A stretch of DNA of 64,000 nt. Source: Terriglobia bacterium (GTDB lineage Bacteria; Acidobacteriota; Terriglobia; Acidiferrales; UBA7541). Each line of letters opens with the position of its first letter. The stretch's first letter is position 1. This document shows positions 1-64,000 of this stretch, piece by piece. The DNA lies in NCBI GenBank assembly GCA_963695545.1, contig OY968796.1:3808001-3872000 (forward strand), read 5' to 3'. The position numbers and the translations under genes are program-made. The notes beneath the pieces were generated by a model. That model saw only the letters and a list, made by a program, of their open reading frames with translations. It was not told the origin of the DNA and did not search any database.

Positions 1-1
1 T

Positions 2-949
2 GCGCCGGCGCCGGCCGCGGCCAGCCCGGTTGACAACGACATCATCTCCATGCTGCCGAAGGACGCGGGCGAGGTAGCTTACGCGAATTTGAAAGCGGCT
101 CGGCAATATCCCTGGTTTGAGCAATTGAAGGAACAAATGCTGCCGGCACGCTTCAAACAATTTGAGGCTTTTCTGGCCGCCGCGGGGATTGACCCGAATA
201 CGCAAGTTGAGGAATTGACGTGGGCGCTGGTGCCGAACATGCCGGCGAACGCGACGGCGACCTCCGTGCCGTCGAGCGAAGAAGTTGTGGGTATCGCGCA
301 AGGCCAATTCCAGCCGGATACGGCGGAGGCTTATTTTCTATCGAAAAAAGTGCCGACGGTGAAGATCCGCGACTTCACGCTTTATTCGTTTGGTTCGGGC
401 AGCGGACCGGGCGATCTTTTTCTTTTTTTCCTGGACACCAATACCGCGGTATTCGGGCAGCGCAAGCAGCTCGAGGAATTGATCAGCGTGCGCTACGGCG
501 AGGCGCAAGGCTTGATGGCGAATGCCGATCTGTCCGCGCTGGTGAATGACGCGAATGGCAGCGGATTGGTGTGGGCCGTGCTCGATCCGGCGTACACGCG
601 GCTCGCGATTCAGCAACTGGCGGGCGGCGCGGCGCAATTTTCGCAAGCCAGCCAGGTGATCGCGCAATTGAAATCGATGATCGTGAGCTTTGACGCGGAT
701 TCCGGAATCCAGGTCCATTTCCAGGCGGTGTGTACCACCTCGGATGCGGCCAACACTTTTGCGGCGCTGCTGCAGGCGGGATTGCTGTTGCAAAAATATC
801 AGGCGCAGCAAACGAATCCGGATTTGGCCGCGCTGCTGGATGAAACGCAAATCTCTCCGAATGGCGATCGGCTGGATATTCGGCTAAGCCTCACGGACGA
901 TCAAGTGGTCGCGCTGATCCGGCGGAACACGTTCGCGATGGGGCTGTGA
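2..949 (+). CDS. Hypothetical, probably exported protein (5' partial)
   Basis: The frame of the 50..949 ORF stays open to the window edge (APAPAAASPVDNDIISM..., resembling the end of a signal peptide). Codon usage is coding-like. Confidence 0.7.
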   Translation, partial: APAPAAASPVDNDIISMLPKDAGEVAYANLKAARQYPWFEQLKEQMLPARFKQFEAFLAAAGIDPNTQVEELTWALVPNMPANATATSVPSSEEVVGIAQGQFQPDTAEAYFLSKKVPTVKIRDFTLYSFGSGSGPGDLFLFFLDTNTAVFGQRKQLEELISVRYGEAQGLMANADLSALVNDANGSGLVWAVLDPAYTRLAIQQLAGGAAQFSQASQVIAQLKSMIVSFDADSGIQVHFQAVCTTSDAANTFAALLQAGLLLQKYQAQQTNPDLAALLDETQISPNGDRLDIRLSLTDDQVVALIRRNTFAMGL

Positions 950-1075
950 AGATCGCGCGCGTCGAGCGTCAGCGTTGTTGGGGCGATGCGCTGAAATTTT
1001 CGGGTGAAGTTGTGGGCGTGCGTTGCGGGCGCTCTTCAGGCGCTCGGTAATTCCCATTCAAGCGATATTTGCGGA

Positions 1076-1252
1076 TCACAAAGCGCCGCTGGTTGCGAGC
1101 GGCACTTCGCATGCCTCGCGGCAGTCCGGACAATAATATTGACCGTCGGCGGCGAGGCGAATGTTGTATTGCCCCTGGCAATAGCAACAGTAGCGATCGC
1201 ATTGGCACTCGTGTTCGGTCTTTTCGCAGGACGCGCAAAGAGTATCGGGCAT
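1076..1252 (-). CDS. Small Cys-rich putative metal-binding protein, 58 aa
   Basis: MPDTLCASCEKTEHECQCDRYCCYCQGQYNIRLAADGQYYCPDCREACEVPLATSGAL has 10 Cys. A GAGAGG SD and a TATAGT -10-like box lie upstream. It is hidden at the end of shadow ORF 1076..2719. Confidence 0.75.
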   Translation of the reverse strand: MPDTLCASCEKTEHECQCDRYCCYCQGQYNIRLAADGQYYCPDCREACEVPLATSGAL

Positions 1253-1329
1253 GGCCGCCTCTCTACTTTCACTATAATCCGCGCAGACATGGCCGACAAG
1301 ATGGCGTGACGCAAACGTGACCTCGCGCG

Positions 1330-2916
1330 CTATTTCGCTGCGCCGGCCGCTCCACTCGCGCCTGGAGCGCCACCCGCATCTGCGCCGGCAGCGAACAGCT
1401 CTACGGTGATCTTCGGAAAATCCTTTTCGTCGGCTAAATGACGCCCTTTCCCGTAGACGGCGTTGAGCTCGAGCGTGGTGCGGTCGAATTCGCCATTCGG
1501 CAAACGATTCCAATAGTCTACGATCCAGACGCGATCGGGCGCGGGACGCGCATCGCTTAAAACTTCTCCGAGCGGCGCGACCATAAAATCCTGATAAACC
1601 AATTGCGCGCCGCCGGGCGCATCGAGAACCGTCGGGCCCGCGGGAATCGGATTGCGCTGCGATCTGTAATATTCGTAGGGCAAGCGGCCGAGCGGTGTGA
1701 AGAAAATTGCGTCGCCAGGCTGGGCGCGATCGAGAATGTACGCTGTGGCGGAGCGCCAGTCTTCGGCGTACATCTGTGAACCGTGATGGAGGTACGCTCG
1801 TGTGGGCACGAACGTGAGAACGGAAATCACGGCCGCGAAGGCCCAAGCCAGCGCTTTCGGGCGCACGCGCACAATTCCGGCGGCGACACCCAGCATCATC
1901 GCGGGCAAGCAAACAATTAAATAGCGATCCACAAAGAAGGGCCGGACGAACGACGCTGCAATCGTCAGGACAACCGGCACGAAGAGCCAAGAGAAAATCA
2001 GCGCGAAGGGCCATCCGGCGTTTTCGGGCGCGCGATCGACGGAGCGGCGCGCCCGCCACGCGGCGAATCCGGCGATGGCGAATGCAAGCGCGTCCAGCGC
2101 GAGAAGCCACTTGCTGCCATAGCCGGCCAATCCATTGAAGAAATTTAGAACGATGGCTGGCGAAGTGCGCGGAATCCAATCGACGGGCGTTCCGCCGATT
2201 CTCGCGGCGACGATGGCGAGCGGCAGCGTGATGTATACAATCCACCGGACGCTGCGCGCGTAGTCGCGCCATGCGAAATCGCGTCCGCGCAGCGACACAA
2301 GCGATGCGCCTTGCGCTACGATCACGAGCGCCGCGAAAAAATGGGCGTAGATCGCGAGCGCGCTCACAATCGCGTAGCTCATCCAGCGCGCCGCGGCCGG
2401 CTCCTGAAGATTGCGCAGCAGGAGCAACGTCGAAAGCGTCACCAGAAAAACAACCAACGCATAACTGCGCGCCTCCTGCGAATAGGAAACGTGGAACGCA
2501 TTGATCGCGAGCAACCACGCGGCGATCAATCCGACGGCGGTGCCGAAGAGGCGGCGGCCGAGCGCGTAGATCACTGGCAGTGTGGCCACCGCGAACACCA
2601 CGGAGAGGCTGCGAACGAACGCTTCGCTGCTGCCGAATTTCATCCAATAGTGCAGCAGCACGTAATACAACGCCATATTCGCTTCGCGATGCCAGAGCAC
2701 GCGGGAGAATTGCGACCATCGCAGGCGCGCGAGCTCCGCGCTGACGGCCTCATCGAGCCAAAAACTTTTCGCGGCGAGAAAACGAAAACGCAAATGCGCG
2801 GCGATTACCACGATCAGTGCGAGCCAAGTCCGGCGAAGCAGCGGGCGGGAATCCAATTCGGAAATATTGGCGGGCGCGGGCGCGGGATTCGGCGCGGAAT
2901 GCGTTTCATTCATCAT
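1330..2916 (-). CDS. GT-C fold membrane glycosyltransferase (GT39/PMT-like)
   Basis: SFWLDE motif, 'PLYY'-like MALYYVLL, RSLS, YSQEARSYAL and multiple TM helices. A TGtTAGAAT box lies 8 nt before the ATG. Confidence 0.85.
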   Translation of the reverse strand: MMNETHSAPNPAPAPANISELDSRPLLRRTWLALIVVIAAHLRFRFLAAKSFWLDEAVSAELARLRWSQFSRVLWHREANMALYYVLLHYWMKFGSSEAFVRSLSVVFAVATLPVIYALGRRLFGTAVGLIAAWLLAINAFHVSYSQEARSYALVVFLVTLSTLLLLRNLQEPAAARWMSYAIVSALAIYAHFFAALVIVAQGASLVSLRGRDFAWRDYARSVRWIVYITLPLAIVAARIGGTPVDWIPRTSPAIVLNFFNGLAGYGSKWLLALDALAFAIAGFAAWRARRSVDRAPENAGWPFALIFSWLFVPVVLTIAASFVRPFFVDRYLIVCLPAMMLGVAAGIVRVRPKALAWAFAAVISVLTFVPTRAYLHHGSQMYAEDWRSATAYILDRAQPGDAIFFTPLGRLPYEYYRSQRNPIPAGPTVLDAPGGAQLVYQDFMVAPLGEVLSDARPAPDRVWIVDYWNRLPNGEFDRTTLELNAVYGKGRHLADEKDFPKITVELFAAGADAGGAPGASGAAGAAK

Positions 2917-3025
2917 GCGAGCGCATTCTAACATTCCGCACGCGCCCGCGGCGGCTTGACACTGGTTTATGGCGCATGCTACGGTCGATTGGTTCGTAAT
3001 TTTCCTTTGAAATTTGAGTCGCTGC

Positions 3026-4135
3026 GTGACCGCGCCGCCAACCACTCAACTCCGCAAAACAGCTCTGCATTCCGCGCACCGCCGCTTGGGCGCCAAGATG
3101 GTGAATTTCGGCGGATGGGATATGCCCATCGAATATTCCGGAATTATTTCGGAGCACATGGCCACGCGCACGGCCGCGGGCTTGTTCGACGTGAGCCACA
3201 TGGGAGAAATCGAGGTGCGCGGCGCCGCGGCGCTGGCTCTGGTGCAATCGGTCACCTCGAACAACGCGGCGAAACTCGCCGATGGGCACGCGCAGTATTC
3301 GGGGTTGCTGAACGAGCGCGGCGGTTTCGTGGACGATCTGCTGGTGCATCGCATATCGGACGATCACTATCTGCTTTGCGTGAACGCCGCGAACCAGGAT
3401 GGCGATTTCGATTACATTCGAGATCGAAATCGCTTCGGCGCGGAAATCGAAAATGCCGGCGAACGCTATTCGCAGCTCGCGCTGCAGGGGCCGAAGGCGC
3501 TTGAGATACTCGCGCCGCTGACGGCGACACGCCTCGACGCGCTGCGCTATTATCAATTTACATTCGGCGCGGTGAACGGCGTCGAATGCCTGATCGCGCG
3601 CACCGGCTACACGGGCGAAGATGGCTTCGAGCTTTATTTCCCGCCCGAGTATTCCGAAGCGCTGTGGAGCGCGCTGCTTGACTCGGGCCGGCCGGCGGGT
3701 CTGCTGCCATGCGGATTGGGCGCGCGAAACACTCTGCGGCTTGAAGCGGGGATGCGCCTGTACGGACACGAACTCGACGAGACGACGACGGTCTGGGAAG
3801 CGGACCTCGGGTGGATCTGCAAGCTCGATAAGGGCGAATTCGTGGGACGCAAGGCGCTGGTGGAGCAGAAGGCGCGCGGGATCGAGCGCTCTCTGGTCGG
3901 CTTTGAAATGACCGGCCGGCAAATCGCTCGCGATGCCTGCGGCATTTCGCACGGAGGCGCATTGGTGGGCCGCGTGACCAGCGGATCACCCGCGCCGTAT
4001 TTGAAAAAAAATATCGGCATGGCCTACGTGCCGCTGGCCACGCGCGCGCCGGGAACCGAGATCGAGATCGACATTCGCGGCAACCGAGCGCCGGCGCGCA
4101 TCGTGCCGCTGCCGTTTTACAAGCGCGCGCAATAA
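3026..4135 (+). CDS. gcvT: Glycine cleavage system aminomethyltransferase T
   Basis: GLFDVSHMGEI, RTGYTGEDGFE, GLGARNTLRLEAG; first gene of the gcv operon. GTG start chosen. Confidence 0.97.
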   Translation: MTAPPTTQLRKTALHSAHRRLGAKMVNFGGWDMPIEYSGIISEHMATRTAAGLFDVSHMGEIEVRGAAALALVQSVTSNNAAKLADGHAQYSGLLNERGGFVDDLLVHRISDDHYLLCVNAANQDGDFDYIRDRNRFGAEIENAGERYSQLALQGPKALEILAPLTATRLDALRYYQFTFGAVNGVECLIARTGYTGEDGFELYFPPEYSEALWSALLDSGRPAGLLPCGLGARNTLRLEAGMRLYGHELDETTTVWEADLGWICKLDKGEFVGRKALVEQKARGIERSLVGFEMTGRQIARDACGISHGGALVGRVTSGSPAPYLKKNIGMAYVPLATRAPGTEIEIDIRGNRAPARIVPLPFYKRAQ

Positions 4136-4180
4136 GAGCGCGGAATCGCGAAAAGAGCAGCTGGAGGAATCGACAGAAAA

Positions 4181-4579
4181 ATGACAACGTACCCGAGCGA
4201 TTATCGTTACACGCGCGAGCACGAGTGGGTGGCGGCCAAGGGCGATCTCGCCACGGTCGGAATCACCGACTACGCGCAGCATGAATTGGGCGACGTGGTT
4301 TACGTCGGACTACCGGAAGTGGGCACGGCGATGAAAGCGGGGCAAACGCTGGGCTCGGTGGAATCCGTGAAAACCATGAGCGATATTTACGCGCCGGTGT
4401 CTGGCACCGTCGTGGAAATCAATTCGGAGCTGACTGCCGCGCCGGAAAAAGTGAATCAGGATCCCCACGGCGCCGCGTGGATGGTGCGCATGAAGCTTTC
4501 TGACGCCGCCGAGCTGCGCGGCCTGCTCGACGCGGCGGCGTACCAGGCGTTTATAGCCGAGAAGGATTCCACCGCCTGA
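4181..4579 (+). CDS. gcvH: Glycine cleavage system H protein
   Basis: [20 protein letters not shown], lipoyl-Lys motif VESVK. Confidence 0.97.
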
Positions 4580-5925
4580 TGCGCTATCTGCCGAAGAGTC
4601 CTTCCGAGCGCCAGGCGATGTTGGAGTCCATCGGCGCCGGCTCCATCGAAAAACTATTTGAATCGATTCCCGCACCGCTGCGGCTCGGGCGCGCGCTCGA
4701 TCTTCCGGGGCCGATGTCGGAGGCCGAGATCATCGCCTGGTTTCGCGCGCGCGCGGCGGAGAATTCGGTTGGCTACACAAGTTTTCTCGGCGCCGGCGTG
4801 TACAACCACTTGCGATCGGTGGTCACGGACACGATCTTGCAGCGCGGCGAATTCTTAACCTCGTACACGCCGTATCAAGCCGAAATCAGCCAAGGCACGC
4901 TGCAAGCGATTTTCGAGTTTCAAACGCTGATGTGCCAGCTCACGGGGCAAGAAGTAGCAAACGCCTCGATGTGGGACGGCTCGACCGCGACCACGGAGGC
5001 CGCGCTGATGGCGGCGCGAATTACGGGGCGTCGGCGATTGGTGGTGGCGCGCTCGCTGCATCCGGAATACAAGCAGGTTCTCGCGACGTACGGGCGGAAT
5101 ATCGGCCTCACGGCGGAGGAGATTCCATACACCGCGTCGGGGCAAATCGACACGGCTCGGCTGGCCGCGGCTGTGAACGACGACACTGCCGCGGTGATTG
5201 TGCAATCGCCCAACTTTTTCGGCGCGCTCGAAGAGGTGCCGGAGCTTGCGGAGATTGCGCACGCGCGAAAAGCGCTGCTGGTCGTCTCGATCACCGAAGC
5301 CGTTTCGCTTGGCGTGGTGCGGCCGCCGTCCGAAGCCGACATCGTGGCCATGGAAACGCAAAGCTTCGGCATGGCGCCGAGTTATGGCGGGCCTTACGCC
5401 GGAGTGATCGCCACGCGCGAACGATATCTGCGGCAGATGCCGGGGCGATTGGCCGGCCAAACGAGCGACGCGGCGGGGCGGCGCGGATTCGTGCTCACAC
5501 TTGCGACGCGCGAACAACACATTCGCCGCGAGAAAGCCACATCGAACATCTGCACAAACCAAGCGCTGTGCGCGCTGGCTGCGACCGTGCATCTTTGCCT
5601 GCTGGGCAAAGAGGGCTTGCGCGAATTGGCGCTGCAAAATTTGGCGAAGGCGCGATACGCCGCGGCGGAACTTGCGCGTGTGCCGGGCGTGCGAATTCCC
5701 TTCACGGGGACAACGTTCAACGAATTCGTGATCGAATTGCCACGTTCGGTGCGCATCGCGAATCGCAGACTGCTGGACGAAAAAATCATCGGGCCGCTGC
5801 CGCTGGGGCCGTGGTATCCCGAGCTGACCAAGCGAGGGCTAGTTTGCGTGACGGAGACCATGCCGCGCGCGGAAATCGAGCGCTTCGCCGCCGCGCTTGG
5901 CGCCGTGCTCGCAGGCCCATTGTGA
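4579..5925 (+). CDS. gcvPA: Glycine dehydrogenase (decarboxylating) subunit 1
   Basis: [40 protein letters not shown]; translationally coupled to gcvH. Confidence 0.96.
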
Positions 5926-7496
5926 AGAATGCCGCGAAAAATATTGTGAGCGAAACGATACGCAAAGCCGGACGTAACGTCAGCCAGAACGAGGGGCTGA
6001 TCTTCGAGAAGTCCGCGCCGCATAAGCGCGCGTTCGAGTTGCCGCCGCTTGACGTGCCGCCGGTCGATCCGCGCACCGCGCTGGGGCCGGCGCACGCGCG
6101 CGATTCGGTCGACGGTTTCCCTGAAGTCAGCGAGATCGAGGTGTTGCGCCACTTCACGCGGCTTTCCACCTGGAATTATGCGATCGATCTCGGAATGTAT
6201 CCGCTCGGATCCTGCACCATGAAGTACAACCCGCGCGTGAACGAATTCGTGGCGCGGCTTGACGGCCTTGCGACCGAGCATCCCTACCAGCCTGCAGAGG
6301 TTTCGCTCGGGTGCCTGAAGATTTTGCGAACGCTCGAGAAATGCTTGCTCGAGATCACCGGCATGGACGCTTGCACGCTCGAGCCGGCTGCTGGAGCGCA
6401 GGGCGAACTGTGCGGCCTGCTACTGATCCGCGCGTATCTCGAGAGCCAAGGATCGGCGCGGCGCATCGTGCTGATTCCGGATTCGGCGCACGGAACAAAT
6501 CCCGCCACGGCCACGATCGCCGGCTACGAAGTGCGGAACATTCGATCGGACGCCGCGGGACAGATCGACGTCGAAGCGCTGAAAAACATCGTGAACGACG
6601 ACGTCGCGGCGCTGATGGTCACCAATCCTTCGACGCTGGGCGTTTTCGAGCAACGCATCGCGGAAATCGCGGAGATTCTGCACGCGCACGGCGCGCAGCT
6701 CTATATGGACGGCGCGAATATGAATGCGCTGGCGGGAATCGCGCGGCCCGGAGACTTCGGCGTAGACGTAATGCACCTGAATCTGCACAAAACATTTTCG
6801 ACGCCGCACGGAGGCGGAGGTCCCGGCGCCGGACCCGTGCTGGTGAAGAAAAAGTTCGAGCCGTTTTTGCCCGTGCCGGTGCTGGTGGAAAAAGATGGAC
6901 GATTGTCGCTCGAGACGCATCGCCGCGGCTCGATCGGGCGGCTGCGTGCGTTCGGTGGAAATTTCGGCGTGCTGGTGCGCGCGCTCGCTTACACGCTGGC
7001 GTATGGTCCCGGCATGCGGCAAGCCACCGAGGACGCGGTGCTGAACGCAAACTACATTCGGAGGGGACTCGAAGGCGTCTACGACCTGCCGTACAAATCG
7101 CCGTCAATGCACGAAGTGGTCTTCAGCGACGCGCGGCAGAAAAAAAACGGCGTGAACACGATGGATATCGCCAAGCGCCTGATCGACTACGGGTTTCATC
7201 CATACACGACTGCGTTTCCGCTGATCGTTCCCGGCGCGCTGATGATCGAGCCCACCGAATCGGAATCGAAAGAAGAATGCGACTTCTTCATCGACGCCAT
7301 GCGCTCGATCGCCGCCGAAGCGGAGACGAATCCCGATCTCGTAAAGACCGCGCCGCACAACACGCGCATCGGCAGACTCGACGAGGTCACCGCCGCGCGC
7401 AAGCCGATCCTGCGCTGGCGTTCGGCGACGGCGGCCGCGCCGCCGTCGGAAGCGCCGGCCAAAACGAAGCCGCCAACATCGCGCTCTTCTGAATAG
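5922..7496 (+). CDS. gcvPB: Glycine dehydrogenase (decarboxylating) subunit 2
   Basis: [15 protein letters not shown]-Lys motif [22 protein letters not shown] overlap with gcvPA; alternative start 5946. Confidence 0.96.
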
Positions 7497-7536
7497 TATC
7501 CTGCCGACTCGCGGCGTTTATGGAACGGAGTTGTGC

Positions 7537-8268
7537 TTACGGACGTGAATAAATCTCGCGGAGCTTCGGTCCGTCCGATCCAAGAACCACGAATTCGCAC
7601 TCGTGATACGTTCCTTGTTGCACCGAGGCGCAAGCAAGGATGCCGAATCGCTGCCCGGGCGTTTCCGGGTTTTCGTCTGCCGATGCATCACTCTGAACAA
7701 CAAGCGACATCGAATAGATCCAACCCGACGCGTCGTGCAGAACCGCTTCGACCCCTTGCGTAGGTTCGGCGACTAGCTCCGGTTCCCATTTCACCCACGG
7801 AGTGCCACCGCCGAGCGCAGCCTTCCACTCGCGCGCTCTCGAGCCGCCGCACTCTCCCGGACACAGCAGCGGAGGAATAGATGCCACCACGCCTTCCGGC
7901 CACTTGTGAATGACGCCTACGCCAGCGGTAGGGTTCACCTGCTGCAGAAATTGTAATGCAAAACATTTCCCCACGTAATCCGAAGACCTCGTATTCTCAA
8001 AATTGTTGGCTGGGCCAAAGCCATCGCTTACAGCTGACAAATATTCATCGCAATTTTGGACCGTCCGGCTCTCTCCACGTCGATCAAGAACGAGCGGCTG
8101 ACGTTGTTCCTTGCGCATTGCGCCGCTTATGTCGCTAAGGCTATCGAGGCCGAGACTCGGCGCCCAGGCCACTTTCGTTGCCCGTCCATCGCCGGCCGCC
8201 CGGACTCCGGCCAAACAAAATAGAGAACTCAAGACGAGAGCGATGGCGCACGGTGTTTTCCGCTCCAT
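7537..8268 (-). CDS. Hypothetical secreted Cys-containing protein
   Basis: GGAGGA SD before ATG 8268; signal peptide; six Cys in the mature part; visibly more AT-rich than its neighbours. Confidence 0.65.
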   Translation of the reverse strand: MERKTPCAIALVLSSLFCLAGVRAAGDGRATKVAWAPSLGLDSLSDISGAMRKEQRQPLVLDRRGESRTVQNCDEYLSAVSDGFGPANNFENTRSSDYVGKCFALQFLQQVNPTAGVGVIHKWPEGVVASIPPLLCPGECGGSRAREWKAALGGGTPWVKWEPELVAEPTQGVEAVLHDASGWIYSMSLVVQSDASADENPETPGQRFGILACASVQQGTYHECEFVVLGSDGPKLREIYSRP

Positions 8269-8343
8269 GAGATCCTCCATGTGGCACTCATAGTTGGAGT
8301 ATACGCGGCTCCAGATGTGGAGCGCAGTTGATGAAACCGGATT

Positions 8344-8387
8344 CAAAATAACAAAGAGGCGCCTCGGAAAATATTCCGGGGCGCCTC
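8344..8387 (-). terminator. Rho-independent terminator after the YSC84-like gene
   Basis: Hairpin GAGGCGCCTCGGAA / TTCCGGGGCGCCTC followed on the minus strand by TTTGTTATTTTG. Confidence 0.75.
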
Positions 8388-8445
8388 GTGGTTGCTGCCG
8401 AACGCGGGCCACTGTGCGGGGCCGCGGCCGGGGATGGCTGAACGC

Positions 8446-9150
8446 CTAGTTGACCTGGCTGGTCTGGACCTTCGGCGGATACATATCGAGTTCGCGCAAG
8501 AGACCACGCGCTGCTACGGGAGTCTCAACGTGGCCGTGAAGGATTTCGTCGCGGTGAACGTCGTGTCCGTACATGGCGACGTCACCGGAGTGATCGGCTT
8601 GGACGACGGCGCCGTCAAGACTCACGCCCGCGAAGATGCCCTTGGCGCGCGAGTAAGTCAGGATTTCGGCGTTCATGGCCGCATCGGTGTCCGCGGAAGC
8701 GGTGCGTCCCACGGGGCCGGCGGCGACCGAAGCGTCGGCGCCGAGTTTGAATTTATCGCCGAGCAAGCTCTGCAGGGCGTGGTCGTTCATGAACAGCATA
8801 ATGATGTCGGTGGAAGAACCGCCGGCTTGGTAGCCAACGCTGCCGCCGTCAAGGGCGACGAACATCGGCGCGCTCCAGCCATTTTCCGTGCGGCAGGCCG
8901 CAACGCCCCGGCCGTAATTGCCGCCGAGGAAGAACGCAAATTTGACGCTGCCAGGAATAATCGCGATGCACTTGGCTTTGGCCAGGAGGTCGCGCGGAAT
9001 TCCCTGATCGGGAGTGTTCATGATTTCGTGGAAGACGCGTCTCGAGGCGTCAATGCGGGTGACGTCGTCGTCGCGGTCCGAAGCGAACAGCGGAATCGCA
9101 AGCAATGCGACGGATACCAAAACTCCAAGACGAAATGCTGTTTTTGACAT
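8446..9150 (-). CDS. YSC84/SYLF lipid-binding domain protein, secreted
   Basis: Signal peptide; GGNYGRG, WSAP, GGSVGYQAGG, AAGPVGR, YSRAKGIFAGVSLDG motifs. Confidence 0.9.
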   Translation of the reverse strand: MSKTAFRLGVLVSVALLAIPLFASDRDDDVTRIDASRRVFHEIMNTPDQGIPRDLLAKAKCIAIIPGSVKFAFFLGGNYGRGVAACRTENGWSAPMFVALDGGSVGYQAGGSSTDIIMLFMNDHALQSLLGDKFKLGADASVAAGPVGRTASADTDAAMNAEILTYSRAKGIFAGVSLDGAVVQADHSGDVAMYGHDVHRDEILHGHVETPVAARGLLRELDMYPPKVQTSQVN

Positions 9151-9446
9151 GATCGAAGCTCCTCTGAATTTTTTGGTCACGTTGGCCTGCTGATCTGTCC
9201 TGACCGCCTGAGGGCCTGAAGGCTTGAGGGCCCGAGGGCGCGGGCCGCCTGACATCGTCGAGGATGCCACGCCGTTACTGCGCTGGGAATACATCGATCG
9301 GTGTATATCGGCGCATTAAGGACTTGACGCAATCTCCGCTGGATTGAGAGCGATACGTGCCAAAGCGGTGCACGAATGTGGAGCACGCCGGGAAAATTCC
9401 GAGCGCGCTGTGCGATTGCGCGGATTTAGTTTGCGTTCGACAGCGT

Positions 9447-10472
9447 TTATTTCGCGCCGGAAGTTTGCGGCGCCGTGTGCGCGGAATCGCGATACGACGC
9501 GAGCGTGGCTCCGGGTCCTGGAGCTTTGTGTTTACGCCGCGGCTCGGGCGCCGCGGGCATGGCGCGCAGATAGCGGCGAATTTCCAGAAAATCGTCGGAA
9601 TTGCTCTGGTAATTCGGGGCGGGTCCGCCGAGCAGATCCACTTCGTGCATGATGCGGTCGATGCGATGGTCGGGGTTCGGATGATTTTCAAAAAATGCCA
9701 CGCGATGGGGCTGCTTGGTTTCGTCTTCCACGATTTCAAAGAATTGGGCGAGCGCGCGCGGATCGTAGCCGGAATCGAAGAGAATTTGCGTGCCCAGAAC
9801 GTCGGCCTGCGTTTCGGCCGCGCGGGAATATTTCAGGAGGATGGAATCGAAGGCGAAGTCCGAGCCGACCTCCGCGGCCGCGCCGCTCAGTCCGCCGAAC
9901 AAACCGGACGCAGCGGAGAGCGGCAGCTCGGTTAAATACGCTTTGGTGGCCTGATGCGTGCCGTGGCGCAGCGCGACGTGGGCGATCTCGTGCGCCAGAA
10001 CACCGGCGAGCTGCGCTTCGTCATCGGCGGCTTCGATCACGCCGCGGTCGACGTAGATGAAACCACCCGGCAGCGCGAAGGCATTCACGGATTCGTCGTT
10101 CACGCAACGAAAGCGATACGGAAACGGATAGCCGGGCGCGTGAGCGGCGAGACGTTTGCCGAGCGCGTCGAGATAATTGTCCACGCGCGGATCGTTGAGC
10201 ATCGGAAGTTCCGCTTCGGCGGAGCGCGCGCTGCGCAGGCCAATCTCGATGTCGTCGCGCGTGGAGAACACGTCGACGCCGGGCTTGAGCGGCGTGCGGT
10301 CGGCGCGGGCCGCGACCGCGGCGCACAAGGCTATGAGCGCGACGATGAATGCGGGTGTTGCGAGAGTCAAGCGCGCGCCGCGATTCCTGCGCGACGTGCC
10401 GCGCCGCGCTACCGAAACGATTGAGACCACGCGCTCCGCGCAGTCCGGTTTTCGTCCGGCGTCGATACTCAT
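9447..10472 (-). CDS. M48 family zinc metallopeptidase (BepA-like)
   Basis: NAFALPGG, HEIAH, YSRAAETQAD, HP motifs; GGAGG SD. Confidence 0.92.
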   Translation of the reverse strand: MSIDAGRKPDCAERVVSIVSVARRGTSRRNRGARLTLATPAFIVALIALCAAVAARADRTPLKPGVDVFSTRDDIEIGLRSARSAEAELPMLNDPRVDNYLDALGKRLAAHAPGYPFPYRFRCVNDESVNAFALPGGFIYVDRGVIEAADDEAQLAGVLAHEIAHVALRHGTHQATKAYLTELPLSAASGLFGGLSGAAAEVGSDFAFDSILLKYSRAAETQADVLGTQILFDSGYDPRALAQFFEIVEDETKQPHRVAFFENHPNPDHRIDRIMHEVDLLGGPAPNYQSNSDDFLEIRRYLRAMPAAPEPRRKHKAPGPGATLASYRDSAHTAPQTSGAK

Positions 10473-10618
10473 GTGCGCCACCTCCGCCCGAAGGTAACAC
10501 CAATGACCATGCGCGCGCTCGGCCAAACGCGACCGATCGCATCGGTCGCTGTGATGCGAGCCACGTGCGGGAGGTTGACCGGGCGATCGAAGAAAGTCGC
10601 GACGCGCCGAAAGCGTGC

Positions 10619-11827
10619 TCAGCGGGAAAGCGCGGGCTCCGGCAGCTCGGCGTAGGTCCGCGGTTCGGGACGCGGGTCGTTGCGTTGTTCGGGATGCAAC
10701 TCCGGGCGTGGCTCGACGCGCTGATCCGGGCGCCGCGATTGCGCCACGCGCGCAGCGGACACATTGCGATGGCGGGGAAATCTCGGAATTGGCGCGTCCT
10801 CCGCTTCGCGCGAGAACGAAAGCGAAGCGCCCTCAACGTCGCCATCGATGCGGAGAATGTCGCCGAAACGGACCTGCTCTGTGGCCAGCAGATTCGCCAG
10901 CGGATACACCACGTGGCGCTCGATTGCGCGTTTCAGATGGCGCGCGCCGTACTTGAGATCCGTGCCGTCGCGCAGCAGGAACTCCCGCGCGCCCGGCGTC
11001 ACGCGGAAAAGAAATTGCCCGCGCGCGGTTTCGAGCACGCGCTGCTGCACCATGCCCAATTCGATCTCCAGAATTCTTCCAAGTTCCGCCGGGCGCAGCG
11101 GATGGAACACGACCACTTTGTCGAGGCGGTTCATGAACTCCGGCGAAAACTTTTTCTTCGCGGCTGCAGCCGCGGTGCGCTCCACTTTTTCATCCAGGCG
11201 CTCTTCGCGCTTGTCTGTCGGCTGCGCGAAGCCCATGCCGCCGGTCATCAACTCAGTGATCTCGCCACCACCCAAATTCGACGTGAGGATGATTACGCAT
11301 TGCGAAAGATCTACGCGCCGGTTGTCGCCCAGCGTCAGCGTGGCCTTATCCAGAATGCCCAGCAGCAACTGCCACAGCGCGTCGGAAGCCTTCTCAATTT
11401 CATCGAACAAAAGGAAACTCAGTTTCATGCTCTCGGTGTGATATTTCGCGAGTTCTTCCTGCGTGATCAGCGGATGCGTCTCACGATGGCCCAAATATCC
11501 GGGAGGCGATCCGATCAGTTTAGAAATTTCGTGCGAGTGCTGAAACTCGGCGCAGTCCACTTTGATCACTGCGCGGGGATCGCCGAAAAGAACCTCGGCG
11601 GCGGCCTCCACGATGCGCGTTTTGCCCGAGCCAGTGGGTCCAAGAAACAGCAAGTTCCCGACCGGGCGGGTCGGCGAGCACATTCCCGCGACGTAGACCT
11701 GATGCATATCGACAAGCGCCGCAATCGCTTCTGGCTGGCCGACAATGCGCCGCAAGAGTCCAGCTTCAAACTCCTGTGAGTCACTGCTTCGGCGGGACGG
11801 ATCGAGCTGTTGCTGCGGTGAACGCAT
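10619..11827 (-). CDS. Single-NBD Clp/Hsp100-type AAA+ ATPase (ClpB/ClpC D2-like), copy 2
   Basis: IVGQ, GPTGSGKT, pore loop GSPPGYLG, FDEIEKA, TSN, PEFMNRLD, YGARHLKRAI. No N-domain or D1. Confidence 0.9.
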   Translation of the reverse strand: MRSPQQQLDPSRRSSDSQEFEAGLLRRIVGQPEAIAALVDMHQVYVAGMCSPTRPVGNLLFLGPTGSGKTRIVEAAAEVLFGDPRAVIKVDCAEFQHSHEISKLIGSPPGYLGHRETHPLITQEELAKYHTESMKLSFLLFDEIEKASDALWQLLLGILDKATLTLGDNRRVDLSQCVIILTSNLGGGEITELMTGGMGFAQPTDKREERLDEKVERTAAAAAKKKFSPEFMNRLDKVVVFHPLRPAELGRILEIELGMVQQRVLETARGQFLFRVTPGAREFLLRDGTDLKYGARHLKRAIERHVVYPLANLLATEQVRFGDILRIDGDVEGASLSFSREAEDAPIPRFPRHRNVSAARVAQSRRPDQRVEPRPELHPEQRNDPRPEPRTYAELPEPALSR

Positions 11828-11930
11828 CGTCGTGCTCCTGAATACGCAAAGCTAAAGAGCAGTCGAAGCGCCAAACTCGCGCGGAAGTGTGCGGTGGCGT
11901 GCGTGCGAACGTCATGCAGAATCAACGCGT

Positions 11931-13346
11931 TCAAGCCGCGTCGCGAGAGACCGCTCGCGCGGACGTTGGGAGCGTGTGCCAGATGCACGCACGGCAACGC
12001 CGGTGAAACACATTGGCGCGCAGCGAGGTTGTTCCACGCCACAAATGCCACGCACACCGGCTCTGTTGCGTTTCGTCAGGCAGAGGCCACGGCCCGTTCA
12101 ATTGCCACTCTTTTTCGCGCACGTCGGGCGGAACATTGTTGACGGTCAAATTCTCGAGCCAGTGCACGCCGGTCTTTCCGCCGACCACGATATCGGCATC
12201 GCCGTCGCCGTCCAAATCAAGCACCTGAATCTCCGTGCCCGCGCCCGCGGTGCCGTTATAGCTGATTGGGAAGCGCGTGAACGTCGCCGTCCGGCGATCG
12301 ATCTTGTAATAGTAGAGAACGATAGGCTCAATCGCGCCGGGGTCGCCTTCGTTGTGCGCGCGATAGCGTTTTCCGGCGATAAGTTCGGGCTGCCCATCGC
12401 CGTCGATATCGGCGAGGGCGAGCGCATGCACTTGCGAATAGGAATCGTCAATCAGGTGGCGCATCCAAACGCGCTTTCCATTTTCTTCCGATTGTTCGAG
12501 CCAGTAGAGGCCGTAGTTGTGGCCCTCACCGTAGATGAGATCCATCTTGCCGTCGTTATTCACATCGTAGCCGAGAATCGGGAATCCGGTCTCGCCGAGA
12601 TCCCACTCAGGCATCCATTGCCATTTATCTTGCGCGGCATCGATGTTCTTGTACCAGCCATGCACGGAAAGGACATCGGGTTTGCCGTCGCCATCCACGT
12701 CCGCGACGCCCACGCCGTGGCCATCGCCTTCGATTCCGCCGACGCGATGCACGACCGGCTCCGCGCCGGCGAAGCTAATCCACACGAGTCCCGACGGGCG
12801 GTAATGCGCTGCGATCACGTCCGGCCTGCCATCTCCATCGATATCGGCAAGCACCATGCCTTCCGTGAATTCCGACGCCACGATGAAGTGCTTGGTCCAC
12901 AGCGCGTCGGCCTTCTTGGGATTTTCGTACCAGGAGATCGCGTGCGAATCCCATCCGGAGCTTACGATGTCCAGCGCGCCGTCGTGATTCACGTCGATCG
13001 CGAATTCGGCGCAGTCCTCCACGTAATCGCCGGTGATTTCGACGTCGCGGAATTTGTGCTGCTTCCATGGGCCGCCGGCCGGGCCGGGATTTTCGTACCA
13101 GTAAGCGCCGCTGGTAATGTCAGGCCGGCCATCGCCATTCATGTCCATGATCGCGACAGATTCGGCGTGGTCGTTGCCCAAACGATGTGGCTTGAAAAGA
13201 ATGGGACGCGCGGACGCACTCGGAAGCTGCGGCTGCTCGGTGCTCTGCGCTTGCTCTCCATCCGCCGGGTTGCGCGGCGCTGCGCCTGCCCGAACCAGGA
13301 TCGCGCTCCCGGCAAAGCCCATCGCGAGAAATTCGCGTCGCCGCAT
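11931..13346 (-). CDS. Tat-exported FG-GAP/VCBS repeat beta-propeller protein
   Basis: MRRREFLAMG Tat motif; repeated DxxGDGxxD motifs with YW(Y/L)EN; GAGGAGG SD. Confidence 0.88.
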   Translation of the reverse strand: MRRREFLAMGFAGSAILVRAGAAPRNPADGEQAQSTEQPQLPSASARPILFKPHRLGNDHAESVAIMDMNGDGRPDITSGAYWYENPGPAGGPWKQHKFRDVEITGDYVEDCAEFAIDVNHDGALDIVSSGWDSHAISWYENPKKADALWTKHFIVASEFTEGMVLADIDGDGRPDVIAAHYRPSGLVWISFAGAEPVVHRVGGIEGDGHGVGVADVDGDGKPDVLSVHGWYKNIDAAQDKWQWMPEWDLGETGFPILGYDVNNDGKMDLIYGEGHNYGLYWLEQSEENGKRVWMRHLIDDSYSQVHALALADIDGDGQPELIAGKRYRAHNEGDPGAIEPIVLYYYKIDRRTATFTRFPISYNGTAGAGTEIQVLDLDGDGDADIVVGGKTGVHWLENLTVNNVPPDVREKEWQLNGPWPLPDETQQSRCAWHLWRGTTSLRANVFHRRCRACIWHTLPTSARAVSRDAA

Positions 13347-13538
13347 GTATTCCTCCTCATTTTTATCGCCGACTCGCGAGTATATGCCGATTGGCTGGCG
13401 CTTTTGCAGTGCGAAAAAACGCTCCATGGAAGGGGAAAGGCTGCGGGTCCGCAAGATGCGGTGCCGAACCTGAACAAAACGACGATTGCCACTGGCGGCA
13501 AACTCAGCCAGTGGCAATCGATAATGATTTCGGATTCG

Positions 13539-14762
<1,224 letters not shown>

Positions 14763-14773
14763 CGAACTTCCTC

Positions 14774-15208
14774 CTATCGAAACATTCCGCGCGAAAGCAA
14801 TCCGCGCTGGGGAGACCGATCGAACTGATCGAGCTTTACGCCGACGGTGGAATGCAACAGGCGCAGCTGCGTGACGATTTCGCGGCCCGTCTCGGGCGAA
14901 TGCGAAACGTCGAGCAGCGGCGGAAACAAATCGGTCAAATCGAGATTCAGCGAGCGCAACTGGCCGAGCAGCTTCTGCACATACTGGGATTGCGGATCGA
15001 ACAATTCCACGCGACTATTGACCTCTTCGCGCAGGCGGCTCCAGTTCACATCGAGCAGGGGAAATTGGCGCGTGACCCGGCGAACCACGTCGTCGGTGAT
15101 GCGCGGGCGGTCGCCGAGCTTAGCCAGGTGGAGTTGGCGCACCTTGCCGTTTTCGCGCACGTTGTGCACGAGGTAGAAGGCGCTTCCTTTGCGTCGCAAA
15201 AAGGCCAT
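14774..15208 (-). CDS. Hypothetical protein, basic beta-hairpin N-terminus (possible nucleic-acid binding)
   Basis: GGAG SD and TAGAAT box; 11-bp gap to the AAA+ gene; MAFLRRKG..YLVHNVRENGKVRQLHLAKLG. Confidence 0.75.
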   Translation of the reverse strand: MAFLRRKGSAFYLVHNVRENGKVRQLHLAKLGDRPRITDDVVRRVTRQFPLLDVNWSRLREEVNSRVELFDPQSQYVQKLLGQLRSLNLDLTDLFPPLLDVSHSPETGREIVTQLRLLHSTVGVKLDQFDRSPQRGLLSRGMFR

Positions 15209-15374
15209 GAAATGCTCCAGACTGCCACCCGGCGATTCTATACCTGGTAGTGTATTTATGTTCCACTACGGAAGTCAAGACGATCTTCAGCGATGTCTCG
15301 GATTTTTGCGGAAGAGTTACTCCCCAGAACGACACGCGCGCGCCGCACGAATCACGGTTAGAATCGCAGCCACC

Positions 15375-15716
15375 ATGGCTGCGAAACGCAATACACAATC
15401 TTCATGGGAACCAGTTTTTCGATTCGTCAAATCGATTCCGCGCGGCCGCGTGATCACCTACGGCGACTTGGCGCGCGCGCTTCGCCTGCGCGGCGGAGCG
15501 CGCACGGCTGGGCATGCCATCGCCGCGACTCCGCGAGGGCGTGGAATCCCCTGGCATCGCGTGGTCGGCGCCAGCGGCAGGCTCCTGACGCGCGAGCCCG
15601 TCGCCAGCTTGCAACGTCGCCTCTTGGAAAGCGAAGGCGTGCGCTTCATCGAAGGACGCGTGGACTGGAAGCGCCACGCCTGGAAAAAAATCAAGGGCGG
15701 AGCGCGGCGCACGTGA
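15375..15716 (+). CDS. Alkyltransferase-like (ATL/MGMT family) protein
   Basis: IPRGRVITYGDLA and PWHRVV (Trp in place of the catalytic Cys of PCHRV). Confidence 0.9.
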   Translation: MAAKRNTQSSWEPVFRFVKSIPRGRVITYGDLARALRLRGGARTAGHAIAATPRGRGIPWHRVVGASGRLLTREPVASLQRRLLESEGVRFIEGRVDWKRHAWKKIKGGARRT

Positions 15717-15791
15717 GTGTGCTAAGGTTTTCGTGCGCGACGCCGCGCTGATAGGCGCGCGCACGGTAAAATCACAGACACATTTTCCCTC

Positions 15792-16712
15792 GTGGCCCCG
15801 CCGATCATCCAAGCCGAGAACCTCACCAAGCGATACGACGCCGTCGTCGCGCTCCGTGGCGTCAGCTTTGAAGTGAATGAAGGCGAAGTGTTCGGCCTGC
15901 TCGGGCCCAACGGCGCGGGGAAAACCAGCACGATCGAAATACTCGAAGGATTGAGGTCGGCGGATAGCGGGCACGCGAGCGTTTGCGGTCTTGATCCCGA
16001 GCGCAGCGGACCGCGATTGAAAGAAGTGATCGGCGCGACGCTGCAAGCCACGGCGCTGCCGGACAAAATTCGCGTGGGCGAAGCACTGGCCATGTTCGGA
16101 AGCTTCTATCCGCGCCATCGCAATCTGGCCGATCTGATGCGCCGGTTCGGTCTGGAAGAAAAGCGCAGCGCATTTTACGGCCAGCTCTCCGGCGGCCAGA
16201 AGCAACGGCTGGCTCTCGCCCTCGCGTTGGTGAACGAACCGCAAGTTTTGTTTCTGGACGAGCCGACGGCTGGTCTCGATCCGCAAGTGCGCCGCGAAAT
16301 CTACGACGTGATCGAGGAATTGAAATTCGAGCGCAAGACCATCTTGCTGACGACGCATTATATCGAAGAGGCCGAGCGCCTGTGCGACCGAGTGGCGATC
16401 GTGGATCAGGGCCTGGTGATCGCACAGGGCACGCCGCGCGAATTGAAGCAAAGCTCCGCGGGCACCACGCGCATCGATGTGCGCTTGGCGCGACCAGAGC
16501 CTGACGGCGCGCTGGCGAATCTCGAAGGCGTTTCCGACGCGCGCCAGATGAGCGGCGCCTGGGTGCTGCACTCCTCACGCGTGCCGGCCACGATCGTGGC
16601 GCTGGTGAAGCATCTTGAAAGCGCGGGAAACGAATTGGCGGGCCTCGAAATTTCGGCGCCGTCGCTCGAAGACGTGTTCCTCGAGCTGACCGGACGCAAG
16701 CTGCGCGATTGA
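15792..16712 (+). CDS. ABC-2 type exporter ATP-binding protein
   Basis: GPNGAGKT, LSGGQKQR, LDEPTAGLD, TTH. Confidence 0.95.
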   Translation: MAPPIIQAENLTKRYDAVVALRGVSFEVNEGEVFGLLGPNGAGKTSTIEILEGLRSADSGHASVCGLDPERSGPRLKEVIGATLQATALPDKIRVGEALAMFGSFYPRHRNLADLMRRFGLEEKRSAFYGQLSGGQKQRLALALALVNEPQVLFLDEPTAGLDPQVRREIYDVIEELKFERKTILLTTHYIEEAERLCDRVAIVDQGLVIAQGTPRELKQSSAGTTRIDVRLARPEPDGALANLEGVSDARQMSGAWVLHSSRVPATIVALVKHLESAGNELAGLEISAPSLEDVFLELTGRKLRD

Positions 16713-16740
16713 TGCGCAAAACGGGCGAGCGAAAACGAAT

Positions 16741-17631
16741 TTGAAAAACATCTGGACACTGACGGTCAACCGCATGCGCCTGGCGATGCGCACGCCGGTA
16801 TTCTTGTTCTTCAGCCTGGGCATGCCGCTGGTGTTTCTGTTCGGCTTCTGCGGATTTTTCGCGCACGGCAAACCCTACGCGGTTCCCTACCTGCTTTCTT
16901 CGGTGCTGGCTCTGACGGTAATGGGCAGCTTCTGGGGACTCAGCATGCAGCTTGTGACCTATCGCGAGATGGGCATTCTGCGCCGATTCCGCCTGGCGCC
17001 GGTGGGTCCGGGCGCACTGCTGGCTTCGAGCATCCTCTCGAATTATTTTCTCACGCTGCCGACGGTGATCGCGCAATTCTTGCTGGCCCGCTGGGTGTTC
17101 CACATGCCGCAGTGGGGAAATTTGTTCGGCGTGTTCGTGATGGTCACGTTGGGAACGGTCACATTCGCCTCTCTCGGCCTGATCGTCGCCAGCGTAACGA
17201 ACACCGCACAAGAAACGCAGATGATCAATCAGGCGTTGTGGTTCGGCTTCCTGTTTCTTTCCGGCGCCAGCGTTCCATTGCCGCTATTTCCGGGATGGCT
17301 GCAAAGTGTTGCGCTCTACATTCCCGCAACGTACTTGGTGACCGGCCTTGAGCGCGTGATGGTGCCGGATGAATCTCTATTTCGCCTCGGGCCCAACCTG
17401 CTTTCGCTCGCGGTCTGTGCGGGAATCGCGTTCGTCATCTCGTATCAATTATTCCGCTGGGATCCCGGATCGAAAGCGCCACGCCGCGCGAAGCTTTGGG
17501 CCACGTCGACGATTCTGCCGTTCGTGCTGCTCGGCGTGTGGGAGACGCATTACGGCCATCTGCGCAAGAACGCGCAGACCGATTACCAATCCATCGAACG
17601 CCAGTTCACGCTGAGCCCCGCGCCGCGCTGA
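16741..17631 (+). CDS. ABC-2 type exporter permease
   Basis: Multiple TM helices; YREMGILRRFRLAP motif; follows the ATPase gene. Confidence 0.9.
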   Translation: MKNIWTLTVNRMRLAMRTPVFLFFSLGMPLVFLFGFCGFFAHGKPYAVPYLLSSVLALTVMGSFWGLSMQLVTYREMGILRRFRLAPVGPGALLASSILSNYFLTLPTVIAQFLLARWVFHMPQWGNLFGVFVMVTLGTVTFASLGLIVASVTNTAQETQMINQALWFGFLFLSGASVPLPLFPGWLQSVALYIPATYLVTGLERVMVPDESLFRLGPNLLSLAVCAGIAFVISYQLFRWDPGSKAPRRAKLWATSTILPFVLLGVWETHYGHLRKNAQTDYQSIERQFTLSPAPR

Positions 17632-17777
17632 GCGCGCGTGGTCTCCACGTCCCCAATAGGCCATTTTGGCTGGAAACGAGCCCAATTCCCCGACTCAGGC
17701 TCGGGCTGCGCGCCGACGGCGTGTGCTATACTTTTCTACAGTTGCAGTGAAGCCCGCGCTCGCGCGGAGAAATTCAG

Positions 17778-18728
17778 ATGGGCATCGAAAAGACCGAAAA
17801 AATCTGGCACAACGGCAAGCTCATTGGCTGGGACGAAGCCACCATCCATGTGTTGTCGCACGTGGTGAGCTACGGTTCCGCGGTTTTCGAGGGCATCCGT
17901 TGCTACCACACCAAACAAGGTTCGGCGATTTTCCGTCTGCGCGACCACATGCAGCGGATGATTCATTCCGCGAAAATTTATCGCATGGACTTGCCCGCGC
18001 CGCTCGATGAGCTGTGCCAAGGCGCGATCGATATCGTGCGCGCGAATCGCATGGATTCCTGTTACATCCGCCCGATCGCGCTGCGCGGTTATGGCGACGT
18101 CGGCGTCAGCCCGCTCGCCTGCCCGGTCGAGGTGTATATCGCCTGTTGGGGCTGGGGCGCGTATCTCGGTTCGGACGCGCTCGAGCAGGGCGTGGACGTT
18201 TGCATCAGCTCGTGGGCGCGCATGGCGCCGAACACTTTGCCCGCGATGGCCAAGGCCGCGGCCAATTATATGAATTCGCAATTGATTCGCATGGAGGCCG
18301 TGATCAACGGCTATGCCGAAGGCATTGCGCTCGATCCATCCGGTTTGGTCAGCGAAGGCTCGGGCGAAAATGTTTTTCTGGTGCTCGACGGGACGGTGTG
18401 GACGCCTCCGATCGCCACCTGCGGCCTGCAAGGCATCACGCGCGCGAGTTTGCTCACGCTGTGCGAAGATCTGAAAATTCCCGTGCGCGAAGAATCCATT
18501 CCGCGCGAAATGCTTTATCTCGCCGACGAAGTTTTCCTCTCGGGCACGGCGGCCGAGCTAACGCCGCTGCGTTCGATCGACCGCATTCAGATCGGTAAAG
18601 GCCGGCGCGGCCCCATCACGCAGCAGCTTCAAGAGGAATTTTTCGCCATCGTGCGCGGAACAAAGCCCGATCGCCACAACTGGCTCACGCCGGTTCCCGT
18701 GCCGGCCAGCGCCGCGGTCACGCGGTAG
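17778..18728 (+). CDS. ilvE: Branched-chain amino acid aminotransferase
   Basis: YGSAVFEGIR, YIRP, AKAAANY, EGSGEN, LQGITR, GTAAE. Confidence 0.95.
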   Translation: MGIEKTEKIWHNGKLIGWDEATIHVLSHVVSYGSAVFEGIRCYHTKQGSAIFRLRDHMQRMIHSAKIYRMDLPAPLDELCQGAIDIVRANRMDSCYIRPIALRGYGDVGVSPLACPVEVYIACWGWGAYLGSDALEQGVDVCISSWARMAPNTLPAMAKAAANYMNSQLIRMEAVINGYAEGIALDPSGLVSEGSGENVFLVLDGTVWTPPIATCGLQGITRASLLTLCEDLKIPVREESIPREMLYLADEVFLSGTAAELTPLRSIDRIQIGKGRRGPITQQLQEEFFAIVRGTKPDRHNWLTPVPVPASAAVTR

Positions 18729-18881
18729 AAACGTCGGCGCGAGCGTTTCGGCTTGCGCTTCTCGCAGTTTCTTTGACCGCGCACCGTTCCCTCTTATAGA
18801 ATCCGGCCCCGGCGCCTGCGTAGGGCTCGAGCGCGCCGCTAGATTCCTCGTGCACAACTCGCCTAGCCCCGGAGGCCGTTA

Positions 18882-19577
18882 ATGATGTACAGCAAGCCGC
18901 AAAAGTTGCTGGCGGAATTCTTCGGAACGTTCGCGCTGGTCTTCTTCAGCGCGGGCGCGATTTGCGCCGATCAGTTGCTGACGGTCTCCGGGCAGGCCGG
19001 GCTCGGCTTCTTCGGCGTCGCGCTGGCCTACGGCTTGACCATGGGCATTATGGTGACGGCGTTAGGCCACGTTTCCGGCGGCCACTTCAACCCCGCTATC
19101 TCAATCGGCTTCTGGGTGACGCGTCGAGCGACCACCATCGATACCGTGCTCTACTGGGTCGCTCAACTCGCCGGAGCCACGGCGGCCGCCTACGCGCTGC
19201 GCGCCGTCGTGCCGGAGACCACCTGGCGCGCGGTGCACCTAGGCGCGCCGGCACTAGCCAGCGGAATCACGCGCGCGTCGGGGATGCTGATCGAAGGCCT
19301 CACGACGTTCTTCCTCGTGTTCGTCGTGTTCGCCACACTCGTGGACGATAACGGAGCGTTCGGCAAGATCGGCGGCTTCGCTGTCGGACTCACGCTCGCG
19401 ATTGGCGTTCTCTTCGGCGGACCGTTCACCGGCGCGGCGATGAATCCGGCGCGCGCGTTCGGCCCGGCGCTCGCCGGCCGCGATTGGCTGAACCACGGTG
19501 TGTACTGGGTCGGTCCGCTCGCCGGAGGCGTGCTGGCCGGCTGGATTTACGACACCGCGTTCCTGAAAAAATCCTAG
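18882..19577 (+). CDS. Aquaporin (MIP family)
   Basis: AEFFGT, SGGHFNPA, GAAMNPARAFGPA, YWVGP. Confidence 0.95.
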   Translation: MMYSKPQKLLAEFFGTFALVFFSAGAICADQLLTVSGQAGLGFFGVALAYGLTMGIMVTALGHVSGGHFNPAISIGFWVTRRATTIDTVLYWVAQLAGATAAAYALRAVVPETTWRAVHLGAPALASGITRASGMLIEGLTTFFLVFVVFATLVDDNGAFGKIGGFAVGLTLAIGVLFGGPFTGAAMNPARAFGPALAGRDWLNHGVYWVGPLAGGVLAGWIYDTAFLKKS

Positions 19578-19763
19578 ACTAACGCGGCAATCTCGAATTA
19601 TCCCGCCGCGAACACGGGCCGGAGCTTTGGCCCGACACTCGTCGCTCGCCCCATCCGCCTACCCCGTTACTAACCTGTGCCCCTCCCCGAGAGGCGTTCT
19701 TGTTTCGCCCCCGCACGGATGCTAGTGTCGCGAGGTAGACCTTCGAGAGGGCCCAATTCTGCC

Positions 19764-20909
19764 ATGGCACTAAGCATTGACGACCTCCTGCGCCGCGCCG
19801 TCGAAAGCAAAGCTTCCGATTTGCATCTAAAAGTCGGCAACCACCCCTACTTGCGCGTGGATGGAGAGCTCAACGCACTGGCCGACGTGCCGCGCGTCAC
19901 CCCGGAAGAAATGCTGTCCATGGCCTTCTCGATGATGACCAACCGGCAGAAGCAAAAATTCAAAGAAACCGCGGAACTCGATATGGCCTACGGCGTCGCC
20001 GGCCTGGGCCGCTTCCGCGTGAACGTTTTTCAGCAGCGCGGCAACGTCGGCATGGTGCTGCGCGTCATTCCCACGAAAATTCGCACCGTCGAAGAACTCG
20101 AACTGCCGCGCATCCTCGAAAAAATTTGCGAAGAGCGCCGCGGCCTGGTGATCGTCACCGGCACCACCGGCTCGGGCAAATCCACCAGCCTCGCGGCCAT
20201 GATCGACCGCATCAATTCCACGCGCCCGGATCACGTCATCACCATCGAAGACCCCATCGAATTCCTGCATCGCGATAAGCACAGCTTCATCAATCAGCGC
20301 GAAGTCGAAGTCGACACCGCGAATTTCTCAACCGCGCTGCGCGCCGCGTTACGCCAGGACCCTGACGTGATTCTGGTCGGCGAAATGCGCGATCTTGAAA
20401 CCATCGCCACCGCGTTGCTCGCCGCCGAAACCGGCCACTTGGTTTTCTCCACTTTGCACACTCTCGATGCCACGGAAACCATTCAGCGCATCATCGCCGT
20501 GTTTCCGCCGCCCGAGCAAAAACAGATTCGTTTGCAAATGGCCGCCACGCTCAAGGCCGTCGTCAGCCAGCGCCTCGTTCGTCGCGCCGACGACAAGGGC
20601 CGCGTCCCCGCCGTCGAAGTGATGATCGCCACCGCCTACATCCGCGATTGCATCATCAATCCCGATAAAACGCGCCTGATCCACGACGCCATCGCCGCCG
20701 GCACCAGCCAGTACGGCATGCAAACATTCGATCAATCGCTCTACGATCTCTACACGCGCCAACTCATCTCTTACGAAGAAGCCCTGCTGCGCGCCTCCAA
20801 CCCCGACGACTTCAAGCTCCGCGTCCAGGGCGTGCGCTCCGCCGCCGACGCCGCGCGCGAAGAAATGGAACGCGCCATGACCGAATTCGAGCGCTTCGGC
20901 CGGCGCTAA
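19764..20909 (+). CDS. pilT: Type IV pilus retraction ATPase PilT family
   Basis: ASDLHL, RFRVNVF, GTTGSGKST, TIEDPIE, ALRQDPDVILVGEMRD, STLHT, GMQTFDQSL. Confidence 0.93.
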   Translation: MALSIDDLLRRAVESKASDLHLKVGNHPYLRVDGELNALADVPRVTPEEMLSMAFSMMTNRQKQKFKETAELDMAYGVAGLGRFRVNVFQQRGNVGMVLRVIPTKIRTVEELELPRILEKICEERRGLVIVTGTTGSGKSTSLAAMIDRINSTRPDHVITIEDPIEFLHRDKHSFINQREVEVDTANFSTALRAALRQDPDVILVGEMRDLETIATALLAAETGHLVFSTLHTLDATETIQRIIAVFPPPEQKQIRLQMAATLKAVVSQRLVRRADDKGRVPAVEVMIATAYIRDCIINPDKTRLIHDAIAAGTSQYGMQTFDQSLYDLYTRQLISYEEALLRASNPDDFKLRVQGVRSAADAAREEMERAMTEFERFGRR

Positions 20910-21097
20910 GCGTAACGTTCTCCGTTCCCTCCGCTGCCAACCCGCTTGTCGCTGGCTCGTGCAGGACCGCAATCATCTGCGTCAGCTGCAAACGCGAACT
21001 ACCATTCCGCCGCAACCCCTGTTACCATCGCGCGAAAACTCAGCGCCCAATCGGAATCAATCGAGGATCCACGCTGCCGACCCAACGTTCTGGCTTC

Positions 21098-21781
21098 TTG
21101 GATAAATATTTCTACTTCCTCATGACGCTGCTGATCACGGCGGTCGTGATCTACGGCTTCAGCCACACCATCGTCCAGAACCTCATCCATCCCGCCGTGC
21201 CCCGGCCTCGCATCCTTTACTTTCATGCGGCCGTCTTCTCTTCGTGGCTGGTCTTTTTCATTTTCCAATCCGTGCTGATCCGCACGCACAACGTGCCGTT
21301 GCATCGCCTGACAGGCTGGTTCGGCGTCGCGCTCGGCGCCATCATGCCTCCGCTCGGCATCGCCACCGCCATCGTCATGGCGCGATTCGACACTCTTCAG
21401 CTTCATCAGACCGACGCCGCGGCGTTCCTCATCATTCCGTTCTTTGACATCGTCGCCTTCACCGTCCCCTTTGCGCTCGCGATTTATTGGCGAAAACGGC
21501 CGGAGTTCCATCGCCGCCTGATCCTGATCGCAACCTGTGCGCTTACCGCCGCGGCCTTTGGCCGTTTCCCCCCTGAGATCCTGCCGCCCAGCCTGTTCTA
21601 TGCCGGCGTGGACATTCTAATTCTGCTCGGCGTCGCGCACGATCTAATCTTTAGCCGCCGCGTCCATCGAGTCTACCATTACGCTCTTCCCTTTTTTATC
21701 ATCGGCCAGACGATCGCCACCTACACCTATATTCACGCGTCTCCGTATTGGACGAAGATCGCTAACGCGATCCTGTTCTAG
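21098..21781 (+). CDS. Hypothetical polytopic membrane protein with His residues in or next to TM helices
   Basis: About six TM helices; LHRLTG and FHRRL motifs. Start uncertain (possible CTG at 21074 behind GAGGA). Confidence 0.75.
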   Translation: MDKYFYFLMTLLITAVVIYGFSHTIVQNLIHPAVPRPRILYFHAAVFSSWLVFFIFQSVLIRTHNVPLHRLTGWFGVALGAIMPPLGIATAIVMARFDTLQLHQTDAAAFLIIPFFDIVAFTVPFALAIYWRKRPEFHRRLILIATCALTAAAFGRFPPEILPPSLFYAGVDILILLGVAHDLIFSRRVHRVYHYALPFFIIGQTIATYTYIHASPYWTKIANAILF

Positions 21782-21837
21782 GCCAACTTCCCCTCTTTCT
21801 TGATTCTGCCTCGCCCCGCACCTATGCTTCTGTTGCG

Positions 21838-22392
21838 ATGCCCCGCGGACCCCGCAAACACGAATCCGATGAAGGGCTGTACGCCGCCGCGATGCGCGCG
21901 CTGATGCGCCGCGCCTATTCCGTCTTCGAGATGCGCAGATATCTCGAGCAGCGCGCCGCCGACGCCGAAGCCGCGCCGCGCGTTCTCGCGCTTCTGCGCG
22001 AACGCCGCTACCTGGATGATGGGGTTTATGCGCGTCAGTTCGCGGCGCATCGCACGCGCGTGCGCCGCCAAGGCACATACCGCATCGCGCGCGAACTCCG
22101 CGCCCGCGGCGTCCCGGACAAATTTATTGAGGAAGCGCTGGCAGAAATCGGCGGAACAACCGACGAAGCCGCCGTCGTCCGCCAAACCATTGCACGAAAA
22201 ATGAAAACCCTGCGCGGACCGCTCGATCAGCGCCGCCTGGCCTCACTCCAGCGCAGCCTGCTCCGCGCCGGATTTTCAGGCGACACGATTCGAACCGAAC
22301 TCCGCGCCCTCACGCGCAGCGCCAAAGCCGCCGCAGGTGTCGCGGACACCGCCGCCGCGCTGCTCGATGATCCGATTCCGCCAGAAGAATGA
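21838..22392 (+). CDS. recX: Regulatory protein RecX
   Basis: AMRALMRRAYSVFEMRRYL, YLDD..YA, G.YRIARELRARGV, LLRAGFS; lies near alaS. Confidence 0.85.
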   Translation: MPRGPRKHESDEGLYAAAMRALMRRAYSVFEMRRYLEQRAADAEAAPRVLALLRERRYLDDGVYARQFAAHRTRVRRQGTYRIARELRARGVPDKFIEEALAEIGGTTDEAAVVRQTIARKMKTLRGPLDQRRLASLQRSLLRAGFSGDTIRTELRALTRSAKAAAGVADTAAALLDDPIPPEE

Positions 22393-22469
22393 CACCGGGC
22401 TGCGCGGAGCGCATCGCTTCGCCCATCCCTGTCTGAACCGTCGCCGAAAAACGGCACCCAACGAACGGT

Positions 22470-22784
22470 TTATTTCTCTGGCTTCTTGTCCGACTCGTCG
22501 CCTCTATAGATTTTGCGGGTCTTATCGTCCGGGACGGAGTAATCCGCGCCCCAGTTGATCCCTGTGCTCTCAGAATCGTGCGTTCCGGTATTCATACCTT
22601 GGTTTAAGTCCTGTTGCTCAATCAACTGCGTTTCGCGGCTGCTATCCAGGTCTTGCGTAACGTCGTTGTTCAGATCCTCGACAGTCTGCTTTTCGAGTTG
22701 TTCGCTTGCGCTGGCCTCTTCTTGTTTCTTGTCTTTCGGGTCCAAGTCGCCGGATTTGGATTTCTGTGTTCCTGCGTCAGCCAT
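22470..22784 (-). CDS. Hypothetical acidic, probably disordered protein
   Basis: AAGGGGG SD; 104 aa rich in D/E/Q/K. Confidence 0.6.
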   Translation of the reverse strand: MADAGTQKSKSGDLDPKDKKQEEASASEQLEKQTVEDLNNDVTQDLDSSRETQLIEQQDLNQGMNTGTHDSESTGINWGADYSVPDDKTRKIYRGDESDKKPEK

Positions 22785-23041
22785 GTCCGCCCCCTTAAAA
22801 TTTTGTAAATTCGCTCGCCAATGACAACGGAATCAAGCCCATTCTACGCCCAAACCCAAGTCCCAGATGGCCCCTCCTTAAGAAGCTCCGCTTTGTATCA
22901 GATTCTGGCTGCCCCTCGAGAGTTACGGCATCTTTACTGCGACGGGAGAAATAAGTCTGTTCAATACCGCGCATGAATCCCGCCGCGGCCGCGCTCAAGG
23001 CCGCGTTGCGACCCCGGAAAGCGTCTGCGATAATGCGGCGC

Positions 23042-25762
23042 ATGTTGACCGGCAACGAAATCCGCCGCAAATTCCTGGATTATTTCGTCGCGCAAGGCCA
23101 TCGCGAAGTGCGCAGCTCCTCGCTCGTGCCCGCGAACGATCCGACGCTGCTCTTCACCAACGCGGGAATGAACCAGTTCAAGGACGTTTTCCTCGGCCTC
23201 GAGCAGCGCGATTACAAGCGCGCCACCAGCTCCCAGAAATGCGTGCGCGCCGGCGGAAAACACAACGACCTCGAAAACGTCGGCTTCACGCGCCGCCATC
23301 TCACATTCTTCGAGATGCTCGGGAACTTCAGCTTCGGTGACTACTTCAAACGCGACGCTATCGCGTTCGCCTGGGAATTAGTCACCAGCCCGAATTGGTT
23401 TGGCCTTCCGAAAGATCAGTTGTACGTCACGATTTTTAAAGGCGCAGATGGCATTCCTCGCGACGATGACGCCGAAAAATATTGGCTTGATGTCGGCGTA
23501 CCCAAGAATCGAATCATCGAACTTGGAATGAAAGAGAATTTCTGGCAGATGGGTGAAACCGGGCCCTGCGGGCCGTCTTCGGAGATGATTTACGAACGCG
23601 CGGGCGTCAAGGCAGAAGACGATAGTCTCCCGATCGGCGAAGACGACGCTCGCTTCGTGGAAATATGGAACCTGGTTTTCATGCAGTTCAATCGATCTGC
23701 CGTGGTGGACCCCGCAGGCAAGACCGCTGGCCACAAGCTCGATCCTTTGCCCAAGCCATCCATCGACACCGGGATGGGATTAGAGCGCATCACCTCGGTA
23801 TTGCAAAATAAGAGTTGGATCTACGAAACCGACTTATTCACGCCGCTCATCAAGAGAGCGGCCGAACTCGCAAACACGCCAAACGATGCCGCCAACCCGA
23901 GCCTTCGCATCGTGGCCGACCATTCGCGCGCTGCAACCTTTCTGATTTCCGATGGCGTCGTTCCCTCGAACGACGGCCGCGGCTACGTCCTGCGCAAAAT
24001 TATTCGCCGCGCGCTGCGTCATGGCAAATTGCTTGGTGCGCCCTCGCCGCTCCTCGCGCCGCTCTCCGATAGCGTGCGCGAATTGATGCGCGACGCTTAC
24101 CCCGAGCTGGATGATTCCGCCGCGCGTATTCGCCAAATTCTTGACGCCGAGGAATCGCGCTTCGGCCGCACCCTCGATATCGGCCTCAAAAAGCTCGAAG
24201 ACGACCTCGCGGCGCTCCCTGAAGCGGAATCGCTCGAGAGGCCCGCAGTGTATTCGGGAGCCAGCGCATTTCGCTTGTACGACACCTACGGCTTGCCGCT
24301 CGACTTCATCAAGGACGTTCTCCGCGATCAGGCCGTGGCCTTTGACGAAGCCGGCTTCGACACCGCTATGCACGAACAACGCACGCGCGCTCGCGCCTCA
24401 TGGAAGGGCGGCCACAAGGACGTAGCCAAACCCGCCTACGCCAAGCTCGCGGAAACATTTCGTACGGAGCCGGATTTTTATTTCGGCACGCAGTCCAAAG
24501 ACAGCCAGATCGAAGCCATCCTCACCGCCGAAGGCGAAGTCGACAAAATTCCCGCCGGCGCCGAAGCCGAAGTCGTGCTCGACCGCACGGTTTTTTTCGC
24601 GGAATCCGGCGGCCAAGTCGCGGACATCGGCGCGCTCTGGAGCAACGATCTCTCCACACAACTAGCCGAAGTGCGCGGCGCGTATTACCCGCTGGCAGGA
24701 CTTGTCGCGCACCGCATCGTCGCGAAAAATCCGCTGCGCACCGGCGAACGCGTCGCCAGCATCGCCGACGCCGAGCGCCGCGAACACATAAAACGCAATC
24801 ACACCGCAACGCACCTGATGCACGCCGCGCTGCGCAACATTCTCGGCACGCACGTGAAACAAGCGGGCTCGCTTGTCGAACCCGGCCGTCTGCGTTTCGA
24901 TTTCTCCCATTTCGCCGCCGTGGATCGCGCCGAGCTCCGCGACATCGAAGAGCAAGTCAACGAACAAATCCGCAACAACGCGGAAATTCTAACCGACGTC
25001 AACACCCTGGACGACGCTCTGGCCTCCGGCGCTCTCGCGTTTTTCGGCGATCGCTATCCCGAACAAAATGTCCGCGTGGTCACCATTCCCGACCCCGCAT
25101 CGCCGCGCGGTTTTTACAGCAAGGAACTCTGCGGCGGCACGCACGTGCGCCGCTCCGGCGAAATCGGCGCGTTCAAAATCGTCGTCGAACAAGCTTCCTC
25201 CGCCGGCGTGCGCCGCATCGAAGCGCTCACCGGCACAGCCGCGCTCGCCGATTATCAACACGCGCGCGAAACCTTGTCCGCGCTCGCCGCCCGTCTCGGC
25301 GCCTCCGAAGAGAATCTTCTCGCCGCCGCCGAACGCGCCGAAGAATCCCGTCGCCAACTCGAAAAGCAACTCGAAGCCCTCAAGCGCGCTCAAGCGCTCA
25401 GCAACGTAGACGCCCTGCTCGCCCAGGCGCAAACCGTCAAAGGCGTCAAGGTGGTCTCCGCCGAAATGGACGGTGCGGACCGCGAAACGCTCCGCGCCGT
25501 GGCCGACCGCTTGCGCCAAAAGTTAGGCTCCGGAGTGGTCGTGCTCGGCGCAATCGATGAAGGCAAAGTGGCGCTTTTGGTCGCCGTCACGAAGGACCTG
25601 ACCACCAAGGTTCACGCCGGCAAGGTCGTCCAGGATCTCGCCAAGCAAGTAGGCGGCAGCGGCGGTGGCAGACCCGATTTGGCAGAGGCTGGCGGAAAAG
25701 ACACATCGGCACTCAAAAAGGTACTTCAGTACGCCCCTACCCTGATAGACCGAATGCTATAA
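23042..25762 (+). CDS. alaS: Alanine--tRNA ligase
   Basis: DPTLLFTNAGMNQFK, FFEMLGNFSFGDYFK, HTATHL, ELCGGTHV, GGGGRPDLAEAGG. Confidence 0.99.
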   Translation: MLTGNEIRRKFLDYFVAQGHREVRSSSLVPANDPTLLFTNAGMNQFKDVFLGLEQRDYKRATSSQKCVRAGGKHNDLENVGFTRRHLTFFEMLGNFSFGDYFKRDAIAFAWELVTSPNWFGLPKDQLYVTIFKGADGIPRDDDAEKYWLDVGVPKNRIIELGMKENFWQMGETGPCGPSSEMIYERAGVKAEDDSLPIGEDDARFVEIWNLVFMQFNRSAVVDPAGKTAGHKLDPLPKPSIDTGMGLERITSVLQNKSWIYETDLFTPLIKRAAELANTPNDAANPSLRIVADHSRAATFLISDGVVPSNDGRGYVLRKIIRRALRHGKLLGAPSPLLAPLSDSVRELMRDAYPELDDSAARIRQILDAEESRFGRTLDIGLKKLEDDLAALPEAESLERPAVYSGASAFRLYDTYGLPLDFIKDVLRDQAVAFDEAGFDTAMHEQRTRARASWKGGHKDVAKPAYAKLAETFRTEPDFYFGTQSKDSQIEAILTAEGEVDKIPAGAEAEVVLDRTVFFAESGGQVADIGALWSNDLSTQLAEVRGAYYPLAGLVAHRIVAKNPLRTGERVASIADAERREHIKRNHTATHLMHAALRNILGTHVKQAGSLVEPGRLRFDFSHFAAVDRAELRDIEEQVNEQIRNNAEILTDVNTLDDALASGALAFFGDRYPEQNVRVVTIPDPASPRGFYSKELCGGTHVRRSGEIGAFKIVVEQASSAGVRRIEALTGTAALADYQHARETLSALAARLGASEENLLAAAERAEESRRQLEKQLEALKRAQALSNVDALLAQAQTVKGVKVVSAEMDGADRETLRAVADRLRQKLGSGVVVLGAIDEGKVALLVAVTKDLTTKVHAGKVVQDLAKQVGGSGGGRPDLAEAGGKDTSALKKVLQYAPTLIDRML

Positions 25763-25763
25763 T
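25755..25763 (+). promoter_or_regulatory. Extended -10 promoter for the lytic transglycosylase gene
   Basis: Perfect TGcTATAAT overlapping the alaS stop codon, 90 nt upstream of ATG 25853. Confidence 0.6.
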
Positions 25764-25852
25764 TTTGGAAGCGTCAGAATCGCGGCCTGCGGGGTAGCTA
25801 ACCCGCAGAGGATACAGCGCCTTATCGACCTGAGGCCTGCCAACACCCAGCC

Positions 25853-26656
25853 ATGACCTCGCGCATCGCCATCTTCGCTGCCATCTTATTGACAACGCTA
25901 GGGTTGTCCGCGCCGCGAGCGCACGCCCAGATCGCCTTTTACACCGATTCAAATGGGCAGCGTGTCTATATCAACGCCAATCCGCCGGCCGCCCCCAAGC
26001 GCTCGGCAGCGGCCGCGCGCACCGAGGCTCAGCCAGCACCATCCGTCGCCGAGTCTACGACTTCCGCCGAACTATCTGTTCCGCCGCCCCCGTCATCGCC
26101 ATCCGTGTTAGGCGATAACACCGACTCTTCCGACGACGACTCGACGACGCAGGCATCGGCTCCTGAACCACCGACCGCCGAGAAACCCACGCTCGACCAA
26201 ATGGTGAACGAGGTGGCCACCCGCCACAACGTCGATCCCCAGCTCGTGCGCGCCGTGATCGGCGCGGAATCGAACTGGGACCCGCACGCGGTCTCGCGCA
26301 CCGGCGCGCAGGGCCTGATGCAACTCGTGCCCTCGACGGCCAGCCAGCTCGGCGTGCGCAACGCCTTCGATCCGCGTCAAAATGTAGAGGGCGGCGTGAG
26401 TTATCTAAAAAGTTTGCTCGTACGCTATGGAGGCGATCTGGATAAGGCCCTGGCGGCATATAATGCTGGACCAGGGGCCGTGGATCGCGCCGGCGGCGTG
26501 CCGCACATCGCCGAAACGCAACATTACGTGCAGCGCGTGACCGACACATATTACCGGCCCGGTTCGGATCGTTCTCCGCACGGCCCGATGCAAGAGTCGC
26601 ATCCGATTTATCGCACCACGGACGATTCGGGTCGCGTCGTATTTACGAACGAGTAG
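25853..26656 (+). CDS. Lytic transglycosylase (SLT domain)
   Basis: Signal peptide; AES (catalytic Glu), GAQGLMQL, ALAAYNAGPG, ETQHYV. Confidence 0.93.
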   Translation: MTSRIAIFAAILLTTLGLSAPRAHAQIAFYTDSNGQRVYINANPPAAPKRSAAAARTEAQPAPSVAESTTSAELSVPPPPSSPSVLGDNTDSSDDDSTTQASAPEPPTAEKPTLDQMVNEVATRHNVDPQLVRAVIGAESNWDPHAVSRTGAQGLMQLVPSTASQLGVRNAFDPRQNVEGGVSYLKSLLVRYGGDLDKALAAYNAGPGAVDRAGGVPHIAETQHYVQRVTDTYYRPGSDRSPHGPMQESHPIYRTTDDSGRVVFTNE

Positions 26657-26692
26657 TTTGTTGGGGGAGCGGCGATCGACCGCCGCAAGAAA

Positions 26693-28870
26693 ATGCGTGG
26701 CATTTCACATCTGGCTCTAGTGGGCTTGTGTGTCGCGTGCCTTGCCGTCGCGACGGTTAGAGCACAAGACACCGCGTCGGCGAAGCGCGACGCCGCCCAG
26801 CAACAATTCGATCGCGCCGAATCCCTGCGCACCGCGCTTGAATCGCAATCCGCCGAAAATCGCACCGAAAAATCTTATCTCGAAGTGGTGCAGGCCTATC
26901 GCCGCGTCTACTACATCACCGCACACGCACAGGAAGTTCCCGCCGCGCTGTTCGCCGTCGGTTCGCTTTACCGCGCGATGGGCGATCGCTTCGATAAGAC
27001 GTATTATCAATCGGCCGTCGACGCCTACCAATTCTTGTTGCACGATTATCCGACCAACCGCTATCGCGAAGACGCCATGCTCGCCGTCGGTGAAATCGCG
27101 CGCGACGATTTGCACGACGCCGCGCTCGCCAGGAAAACCTACGAAGATTTTCTGACGCTGCATCCGCATTCCGATAGCGCCCCCGAAGCGCGCCAGGCGC
27201 TCGCCGCAATGGACGCGGAAGCGCAGAGCAATTCTTCCGCCGCTGCCTCCGCGACAACTCGCCCGACTCAGACGTCGCATCCCGCCGCGCAAAAGTCCTC
27301 GCCCGCCCCGGCCACGACAGCGAGCACGAGCGACAACGAAATCGAAACGCAGCCCAGTTCCGCGCCGTCTGCCGGCACAACCGCCGCATCCGACGGCGCG
27401 TCCGGCTCGGTCGCCGAAGTCACGCGCATCCAAACCTGGAACGCCGACACCTACACGCGAATCGTCATCGACGTCGGCGCGCCGGTGAAATATCAGTCCG
27501 CGCGCATTCCCGGTCCCGACCGAATTTATTTCGATCTCGACCACGCGCATCTCGATCCCTCGCTGCTCGACAAGGCCATCGACATCGGACCCGGCGGTTT
27601 TCTGAAGGGCGTGCGCGTTGCGCAGAATCAAGACAGCGTGGTTCGCGTAGTCCTCGAAGTGAATCAGGTTAAAAATTATTCCGTGTTTCTGCTCGATCAT
27701 CCGAGCCGCATCGTGGTGGATGTTTACGGAGCGTCGGACGCGCAATCCGCGAAAAATTCCGCGCCGCGTTCAGCTCCTGAGGCCCCGCCCGAGACGTCGC
27801 GCGAATCTTCCAGCCGATCGCCCGCGCGCCTCGGACCGTACGTCCTGGCTTCGCCCGATCTCGCCGCGCGAACAAACTCGAATCATTCAAGCCCCCGCAC
27901 CGCGCCGGCGTCTGAATCCGCATCCGACTCTCCGTCGGAATCCGCGGCGGTCTCCGCGACGTCACCTGCGGCGACATCCGCGGCGGTATCGCCCGCGACC
28001 ACAGCGATGCCGCAGCCCATCGCAAAATCCAGAAAACAAACCGTAGCCTCCATGCGCCCGCCCTCGATTCCGGAACCCATGCGCGATGGCCAAGCCTCGC
28101 TCACCCGCGTGCTCGGCCTAAAAGTCGGCCGAATCGTGATTGACGCCGGCCACGGCGGCCACGACACCGGCACGATCGGCCCCACCGGCCTGCTGGAAAA
28201 GGACTTATGCCTTGACGTGGCCCTCCGCCTCGGCGCGCTGATCAGCCAGCGCTTGCCCGGAGCCGAAGTGATCTACACGCGCGACGACGACACCTTCGTT
28301 CCGCTCGAGCAACGCACCGCCATCGCCACCGAGGCCAAGGCCGACCTGTTCATTTCCATCCACGCCAATTCCAGCCCCGACCCCAGCGCTCGCGGCATCG
28401 AAACTTATTATCTGAATTTCACGAATTCCCCCTCGGCTCTGCAGGTCGCCGCGCGCGAGAACGCCACATTCGATGGCGGCGTCCACGATCTCCAGGACAT
28501 GCTCCGAAAAATCGCGCAGAACGAAAAAATCGACGAATCGCGCGATCTCGCCGAAGACATTCAGGGCTCTCTCTCAAAGCGCATGGAGCTCGTGAATACC
28601 GCCGAAAAAGATCGCGGCGTGCGCACCGCGCCCTTCGTCGTGCTGATCGGCGCGAATATCCCGTCCGTGCTCGCGGAAATCGGATTCATCAGCAATCCCG
28701 CCGACGAAAAAATGATGAAGAAGCCCGACGCCCGCGAGCGCGTCGCCGAAGGCCTCTACCAAGGAATCGCCAGCTATCTCCAGAGCACCAACAGTCTCGC
28801 CGCCACTCAGGCGGAATCGGAATCCCCCAGCGCCCCGCTGCCACTGGCGCGCGCCGGCAACCGGCGCTAG
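26693..28870 (+). CDS. N-acetylmuramoyl-L-alanine amidase (TPR + AMIN + Amidase_3)
   Basis: IDAGHGGHD, EKD, FISIHAN, LAEIGF; AMIN-like TRIVID and RIYFDL; N-terminal TPR-like helices. Confidence 0.93.
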   Translation: MRGISHLALVGLCVACLAVATVRAQDTASAKRDAAQQQFDRAESLRTALESQSAENRTEKSYLEVVQAYRRVYYITAHAQEVPAALFAVGSLYRAMGDRFDKTYYQSAVDAYQFLLHDYPTNRYREDAMLAVGEIARDDLHDAALARKTYEDFLTLHPHSDSAPEARQALAAMDAEAQSNSSAAASATTRPTQTSHPAAQKSSPAPATTASTSDNEIETQPSSAPSAGTTAASDGASGSVAEVTRIQTWNADTYTRIVIDVGAPVKYQSARIPGPDRIYFDLDHAHLDPSLLDKAIDIGPGGFLKGVRVAQNQDSVVRVVLEVNQVKNYSVFLLDHPSRIVVDVYGASDAQSAKNSAPRSAPEAPPETSRESSSRSPARLGPYVLASPDLAARTNSNHSSPRTAPASESASDSPSESAAVSATSPAATSAAVSPATTAMPQPIAKSRKQTVASMRPPSIPEPMRDGQASLTRVLGLKVGRIVIDAGHGGHDTGTIGPTGLLEKDLCLDVALRLGALISQRLPGAEVIYTRDDDTFVPLEQRTAIATEAKADLFISIHANSSPDPSARGIETYYLNFTNSPSALQVAARENATFDGGVHDLQDMLRKIAQNEKIDESRDLAEDIQGSLSKRMELVNTAEKDRGVRTAPFVVLIGANIPSVLAEIGFISNPADEKMMKKPDARERVAEGLYQGIASYLQSTNSLAATQAESESPSAPLPLARAGNRR

Positions 28871-28898
28871 AATTCTTACGTATTACATAATGGAAGCC

Positions 28899-30014
28899 AT
28901 GCGAAAAACTTTCCACCTCATCGCGCTCGTGATCTTCTCCGTCGGCGTCGCGTCCTTATCCGCGCACGCGCAGGGATTGCTGCCCGATTCGTTCGGCGGC
29001 TGGAGCGCCTCCTCCGCCACGCAGCGCTTGGATGCGCCTGCCGTCGAGCAGTCCGCCGGCTCCGACGCCGCCGTGCTTCAGGAATATCGCACCGAAGGCG
29101 CCGCGCGGCGTTCCTACGCGCGCGCCGGCGATTCCGTCTCGATCACGCTCTACCATCTGGGCGATCCCAGCGCCGCATACGGCCTCTACACTTTTTTGCG
29201 CTCCGACGCGCTCGCGCCGATCGCAGTCGGCTCGTTCGCCTCCGCCTCGCCCACTCGCGCGCTGATCGTAATTGGAAATCTGCTCGTCGACGTCGCCGCG
29301 CCCAAGCAACGCCCCAGCGACGCCGACCTCAAAGCCTTGGCGCAATTCCTCGCGCCGCAAGCCGACACTGCCCCGTTCCCCACCATCGCGGAATCTCTTC
29401 CGCAGCCCGGCCTGCTGCCCGACACGCAGCACTATTTCGTCGGCCCGCAAGCCCTATCGCGCGTCGTGCCCCTCGGCACCGACGACTGGGCCGGCTTCGA
29501 CTACAGCGCCGAAGCTCTCTCCGCGCGCTACCGCATGAACGCGAAAGACGACGCCGTTCTCCTGCTCATCTCCTACCCCACGCAGCAGATCGCCGCGAAA
29601 GAATTTGATGGCATGATGCGCCGCTTCCCGATTGACCCGCCCGGCGGCGCGCTCCCCGGACAATCCATCCTCTACGGCAGACGCGTCGGTCCGCTCGTCG
29701 CTCTCGTTGTCGGCGCGCCCACACGCGTCGCCGCCAATTCGCTCCTCGATCAAATCCACAGCAACGACGTCGTCACCTGGAACGAACCGAAAACCTCATA
29801 TACCGATCCCAGCATCGGCAGCATCGTCGTTGAAGGCATTCTGGGCACGGGCGCAATCATGCTGCTCGCCATCGCCGCGGGAATCGGATTCGGCGGTCTG
29901 CGCGTCGTCGTCAAATATTTTCTTCCCGGAAAGGTTTTCGACCGCGAAAAGCAAATGGAAGTCCTGCAGCTCGGAATTTCCAGCAAACCCATTCGTGCCA
30001 AGGATTTCTACTGA
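28899..30014 (+). CDS. DUF6599-like exported protein with C-terminal TM helix
   Basis: Signal peptide; DPSAAYGLYT, LLLISYPTQQIA; C-terminal TM helix. ATG 28899 is 7 nt after CATAAT; alternative start 28890. Confidence 0.75.
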   Translation: MRKTFHLIALVIFSVGVASLSAHAQGLLPDSFGGWSASSATQRLDAPAVEQSAGSDAAVLQEYRTEGAARRSYARAGDSVSITLYHLGDPSAAYGLYTFLRSDALAPIAVGSFASASPTRALIVIGNLLVDVAAPKQRPSDADLKALAQFLAPQADTAPFPTIAESLPQPGLLPDTQHYFVGPQALSRVVPLGTDDWAGFDYSAEALSARYRMNAKDDAVLLLISYPTQQIAAKEFDGMMRRFPIDPPGGALPGQSILYGRRVGPLVALVVGAPTRVAANSLLDQIHSNDVVTWNEPKTSYTDPSIGSIVVEGILGTGAIMLLAIAAGIGFGGLRVVVKYFLPGKVFDREKQMEVLQLGISSKPIRAKDFY

Positions 30015-30130
30015 AAGTCTCACGCAACTGTTGAAATCCGGTGCAAGATTTCACGTGCCAATTGAGGATTTTGGCTTAACACCCTGAAACCAAACAACTT
30101 CTACTTCTTTGATTTCAACAGCCTGCCCTC

Positions 30131-30160
30131 TTGACTTCCCGATTTGCGCTCTTTTATGCT
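30131..30160 (+). promoter_or_regulatory. Sigma70-like promoter
   Basis: TTGACT-N18-TATGCT. Confidence 0.55.
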
Positions 30161-30165
30161 CACGC

Positions 30166-30260
30166 CCGAGGATAAAGAGTTCTGGCGCCTTCCGCGCATA
30201 GGCCTGGGACTATTCTCCCCTCTGGAGAGCCCACCCCCCACCGGGTGGGCTTTCTATTGT
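30166..30260 (+). ncRNA. Candidate ~90-nt small RNA
   Basis: Follows the promoter. Contains an imperfect hairpin (30179-30210), a TCTCCCCTC stretch and a terminator-like hairpin AGAGCCCACCC..GGGTGGGCTTTCT. Confidence 0.45.
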
Positions 30261-30655
30261 AACGTTGCCTCCGCAATCTCAACTCAACGCCGCTCCCCCA
30301 CGGTCGCTCTGCTCTTCGCGCCACCTGTTCCGCCCTGTACCGCCGTACAACTTGTCGTTTGACGTTGAAACGCGCAAGCTACCATCGCGTCCAAGCTCGC
30401 GCGTCCGGATCCGCGCGATAAGCAACCGGCCCCGCGCGCGGCGCATCGGAATCTGTTATGCAGGCCGCCTCGCGGGTAAGGGACAGTCGATCAGGCAAAG
30501 TTTCGGCGCGCATTCTAGACTGCGTTGGCCTTTGAATCACACAACGCGTGAGGCGTCCCGGAGTTCAACTCAGTCGCGTGCTAGCATCATCGCCATGCTG
30601 TCCGGCACGTATAAATTGGTTATCATTCAACTGCGCTTCCCCGCAAGGTGATCCC

Positions 30656-33600
30656 ATGACCCCAGCTTCTCGCTCCACACTGCGGAGCCGGCTTTTGTCG
30701 GTTCTCGGCATCGCATCGATCGCCGTTCTGGGCGCAATCTCCGCCGGCGCGCAAGCGCCCGCCGTGCAATCCCGCATCACGCAGCTGATCGACGAAAATA
30801 ATCTCGTCACCCTGCACGGCAACACGCATCCCTTGGCCCGCGCTCAATATGACCAGGGCGCCGCGCCCGATAATCTGCCGACCGATCGCATCTTGCTCAT
30901 GTTGCAACGCAGCCCCGCGCAGGAAACCGCATTGCAGCAATTGCTCGAGGGCCAGAAATCAAAATCTTCGCCGTACTACCATCAGTGGCTCACGCCCACC
31001 CAATTCGGCCAGCAGTTCGGCGCCTCCGACTCCGACATTCAAACTATCACCTCGTGGCTCGAGGCGCATGGATTCACGGTGAACAGCGTTTCCCCTGGCC
31101 GCACGGTGATCGACTTTTCCGGCAACGCCGGCCTGGTGCGCGCGGCATTCCACACCGAGATTCACAAGTACGTCGTGAACGGCGAATCGCATTGGGCCAA
31201 CAACGCCGACCCGCAAATCCCCGCCGCGCTCGCGCCGGTGATCGCCGGCCTGGTCTCCCTGAACAATTTCAAGAAGAAGCCGATGTACAAAATCACCGCT
31301 CATCCACTCTCGCCAGCCACGACGAACCCGATAACTCTTGAGACCGAAGCCGGCCAGTGCACGACATCCCTCGGCGCGACCGTTACTTGCTACGCAGTCG
31401 CCCCGGCGGATTTTGCAACGATCTATAATTCGGAACCGCTCTGGAGCGCCGGAATCGACGGCACCGGCCAGACCATCGCGATCGTCGGCGAAACCGACAT
31501 CAACTGCCAGGACATCATCAATTTCCGCTCCTTCTATGGCCTCTCAACTACATTCCCCGACGACTGCGGGCCCAACTCAAACGTACAAATCATCCTCGAC
31601 GGCCCCGATCCCGGCTATCAGGAAGATGAAACCGAAGCCGATCTCGACGTCGAATGGTCCGGTGCGGTCGCCAAAGGCGCGCACATTGATTTCGTCGAAT
31701 CCGAAAGCACCGAAACGACTCAGGGAATCGATCTCTCCGCCGAATATATCGTGAACAACAATCTCGCCCCGGTGATGAGCGAGAGCTACGGTGAATGCGA
31801 GGCGTTCCTGCTGACAGCCGGAAATCAGTTTTACAACGCTCTTTGGGAACAGGCGGCCGCCCAAGGAATAACCGTGATTACGTCCGCAGGCGACAGCGGC
31901 TCGGCCGGATGCGACGATGACAACTCCGTCCTCTTCGCGCAGGAGGGCGCTAACGTCAGTGGCCTGAACTCCACACCGTATAACGTGTCGGCTGGCGGGA
32001 CGGATTTCAATTACGTAAGCAACCCAGCGACGTCATACTGGAATGCCGGCAATTCCACCATCTCGACAGGCCAGACCCAGGAATCCGCGAAAGGGTACAT
32101 ACCAGAAATTCCGTGGGACGACTCCTGCGCCGCAAGCGGCGTGGTTACCGCCTGCAGTAACCAATCCATCGATCAAGAAGCATTCGTCACCGGCGGATTG
32201 AACATCGTGGCCGCCGGCGGCGGCGAAAGCAACTGCGTTTTATCCGTCGTCGAGGGGGAGATTGTCAATTGTGACGCCAGCACCGCTTTTCCCAACGGGG
32301 GATATCCAAAGCCCGCTTGGCAAAGCGGAAGCGCGGTCACCGGCCTCGCCAGCACCGACGGGGTGCGCGACGTTCCCGACATCTCTCTTTATGCCGCCGC
32401 GGAGTCGGCCAGTAACTCCTTCTATCCGATTTGCGAATCCGACCTGAATACGAACAACGCGGAGTGCACCTCGTTCAGTTTGTTTGCCGGCGTCGGGGGA
32501 ACGTCCTCGTCCGCGCCCGCTTTTGCCGGCATTATGGCCATGATCAACCAATATACATCGACCACCCCCGCGCCACTCGCAGCTCCCGTTCTGCGTCAGG
32601 GCAACGCCAACTATGAACTGTACGCACTCGCGTCGAAACAGGTGACGGCTGCCACGAGTTGCACTTCAGATTCGAATCCCAACACGGCGGACACTTCCGG
32701 TTGCACGTTCTACGACATCAACTCAGGTAGCAACTCCGTTCCTTGCGAGGGAGACTCGTTCGGTTGCAGCAATACCAGCGAGACGTCAACGAACGCCGGC
32801 GTTGTAGAGCAGTCGGTCAGCTTGACGAACGGCGCTCCGGATGGAACCGTGGCTTGGGTGGCGAGCGCGGGATACGACCTAGCTACGGGCCTGGGCTCGG
32901 TCAACGTGTATAACCTGGTGCACAACTGGCCCGCCGTTGTCGGCGCCTTCCATTCAACGTCGTCAACATTGAAACTCTGCACGGGAGGAACCGCGGTCTG
33001 CCAGCCGGGCGACAGCCCCACCGCTCTCAGCTTTGTGCACGGCACAACAGTAACCGTCGATATCGGCGTTTCCTCCGGGAGCGGCACCCCGACGGGGAAT
33101 GCTGCAATCATCGGATCGCCGAACCCGCTTTCTAACACGAACGGCAACTTCGCCATGGGCACCACCGCCGCCGTGGATATCTTCCATCTCACCTCCACCG
33201 GCGCCCTCAACATCGATGCGTATCCTCTGACCAACGGGGCCGCCACCGGCACCACCGTCTACCTCCCCGGCGGAAGCTACGCCATCAACACGCACTACAC
33301 CGGCGATGGTACTTTTGGCGCCAGCGATTCCGCCGCAGTCACCGTAAACATATCTGCCGAAAACAGCACAGCGACTCTTGCAGCTTCCGAGTACAACCCT
33401 GTGGAACAGGAATTCGTGGCCCTCCCGGCCTCAGTTCCTTACGGCACCGCCGAAATATTCCGCCTCGATGTCTTCGGCACTTCTGGCACTTCGACTACTC
33501 ATCCGGAAACCGCCACGGGGGCCGTATTGTTCACCGACGAGGGAACTCCAATTTCGCAAACGTCCGTGAACGGCGGCGCTAACGAGGCGTTTACTCTGAA

Positions 33601-35029
33601 CTCGGAGGGCTATGCCGAGGTCCAAACTCCGGTGTACGGGCTCTTCAACAACACCACGCTGCAATCCGGGTATGTGATCCAACCGCTCACCGTTGGCGCC
33701 CACAGCATTCAAGCGAGCTACCTCGGAGCCCAATCATCTTTCAACGGCGCGGGAACTGCCGGCGACTCAAGCTACAACCAGAGCCAGACCTCGGCGGTTG
33801 CCGTCAACGTGACAAAGGGATCGACCGTGATCGCCGATGCGCCGGCCGCTCCCACGCCTCCATGCACCACCAGCGAGCCATCCACTTTCACGCTAGGTAG
33901 CAGCGTGACCATCGCCGCCCTCGTCGAGACGACCAGCTACGCCAACGTCCCCACCGGATCCGTAACGTTCGCTTCAACGCGCGGCGAGAACCTAAGTTTC
34001 GTTACCGCCACGCCGTTCTACGATCCGAACTACGGCTTTTCCGAGTTGTGCGCCAGCGTCACCTACACTCCCACAGGCACCGAGACGATCACCGCGAACT
34101 ATATTGGCGACACCAATTACCTCGCTCCCTCCGCGGCTGCCACCACGACAATCACCTCCGGCAGCGTCGCCTCCGCAACGAACTCCACCGTGACCGCGAG
34201 CCCGACATCGATCGCCGCGAACGGCACGACGACCTCGACCATCACCGTCACTCTCAAGGACGTGAACAGCAACCCGGTCAGCGGCAAGACCGTCACCTTG
34301 GCGGGAACCGGTAGCTCGTCCATCTCCGCTGCCAGCGGCACGTCCAGCTCCAGCGGCGTCGTCACATTCACCGTTAAGGATTCTCTCCCCGAAACGGACA
34401 CCTATACCGCCGCCGACACCACTGACGACATCACGCTCACGCACACCGCTTCGGTAACCTTCACCGCCACCTACGCGATCACTTCGGCGAACAGCACCTC
34501 TGGCACCGCCGTGCCGATCAGCACGCAAGGTGGCTCCGGCTCCGCAACGCTCGGGGTCACTCTCGCTGCGGGCACCACGTCGGTCACGCTTTCGTTCGTC
34601 CTGGATACGTCTCCGGCAAATGCGGTCGATTTGCCGACTTGCAGCCTCTCGCCGAATCCCGATACGACGGCGGGGACCAGCAACGTGATGATGATGTGTA
34701 ACACCACCGCGGCGCACGTTCCGCCGATGCCGGCGGTCGGTCCGAAAGTGCACGGCACACCTCTTGTGCCGGCCCTCGCAGCGCTCGCGGCTCTGCTGGC
34801 GATTCTGATTTTGCTCGCCTTGCCCGAGCGGCGTCGCGGCTACGCGCTTCTGGTTCTCTTGCTCGTCGTCGCGGTCGGAGCAGTCGTGGCCTGCGGCGGT
34901 GGTGGCAGCAGCGGCGGCGGAGGAGGCGGTGGCGGCGGAGCTACCGGAACCACAATCGGCCTCTACGAATACACCGTCAGCGGAGGCGCAGGCGGACAAC
35001 CAGTGATCGTCTGGTTCAACGTCGAATAA
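30656..35029 (+). CDS. S53 (sedolisin/kumamolisin) protease with pro-domain, Ig-like repeats and C-terminal membrane/lipobox module
   Basis: Pro-domain YHQWLTPTQFGQQFG; catalytic EADLD, SAGDSG and GGTSSSAP; GYDLATGLGS; Thr/Ser-rich Ig repeats including a Big_1-like ITVTLKDVNSNPVSG. Confidence 0.92.
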   Translation: MTPASRSTLRSRLLSVLGIASIAVLGAISAGAQAPAVQSRITQLIDENNLVTLHGNTHPLARAQYDQGAAPDNLPTDRILLMLQRSPAQETALQQLLEGQKSKSSPYYHQWLTPTQFGQQFGASDSDIQTITSWLEAHGFTVNSVSPGRTVIDFSGNAGLVRAAFHTEIHKYVVNGESHWANNADPQIPAALAPVIAGLVSLNNFKKKPMYKITAHPLSPATTNPITLETEAGQCTTSLGATVTCYAVAPADFATIYNSEPLWSAGIDGTGQTIAIVGETDINCQDIINFRSFYGLSTTFPDDCGPNSNVQIILDGPDPGYQEDETEADLDVEWSGAVAKGAHIDFVESESTETTQGIDLSAEYIVNNNLAPVMSESYGECEAFLLTAGNQFYNALWEQAAAQGITVITSAGDSGSAGCDDDNSVLFAQEGANVSGLNSTPYNVSAGGTDFNYVSNPATSYWNAGNSTISTGQTQESAKGYIPEIPWDDSCAASGVVTACSNQSIDQEAFVTGGLNIVAAGGGESNCVLSVVEGEIVNCDASTAFPNGGYPKPAWQSGSAVTGLASTDGVRDVPDISLYAAAESASNSFYPICESDLNTNNAECTSFSLFAGVGGTSSSAPAFAGIMAMINQYTSTTPAPLAAPVLRQGNANYELYALASKQVTAATSCTSDSNPNTADTSGCTFYDINSGSNSVPCEGDSFGCSNTSETSTNAGVVEQSVSLTNGAPDGTVAWVASAGYDLATGLGSVNVYNLVHNWPAVVGAFHSTSSTLKLCTGGTAVCQPGDSPTALSFVHGTTVTVDIGVSSGSGTPTGNAAIIGSPNPLSNTNGNFAMGTTAAVDIFHLTSTGALNIDAYPLTNGAATGTTVYLPGGSYAINTHYTGDGTFGASDSAAVTVNISAENSTATLAASEYNPVEQEFVALPASVPYGTAEIFRLDVFGTSGTSTTHPETATGAVLFTDEGTPISQTSVNGGANEAFTLNSEGYAEVQTPVYGLFNNTTLQSGYVIQPLTVGAHSIQASYLGAQSSFNGAGTAGDSSYNQSQTSAVAVNVTKGSTVIADAPAAPTPPCTTSEPSTFTLGSSVTIAALVETTSYANVPTGSVTFASTRGENLSFVTATPFYDPNYGFSELCASVTYTPTGTETITANYIGDTNYLAPSAAATTTITSGSVASATNSTVTASPTSIAANGTTTSTITVTLKDVNSNPVSGKTVTLAGTGSSSISAASGTSSSSGVVTFTVKDSLPETDTYTAADTTDDITLTHTASVTFTATYAITSANSTSGTAVPISTQGGSGSATLGVTLAAGTTSVTLSFVLDTSPANAVDLPTCSLSPNPDTTAGTSNVMMMCNTTAAHVPPMPAVGPKVHGTPLVPALAALAALLAILILLALPERRRGYALLVLLLVVAVGAVVACGGGGSSGGGGGGGGGATGTTIGLYEYTVSGGAGGQPVIVWFNVE

Positions 35030-35044
35030 CCGACTCAACAGCGG

Positions 35045-35087
35045 AAAAAGCCCGCGCGTCTAAGAAGCGCGCGGGCTTTTTCATTTT
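35045..35087 (+). terminator. Bidirectional Rho-independent terminator
   Basis: AAAAAGCCCGCGCG ... CGCGCGGGCTTTTT. Confidence 0.85.
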
Positions 35088-35313
35088 CAAACGATCGCTA
35101 GAATCGCAAAGCGTCAGTAATTCATTCTTCGGTCACTACAGGAATTACATACTTAACTCGCTAACAGGATTCTGACAGTTCGAAGGGCTGGGCCGCCGTT
35201 TGAAGGAAAAACATTTAGGCCGCTGGAAGGGCCCCACCTCGAGAATCTTGTAGGGAAAGGCTTTCCAATGTACAGTCTGTCTCCCCGCGAAGCCTGTTCT
35301 GCCGAGGTGTGCA

Positions 35314-35847
35314 ATGAAACTGAAATTCGCATTGGCATTTGCAGTTCTGTCGTTGAGTGTAAGTGTAGCGCGGGCCGATCAAGTCAGCGACGGCGGCTAT
35401 TCATTCATCATCCCCGACGGCAGTACAGTAACGGGCCTTACGCAGTCAGCGCCCATCGAAGATGTTGGCCCGGCCTACATTCTGAGTTATTCCTTCGCGG
35501 ACGGCACCGGCTCTACTTCCTTCAACTGGTACTTTGGAAGCTGGGGCGAAATCCTGTTCTCCACGCCGGTTTCCGATTTGTCGTTTGACTATGAAAATGG
35601 GGGCGGCTCCTTCATCGACGTCTCTGACAACGCGGGCGATGGCCTCTATTCCTTGGACGAGTCCGGCGCCGACACTTTCGAAGGAACGGGCATCACAGAG
35701 CTCCAATGGTCCGGCCCGCTAGACGGCGGAATCACCGCGATATGCTACACGACACCCGAGCCGAGCTCTCTTCTTCTGCTGGCTTTAGGACTTATCGGGC
35801 TGGGCGGCCTTGTCCGTCGCCTGTCTCGCAGGGAGTCATCCATATAA
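35314..35847 (+). CDS. PEP-CTERM sorting domain protein
   Basis: GAGGTG SD; signal peptide ending ARAD; C-terminus TPEPSSLLLLALGLIGLGGLVRRLSRR. Confidence 0.9.
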   Translation: MKLKFALAFAVLSLSVSVARADQVSDGGYSFIIPDGSTVTGLTQSAPIEDVGPAYILSYSFADGTGSTSFNWYFGSWGEILFSTPVSDLSFDYENGGGSFIDVSDNAGDGLYSLDESGADTFEGTGITELQWSGPLDGGITAICYTTPEPSSLLLLALGLIGLGGLVRRLSRRESSI

Positions 35848-35914
35848 TTCCCATTGGTGCCTCTAGACAGAACAGCGAGTTTGCGCTATGCTTATGTATG
35901 TCAGCCGACAAAAT

Positions 35915-36211
35915 TTCGAATACTTCTCGGACGTCGCCGCGCCGTTCCTTTCCCAACGTAAATCGCCTCCCGCCCCACCATCCGGATTTTGCCCCTCTGA
36001 ACGACGAAATCATCAAGCCCTTTAGAATCAGCACTTCCAAGCATTTGCCGATATTCTGCATCTCGTTCATTCACAGTGGTTTGAACTCTACTAGAATCAA
36101 CACTTCTGAGAATAAGGACTTAAAGTCAATTAGAATCAACACTTCTGGGTATAAGGACTTAAAGTCGTTTAGAATCAGCACTTCCAAAAAACAGGGGGGG
36201 GGGAGGGGGGG
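35915..36211 (+). repeat. Dispersed non-coding element, copy A, with 39-bp tandem units
   Basis: TAGAATCA(A/G)CACTTC at 36023, 36092, 36131 and 36170; terminal AAAAAACA-polyG; TTCGAATACTTCT shared with copy B. Confidence 0.75.
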
Positions 36212-36257
36212 TGCTCCTAAACGTATGACAGCAAAGCCAGATAAGACGCGGGCATTC

Positions 36258-37286
36258 TCAAGTTCGCCAGTCCAGCACCACTTTCCCCGATTGCCCCGAG
36301 CGCAGCGCTGCGAAACCTTTCTCGTACTCCTGCCAAGGAAATCGGTGCGTGATCACCGGCGCGATATTCAATCCCGATTCGAGCATCACCGTCATCTTGT
36401 ACCAGGTCTCGTACATTTCGCGTCCGTAGATTCCCTTGATCGTGATCATATTGAAGATCACCTTCGTCCAATCAATGGCCATCTCGCCGGACGGAATTCC
36501 CAGCATCGCGATTTTTCCGCCGTGCGCCATGTTCGCCAGCATTTCGCGAAACGCCGCGGCATTTCCCGACATCTCGAGGCCGACGTCGAATCCTTCCACC
36601 ATGCCCAATCGTTTCTGCACCGCGCCCAGCGATTCCGCGCGCGCGTCGACCGCCGCGGTCACGCCGAATTTCCGCGCGAGTTCGAGTCGCGCCGGATTCA
36701 CGTCCGTCACGACCACGTAGCGCGCACCCGCGTGCCGCACCACCGCCGCGGCCATGATTCCAATCGGCCCCGCGCCGGTGATCAACACATCCTCGCCAAG
36801 CACCGGAAACGAAAGCGCCGTATGCACCGCATTGCCCAGCGGATCGAAAATCGCCGCAATTTCCAGCGGCACTTTCGCGCTGTGGCGCCACACGTTGCTC
36901 ATCGGCACCACCACGTACTCCGCGAACGCGCCCGCGCGCTGCACGCCCACGCCCTGCGCGTGCGCGCACAAGTGCCGCCGCCCCGCCAAACAATTCCGGC
37001 ACAGCCCGCACACCACGTGCCCTTCGCCGCTCACGATTTCGCCCGGTTTGAAATCGGCAACGTTCGATCCCGCTTCCACGATTTCGCCCACGAATTCATG
37101 ACCGATCACCAGCGGCACGCGGATCGTGGCCTTGGCCCAATCGTTCCATTCGTAAATGTGCAAATCGGTGCCGCAAATCCCCGTCATCATCACGCGAATC
37201 AATACGTCGTTGATTCCCGGCCGCGGCACCGGCACGTCTTCCAGCCACAGCCCCGGCTCCGCGCGGCTTTTCACCAGCGCTTTCAA
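36258..37286 (-). CDS. tdh: L-threonine 3-dehydrogenase
   Basis: [47 protein letters not shown]. Confidence 0.97.
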
Positions 37287-37405
37287 TTTTCGCCCCGCTG
37301 CATTAAAGTCTCCCTCGCCATTTCCGATTCAAGAGTAACAAGACATTGCGCCGAAGCACGCTTTCTTTTAGGATGCGCACATCTCGCTTGCCAAGGGGTG
37401 ATGCA

Positions 37406-37978
37406 ATGCCGATTCCTGCTCCGCTCTCGCGCGTTCCCGCGCGGAAAAAACGCGCGCCCATCGCCGCGCTCGTCGCAATGCTCTCCGCCGCTCTCGCCGT
37501 AGTGCTTCTCGCTGCCTCACCCGCGCGCGCGCAATTGCAACCCATGGGCGGGAGCGCGCAGGGCACGCCCGCGAAATCGTCTACATCCGCGCCCGCCGCG
37601 GCGCACAGCACGTCCAACTACGGCTCGGGAAGCGTTCGCGTTTTCATGAGCAACAGCGCCTCGTGGAAAAAAATTGGCGGATGGGGCCTCGCCGGCCAGT
37701 CAGAATCTGGCCGAGGCGATGCAGCCGACGCCGACGGCGTGAAAGCATTTGAAAAACATTGCTCACAATATCCGCTCACCAATGACAGAAACGCGGCCAG
37801 CTACGTGATCCTGCTCGATCAGCTGAACGAAAAAGCCCCGAAAAAAGGCCGCGACAAAATCACCGTCTACAATCGCGCCGGCATCGCGGTGTACGGCAAT
37901 TCGACGCGCCTGCTCGACGATTCGATCAAAGACGCCTGCCGCGCCATCGGCGGCGATCACAGCAAACATCACAAGTAG
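37406..37978 (+). CDS. Hypothetical secreted protein
   Basis: Signal peptide ending ARA-Q; Cys pair (KHC, DAC). Confidence 0.65.
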   Translation: MPIPAPLSRVPARKKRAPIAALVAMLSAALAVVLLAASPARAQLQPMGGSAQGTPAKSSTSAPAAAHSTSNYGSGSVRVFMSNSASWKKIGGWGLAGQSESGRGDAADADGVKAFEKHCSQYPLTNDRNAASYVILLDQLNEKAPKKGRDKITVYNRAGIAVYGNSTRLLDDSIKDACRAIGGDHSKHHK

Positions 37979-38189
37979 TCCGCGCGCGTTTCCGATTGGG
38001 CGCCGCACAGCGCTCGCTTAATCGCGTCACGCTCTCTCGTGCCGCAAGGCGCGAATCGCGCGCCGCTGTTCACACAGTAAGAATATTTGCCATGTGTAAA
38101 CTCATGTGGTATAAATCCGGCATTGGCGTCCTCCGGTTGTTACGTGTGTACCCGCGCGCTTCGCGGGCCACGCGAAGGAGGAACCAACC

Positions 38190-38912
38190 ATGCGAGTGTG
38201 TTTGATCTCTCTCGTAGTCCTGCTGGCTGCAGTTCCCTTCTCCTGCTACGCGGTCCCGCAAGCGACGCATCCCAGATTCGTCTTAGAAGACGGCACCCCG
38301 GTCAAGCTCGTGCTCGCCGAAACGATTTCTTCATCGAGCGAGCACAAGGGCAATCTGGTGCTCTTCTCCGTCGCCGAGGACGTGAGTCTCGGCGATGTGG
38401 TCGTGATTCCGAAAGGCGCCTACGCCTGGGGCACGATCATAGCCGTGAAAACCAAAAGAAAAATGGGACGCGGCGGCAGGCTCGAAGTCGCAATCGATAA
38501 AGTTCGCCTCGCCGACGGCGAGAAAGCGCCGCTCACCGAAACCGAAGGCGGCGATGGCGATAGCCACGAAACACAAATGGCCACCGGTATCGCCGTCACC
38601 GGTGCGCTCGCGTGGCCCGCCGCTCCGCTTTTTCTCTTGATGCATGGAAAGGACATCACCATGCGAAAGGGAGCGGAGACCATGGCATTTGTCGCCGGTG
38701 ACGATCCTCTTGAACCCGCGAAGTTCACGCCCGAGGCGCTCGCCGCAGCGAACAATCTCGCTCCGCCGCCGGCGTCCGTCGCCCCGACGTCGAGCACGAG
38801 CTCCGCTCTCGGCTCCGCGCCAAACACCGCGCCAACTGGGCCAGAGGACGCGGGACCAGTGCCAGCTCCGAACGCATCGCCAAACGATCCGGGCGGGCAG
38901 CCGCGGCAGTGA
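38190..38912 (+). CDS. Hypothetical secreted beta-rich protein (VirB10/TrbI-like fold possible)
   Basis: AGGAGG SD; signal peptide; GTPVKLVLAETISS, VVIPKGA..GTI, GRGGRLE; Pro-rich tail. Confidence 0.75.
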   Translation: MRVCLISLVVLLAAVPFSCYAVPQATHPRFVLEDGTPVKLVLAETISSSSEHKGNLVLFSVAEDVSLGDVVVIPKGAYAWGTIIAVKTKRKMGRGGRLEVAIDKVRLADGEKAPLTETEGGDGDSHETQMATGIAVTGALAWPAAPLFLLMHGKDITMRKGAETMAFVAGDDPLEPAKFTPEALAAANNLAPPPASVAPTSSTSSALGSAPNTAPTGPEDAGPVPAPNASPNDPGGQPRQ

Positions 38913-38971
38913 GCAGAAAATCAATCGCGATTGAAGCGCGCGACGGAGAAAAATCTAGAAGAGAAAAACGA

Positions 38972-39047
38972 TGGAGCCGAGGGGCGGACTTGAACCGCCG
39001 ACCTGCCGATTACGAATCGGCTGCTCTACCAACTGAGCTACCTCGGC
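38972..39047 (-). tRNA. tRNA-Thr (anticodon CGT)
   Basis: GCCGAGGTAGCTCAGTTGGTAGAGCAGCCGATTCGTAATCGGCAGGTCGGCGGTTCAAGTCCGCCCCTCGGCTCCA: 76-nt cloverleaf with encoded CCA. Confidence 0.98.
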
Positions 39048-39189
39048 TCGAGGTGAATCGCGCGCTGGGGGCCGCTGTTGCTGGCTGGCGCGAAATCGAA
39101 TTTAGCATCCCGGCCCGAGGCCGTCAAAGCGAGTGGCGCAGTCGAGTTCCGTTCACAAATCCTTCGCGGCTGGCCGCCGCGAATTTCTT

Positions 39190-39363
39190 TCAATGCGAAA
39201 ACGGGAGCATCAGCCAGCCGATTCCGATGGCGACCAACAGGAATGCGAGGAACGCCCAAACGGTGTAGCGAACGCGTTCGCCGATGCGGCGCTTCGAGAG
39301 AAACGCGAACGCAACCGACACGCAGAACGCGAAGATCAGCATAGCTTGAAAATGATTCAGCAT
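39190..39363 (-). CDS. Small two-TM membrane protein, 57 aa (absent from the ORF track)
   Basis: MLNHFQAMLIFAFCVSVAFAFLSKRRIGERVRYTVWAFLAFLLVAIGIGWLMLPFSH; co-oriented between the DUF6677-like gene and the tRNA. Confidence 0.75.
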   Translation of the reverse strand: MLNHFQAMLIFAFCVSVAFAFLSKRRIGERVRYTVWAFLAFLLVAIGIGWLMLPFSH

Positions 39364-39391
39364 CGTTCTTTCGTCCGCCTCAGAATAAAAA

Positions 39392-39823
39392 TCAGACGCG
39401 ATTGCGCCGGCCGATTTCGTACGCTTCCAGAATAATCAGAAAATTCAGCACGCCGGCCGCGGCGAACATGCGCGTGCCGTAATCGCCGGCGGCTTTTGAA
39501 TCGTCCGGTCCTTGAGGCTGGAAGGTCTTCGAGAAAAAGTAGTAGCCGCCGGTGCCGAGATCGGCGACGAAGCCCAAGCGATCGAATGCGTCCTGGCTTG
39601 ACGGAGGGAGAACGTCGCCGCGCATGGTGAGACCCGCGACGGCAAGCACGCCGACCGCGAGAAAGTATGCGAGCGCCTTGGGCCAGCGGCGAAGCATGGC
39701 GTGGCCGAGCCCCGGCACAAGCCAGGCGCAAAGCGCAGCCGCGATTCCGCGCACGACGCTCGGAGGAGCTTCGTCGATGTTCTCGCCGGCCTTCGCTGCT
39801 TTGGTTTCCGCCACTTTATTCAC
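39392..39823 (-). CDS. DUF6677-like membrane protein
   Basis: AWLVPGLGH, DYGT...AAGVLNFLIILEAYEI. Confidence 0.8.
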   Translation of the reverse strand: MNKVAETKAAKAGENIDEAPPSVVRGIAAALCAWLVPGLGHAMLRRWPKALAYFLAVGVLAVAGLTMRGDVLPPSSQDAFDRLGFVADLGTGGYYFFSKTFQPQGPDDSKAAGDYGTRMFAAAGVLNFLIILEAYEIGRRNRV

Positions 39824-39871
39824 GCTTCCGTTTCACGCTGCGGTTCTTCGCGAAAAATCTGACCTCGCACT

Positions 39872-41047
39872 CTATCCTACCAAAGCCAAAATCTCGGTTT
39901 GAATCGGGCCGGTGACGCGCGCTTCGTGATCGTCCACGAAAACGTTGACCTCGCTTCGGATTCCGAACTCGGGAAGATAGATGCCCGGCTCGATCGAAAA
40001 GCAAGTATGAGGCAGAACGAGCCGAATGTCGCGCGTTTCGAGGCTGTCCATATTCGCGCCGTTGCCGTGCACGGATTCGCCGATGCTGTGGCCGGTGCGA
40101 TGAACGAAATATTTGGCGTAGCCCGCTTTGCGAATCACTTCGCGCGTGACGCGATCCACTTGCCAGCCTTGAATTGTGCGGCCGGCCTTCACCGATTGCT
40201 GCACGAAGGCGACGGCAGCATCGCGCGCGGCGCTCACGATGGAAAATATCTTCGCGTATTTTTCAGGAACCGCCGGGCCGAGGAATCCGACCCAGGTGAT
40301 GTCGTAATACACGCTGCCGGGCGCTTGCATCTTGCCCCAGATATCGAGCAGCAGCAAATCGCCCGCGCGAATCGGCGAGGATGATGCGGCGGTCGGCTCA
40401 TAATGCGGATCGCCGGAATGCGGGCCGACGCCGACGATGGGCGGCTCTTCGGTGACGACGCCATTGGCGCGAAAATGTTCGAGAATCCATTGCTGCAAAT
40501 CGTATTCGGAAATTGTACGGCCGGCGCGGACCATGCCCGCCGCGAGGGCGAAGGCTCCCTGCGTGACGCGATCGACGACGCGGCCCGCGGCCTCGTGCGA
40601 GCGGAATTGCTCGGCGGTCCAGGTGGCCTCGAAGCGCTGCACGAGATCGGCGGAGCTTGCGATTTTCGCGCCGGCGCGGCGCACCATTTCGATTGTGCCG
40701 GCGTCAACCATCGAAACGTAAGGGATGGCGTTGCGCGGCGAATATTGCATGGCGACATGGCGCGAACGTCCGATCAGGCGGCGCAGATTCGATTCAAGTT
40801 CGATCAAGCTCGCGTATTCGAGTTTCGTGCCGGGCAGCGAATCGAGAGCGCGCGATTCGATCTTGTGTACTAATTTGCGCGGAGTGCCGCGCGCGGGAAT
40901 CAGATAGAACCAGCGTCGCGTGGCCATTCCGCCGTTTAGTCCAAGCACGTGCGCGGCGATCGGATCGCGATGATGAAAATCGTAGAAGAGCCAGCCGTCA
41001 AGCGATTGCGCGCGCAACGCTGCTTGAATCGCCGGAATATCGGGCAT
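39872..41047 (-). CDS. M24 family metallopeptidase (Xaa-Pro aminopeptidase-like)
   Basis: DGWLFYDF, PHY, LLLD, YYDITW, HRTGHSIG, FSIEPGIY, GIRSE. Confidence 0.92.
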   Translation of the reverse strand: MPDIPAIQAALRAQSLDGWLFYDFHHRDPIAAHVLGLNGGMATRRWFYLIPARGTPRKLVHKIESRALDSLPGTKLEYASLIELESNLRRLIGRSRHVAMQYSPRNAIPYVSMVDAGTIEMVRRAGAKIASSADLVQRFEATWTAEQFRSHEAAGRVVDRVTQGAFALAAGMVRAGRTISEYDLQQWILEHFRANGVVTEEPPIVGVGPHSGDPHYEPTAASSSPIRAGDLLLLDIWGKMQAPGSVYYDITWVGFLGPAVPEKYAKIFSIVSAARDAAVAFVQQSVKAGRTIQGWQVDRVTREVIRKAGYAKYFVHRTGHSIGESVHGNGANMDSLETRDIRLVLPHTCFSIEPGIYLPEFGIRSEVNVFVDDHEARVTGPIQTEILALVG

Positions 41048-41239
41048 GATCGGCGGAACTACAGACACGGTAGATCCCGCTCCCCCTGTGGCACAAACGC
41101 GGTCGATTCTAACAGCGGCTGAGGGCGCTTTCAAATTTGCGTGCGGCAAAGGGTGGAGGACGCTATTCATGGCGCGGCGCCCTCCCGTTGGTTTCGATTC
41201 TGCTTCGGAGCGCGCTGCCGGAGGAGCTATCTGGCGCGC

Positions 41240-41651
41240 CTACCCCCCTACACCCCCGGGTATGTTTTGCGTAGGAGCGGCAAATACGGGATTTACAGGA
41301 AAAGAGTGACAAAGAGTGCGCAATTAATTGAGAACAATGGATTTGCGAGTGTTTATTTTCAACGAGTTGCGCACTCTTTTGCAATCGGCTGAAAATAAAT
41401 GGTTTGGAGGGACACGATTTTACAACAGATCGCGAGTCGATTGAAATGTATCGATGATATTTGGTAGGTGCGAGTGCACAAAAGGTGACAGGCCTGCCTA
41501 CCGGCGGGCAGGCTCCGACCCTACGTGCGGAAAATTTGTCACGGTTAGTGCGCGGCGAGGGTGTGCGTTTGCAGAACACACCGCATGTTAGCATGGCGGG
41601 CAACAGCGTGTCAATATTATCTTTGAGTTATTCGAATAGAAGTATTCGAAT
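41240..41651 (-). repeat. Dispersed non-coding element, copy B
   Basis: Shares TACACCCC(C)GGGT, GCGGCAAA, AACGAGTTGCGCACTCTTTTGCAA and GTCAATA..TGAGT..ATTCGAATG with 60870-61192. Internal inverted repeat AAAGAGTGCGCAA / TTGCGCACTCTTT. Confidence 0.8.
41585..41614 (-). promoter_or_regulatory. Sigma70-like promoter pointing into element B
   Basis: On the minus strand, TTGACA-N18-TAACAT with TG before the -10. Confidence 0.5.
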
Positions 41652-41854
41652 GCGTGGCTGGAATCGTCGGGTTGTTGCCGGCGGGGTTGCGCAGCGCGCC
41701 TCCGTCCGCGCGACCGGACGCAGGCCCGAGCCTCACCGGTCGGTGCTGTGCCGCGCCTGGATCGGCGCGCCGACCGTGCTACTATCGAGTATAGCGATGA
41801 TGTCTTAAGTGACCGGTAAATTCGACGCGGACGAGCCGCGCGCCAGAGCCGGAA

Positions 41855-44800
41855 ATGCTGCGTCTTGACCCACTGGAAGTCATACAGCGATTCCGCACGC
41901 CCGGCGGGAGTGAGTTCGCCGGGTTTTGCAATCGGATTATTCTAGCCTCGTGCTGGGCGGGCGGCGTGCCCCCGTCCGCCGTTTCAACCTCCTCGAGAAC
42001 GGACGCGAGGGACGGCGGAGTGGACACGCATGTCGCCGTAGCGATTCCCGGCGACCGGAGCGGATACCTTGACGTGCCCACGATCTGGCAGTTCAAAGCC
42101 ACCGCCGCTCGCAACGTGAATGAAGCGAGCATGAAGAAGGAGGCCAATAAACCACACGCAAAGCAGAAAATCAAAGAAGGCCACGGCTACAGGTTCTGCG
42201 TCTGTGACCATTTGACGTCCGAGAAGAGGCAGACTTTGCTTACCGCCCTAACCCAGGCGGTGAAGAGAATCAACAAGCATGCTCCGCCGCCCCTGATTCT
42301 CTCCGTGGATCATCTCGCCGAATTCGCGAATTCCTTCCCCGCACTCGTGTTGGATTACCGACCACGCGCCGACGGAATTTTCTGCCTCTTTGATCCGTGG
42401 AGCCAGTCCGTCACGAGTATCACAGCCATATTTGTGCCTCAAGGCGGATTCGAGGCAATACGCTTGAACATCGTTTCTTATGTTGACCCATCCAACGAAG
42501 TTCGGTCGCCGGTGCTCACGGTCTACGGTGCCCCCGGGGCCGGAAAGACCAGGTTAGTCTTCGAGTGCCTCCGCCAAATTCCCGCCGCGCCCAGCCTGGT
42601 TCTTTACACATCCAGCGAGGACGACGCCCTTAACCTCGCCAACATGTTGGCGAACCACCAAAACGCGCACGCGATAATCGTTGTGGATGAATGTTCAATT
42701 TCCGCCCGCGAGCGAATATCGCGGGTCCTGAGTGGATTCCGAGGCACGATTCGGTGCGTCTGTATTGATAACGATCGCTTACGCCTCGTCACGCCAGCGC
42801 CGGAACTACTGGTATCGAAATTGACCCCAGGGGAGCTTGAAAACGTTCTGCGGGCAAACTTTGCGCATATTCCGTTCGAGCGGGCTCGTGCATACGCCGG
42901 GCTCTGCGACGGCTCTGTACGTCTGGCCGCCGATATGTGCGCCCACTACGATGCGGAGATCGCCCAAGCGCGCACGATGAGTCCCGCCCTGGCCCCGACC
43001 AGCGAATACTTTGGGGTGCGGTTAAAGGACGACGCGGACCGCGAGGCGATCGAGGCGATCGCGCTACTGCGGAGGGTGAAATATAAAGGCGAGCGGCCCA
43101 CCGAGCTGGAGCTGATTTCCAAGCTCACGGGAATCCAGGACGCTAAAGAAATGGAACGTTCGCTTTCTCGAATCAAGGAAACACCGGGATGGGTGGAGAA
43201 GGGAGCGCTCTACTACAGGGTGACTCCCGGAATTATCGCGATGGTCGCGTTCGATCTTGCGTGGTCGCGTTGGGCCAAGGGAAGAGAGGAAGACTTCTTG
43301 GGACGGATGCCGGACGCGATCCAGGAATCATTTCTGCAACGCGTTTCCGAGAGCGCGAGTCAGGAGGTGCGGGACACTGTACAAAGGTTTTTTCGAAGGT
43401 TCGCCGATGATTTTACGCCCCGAGATCTGGGGGATATCCGCATGGTTAATCGATTCATCAGTTTGATCGAGACAGACTCACGCACATATCTACCATCGAT
43501 ACGTCGCGTCATCGAAGCCGCGGCGCCCGGCGATCTGGCCAGGAAACCGAAGCGCGCCAGCGGGTCGTGGGGTCCGCGACGACAGCTCGTGTGGACGATG
43601 GAGAACTTCGTAGTCTTTCCCGAGCATTTCATCGACTGCGAGGCCATTCTCTATAGGCTCGCTCAACACGAATGCGAACCGGAGATCGGCAATAACGCGA
43701 CGAAGACATGGCAACATTTGTTCAGGATCCAAATGCCCGGCACGGCCGTTCCACTCACGGCAAGGCTCGACCTGTTGCGGTCAAGGCTAAATCAGGCGAC
43801 TGACGACACAGCTGAACTGCTTTCGGGGGCCTTAGGCGAAATTCTAGACACCATGGGGACGAGACTCATGGGCCCCCCCGTAGTCGGAGGACGAGTGCCT
43901 CCCGCGGACTGGTTCCCGCAAGGGAGGCAGGAAACGTTGGACTCGATCATGGCCGGGCTCAGGCTCCTTGACGATAGCACGCAGCATCCCGTCGCCTCTG
44001 TTGCGGCCGCGGCAAAGAAGCACCTACTGGGAGACGTTGAAGTCCTCACGAGATACGGATGGCTACCTGAGGTGCGAGATTTCGTCATGCATTCCCACCT
44101 AGACGAGTCCGACAAAGCATCCCTAGCCACTAGGTTTAAGCGTGTGTTGACCTGGGGCAAAGACACGAGCGATAAGGCTTTCACCCCGGAATTCATTAAA
44201 GCCCTCGGCGAATGGATCGCGAGCTTGGAGCCAACATCCATCCACGCCAGAATGGTTGGCGCGGTCAGCGCATCCAGCGGGGAATTTTACGGCCGAGAAC
44301 AGGAATGGGAGCATGACCTGGACCGACTTGCCTCCGAGGTCTTGGCCGACGACGCTCGATTCGACTCGGAGATCGCTTGGCTCACCTCCAGCGAGGCGAA
44401 AAGCTCCTTCGAATTCGGAAGCAGGCTTGGCACGATGGACAGGGAGGCCAAACTAATCGACAAGATTCAGGAGAAATCGCTCGGCGCCGAGATCGGGCTG
44501 CTTCGGGGATACGTCGCCGGGTTGCTTTACGGTGCAAATGCCGATCCGCAGATTGTCAACTCTCGTCTTGATTTGATCGAAGAGCAGGACCCACTTCTTT
44601 CATTCCAGATCGCACTCGCCGGCGGATCGCGCGTAAGCGTATTTGATCGGGCCATCCGACTCATCAAGGCGGGTCGCCTAACTCCGTTTGCACTCCGCAA
44701 CTTCACCTTCTGGGTCGGGAACGTTCGGGTCACAAATGAGCAAGTCAGCGAGGCTCTCGGCGTGCTCACACCTGTCGCTGCGGACGATCCGTCCGCCTCC

Positions 44801-45529
44801 GACGTGATCGTGGATTTCCTCGGCGCGCGCCTACACGTCCACGAGTTTGATGCCCTTCTTGAGGGGAACAAGGAATCGGTTTGGAGGGCGATCTCCGCAG
44901 CGGCGGCGCGCCCAGGAAGAGAAGTATTTTGGATAGGCAAGGTACTCGAAGCTGCGGCCCCTACGGATCGGTCTCTTGCCATACGGCTGGCCACCCGACT
45001 GCTGGTCAGCGACAATTTCGAGTGCAGGGACGAAGCCGCAAAACTGCTTTCATCTTGGGCCACGCTATACCCGGACGATGTGATGACCAGCGTCGGGGAA
45101 GCGATGCTAAATGAGACGACGGGTTGGCGCTTTTTCGCATCAAAGTTCAACATCTTCTACGCGATCCCTGAAAATATTGTTATCCGCTGGCTCGAATCGG
45201 CGGGTGTACAGGGTGCGCGGAAGATCGCACGCCATTTGCCTTCCCCATTCTTAGACGCGACGGGTGAACCCGAGGTGCCCGCGCTGACCGGGTACGTGCT
45301 GACTCGTTTTGAAGACGATCGCATGACGTTCGCCGAGTTTTGCGCGGGCACACGAACTCGATTTTATGTGGGCGACTTTGCGAGCCAACGCGAGGAAGAA
45401 GCCAGGGCGATGAAACCGTTTCTCCGCCATCCTCTGAAGAGAATTCGCCAGTGGGCGCAATACGAACAAGATTCCGCCGCCGAAGAGGCGAGGATCCACC
45501 GCGAGCACGACGACGAATCGAACCCATGA
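41855..45529 (+). CDS. PD-(D/E)xK (Mrr-like) nuclease-STAND NTPase-helical repeat protein, candidate antiphage
   Basis: DGGVD...WQFKA; Walker A GAPGAGKT; Walker B IIVVDE; long alpha-helical C-terminus; atypical codon usage. Confidence 0.75.
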   Translation: MLRLDPLEVIQRFRTPGGSEFAGFCNRIILASCWAGGVPPSAVSTSSRTDARDGGVDTHVAVAIPGDRSGYLDVPTIWQFKATAARNVNEASMKKEANKPHAKQKIKEGHGYRFCVCDHLTSEKRQTLLTALTQAVKRINKHAPPPLILSVDHLAEFANSFPALVLDYRPRADGIFCLFDPWSQSVTSITAIFVPQGGFEAIRLNIVSYVDPSNEVRSPVLTVYGAPGAGKTRLVFECLRQIPAAPSLVLYTSSEDDALNLANMLANHQNAHAIIVVDECSISARERISRVLSGFRGTIRCVCIDNDRLRLVTPAPELLVSKLTPGELENVLRANFAHIPFERARAYAGLCDGSVRLAADMCAHYDAEIAQARTMSPALAPTSEYFGVRLKDDADREAIEAIALLRRVKYKGERPTELELISKLTGIQDAKEMERSLSRIKETPGWVEKGALYYRVTPGIIAMVAFDLAWSRWAKGREEDFLGRMPDAIQESFLQRVSESASQEVRDTVQRFFRRFADDFTPRDLGDIRMVNRFISLIETDSRTYLPSIRRVIEAAAPGDLARKPKRASGSWGPRRQLVWTMENFVVFPEHFIDCEAILYRLAQHECEPEIGNNATKTWQHLFRIQMPGTAVPLTARLDLLRSRLNQATDDTAELLSGALGEILDTMGTRLMGPPVVGGRVPPADWFPQGRQETLDSIMAGLRLLDDSTQHPVASVAAAAKKHLLGDVEVLTRYGWLPEVRDFVMHSHLDESDKASLATRFKRVLTWGKDTSDKAFTPEFIKALGEWIASLEPTSIHARMVGAVSASSGEFYGREQEWEHDLDRLASEVLADDARFDSEIAWLTSSEAKSSFEFGSRLGTMDREAKLIDKIQEKSLGAEIGLLRGYVAGLLYGANADPQIVNSRLDLIEEQDPLLSFQIALAGGSRVSVFDRAIRLIKAGRLTPFALRNFTFWVGNVRVTNEQVSEALGVLTPVAADDPSASDVIVDFLGARLHVHEFDALLEGNKESVWRAISAAAARPGREVFWIGKVLEAAAPTDRSLAIRLATRLLVSDNFECRDEAAKLLSSWATLYPDDVMTSVGEAMLNETTGWRFFASKFNIFYAIPENIVIRWLESAGVQGARKIARHLPSPFLDATGEPEVPALTGYVLTRFEDDRMTFAEFCAGTRTRFYVGDFASQREEEARAMKPFLRHPLKRIRQWAQYEQDSAAEEARIHREHDDESNP

Positions 45530-45693
45530 CGCGGGAAGGCCGTGTCCCGAATCTCCGGGCATCAGCGCGATCCGCCAACGCCACCGGCCAGCCAGCGGCT
45601 GACCCCACAATCGCCCGCCGCCAGAATGTCGCTGCGGTCTTCGACCTCCGCGACGGCCTTCGGCAGAGCGGTGTGGTAGTTGTTGCGATCGTT

Positions 45694-46411
45694 ATCCAGG
45701 GCTTCCCCGCCAGAAGGCCGGCGGGCAGGCGCCCTGGGCTAGATTGTTTCGCCCCCTGCCTACCGGCAGGCAGGCTACGGGGCTTTTGCGGCGCGGGGGG
45801 GAGAGAGTTACGAGGGGTGATGGGGCGTTAGCGGCGAAGAAAGTCAAAGGCGACGGAGAGGTCCCTCGTCGCTACGCTCGCTCGGGATGACCAAGTAACG
45901 GTCAGTGGCGAGGGGTGGGGACGGCGGATCAAAAGCGACGGAGGGATTCTTCGACTGCGAGACGACTCGTCCGCGGGACGCGGACGGAGGAAAAAGAGTC
46001 GTCTCTTCGCTCAGAATGACGGTTTTTCTTCGTGTGGTCGGCCGGGGCGTTAGCGGCGATTGGGATCCGAAAGTGGGCGGGATGACAACGTTTGGGGAAG
46101 GGCGGGGATGGAGGCCTGAAGGCCTCCGCTACATACGGCAGAAAGGCTGCCAGCCTGAAGGCTGGCGCTACAAATTCGTACGGCCAAGGCGACGGAGAGG
46201 TCCCTCGTCGCTGCGCTCGCTCGGGATGACCAAATAACGGTCAGTGGCGAGTGGTGAGAGAAAGCGAAAGCAGATCCCTCACCTCCGTTCGCGAAGGCGC
46301 GACCGGGTTCGGGATGACAACGCTAACGGCAAAGGCGGCGGAGAGGGCGAGGTCAAAAACCGCACCCTTAAAGGCGAAGGGTGCGGCACCCGCGCGGGGC
46401 GTTAGCGGCGA
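45694..46411. repeat. Mosaic REP-like palindrome cluster 1
   Basis: Contains 62-bp GCGACGGAGAGGTCCCTCG..GGGATGAC repeats (45850, 46189), CTAC-ending hairpins (46110, 46149), a CCGCACCCTT/AAGGGTGCGG hairpin, three GGGCGTTAGCGGCGA copies and CAGG inserts. Confidence 0.85.
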
Positions 46412-46478
46412 AAAAGAGCGAGGGCACACAGCGAGGAGTCGCCGTGCTGCGTGAGGCGCGGCTAGGGGGACTACGCGC

Positions 46479-47057
46479 TCACGGACGATGGAAGCGGCCT
46501 ACCAGGACGCCTTTCATTAGGATGTGGCCATTCATCGCGTTCATCACGTCGGCTTGCGTGGCGTCGGGGCCGAGCGACAATTTCGTATCGAGGGCGTAGA
46601 GCTCGAAGGTGTAGTGATGATACGGGCCCGCAGCGCCCGCGCCCATTCCCATGTAGCCGACGTGCTTGCCGTAGTTGAGCGCTTGAATCGAGCCGTCGGG
46701 AAGTTGCGCGGTGGCGGGCTGGCCTTCGGGCAATTCGCGCGCGGTGCCGGGAATGTTGAAGACCATCCAGTGCAAAATCTGGTCGGTGGTTTTGTTTACG
46801 GAGGTGTCGGGATCGTGCACGATCAGCGTGAACGTCACGACGCCATCGGGCACGTTGGTCCACATCAGTTCGGGCGAGACGGGCGCGCCGTCGGCGGCCA
46901 TGGTGAATTTGTTGGGAATGATGCCGCCGTCTTCAAATCCGCTCGAGGTGAGAGTGAGGCGAGGCTTCGTCGGCGCGGGCGCTTGCATCGAGGGCGATTG
47001 CGCCATGGCGCCTGCGGCTGAGATCAACATGAGGCCGGCGATCCATGCGGTTTTCAT
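46479..47057 (-). CDS. YbhB/YbcL family (PEBP/Raf kinase inhibitor-like) exported protein
   Basis: Signal peptide; VSPELMW, HDPD, HWMVFNIP, HHYTFELYALD. Confidence 0.92.
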   Translation of the reverse strand: MKTAWIAGLMLISAAGAMAQSPSMQAPAPTKPRLTLTSSGFEDGGIIPNKFTMAADGAPVSPELMWTNVPDGVVTFTLIVHDPDTSVNKTTDQILHWMVFNIPGTARELPEGQPATAQLPDGSIQALNYGKHVGYMGMGAGAAGPYHHYTFELYALDTKLSLGPDATQADVMNAMNGHILMKGVLVGRFHRP

Positions 47058-47160
47058 TTTTAGGTCCTCGCTGTGCGAAGAATTTGGATGTCGCGATGTC
47101 GGCGCGACCGGGAATTCGGCCGGCGATTTGGCGCGACGATTGTAGATGAGTTTCGCGTGG

Positions 47161-47494
47161 GTGACGAGTGGCGAGTGGCGAGAGATTTTGGGCGTTAGCG
47201 GCGAAAGCAGATCCCCCACCAGCGTTCGCCGGGGGCCGGCGACCGGGTTCCCTCCTTCGCAAGGGCTGCGGCGGGCAGGCGGGATGACAACGGTACGGCA
47301 AGGGCGGCGGAGAAAAGCAAAAGCGACGGAGAGGTCCCTCGTCGCTGCGCTCGCTCGGGATGACCAGATAACGGGCAGTGACCGGTGTTGAGTGGCGAGG
47401 TGGCGAGAGATTTTGGGCGTTAGCGGCGATTGCGATTCAAGGGTGGTTGGATAGAGAGGAAGAACCCCACGCGCAGGCACGGCGCGTGGGGCAC
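47161..47494. repeat. Mosaic REP-like palindrome cluster 2
   Basis: 30-bp direct repeat at 47175-47204 and 47400-47429; GGGATGAC-ending repeats at 47203 and 47323; hairpin at 47465-47494. Confidence 0.85.
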
Positions 47495-47658
47495 ACGGGA
47501 ATAGAACCACGGCGGGACGTTGCCAAATTGCGTTCAGGCGCGTAAAGAAATGGTGGGATCGGGCGCGGCGGCGCGGTAGTGTGCTAATTCAAGGTGGGCG
47601 CGATTGGGGCAGGCCGGGTGAGGCGCGGCGCGGTGGCGCGCGAAAAGGAGAATAGGCG

Positions 47659-48210
47659 ATGCGACGAACGCTGGTGATTGTGGGATTGATGCTGGTGAGC
47701 GCTGCGGCGGCTTTGGCGCAGGACACGACTCTGAAGATCAGAATCGACGAAATACCCGGCGGGAGCCAGGACGCCGGCGGGCAAGTGCGCACGGACGTGC
47801 TGCCGATGATCTCGGGAAATCCGCATTACACGCTGGTGTCCGACACGAGCTGGGATCTGCACCTGCTGCTGAATTGCGTGTATGCGACGTCGGGCAGCGA
47901 CAATCAGCGCATTGGCGTGAATTGCGCGAACGAGCTGATCTATCAGCCGGATAAATGGGGCGGGATTATGGACGCGTTCGGTCCTTACATTGAGCTGGGC
48001 CCCGATGAGGACAGCGTGGCCAAGCAGTCGTTTGCGGATTTGATCGACGCGACGACGGTGGACAACATCAAGAAAGCCGACGACTACATCACGCAAATCG
48101 TTTCGGGAATTTACAAGGTGGCGAGCAGTTCGGCGTCGTCCACGGCGAAGCCGTGCACGGTCTCGCCAAAATCGCCGGCGAACGCGAGCGGGCAGCCGGT
48201 GCCGCACTAG
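47659..48210 (+). CDS. Hypothetical secreted protein
   Basis: AAGGAG SD; signal peptide ending ALA-Q. Confidence 0.75.
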   Translation: MRRTLVIVGLMLVSAAAALAQDTTLKIRIDEIPGGSQDAGGQVRTDVLPMISGNPHYTLVSDTSWDLHLLLNCVYATSGSDNQRIGVNCANELIYQPDKWGGIMDAFGPYIELGPDEDSVAKQSFADLIDATTVDNIKKADDYITQIVSGIYKVASSSASSTAKPCTVSPKSPANASGQPVPH

Positions 48211-48301
48211 ATCGGCGTTCTGGACCGCGGGACATACACCGACAAGCTGAGCTGAGCGCGGATTGCGCGCCGGGCGTAAGCGTTTGCGGAGCGCCGCCAG
48301 T

Positions 48302-48384
48302 GGGGCGTTAGCGGCGATTGCGCTCGAAGCGAAATCGATAGAGTCAAAACCCGCACCGTTAAAACCGAAGGGTGCGGCACCCGC
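48302..48384. repeat. REP-like cluster 3
   Basis: GGGGCGTTAGCGGCGA plus GTCAAAACCCGCACCG..AAGGGTGCGGCACCCGC, matching 46352-46393. Confidence 0.8.
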
Positions 48385-48572
48385 AAAAGTCGTGGCTGTG
48401 TGTCCCATCGCGGACAGGCATTTACTGTACGCGGGGGCGCGAGGTGCCTGGTAAAGCGCTGATACGCGGCCACTTACTCGACGCCTGGCCGAAAACCGCG
48501 GGGATGGCAAAGAGGTAACCTTCGAGCGGCAAATATCGCCGGATGCGTGCACCAAAATGGTACAAGTGAGAG

Positions 48573-50381
48573 ATGGCATTCCGCTCGAACAGCAACGTTC
48601 AAAAGTATATGCGGTCGGTGGATCGCCGCGAATGGATTCTGTGGAGTTTCGCGATCCTGGTGACGCTGCTGCTGACGGCGGGAATCGCGTCGTTCATGGC
48701 GCCGATGTTGCACGAGCGGCTGACCGACTTCGAGAAGTTGAATATGAATCTGGCGGTGCGCGGCCTGGTGGGCATGGTGCTGCTGTTCGACATCTACACG
48801 ATTTACCAGCAATTGCAGATTCACGGAATTCGCAAGGAGTTGGTGCGGCGCGAGGAATTGTTTCGGCTGATCAGCGAGAACGCGGCGGACATGATCTCGG
48901 TGGTGGACGCGGACGGGAAATGGCTTTACAGCAGTCCGGCGTACGAGCGGATTCTGGGGTATAGCGCGGAGGAGCTGCAGAGCACGTCGTCGCTCGAGCA
49001 GGTTCACCCGGACGATCGGCACATCGTGGAGGAAGCGGCGCGTGCGGCGCGCAACGGCGGGCAAGGCCCCACGATTCAGTATCGCATGCGGCATAAGGAC
49101 GGCACGTGGCACGTCGTCGAGTCAGGCGCGCGGGTGGTGCTGAACGACAAGGGTCAGGTGGAGAAGCTGGTGATCGTGAATCGCGACATCAGCGCGCGCA
49201 AACAATTGGAAGAGCAGTTTCGTCAGTCGCAGAAAATGGAGGCGGTGGGGCGATTGTCGGGAGGCGTGGCGCACGATTTCAACAATATTTTGGGCGTGAT
49301 CATCGGATACGCGGAATTTCTGCAGGAACGCATCGGGCCGGAAGACCCTCTGCGCGGCAGCGCCGACGAAATCCTGAAAGCTGGGAAACGCGCGGCCTCG
49401 CTGACGCGCCAACTGCTGGCGTTCAGCCGGCAGCAAGTGCTCGATCCGAAAGTGATCGATATCAACAGCGTAGTCCTCGATATGGAAAAGCTGCTGCGCA
49501 GGCTGATCTCAGAAGACATCGAGCTGACCACGCCGCTCGGGACCGGAGTGGGCCGCGTGAAGGCCGATCAAGGCCAAGTGGAACAAGTGATCATGAATCT
49601 GGCCGTGAACGCGCGCGACGCCATGCCGCACGGCGGCAAACTGACGATCTCAACCGAAGAGATGGTGATGGATAAAGAGTTCGTGCGGCGCTATCCGTAT
49701 CCGGTGCAATGCGGGCCGTACGTTTGCCTGACGGTAACCGACTCGGGAATCGGGATGGATGCGGAGACGAAGGCGCGCGCGTTTGAACCGTTTTTCACCA
49801 CCAAGGAAAAAGGAAAAGGCACGGGGCTCGGGCTTTCCACGGTGTACGGCGTGGTGAAGCAGAGCGGCGGGTACATCGATATTTTCAGCACCGTGGGCAA
49901 AGGCACGACATTCAAGATTTATCTGCCGCGCGTTGAGGACGCGATTAAGGCGCCGGAGTTTTTGGCCGCCGGGCCGACCAGCTCTTTCGAGGGCAAAGAG
50001 ACGATCCTGGTGGCTGAGGACGAGGAATCGCTGCGCAAACTGACGCGCACCACGCTCGAATCGCTGGGCTACGAAGTGCTGGAATCGCGCGACGGCGTGG
50101 AGGCTCTCGAAGTGAGCGCGCAACACGCGGGGCCGATCCATTTGCTGCTCACCGACATGGTGATGCCCGGGATGGGCGGGCGCGCACTGGCGCAGGAACT
50201 GTCGCGGCAGCGCGTGGACACCAAGATCGTATATATGTCCGGCTACACGGGGCAGGCCGTGGGATCACAGGGACCGATCGAGCCAGGCAGCGATTTCCTT
50301 GCGAAACCGTTCACGCGGGAAACTTTGGCACGCAAGATCCGGGAAGCGCTGGATCGCCGCGTGCTTGCGGAGTCCAGATGA
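48573..50381 (+). CDS. Membrane PAS hybrid sensor histidine kinase (CckA-like architecture)
   Basis: Two TM helices; PAS with HPDD; GGVAHDFNN, NLAVNARDAM, EPFFTTK, GTGLGL; C-terminal REC (LLTDMVMP, FLAKPF). Confidence 0.93.
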   Translation: MAFRSNSNVQKYMRSVDRREWILWSFAILVTLLLTAGIASFMAPMLHERLTDFEKLNMNLAVRGLVGMVLLFDIYTIYQQLQIHGIRKELVRREELFRLISENAADMISVVDADGKWLYSSPAYERILGYSAEELQSTSSLEQVHPDDRHIVEEAARAARNGGQGPTIQYRMRHKDGTWHVVESGARVVLNDKGQVEKLVIVNRDISARKQLEEQFRQSQKMEAVGRLSGGVAHDFNNILGVIIGYAEFLQERIGPEDPLRGSADEILKAGKRAASLTRQLLAFSRQQVLDPKVIDINSVVLDMEKLLRRLISEDIELTTPLGTGVGRVKADQGQVEQVIMNLAVNARDAMPHGGKLTISTEEMVMDKEFVRRYPYPVQCGPYVCLTVTDSGIGMDAETKARAFEPFFTTKEKGKGTGLGLSTVYGVVKQSGGYIDIFSTVGKGTTFKIYLPRVEDAIKAPEFLAAGPTSSFEGKETILVAEDEESLRKLTRTTLESLGYEVLESRDGVEALEVSAQHAGPIHLLLTDMVMPGMGGRALAQELSRQRVDTKIVYMSGYTGQAVGSQGPIEPGSDFLAKPFTRETLARKIREALDRRVLAESR

Positions 50382-51106
50382 GCACATTAACCAGCAAGGG
50401 GAACGGTTCGACTGCGCCCGGGGCCGTGAAATTGGCGAAGATCCTGGTCGTGGACGACGACGAATCCGTACGCGGGCTGATTCGCATGCGATTGTCGGAC
50501 ACATACCAGGTGGTTGATACCGGCGATCCCGAGCAGGCTCTCGCGCTGGCGCTCGAGAACAAACCAGACGCGATTTTGCTGGATTTGATGATGCCGGGGC
50601 TATCCGGATTCGAGCTGTGCCAGAGCTTTCACAGTCTGAGCTACACATCGCGCATCCCGATATTCGTGATCACCGGCGAGGCCGGGACAAGATACAAAGA
50701 ACACGTCGAGACACTCGGCGCAAAGGGCTACTTCCACAAGCCGGTGGATTTCGCGGCGCTCAAAGCCGCGCTCGCGGCGGAACTTGACACCAAGCAACCG
50801 GAGCGACGGAAACACAAGAGAGTCCAAATGCGCGTCACGCTGAAACTGCGCGGGACAGACGCAAGTGGGAAAGCGTTCGAGGAATCGATCGCCACGGAAA
50901 ATGTGAGCGCTTACGGGTTTCTGTCCAATTGCGCGGCGACGCTGGTCAAGGGAAGCGCGGTCGAAGTCTTTCTCGCGGCCGGCGGGCAAGAGCGGTACGC
51001 AGGGCACGCGCAGGTGGTCCGCCAGGAATCGACCGCCGCGTCCTGGCACCGCTATGGATTTCAGTTCCTGGAGACAACCTCCGATTGGTTGCTTCAGGAT
51101 AAGTAG
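50378..51106 (+). CDS. Response regulator with REC and PilZ domains
   Basis: ILVVDDD, LLDLMMP, KP; PilZ motifs RKHKR and NVSAYG; ATGA overlap with the kinase. Confidence 0.88.
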   Translation: MSTLTSKGNGSTAPGAVKLAKILVVDDDESVRGLIRMRLSDTYQVVDTGDPEQALALALENKPDAILLDLMMPGLSGFELCQSFHSLSYTSRIPIFVITGEAGTRYKEHVETLGAKGYFHKPVDFAALKAALAAELDTKQPERRKHKRVQMRVTLKLRGTDASGKAFEESIATENVSAYGFLSNCAATLVKGSAVEVFLAAGGQERYAGHAQVVRQESTAASWHRYGFQFLETTSDWLLQDK

Positions 51107-51294
51107 CGCGCGCGGGAGCGGCGCCCCGCCGATAAGCGCCCGTCCGCGTCCGGGATCCCCTCGAAAAATTATTTTACAAATGCCGGCCGCGGTTGGAGCC
51201 ACGCAGATTTTCCGCGGCTCTCTGCCGGATGCGCGGCGCATGGAAACTTGTTATGCTCGGCGGCGAGTTTACAAGTTTAATTCGAGGGGATCCG

Positions 51295-53334
51295 ATGCGA
51301 AGGCCAAACGCGCAGCGCTCTTTTTGGGGATTGATCGCGGTTGCCGGGATATCGCTGCTCTGCGCGACTGCATCTTCGCAACAAACTGCTGATTCTTCGC
51401 AGCAGACCAAAACGGCACCGCCGGCGCGGAGGAACGTTATCATTTTCGTGGCTGATGGGTTGCGCGCCGGCTCGGTGAATCAGAAGGACGCGCCAACGCT
51501 TTGGGCGATTCGGCAGCAGGGCGTGAATTTCGCCAATAGTCACAGTTTGTATCCGACGGTGACCACGGCGAATGCGTCCGCGATTGCCACAGGACACCAA
51601 CTCGGCGATACCGGCGATTTCGGAAACACGCTTTGGGTCGGATACCCGACGTTTGACAGCGGGAATTTCAACATGGAGCCGGGCACGCCGGCACCGTTCC
51701 TCGAAAACCTCGAGATTCTTGGCGACCTTTCGAGCCACTTCGGCGGCAATTATCTGAACGAAACGACGCTGCTGACCGCCGCGGCGCAGAATGGCTTCAA
51801 CACCGCGTCGATTGGAAAGCTGGGGCCGGCGGCGATTCAAGAGTTGGAATCGATTGCTCCCAAACAAAAGGCATTTCCGTTTGGCAGCACGGCCATCCTG
51901 ATCGACGATCAAACCGGAACACCCGCGGGCTTTCCGATTTCGCCCGCGCTCACACAGAAAATCGTGGACGCGGGCCTTTCGCCCGAGGCGCCGACGCGCA
52001 GCAACGGCTACGGTCCTACGGCAGCTTGGAACAACGGCTATGCAGGAAATCGCACTCACGCGGGAACGCTGCAGGCGAATTCGACGCAGCAAGAATGGCT
52101 GGCGGACGTAACTACCAAAGTGGTGCTGCCGAAATTTCAAGCTGACGCGCCGAAGCCTTTCGTATTGCTGTTCTGGTCACGCGATCCGGACGGGTCGCAG
52201 CACGATCAGGGCGATAGTCTGGGCACGCTTTCGCCTGGAATCAACGGCGACACTTCGCGCGCGGGAGTGCGGAACGCCGACCGTAACCTCCGGGAAATTC
52301 TGGACTGGCTCGATGCGCATCCCGACGTGAAAGCCAACACCGACATTTTCGTGACCTCGGATCACGGCTTCGCCACGATCAGCCGCGAAGAAATCAACCG
52401 AACCGGCCGCAAAGCGGCGAGCGGGGCCGCGCAACATTATTATTACGATGCGGCAGGCAGCATCGATACGGATCAAGGGACGCTGCCCTACGGTTTTCTG
52501 GCAATCGACCTCGCGGTGGGAATGCAGACGAATTTATTCGATCCTAATCGGCCCGCGCCGGAAGGAAGTCCGGAGCCCTACCGGCAAGTGCCACTTGTCC
52601 CGGATATCTTCCAGCATCCCGTGGGCGGAAGCGGTCTGCTCGGCCCTGACGTGCGCAATCGTGACGGTTCGGATGCGCGAGCGATCGTCACGGCGAATGG
52701 CGGCTCGGACTTAATCTATGTTCCGGACAAAAGTCCGGAGACGGTGCGGCAAATTGTCGGATTGCTCACGACGTATGATTACGTGGGCGGAATTTTTGTT
52801 GACGATCAGTACGGGCCGATCGCTGGCACGCTTCCCATGAGCGCCGTCGGGCTTGTGGGTTCTGCGCTCACTCCTCGACCGGCAATCCTCGTGGCCTTCA
52901 CAACTTTCTATCTCGATCCCGGCGACTTGCAATCGGCTATCGAGATTTCCGACACGAGTCTGCAGGAGGGCCAAGGCAATCACGGAGGATTCGGGCGCGA
53001 TTGCACCCTCAACAACATGGCCGCGATCGGGCCCGATTTCAAGGCGGGATTTCTGGATCCGGCTCCCGTAAGCAATGCGGATATCGCTCCGACGATTGCG
53101 CATATTCTCGGATTAAAGATAACGTCGCGCGGCGCGCTGAAAGGCCGGGCGATTGTGGAAGCGCTTCGCGGAGAAGCCGATGCGATTCCCTTCACCGCGG
53201 CGACCAGCGAATCGCAGCCGGCCAACGGGAAGATCACGGTGCTGCAATTTCAGGAAGCCGGCGGCGAGCGATACTTCGATCGCGCCTGCTACATCGACGC
53301 CGCGAGCGCCGCTGGCGCCAATCCTTGCAATTAG
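51295..53334 (+). CDS. Alkaline phosphatase superfamily / nucleotide pyrophosphatase-phosphodiesterase
   Basis: IFVADGLR, PTVT (nucleophile), DPDGSQH, TSDHGF, GNHGG, DIAPT; signal peptide. Confidence 0.9.
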   Translation: MRRPNAQRSFWGLIAVAGISLLCATASSQQTADSSQQTKTAPPARRNVIIFVADGLRAGSVNQKDAPTLWAIRQQGVNFANSHSLYPTVTTANASAIATGHQLGDTGDFGNTLWVGYPTFDSGNFNMEPGTPAPFLENLEILGDLSSHFGGNYLNETTLLTAAAQNGFNTASIGKLGPAAIQELESIAPKQKAFPFGSTAILIDDQTGTPAGFPISPALTQKIVDAGLSPEAPTRSNGYGPTAAWNNGYAGNRTHAGTLQANSTQQEWLADVTTKVVLPKFQADAPKPFVLLFWSRDPDGSQHDQGDSLGTLSPGINGDTSRAGVRNADRNLREILDWLDAHPDVKANTDIFVTSDHGFATISREEINRTGRKAASGAAQHYYYDAAGSIDTDQGTLPYGFLAIDLAVGMQTNLFDPNRPAPEGSPEPYRQVPLVPDIFQHPVGGSGLLGPDVRNRDGSDARAIVTANGGSDLIYVPDKSPETVRQIVGLLTTYDYVGGIFVDDQYGPIAGTLPMSAVGLVGSALTPRPAILVAFTTFYLDPGDLQSAIEISDTSLQEGQGNHGGFGRDCTLNNMAAIGPDFKAGFLDPAPVSNADIAPTIAHILGLKITSRGALKGRAIVEALRGEADAIPFTAATSESQPANGKITVLQFQEAGGERYFDRACYIDAASAAGANPCN

Positions 53335-53364
53335 TCTGGCGCTGAAGCGCGGCGCGCCGCGCGC

Positions 53365-54090
53365 TCAGTGCGCACCTTGCGCCAATTTCCGATCGCCGAA
53401 GATCGCGGTGCCAACGCGGACTTCCGTCGAACCTTCCTCGATCGCAACTTCAAAATCGTGGGACATTCCCATCGAAAGAACGGGCAGCGGCGTGCCGATG
53501 CGCCGCTCGAGAGCATCGCGCAGCTCGCGCAGGCGGCGGAAGGCGGGCCGCGCTCCGGGCGCGTCGCCCATCGGCGGAGGAACGCCCATCAGGCCGCGGA
53601 GTTCAAGATGCGGCAGCGCGAGGACTCCGTCGGCTACGGCGTCGAGATCTTCTTCGCGAACGCCGGATTTCGCGGGCGCTGCGTCGAGGCGCACTTCGAT
53701 CAACACGCGAAGGCGCGCGGAAGGCGCGGGATCGAGCGCCGTCCGCGCGCGTTCGAGGCGTCGCGCGAGCTCGAGGCTATCGAGCGAATCGATGGCGTGA
53801 AACAGAGTGGCGGCGCGCGCGGCTTTGTTGCTTTGCAGATGGCCGACGAAATGCCAGACGGCGTTGAGATCGGCGACTTCGGGGCGCTTCGATTCCCATT
53901 CCTGAATGCGGCTCTCGCCGAAATGGCGCGCGCCTGCGGCGTAGGCTTCGCGGATCAGCGGAGCGGGAAAAGTTTTGGACACGGCGATCAGCGTGACGTC
54001 TTCGGCGTGGCGGCCGGAGCGCGAGGCGGCCTGCGCGATGCGGGCGAGCGCATCGGACAGATTCTCGGCAACGGAGAAATTGCGCTGCAT
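53365..54090 (-). CDS. yggS: PLP homeostasis protein YggS family
   Basis: LIAVSKT, FGE, WHFVGHLQSNK, LSMGMSHDF..AIEEGSTEVRVGTAIFG; TAAAAT 7 nt before ATG 54090. Confidence 0.93.
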   Translation of the reverse strand: MQRNFSVAENLSDALARIAQAASRSGRHAEDVTLIAVSKTFPAPLIREAYAAGARHFGESRIQEWESKRPEVADLNAVWHFVGHLQSNKAARAATLFHAIDSLDSLELARRLERARTALDPAPSARLRVLIEVRLDAAPAKSGVREEDLDAVADGVLALPHLELRGLMGVPPPMGDAPGARPAFRRLRELRDALERRIGTPLPVLSMGMSHDFEVAIEEGSTEVRVGTAIFGDRKLAQGAH

Positions 54091-54228
54091 GTCGCGCATT
54101 TTATCAGGGATGGCAGCGGCGCAAAATACCGGCCCACGGCGCGCCGCGCCGCGCGAGGATGACGAATGAACGCGGCGCGAATGCGAGTTGCGGGGCGAGG
54201 CGCACGCGGATACACTGGTCGAAATCAC

Positions 54229-54927
54229 ATGCCTGCGCGCGGCACATTCATCGCCATCGAGGGAATAGACGGTTCGGGGAAGCGCACTCAAATTGAGTTG
54301 CTTGGCCGCGCTCTCGATCAACGCGGCATCCGCTACGTGTGTTTCAGTTTTCCGCGCTACGAATCGTCGTTCGGACAACTCGCCGCCAGCTATTTGAACG
54401 GCGAATTCGGGCCGCTCGAGCGCGTGGACCCGCATTTTTCGGCGCTGCTTTTTGCCGGAGACCGCTTTGAATCGAAAGGCGAACTGGAAGCGGCGCTGGC
54501 AAAGGGCAGAGTCGTGCTGGCGGATCGCTACATCGCGTCGAACCTGGCGCATCAAACGGCGCGCGTAGGTCCGCAGCGGCGCGAGGAATTTTCTTCGTGG
54601 CTGAAACGGCTGGAGTACGGAATTTATGGCCTGCCGGTGGAGGACCTGGTGATCTATCTGCGGCTGCCGGCCGCGAAAGCTCAGGAATTGATCGGCCGCA
54701 AGGGCACGCGCGATTACACCAAGCTTTCGCGCGATCTTCAGGAAGCGGACGTGAAACACCTCGAACAGGCCGCGCTGGTATACGACCGTCTGGCGACCGA
54801 GGCGAATTGGCGGACGATCGAATGCTGCGAAGGCGCGGCGAACAGTCTTCGCGCGCCGGAATCCATCCACGTCGATGTGCTCGCCGCGATTGAGGCGGTC
54901 TTGCCGGCGGTTCCGGCGCGGGCCTGA
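54229..54927 (+). CDS. tmk: Thymidylate kinase
   Basis: FIAIEGIDGSGKRTQ, LLFAGDR, DRYIASN; directly upstream of holB. Confidence 0.92.
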   Translation: MPARGTFIAIEGIDGSGKRTQIELLGRALDQRGIRYVCFSFPRYESSFGQLAASYLNGEFGPLERVDPHFSALLFAGDRFESKGELEAALAKGRVVLADRYIASNLAHQTARVGPQRREEFSSWLKRLEYGIYGLPVEDLVIYLRLPAAKAQELIGRKGTRDYTKLSRDLQEADVKHLEQAALVYDRLATEANWRTIECCEGAANSLRAPESIHVDVLAAIEAVLPAVPARA

Positions 54928-54960
54928 ACAGTCAATCGAAATACAGGACAGAACAAAAAA

Positions 54961-56094
54961 TTGGGATTTAGCGAATTCGCCGGCAATCAAAGGATCGTCG
55001 CGGCGCTGCGCGGGATGCTCGCCGGCGGACGCGTGCCTCACGCGCTGATGTTTACGGGACCGCGGGGCGTGGGGAAATACACGCTGGCGCGGATGTTCGC
55101 CCAGGCCGCAAACTGCGAGCGGTTGACCGACGATTTCTGCGGCGAGTGCGCAACCTGCCTGCGCATCGCGGAGCTCGCCGATCCGCAGCCGATCATCGAG
55201 CGCGCGCTTGCCGAGCGCGGCGAAAGCGCCGACGCCGCGGCGGTCGAGCGAATGCCGCTTCTGCTGCAACCGCATCCGGATGTATGCGTGGTGGTGCCGG
55301 ACCCGATTCGATTGAAGACTCCGGTGGCGCGGCCGGTGCTGCACGTGGGCCAACTGCGAGCAGTGCAGCGCGCCGCTTATTTCCGACCTACGGGCCGGCG
55401 GCGCGTGTTCGTGCTTGACGGCGGGGAAACCATGCGCTGGGACTACGCCAACATTTTCCTGAAAATCCTGGAAGAGCCGCCGGAGAGCGCCACGCTGATT
55501 CTGCTCGCGCCCAGCCCGTTTGCGCTGCTGGGAACGATTCGTTCGCGGTGCCTTCAATTCCATTTCGCGCCGCTCGAAGCGCTGCAGGTGGAGGCCATTC
55601 TGAGCGAGCACAGCGAACTCGGGGCCGCGCAACGAAAACTGGCGGCGCAATTGTCCGACGGCAGCCCAGGCGTGGCGCTGAGTATGGATCCCGATGCGGC
55701 GATGGCGCTCCGGCGCGACGTTTTGGCGGTGATCGAGCGCGCGGCGAAGCCCGGCCCGCTTTCGGATTTGTTCAGCCGCACGGCGCAACTTTCCAAACAA
55801 CGCGAAGTGCCGTTTGAACAGGTGCTTGAGGTGTTCTACAGCCTGCTGAGCGATTTGTTGGAATTGACGTGGACCGGATCGCACGAGCGCATGCGCAATG
55901 CACCGCTGCGCGAGGAACTCGAGGCGCTGGCAAAACACGTCGATCCGGCGTGGGTGGCGGCGATGGTGGGCGGATTGGACGGGCTTTCCTCGCGGCTGCG
56001 GCGCAATATCAGCCGCCAGCTTGGGCTTGACGCGCTGGCCACCGCGCCGGGGACGGGCAGCGCTGAAGCGCAGCGTCGGCCTGTGTCGAGCTAA
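54961..56094 (+). CDS. holB: DNA polymerase III subunit delta'
   Basis: HALMFTGPRGVGK, Zn module NC..FCGECATC, HPD, LKILEEPP, TIRSRC. Confidence 0.9.
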   Translation: MGFSEFAGNQRIVAALRGMLAGGRVPHALMFTGPRGVGKYTLARMFAQAANCERLTDDFCGECATCLRIAELADPQPIIERALAERGESADAAAVERMPLLLQPHPDVCVVVPDPIRLKTPVARPVLHVGQLRAVQRAAYFRPTGRRRVFVLDGGETMRWDYANIFLKILEEPPESATLILLAPSPFALLGTIRSRCLQFHFAPLEALQVEAILSEHSELGAAQRKLAAQLSDGSPGVALSMDPDAAMALRRDVLAVIERAAKPGPLSDLFSRTAQLSKQREVPFEQVLEVFYSLLSDLLELTWTGSHERMRNAPLREELEALAKHVDPAWVAAMVGGLDGLSSRLRRNISRQLGLDALATAPGTGSAEAQRRPVSS

Positions 56095-56260
56095 GTAGTG
56101 CGACACCGAATCCCTCGCGACGCTATAATCCAAATATAAATCCGTGTAACCAAACTGTCCTTCGTGGCGTCTCATGAGCAGAAGCGCGAGTTTTTCCACC
56201 CCGGGGGCTGTGTCGGGCAGCCCACTCCTGGACGGGTTTCTTGTGGAGATAGGAGTTGTG

Positions 56261-56602
56261 ATGGTCAATCGGAAGCTTTTTCGCCCCACTCTCACCGAAG
56301 TCAAAGAGCAGGCGCCCGTCCGCACGCAACATTCGGGCCCGCAGCCTCACAAGAAGCCGGCCCCGCCCGAGCAAACCAACGCCGAGGGATTTTACTGGGT
56401 GAAGCAGATGCAAGCGCACACGCCGATGGTTATCGTGCTGACCGACGGCGAAGTGCTGCACGGGACAATCGAATGGTATGACCGGGATTGCGTGAAGCTG
56501 ACGCGCTTCGGGAGCCCGAACCTCTTGGTGTACAAACAAGTGATCAAGTACCTCTACAAAGAAGGGGAAGAAAACGCGCAGGGGGGCTCGAACGGAGCCT
56601 GA
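56261..56602 (+). CDS. Hfq/Sm-like RNA chaperone, divergent and N-terminally extended
   Basis: AGGAG SD; MVIVLTDGEVLHGTIEWYD..LLVYK resembles the Sm1/Sm2 motifs of Hfq. Confidence 0.75.
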   Translation: MVNRKLFRPTLTEVKEQAPVRTQHSGPQPHKKPAPPEQTNAEGFYWVKQMQAHTPMVIVLTDGEVLHGTIEWYDRDCVKLTRFGSPNLLVYKQVIKYLYKEGEENAQGGSNGA

Positions 56603-56837
56603 CGCGACGGTATGCGCGCCGAGATGGCGCGAAGCTTCGCCACTTGCCGCGTAATATTCGCGCCCGCTGAGGGTCATCGCAGCCCGCCAATTGTAGCCGT
56701 CGCCCGCAAATCGCGGTTCCGCTCCAAACATCGCTCACGCTGGAATCGGTGCAAGTAAAATAAGCGCCACGCGGCGGGGCGCCCCGTGCAAGGCCAGTTA
56801 GTTTACTGTATACTAACGCAGGCGTTCCGGGGGGCCC

Positions 56838-59288
56838 GTGCTCGGAGAACTTGGGAGAGACCTGCGCTTCGCGGCGCGGATGTTGTTTAAGAACCGCGTG
56901 GTCACGCTGCTCGCGGTGGCGACTTTGAGTTTGGGCGTCGGCGCGAGCACCGCGGTTTTTAGCGTGGTGGACGCCGTGGTGCTGCGCCCTCTGCACTTCC
57001 CACATTCCGACAGAATCTGTTTCGTTTGGAAAACGAATCCGACGCGCGGCGCGGATTCCCTGCCGGTGTCTCCGGCGGAGTTTCTCGATTGGCGAGAACG
57101 CAGCCACTCGTTTTCGCAACTTTCGGCGTGGCGCGCGTGGTTCTACACGCTGACGGGCGAAGGACAGCCCGAGCAGGTGTGGGGCGTACGCGTATCCGCG
57201 AATTTTTTTGACTTGCTCGAGGTAAGGCCCGAGCAAGGCCGCACGTTTCTTCCCGATGAAGAGCAACCCGGGCACGACGCCGAGGCCGTACTGACGCACG
57301 CAATATGGATGCGTCGCTACGGCGGCGACCCGGGCCTGGTGAACCGGACGATTTTGATCGACGGAAAGCCGGTCACGGTCGTCGGCATTCTGCCGCGGGA
57401 ATATGACCATTTGTTCGCCGAGCGCGCGTACGACGTGTTTATGCCGCTGCCGCTGGTGCGCGACGAAGCGGCGCGGCGATACGATTCGCTTGTGGTGTAC
57501 GGAAGGCTGCGTGACGGCGTCTCGCTCGCCGCGGCGCAATCGGAAATGCAATCCATCTTCGCCGATCTTCGGCGCGAATATCCGGACGCGGATGTTGGCG
57601 ACGGCATCCGCATCGCGCCAGTGCTGGACGATTACGTGCGGCCGGCGCGGCCGGCGCTTTATTTGTTGCTGGGAGCCGCGCTGCTGGTTTTGCTGATTGC
57701 TTGCGCGAACGTGGCATGCTTGTTGCTGGCGCGCGGCTCGGCGCGCAACAAAGAGATGGCTATACGCAGGGCGCTCGGAGCGAGACCGTGGCGCATGGTG
57801 CGGCAACTGCTGATCGAAAGCGTGCTGCTGGGAATCGGCGGAGGGCTCGCGGGGATTTGGATGGGATATCTCGCGCTCGAGGGGTTTCGCGGACTGGGTA
57901 CGCTGCCGGGCATTCCCCGGCTGGGCTTGGCGGGATTGAATGTGGAAGTGTTGGGATTCGCACTCGCACTTTCGGTGGCGACGGGAGTTTTGTTCGGATT
58001 GGCGCCGGCGGCGAGCACCCTGCGCGGCAATCTGGGCGAGACGCTCAAGGAGGGAGGGCGATCCGGCGGCGCGGGCCGCAATCGCCGAAGATTTCAGGAC
58101 GCGGTGGTGGTGTTCGAGGTGGCCATCTCGCTGGTGTTGCTGGTTGGCGCGGGATTGTTGATGCGGAGTTTCGTAGCGCTGGTCGAGATGAGTCCCGGGT
58201 TTCGCCACGACCATGTGCTCACGATGCAAGTTTTTCTGCCGCAGAATAAATATGCCGATCCTGAACGCGCCGCCGATTTCTTCGCGAGAACGCTTGAAGA
58301 GGTGCGCGGCGTGCCGGGAGTGCTGAGCGCGGGGGCCATCAGTTTTCTGCCGCTGAGCGGCTGGACGGCGTACGTGGAATTCGCGATCGACGGCAAACCC
58401 GTGACGCCCGACAACGTTCCGTGGGCCAACGACATGGTGGTTACAAGCGACTATTTTCGTACCATCGGGATTTCGATCGAGAGCGGCCGCGCGTTTACCG
58501 AGGCCGACGACGCGAACGCTTCCGGCGCCGCGATTCTGAGCCGCACCGCAGCGGAATTCTACTTCCCCGGCGAGGATGCTGTCGGGCAGCGCATCTCGAT
58601 CCATGTTGAACCCACGACTGCGCCGGGAGCGCCGCGCCTGCGCGCGGGGTGGCTGACCATTGTCGGCGTGGTGGGGGATATTCACGATTGGGAATCGGGC
58701 GATCCGAAAAATCCGGTGATTTATTTGCCGGCGGCGCAGAATCCTTCGGCGTTGATGAGTCTGACGATTCGCACGCAGCGCGATCCGCTGGCAGCGGCGC
58801 CGGCGGTGGTGGACGCGCTTCATCGAGTGGACGCGGACCAACCTGTGACGGAAATTAAAAGCATGGACCAATATATCGATGAGGCTTTCGGAATTCGGCG
58901 GTTCAACTTGATGCTGCTCGCGGCGTTCGCGGGGATCGCGGTGCTGCTGGCAGCGGTGGGGCTGTACGGATTGATGGCGTACAGCGTGAGCCAGCGCACG
59001 CAGGAAATCGGTGTGCGCATGGCGCTGGGAGCGGAACCGCGCGACATCCGGCGGATGGTGCTGAACGAAGGTTTGCGGCTTGGGCTGTGGGGATTGCTGG
59101 CGGGATTTATTGCCGCGATTGGGTTGGCGCGATTGCTTGAAAGCGATCTTTTCGGCGTAGTGATGTGGGATCCGGTTACTTACATCGGCGTGGCGGCGCT
59201 GCTGCTCGTGGTGACGGGGCTCGCTTCGTACTGGCCGGCGCGGCGAGCGACGCGCGTGGATCCGCTGCGCGCGCTGCGCTACGAGTAG
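56838..59288 (+). CDS. Duplicated MacB/FtsX-type ABC permease (ADOP-like)
   Basis: DLRFAARML, LLIACANVA, EMAIRRALGA, RQLLIES, GLYGLMAYSVSQRTQEIGVRMALGA, PARRATRVDP..ALRYE. Confidence 0.93.
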   Translation: MLGELGRDLRFAARMLFKNRVVTLLAVATLSLGVGASTAVFSVVDAVVLRPLHFPHSDRICFVWKTNPTRGADSLPVSPAEFLDWRERSHSFSQLSAWRAWFYTLTGEGQPEQVWGVRVSANFFDLLEVRPEQGRTFLPDEEQPGHDAEAVLTHAIWMRRYGGDPGLVNRTILIDGKPVTVVGILPREYDHLFAERAYDVFMPLPLVRDEAARRYDSLVVYGRLRDGVSLAAAQSEMQSIFADLRREYPDADVGDGIRIAPVLDDYVRPARPALYLLLGAALLVLLIACANVACLLLARGSARNKEMAIRRALGARPWRMVRQLLIESVLLGIGGGLAGIWMGYLALEGFRGLGTLPGIPRLGLAGLNVEVLGFALALSVATGVLFGLAPAASTLRGNLGETLKEGGRSGGAGRNRRRFQDAVVVFEVAISLVLLVGAGLLMRSFVALVEMSPGFRHDHVLTMQVFLPQNKYADPERAADFFARTLEEVRGVPGVLSAGAISFLPLSGWTAYVEFAIDGKPVTPDNVPWANDMVVTSDYFRTIGISIESGRAFTEADDANASGAAILSRTAAEFYFPGEDAVGQRISIHVEPTTAPGAPRLRAGWLTIVGVVGDIHDWESGDPKNPVIYLPAAQNPSALMSLTIRTQRDPLAAAPAVVDALHRVDADQPVTEIKSMDQYIDEAFGIRRFNLMLLAAFAGIAVLLAAVGLYGLMAYSVSQRTQEIGVRMALGAEPRDIRRMVLNEGLRLGLWGLLAGFIAAIGLARLLESDLFGVVMWDPVTYIGVAALLLVVTGLASYWPARRATRVDPLRALRYE

Positions 59289-60634
59289 GACGGTTTGGCT
59301 CCATCGCCGCCGGGCAGCGCGGTGACCAGTTCGGGAACTTCGATGCGAATGCGCGTACCCTCGCCTTCGCGGCTGGTGATGTCCATGGTGAAGTCGCCGC
59401 CGTAGAGCACGCGCAAGCGCTCGTGCACGTTGCTGATGCCGATTCCCTCGTCGTAAACCTTCGCAAGCCGCGCTTCTGGAATTCCCACGCCGTTGTCTTC
59501 GACTTCGATCACCAGGCGGCCATCACGCGAAGTCGCGCGAATCAGGATGGTGCCGCCTTCGAGCTTGGCGGAAAGGCCGTGCTTGAGCGAATTTTCGACG
59601 ATGGGTTGCAGGAGCATGCTGGGGACGAAGGTTTCGACGGAGCGCTCGTCGACTTCTTTGGAGATGCGGAGGTTGTCGCGGCCGAAGCGCGCGACTTCGA
59701 TATCGAGATAGTCGTCCACGAATTCGATTTCTTCACGCAGCGGGACGAAAGTTTCGTGCTGGCGGAGGAGGCGGCGCAGAATGCTGCTGAGTTTGATGAG
59801 CACTTCGCGCGCGAGATCGGGATCGTAGCGGATGAGCGACGAAACGGTGTTCAGCGTGTTGAAAAGAAAATGCGGATTGATCTGGCTGGAGAGCGCGGCC
59901 ATGCGCGCTTTGAGCAGAAGCTGCTGGTGCTGCTCGAGATTCATTTCGACGCGCGTGTTGTTCCAGATTTTGATGGGCACGGCGACGGCCGTCATGGTGG
60001 CGCCCATGGCCACGGCAAGTTGCCAGCCGTTGTGAGCTTGAATGCAGAAAAGCCAACGCGGATGCGTGGCGTGGACCAGGAATTGGCGGCCGAGTTCGAG
60101 AACGAGTGAACCCGCGAGGGGCAACATCACCCAACTGCCGCGGCCTTCGCGCACCAGGCGCACCACCCACCGCGGGACTCCCAAAAACGTGAAGGGACCG
60201 AAATTCCAGATCTCTTCTTTGTTGGGAATGATCTGGCGAATGAGGCCGCCCATAAGGCCCACGGCTGCCGCCACGGGCATCGCAAGCCACTCACGATGAG
60301 CGAACGCCGGGAGGCTGACGATCGATCCGCCGAGAGGTCCGACGACGCGGCCACCGAGCAAACCGAGCAGGAAGGAACCTTCGAGCATGAGGTCGGCGAA
60401 CTGGTAGGGCGGGCCGCCAATTATGCGGATGGCGACGCTGAGCATCAGCGCGGGCGTGAGGAAGAGCATGAGCTTGAGTTTGAGATCGGAATCGCGGACT
60501 TCGGCGTAGAGCACGCGGCGAAAAATACTCCAGCGAGCCATGAGCGCGGCGAGCGAGGCCGCGACCAGCACCTTCAGCAAGAGCGTGAAGAGAAAGTCTT
60601 TGCCGGATGAAAGCGATTCGAGCGGCGTCAGCAA
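59279..60634 (-). CDS. LytS/YehU-type membrane sensor histidine kinase
   Basis: Multi-TM N-terminus; SQINPHFLFNTLN, PLREE, PSMLLQPIVENSLKHG, DNGVG, GIGISNV. Confidence 0.92.
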   Translation of the reverse strand: MLTPLESLSSGKDFLFTLLLKVLVAASLAALMARWSIFRRVLYAEVRDSDLKLKLMLFLTPALMLSVAIRIIGGPPYQFADLMLEGSFLLGLLGGRVVGPLGGSIVSLPAFAHREWLAMPVAAAVGLMGGLIRQIIPNKEEIWNFGPFTFLGVPRWVVRLVREGRGSWVMLPLAGSLVLELGRQFLVHATHPRWLFCIQAHNGWQLAVAMGATMTAVAVPIKIWNNTRVEMNLEQHQQLLLKARMAALSSQINPHFLFNTLNTVSSLIRYDPDLAREVLIKLSSILRRLLRQHETFVPLREEIEFVDDYLDIEVARFGRDNLRISKEVDERSVETFVPSMLLQPIVENSLKHGLSAKLEGGTILIRATSRDGRLVIEVEDNGVGIPEARLAKVYDEGIGISNVHERLRVLYGGDFTMDITSREGEGTRIRIEVPELVTALPGGDGAKPSYS

Positions 60635-60869
60635 ATCATGCTCCGTGGGAGCGAGTGCGATCGAGGCGAGCGCGCTCGACTGAGACGTTAGCCAATGACG
60701 GAGGGAATGTAAAGCGCGGGCGAAAAACGGGATGATGGGCGAGATAGTGAGAAGCGAAGGCGGCGATTTCAGCGTTGAAATTGGAGAGTTGGGACAATCC
60801 GGATTTGCAGGTGGTGCGGGGCGGGTTCAAAAGCTCAAGTAATGGTTTGAGGTTGTGGTGAAGCGACAG

Positions 60870-61192
60870 CCTATACACCCCGGGTGTGATTTTCTTAAGT
60901 GCGGCAAACAAAGGAGATGCAGAAAAAGAGTGCGGATGAGTATGGAAACAAAGGGATATAATGGTTTTTGTTTTGAACGAGTTGCGCACTCTTTTGCAAG
61001 ACATTGATAACAAAGGGGCTGTAGAGGGGGTTTCGTGTAGATGGGCGCGGGATTTGGCAAGGCCGACGACGCGCAGTGACTCGGGGATGCGAGGAGGGAG
61101 TGGCGTTACGAGGATTTGCTGGCTGCTCACACCACCTTGTGGCATAGAAGTGAACACACGTCAATAGTAGTTTATGAGTATAGCATTCGAAT
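60870..61192 (-). repeat. Dispersed non-coding element, copy C
   Basis: Colinear similarity with 41240-41651 (see copy B). Confidence 0.8.
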
Positions 61193-61298
61193 GGAGTTCC
61201 GGCGGCGCCCCACGGCGCTATTCGAAACAATTGTGTCGTCCCTACGGGCTGGTTTTCGATGCCATCGCAATGCGGGGGCGCGGCGCCGGGCGTTCGAT

Positions 61299-62336
61299 TC
61301 AGGGTGCGGTGCCGCGCTTCCGAGAGCCGCGCGTCTCGACAGCATTCTGTTGCAGTATTTTCCGTGACACCGGGCGCAATTCCTGGAGATGCTCGCGAAG
61401 GTAAGGCATTAGGTGTTGCTTTTTACTCTTCCCGCGCTTGGATGTCTCGTCGTCCGTCTGAGAATCGCCTGGAATCAATTCCGGATTGCGCGCGGCCACG
61501 CGACGATAAATGGAGCGCCACATTTTCTTGGTTGTGGAGAGTGAGATGCCCAGCTCGTCGCTCAAATTTTCGTCGGTTCCTCCGGCGAGCGCGGAAAGCA
61601 GCAATCGCTGTTCGCTGCGGCTGAAGCCGAAACGGGGCACTTCATGCACGAATATCAACCCGATCCAGGATATGGGTACGCCGCGAGCCAACTCGCCGGT
61701 GGTGCCCACGATGTGCGGTTTCGTCTTAAGTTCTTCCAGATTTGTCGCCCCAAAATCGCCATAGCCGCCATCCGGGCACTTGAATAGCCGTATGCCGGTG
61801 TTCCGTATTCCCTCGAGATGCTCCGCGCTCTCGCCTTGCGCTACCAACTCCTTCAAGAGATAACCACGGTGCTCGTCGAGGAACGTAGTCATGAGCTCTT
61901 GCCAAACCTCCACGCGCCTGATGTCCGCCATGCGCACGGTGGAGGCCCACACGGCAAGGTTCAATCCGCCCTTGGAATTCGCCTCGCGCACCTGCTTTTC
62001 GGATAGCAGGGGAGAATCGCCGCGCGCAACGCGTCTGGCCATCTCCGGGCAGATCCAAAAAAGAGGCGGTGTTTTCAGTTCGCGCAGGAAATCTTCGGAG
62101 ACGAAAACGGTGACGCCAACTCCGACGATTCGGGCTCGTGCTCGACGCGCTGCTTCTTCAACTTCTTCAAACACCATCGCCGAGCAGAATCCATCCGTGG
62201 AAAGCAAGCGGAGCCAGGCAGTGCGCAAATCCGTAAGCGAGCCGCCATAGCGCGGGCCGCCAACTGGATGGGCCGCGACGAGCTCGACGCACGCGAGGAC
62301 ATCCTTCGGCTGCATAGGCCTATGCCGAATGCTCAT
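61299..62336 (-). CDS. Putative transcriptional regulator: GNAT-like N-terminus plus C-terminal LuxR-like HTH
   Basis: N-terminus IRHRPMQPKDV...RIVGVG; C-terminus FSRSEQRLLLSALAGGTDENLSDELGISLSTTKKMWRSIYRR. Confidence 0.7.
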   Translation of the reverse strand: MSIRHRPMQPKDVLACVELVAAHPVGGPRYGGSLTDLRTAWLRLLSTDGFCSAMVFEEVEEAARRARARIVGVGVTVFVSEDFLRELKTPPLFWICPEMARRVARGDSPLLSEKQVREANSKGGLNLAVWASTVRMADIRRVEVWQELMTTFLDEHRGYLLKELVAQGESAEHLEGIRNTGIRLFKCPDGGYGDFGATNLEELKTKPHIVGTTGELARGVPISWIGLIFVHEVPRFGFSRSEQRLLLSALAGGTDENLSDELGISLSTTKKMWRSIYRRVAARNPELIPGDSQTDDETSKRGKSKKQHLMPYLREHLQELRPVSRKILQQNAVETRGSRKRGTAP

Positions 62337-62448
62337 GCCGGATACCAACCTACGGTTTACAGCGGGGACTTACCGCTCTTTTAGAGGGCTTGTTTATATC
62401 ATGGCTTCGTAGATACTTCCACAACCCGCGAACTCGCTGGAGGTTACC

Positions 62449-63186
62449 ATGAAGGCCAAGCCAATTCTGAAACGCTGGGCGGTATTGCCAGGCATCCCCG
62501 CCATACTATTGGTGATCGGTTTATATACGCCCACCTCTCGTGCAAGTTCCGTTCCCCTCTGCGCCGAAACCGGATTCGAGCAGGCTGGCGAGTCTGGCTC
62601 AGCCGTGGTGGGCTCGTCGGCATCCGACGGAATGGGCGACACGGCTACGACGACTCCGAATTCCGTTACGGCGACCTCTTCAAATGCGAGCTCGGGCGCG
62701 TCGATTACATACTGCTTCGATGTAAGCGCGACAGCTGATGCGCCTGCGACATCGGTATACGTGGACATCGCGGCTTCCGCTACGGCCTCGGCCGCCGGGG
62801 GTGGGCCAAGCGCGCTAGCACTCGTGGATATCGGCGGGTTCGACAATTTGTCAGGCGTGGTAGCGTACGACAGTACTGATACACCAGAAGAGGCCACCGA
62901 TGATCAGTACTTGCTGGCTGTCGGTGCCGAGTACGACCTCGTAGTCACCGCATCCGCGAGCGGGGCGGGTGAGGGAGGCGCAACCGCGGAGGCCGATCCG
63001 TATATATATGTCGATCAAACCTTGAATGCGGACCCGGGAGACTATTCCATTGACGTGAGCGCAGGCGTTTCAAATGTGCCCCTTACGCCGCCGCCCGCAA
63101 ACGCACCGGAGCCGGGCAGCGCAGGCCTGCTTGGCGTAGGGCTGCTAGGGATTGTGTTCGCGGGACGGAAGCGGCTAATTGCGTAG
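62449..63186 (+). CDS. PEP-CTERM sorting domain protein
   Basis: GGAGG SD; signal peptide; Ser/Ala/Asp-rich body; APEPGSAGLLGVGLLGIVFAGRKR. Confidence 0.9.
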   Translation: MKAKPILKRWAVLPGIPAILLVIGLYTPTSRASSVPLCAETGFEQAGESGSAVVGSSASDGMGDTATTTPNSVTATSSNASSGASITYCFDVSATADAPATSVYVDIAASATASAAGGGPSALALVDIGGFDNLSGVVAYDSTDTPEEATDDQYLLAVGAEYDLVVTASASGAGEGGATAEADPYIYVDQTLNADPGDYSIDVSAGVSNVPLTPPPANAPEPGSAGLLGVGLLGIVFAGRKRLIA

Positions 63187-63197
63187 TACTCGGAAGT

Positions 63198-63239
63198 GGA
63201 GGCCTCCGCCACGGCGGACAGGTCTAGGCCTCCGCTACA
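63198..63239 (-). repeat. GTAG-type REP hairpin carrying a nested 18-bp CAGG insert
   Basis: GGAGGCC[TCCGCCACGGCGGACAGG]TCTAGGCCTCCGCTAC, compared with the empty form at 46110. Confidence 0.75.
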
Positions 63240-63273
63240 TAAACCTATGGGAGCAGCGCGGACGGCGCGAGGA

Positions 63274-64000
63274 TCATGGCTTTAGATCGGAGGGCCAATT
63301 CGTGACGACGGCGATGGGAGAAATGGCTTGCTGCGCTACGGGGGTGACGGCGAGAAAGCGCTGGCCGTCTGGGGTCACAACGTAGGTGGTGGGCTGAAAG
63401 GCACCGGACAGAAAATCCGCTTCGAAGAGAGGCTTGGGCGTGCCCGCTTCAAACTGGGGGCCATCAGTGGTCACGTCCACAGCCATCATCTTGTCGCCGG
63501 AAAGGAAGAAGAGCTCCTTGCCGTCGCGCCGCCACTGGGGGTGCTGTCCCCCAGCGGCGGAGACCTGCCATTTGCCGGTGCGATCTGGAAACGTCTGGAC
63601 GTAAATCTGGTAGGTTCCCGACTCGTCTGAGATGTAGGCGATGTAACGGCCATTGGGCGAGAAGAACGCTTCCCTGGTGTTGTACGCGGCCTGTACAAAG
63701 GGAATGGGCTTGCGGTCGCCGAAGAGCGGCAAAATCCAGAGATTGGCCGGCAAAACCGTGGTGTCGTACACAACGTAGCGACCATCGGACGACCAGTCAT
63801 TCACGCTCTTCTGCTGATCCTTGGATGCGAAGACAATCTGGGAATCGCCGATGCCGTTGGCCGCTTTCTCGTAAATATCCCGATTGCCGGTTTGTGTTGA
63901 ACTGAACAGAATTTGGCTGCCGCCCGGGGACCAAAGCGGGCTGATTTCGTCGGTAGGATCAAACGTAAATCTGGAAGCCGTGGCCCGCTTCAAATCGAAA
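63274..64000 (-). CDS. C-terminal TolB-like/PD40 propeller, probably of a Ser/Thr kinase-propeller protein (5' partial)
   Basis: WSPGG, FSPNGRYIAYISDESG, WQVSAAGG..PQWRRDGKELFF, PDGQRFL, VVTNW. A kinase domain is not visible in the window. Confidence 0.75.
   Translation of the reverse strand, partial: FDLKRATASRFTFDPTDEISPLWSPGGSQILFSSTQTGNRDIYEKAANGIGDSQIVFASKDQQKSVNDWSSDGRYVVYDTTVLPANLWILPLFGDRKPIPFVQAAYNTREAFFSPNGRYIAYISDESGTYQIYVQTFPDRTGKWQVSAAGGQHPQWRRDGKELFFLSGDKMMAVDVTTDGPQFEAGTPKPLFEADFLSGAFQPTTYVVTPDGQRFLAVTPVAQQAISPIAVVTNWPSDLKP

Follow-up and report, generated by a model that had tools for sequence, protein, structure and literature searches.

Classical lipoproteins combine a basic n-region, a hydrophobic h-region and a lipobox with a flexible tether after the Cys. 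Rules of the PROSITE PS51257 type expect this lipobox Cys among roughly the first 40 residues of a precursor. The acidobacterial S53 protease described here carries the same elements at its C-terminus, with VVA-C as the lipobox. In contrast to classical lipoproteins, the signal lies approximately 1412 residues into the chain and behind a predicted stop-transfer helix. The Cys, at about residue 1413 of 1457, falls outside the N-terminal range of such rules, and cleavage would yield two chains, with the lipid on the small C-terminal one.

Other exported proteins end up attached to the envelope via their C-terminal end, as is proposed here. The PEP-CTERM/exosortase, GlyGly-CTERM/rhombosortase, PGF-CTERM/archaeosortase and LPXTG/sortase systems use a C-terminal helix and a basic cluster, both of which are present in the S53 tail. 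Unlike these systems, the tail contains neither a signature motif nor a model match and does not imply a dedicated enzyme. The anchor would be non-covalent, based on fold complementation, rather than formed by transpeptidation. Completion of an Ig-like fold by strands of another chain occurs with chaperone-usher donor strands and in type V pilins, which start as lipoproteins. In the S53 tail, however, both parts come from one precursor and would pair with each other following a proposed internal cut, and no polymer is implied.

The closest match is the NCBIfam entry NF058595 (release 20.0), named 'invert_tail' and annotated as the lipo-invert putative C-terminal anchoring domain. The entry and the S53 tail share the order of TM helix, basic cluster, TM helix ending in [GSA]C, Gly/Pro tether and C-terminal G-T-x-x-G-x-Y strands; the tether of the S53 tail differs in being pure Gly/Ser. 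The original prediction presented the tail as a candidate undescribed anchoring system, a claim superseded by this entry, which already models such tails as a putative C-terminal anchor. The lipo-invert tail is thus known as a catalogue entry, and what is new is one more divergent copy, on an S53 protease. Our literature search returned no paper on lipidation, cleavage or tethering by lipo-invert tails. A preprint that contains the phrase 'C-terminal lipoprotein signal' (bioRxiv 10.1101/2022.09.15.508085) describes an ordinary N-terminal signal.

Architecture and family membership of the tail

The tail-bearing gene (30656..35029) lies on the forward strand of the analysed window of 64,000 nucleotides, as do all features below. 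Its ORF translation and profile matches indicate an exported protein of 1457 residues. The likely start is the ATG at 30656, while a GTG at 30548 opens the longest ORF. A probable N-terminal Sec-type signal peptide, MTPASRSTLRSRLLSVLGIASIAVLGAISAGAQA (30656..30757), was recognised by its layout, with a basic n-region followed by a hydrophobic core and AGA-QA. Pfam detects Pro-kuma_activ (PF09286) at residues 79-206 (E 1.5e-27, 97 bits), with Big_3_5 and Big_1 matches C-terminal to it, and pro-kumamolisin (1t1e_A) matches residues 80-472 (E 5.5e-15). Matches to both the activation domain and a homologous catalytic domain identify the passenger, at the level of sequence, as a peptidase S53 (sedolisin-type). 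The whole-protein search found a single relative, from a Terriglobia MAG, at 39% identity. Downstream of the gene, a terminator-like hairpin can be read at 35050..35081, formed by GCCCGCGCG, a 9-nt loop and CGCGCGGGC and followed by TTTTT; it is absent from the terminator scan, whose loop limit was 8.

The tail consists of Ig-like strands, a Pro-rich linker, TM1, PERRRG, TM2 with VVA-C, a poly-Gly linker and two last strands. The string given in the original prediction was reproduced residue for residue by translation of 30653-35029 and from the DNA. The N-terminal part of the split terminal Ig-like domain (strands A to E, 34472..34702) is delineated by the strands of the AF2 model and by an HMM of the N-terminal half (i-E 2.3e-7). 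It ends in ...NVMMMCN, directly before the Pro-rich linker TTAAHVPPMPAVGPKVHGTP (34703..34762), which was placed by translation and alignment. T82 of the linker is invariant in the alignment, and P101 directly precedes TM1 in 31 of 33 tails. TM1, LVPALAALAALLAILILLAL (34763..34822), is a predicted stop-transfer helix and corresponds to the AF2 helix 102-120 of the 189-aa C-terminal piece. The translated PERRRG loop (34823..34840) is predicted to be cytoplasmic and would at the same time provide the internal lipoprotein signal with its n-region. TM2, YALLVLLLVVAVGAVVA (34841..34891; AF2 helix 123-145), is the putative h-region of this signal and ends in V-V-A. It is followed by the lipobox Cys (TGC, 34892..34894; DNA and alignment), the predicted diacylglyceryl site, with the predicted LspA cut directly N-terminal to it. 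The Gly/Ser tether GGGGSSGGGGGGGGGAT (34895..34945), read from the translation, has a pLDDT of 49 in the AF2 model, and an orthologue from the same genus (L066) has a longer tract. The last two strands (F and G), GTTIGLYEYTVSGGAGGQPVIVWFNVE (34946..35026), were located by AF2, the alignment and an HMM of the C-terminal half (i-E 1.3e-6). Within them, G163, T164 and G167 are invariant among the 33 aligned tails. The stop codon TAA occupies 35027..35029 in the DNA.

Against NF058595, whose curated cut-off is 37 bits, the tail scores 42.6 bits within the full-length protein and 45.9 bits when the 189-aa piece is used alone. The match spans residues 1344-1448 of the 1458 translated, at the extreme C-terminus of the predicted exported protein. 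The copy is divergent, only 5-9 bits above the cut-off; profile positions 2-101 of 113 are covered, and the last strand (QPVIVWFNVE) lies outside the match. By this profile score, the tail is a real, somewhat divergent lipo-invert member.

The genome contains three NF058595 tails on unrelated passengers: the S53 protein, an NHL/ASH-Ig giant and a lactonase-type propeller. Scanning the genome by regex revealed no additional cassettes. Matches above the cut-off occur in 43 of 61 related genomes and in none of 14 control genomes. All 52 tails compared, from 40 genomes and including the S53 tail, show the in-frame arrangement without internal stops. The score above the cut-off, the empty controls and the in-frame recurrence indicate that the arrangement is more than chance. 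A search of 1.84 billion proteins gave 35900, 21439 and 3493 matches at E ≤ 1e-3, 1e-10 and 1e-30, mostly multi-repeat unsplit Ig proteins, so these figures are not tail counts.

The split Ig-like domain

The AF2 model of the 189-aa piece is of moderate confidence (pLDDT 77.5, pTM 0.55) and represents the fold in cis only. The strands of the upstream half occupy residues 5-81, and the terminal strands, 167-174 and 182-188, have a pLDDT of 80-89. In the model, both sets form one sandwich of approximately 100 residues, from which the helical hairpin is looped out. Alignments of the model to single domains of roughly 100 residues (such as 1eut_A 404-502, Z 9.0; 8jmw_A 594-700, Z 9.1) cover 93-107 residues and extend to model residue 189. 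Since the N-terminal half accounts for at most about 82 residues, the terminal strands must belong to the aligned domain. The G-T-x-x-G-x-Y strand pair is accordingly placed in the domain of the upstream half (AF2 and VIA). The packing of the terminal strands onto the preceding Ig-like strands, anticipated by the original prediction, is therefore borne out in the modeled cis-fold.

The hairpin is inserted in the E-F loop. The profiles of the two halves lie 72-75 aa apart in the three tails of this genome; in other proteins, 648 of the 701 half-pairs follow each other contiguously. On this profile evidence, the split is a real insertion in a domain that is commonly unsplit elsewhere. In the genome itself, both half-profiles match only the three tails; thus it has no unsplit copy of the domain type.

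The same cassette was observed in a relative (G013) in the last loop of the S53 catalytic domain, which suggests that it is not tied to Ig domains. The AF2 model of this protein, based on a 10-row alignment, is poor (mean pLDDT 39.2).

The internal Cys and the lipoprotein machinery

The Cys (column C145) is invariant in the 33 aligned tails. The [GSA]C pair is kept in 19/19 low-scoring members, and the Cys in 22/22 tails chosen blind to it, the only Cys-blind set, as most tails were retrieved with profiles containing the Cys column. The original prediction could have failed on three points, two of them computable: conservation of the Cys in homologous tails, which held in all three sets, and strand packing. 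Neither went against it. In total, all 74 tails have G, S or A directly before the Cys. Among the 33, position -1 is G in 14, S in 10 and A in 9, and 24 have G at +2. Only 12 of these contain the strict lipobox [LVI][ASTVI][GAS]C, position -3 often being T, Q or M.

The order of helix, net-basic loop and second helix ending in [GSA]-Cys is present in the S53 tail and likewise in all 74 family tails. Among the 49 tails amenable to automatic parsing, the basic loop always has a net charge between +2 and +9, and the uncharged runs preceding the Cys have a median length of 18 residues. The S53 tail has ERRR, a 17-residue uncharged run and VVAC, in agreement with the rule of basic n-region, h-region and strict lipobox.

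The genome encodes one Lgt, one LspA and one Lnt above cut-off and contains LolA-family matches. Lipoprotein-like N-terminal starts were found in 111 candidates, many of them membrane-protein false positives, with real-looking ...AGC-GGGS examples among them. The proposed sorting route, originally suggested to be distinct from PEP-CTERM, sortase or N-terminal lipoproteins, would not be separate from the lipoprotein pathway: the tail would rely on the single Lgt, LspA and Lnt of the genome.

Proposed processing and anchoring

We propose that the lipo-invert tail, with its hairpin in the E-F loop, is lipidated and cut at the Cys (34892-34894), generating a 44-residue lipopeptide with strands F and G; we assign this reading a probability of about 0.6. 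The passenger would be exported by its N-terminal signal. TM1 would stop the transfer, leaving the basic loop in the cytoplasm, and TM2 would re-export the C-terminal tail. The ordinary Lgt/LspA/Lnt machinery would then lipidate and cut at the Cys and so turn the last 44 residues into a lipopeptide that gives strands F and G to the last Ig-like domain. This two-chain domain would persist after cleavage. The protease would be held at the membrane by TM1 and the lipid or, should the hairpin be lost through a second cut, only by the lipid.

The original proposal of a lipopeptide tether is incomplete. After the LspA cut, both TM1 and TM2 would stay on the passenger. The cut alone would therefore neither free the passenger nor leave the lipopeptide as the only tether.

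The tail could instead be a plain helical-hairpin anchor, with an uncut chain on the inner membrane and the Cys kept for another reason, such as lipidation without cleavage or helix packing. Two helices alone would be enough for anchoring, the canonical lipobox is found in a minority of tails (12/33), and in the AF2 model the domain forms in cis, from which the hairpin protrudes as a loop. However, [GSA]-Cys is present in every one of the 74 tails, and the basic n-region, the roughly 18-residue uncharged run and the Gly-rich tether after the Cys are specific marks of Lgt/LspA substrates, beyond the needs of an anchor. We therefore consider this explanation unlikely, even though it fares best among the alternatives.

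Considerably less probable is that TM1 and the basic cluster constitute an exosortase/rhombosortase-type sorting signal cut by a dedicated enzyme, with the remainder a separate small lipoprotein. The succession of a helix and an Arg cluster does resemble tripartite C-terminal sorting signals, and the next gene carries PEP-CTERM (TIGR02595, 22.4 bits), which makes an exosortase system likely in the organism. The tail itself gives a weak match to midcut_by_XrtH (14.9 bits, cut-off 45), but no match to PEP-CTERM or other sorting models at E ≤ 1 and no PEP motif. Only a conserved Pro precedes TM1, in place of a signature motif, and the split of the domain is left unexplained. A frameshift or assembly error that merged the protease gene with a small lipoprotein gene downstream is negligibly probable: the sequence around the junction is GC-rich and repeat-like, but the same in-frame, stop-free arrangement recurs in all 52 tails from 40 genomes, and both halves make one domain.

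Beyond lipidation and cleavage at the Cys, the hairpin-lipobox cassette might, more tentatively, be a portable 'split and lipidate' device. LspA would split one precursor into two chains joined only by fold complementation, and the lipidated mini-chain would carry the large passenger or hold it at the envelope, as a C-terminal lipid anchor supplied by the usual lipoprotein route. In G013, the S53 fold itself would be completed by the lipopeptide.

The S53-protein locus alone is a modest gain, one divergent member that agrees with the implication of the catalogue entry. If the proposed processing is true, the tail would represent anchoring by the C-terminal end that uses only Lgt, LspA and Lnt, as well as a natural case of a cut domain held by strand complementation. 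For surface display, the module could provide a C-terminal lipid tag. Predictors of localisation that consider only an N-terminal lipobox overlook such proteins. As many large hydrolases and adhesin-like proteins bear the tail, this would affect interpretations of the surface and periplasmic proteome in soil Acidobacteriota.

Gene architecture and family membership of the tail

The longest open reading frame of the gene spans positions 30548-35029 on the forward strand, with a likely ATG start at 30656. The translated product begins with the signal-peptide-like sequence MTPASRSTLRSRLLSVLGIASIAVLGAISAGAQA and contains the PF09286 pro-kumamolisin activation domain (97 bits) as well as Big_3_5 and Big_1 Ig-like domains, while residues 1-762 match pro-kumamolisin 1t1e_A (E 5.5e-15) and tripeptidyl-peptidase 1. 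Judged from these sequence features, the gene encodes a sedolisin-type (S53) protein that is exported. Searched at full length, the protein has a single named relative, encoded in a Terriglobia MAG (39% identity).

In the tail, the last 189 residues, Ig-like strands ending in ...NVMMMCN are followed by a Pro-rich linker, TM1 (34763-34822), the basic loop PERRRG and TM2 (34841-34891), all encoded on the forward strand. The last residues of TM2, V-V-A, precede a lipobox-type Cys (codon TGC, 34892-34894). A 17-residue Gly/Ser tract (34895-34945) comes directly after the Cys, and the C-terminal segment GTTIGLYEYTVSGGAGGQPVIVWFNVE leads to the TAA codon that ends the gene. The architecture described in the original prediction agrees exactly with the translation and DNA of this region. 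A strong, GC-rich terminator-like hairpin with a T-run is located 3' of the stop codon at 35050-35081 (9-bp GC stem, 9-nt loop, TTTTT); it was missed by a pattern scan because its loop exceeds the limit of the scan.

The product of the next downstream gene (35314-35847, forward strand) is 177 residues long and combines an N-terminal signal with a PEP-CTERM sorting domain (TIGR02595, 22.4 bits, cut-off 16), placing two different C-terminal anchoring signals side by side. Upstream, a 374-residue ORF (28890-30014, forward strand) has a signal-like N-terminus, a hydrophobic segment close to its C-terminus and no NCBIfam match at E ≤ 0.01. An Arg/His-rich ORF of 598 residues (35706-37502, forward strand) shares its DNA with a clear minus-strand gene for L-threonine 3-dehydrogenase (36258-37286; NF003808, 567 bits) and is most likely spurious.

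Scored in the context of the full-length protein, the tail reaches 42.6 bits against the NCBIfam profile NF058595 ('invert_tail, lipo-invert putative C-terminal anchoring domain-containing protein'; cut-off 37); the isolated 189-residue piece reaches 45.9 bits. We put the probability that the tail belongs to this family at about 0.97. The match is limited to profile positions 2-101 of 113, which makes the tail a divergent addition to a putative anchoring-domain family that is already catalogued, and the proposal of an undescribed system is thereby withdrawn. A full-text literature search found no paper on the lipo-invert or NF058595 tail; its single phrase match concerned, in the part of the source available, an ordinary N-terminal signal.

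The tail resembles an N-terminal lipoprotein signal relocated to the C-terminal end, but fails the positional rule of classical lipoproteins. C-terminal sorting systems are similar in purpose. The tail does not qualify as a member of any of them, and no match to it at E ≤ 1 came from the PEP-CTERM model or from other sorting models. A weak match to midcut_by_XrtH (14.9 bits, cut-off 45) is due to the hydrophobic stretch.

The genome of the window (single contig, 4.16 Mb) contains three NF058595 matches above the cut-off, which none of 14 control genomes reached. Their passengers are unrelated to one another: the S53 protein, a 3002-residue giant with an NHL-propeller and ASH/CFAP65-type Ig, and a 1234-residue lactonase-type propeller protein. 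In a set of 61 genomes, made up of this one and 60 relatives, NF058595 matched at E ≤ 1e-4 in 48 and above the cut-off in 43; within the window's own family, 35 of 36 genomes had a match. An even sample of the phylum yielded matches in 9 of 101 genomes, the window's included. Eight of these fall in two families of the same class; in the ninth, only the strand region of the profile is matched. Within the reach of this profile, a few Terriglobia families commonly carry the tail, which was not found in the other families sampled.

A hairpin inserted into an Ig-like domain

We modelled the 189 residues with AlphaFold2, using an alignment of the last 190 residues of 33 lipo-invert tails (the 30 best-scoring loci and the genome's own three copies). 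The model (mean pLDDT 77.5, pTM 0.55) contains strands within residues 5-81, helices at 102-120 and 123-145, a disordered tether (pLDDT 49) and confident terminal strands at 167-174 and 182-188 (pLDDT 80-89). Comparison with 48161 solved chains returned single Ig-like or PapD-like domains of ~100 residues (for example 8w01_A, Z 9.6; 8jmw_A 594-700, Z 9.1; 1eut_A 404-502, Z 9.0). These Z values lie just above the 'common' level of the tool, so the match indicates a generic Ig-like sandwich and carries no functional information. The aligned range begins at residue 1-4 and ends at residue 189, covering 93-107 residues. Since the part before the linker provides at most ~82, the terminal strands must belong to the aligned sandwich. 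The predicted packing of these strands on the preceding domain is thus reproduced in the model, and they very probably complete the Ig-like fold in cis.

Separate profiles of the two half-domains, one N-terminal to the hairpin and one C-terminal to the tether, both match only the three tails in this genome, with the halves 72-75 residues apart. When 1.84 billion proteins were searched with the alignment profile, the two halves were contiguous in 648 of 701 pairs from the 150 best representatives. These are ordinary unsplit domains, frequently in long arrays, in which a ...TLTV... strand leads directly into ...GTY...VT.... The strand pair lies at the C-terminal end in 59 of the 150, 22 with the hairpin and the others without. 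By this sequence comparison, the Ig-like domain is a widespread one and the hairpin is inserted in its E-F loop, in the last copy only; match counts of the alignment profile are therefore not tail counts.

The conserved cysteine and its predicted processing

The Cys column is invariant in all 33 aligned tails, as are G163, T164, G167 and T82. The Cys is preceded by G (14), S (10) or A (9), followed by G in 24 tails, and has 34-50 residues C-terminal to it (44 in the window's copy). To counter the bias towards top scorers, 19 of the lowest-scoring members listed above the NF058595 cut-off were added; all 19 contain the hairpin and [GSA]C. A stricter script parsed 49 of these 52 tails, giving a loop net charge of +2 to +9 and an uncharged run before the Cys of median 18 residues (range 13-23). 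The remaining three have one acidic residue ≤12 residues from the Cys. A further selection from the 150 representatives was blind to the Cys. It required a terminal strand-pair match with two hydrophobic runs and a net-basic loop N-terminal to it; [GSA]C was present in all 22 proteins that passed. Conservation of the Cys thus bears out the original prediction in 74 of 74 tails, most of them retrieved with profiles containing the Cys column. The strict lipobox [LVI][ASTVI][GAS]C is present in only 12 of the 33 aligned tails and a looser PROSITE-like rule fits 21, with T, Q or M frequent at position -3, which speaks somewhat against canonical recognition.

The tether (34895-34945) is a simple tract rich in GGC, GGT and GGA. 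The orthologous tail in a same-genus genome (L066 in G002), which is among the 19 low-scoring members, has a longer tract with an unbroken run of 18 Gly; this difference suggests that tether length drifts through repeat slippage.

In the proposed mechanism, the N-terminal signal would export the passenger and TM1 would act as a stop-transfer helix. The Arg cluster would remain cytoplasmic as the n-region for TM2, which would re-export the tail and show VVA-C at the outer face. Lgt would then add diacylglycerol, LspA cut before the Cys and Lnt acylate the new N-terminus, yielding a 44-residue lipopeptide that provides strands F and G. The genome encodes one LspA, one Lgt and one Lnt above cut-off, plus LolA-family matches; no dedicated paralogue of this machinery was seen in it, and none is needed. 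We consider lipidation and cleavage at the Cys somewhat favoured. The idea that the lipopeptide tethers the protease is incomplete, because the cut would leave TM1-loop-TM2 at the end of the passenger. The protein would then either remain doubly anchored or lose the hairpin through a second cleavage within the Pro-rich linker; lipid-only tethering by the latter route appears rather unlikely.

A split S53 protein in a related genome

Three neighbouring genes for exported proteins are present in a related genome, G013 (contig C7, L078:1-9196). One (3..2996, minus strand) encodes an S53 protein that bears Ig repeats. The product of another, 1128 residues long, is an F510_1955-like glycosylhydrolase in which a 'choice-of-anchor Z' repeat (NF058597) is combined with a complete invert tail (75 bits). 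The third encodes a 773-residue S53 protein (6875-9196, minus strand) carrying the same cassette. In this third protein, a hydrophobic helix, RKERR and a second helix ending in A-A-C are followed by GSGGG. The cassette interrupts the S53 catalytic domain in its last loop, and the last 30 conserved domain residues (...GYDRATGLGTVNAFNLVNNW) come after the Cys. The ~75 cassette residues are missing from all nine aligned S53 homologues. NF058595 scores this protein at 27.3 bits, below the cut-off, its fold prediction is too poor to be interpreted (pLDDT 39.2), and a search with it as query found the full-length split form in one of the 61 genomes. If real, the split S53 protein suggests that the cassette is not bound to Ig domains.
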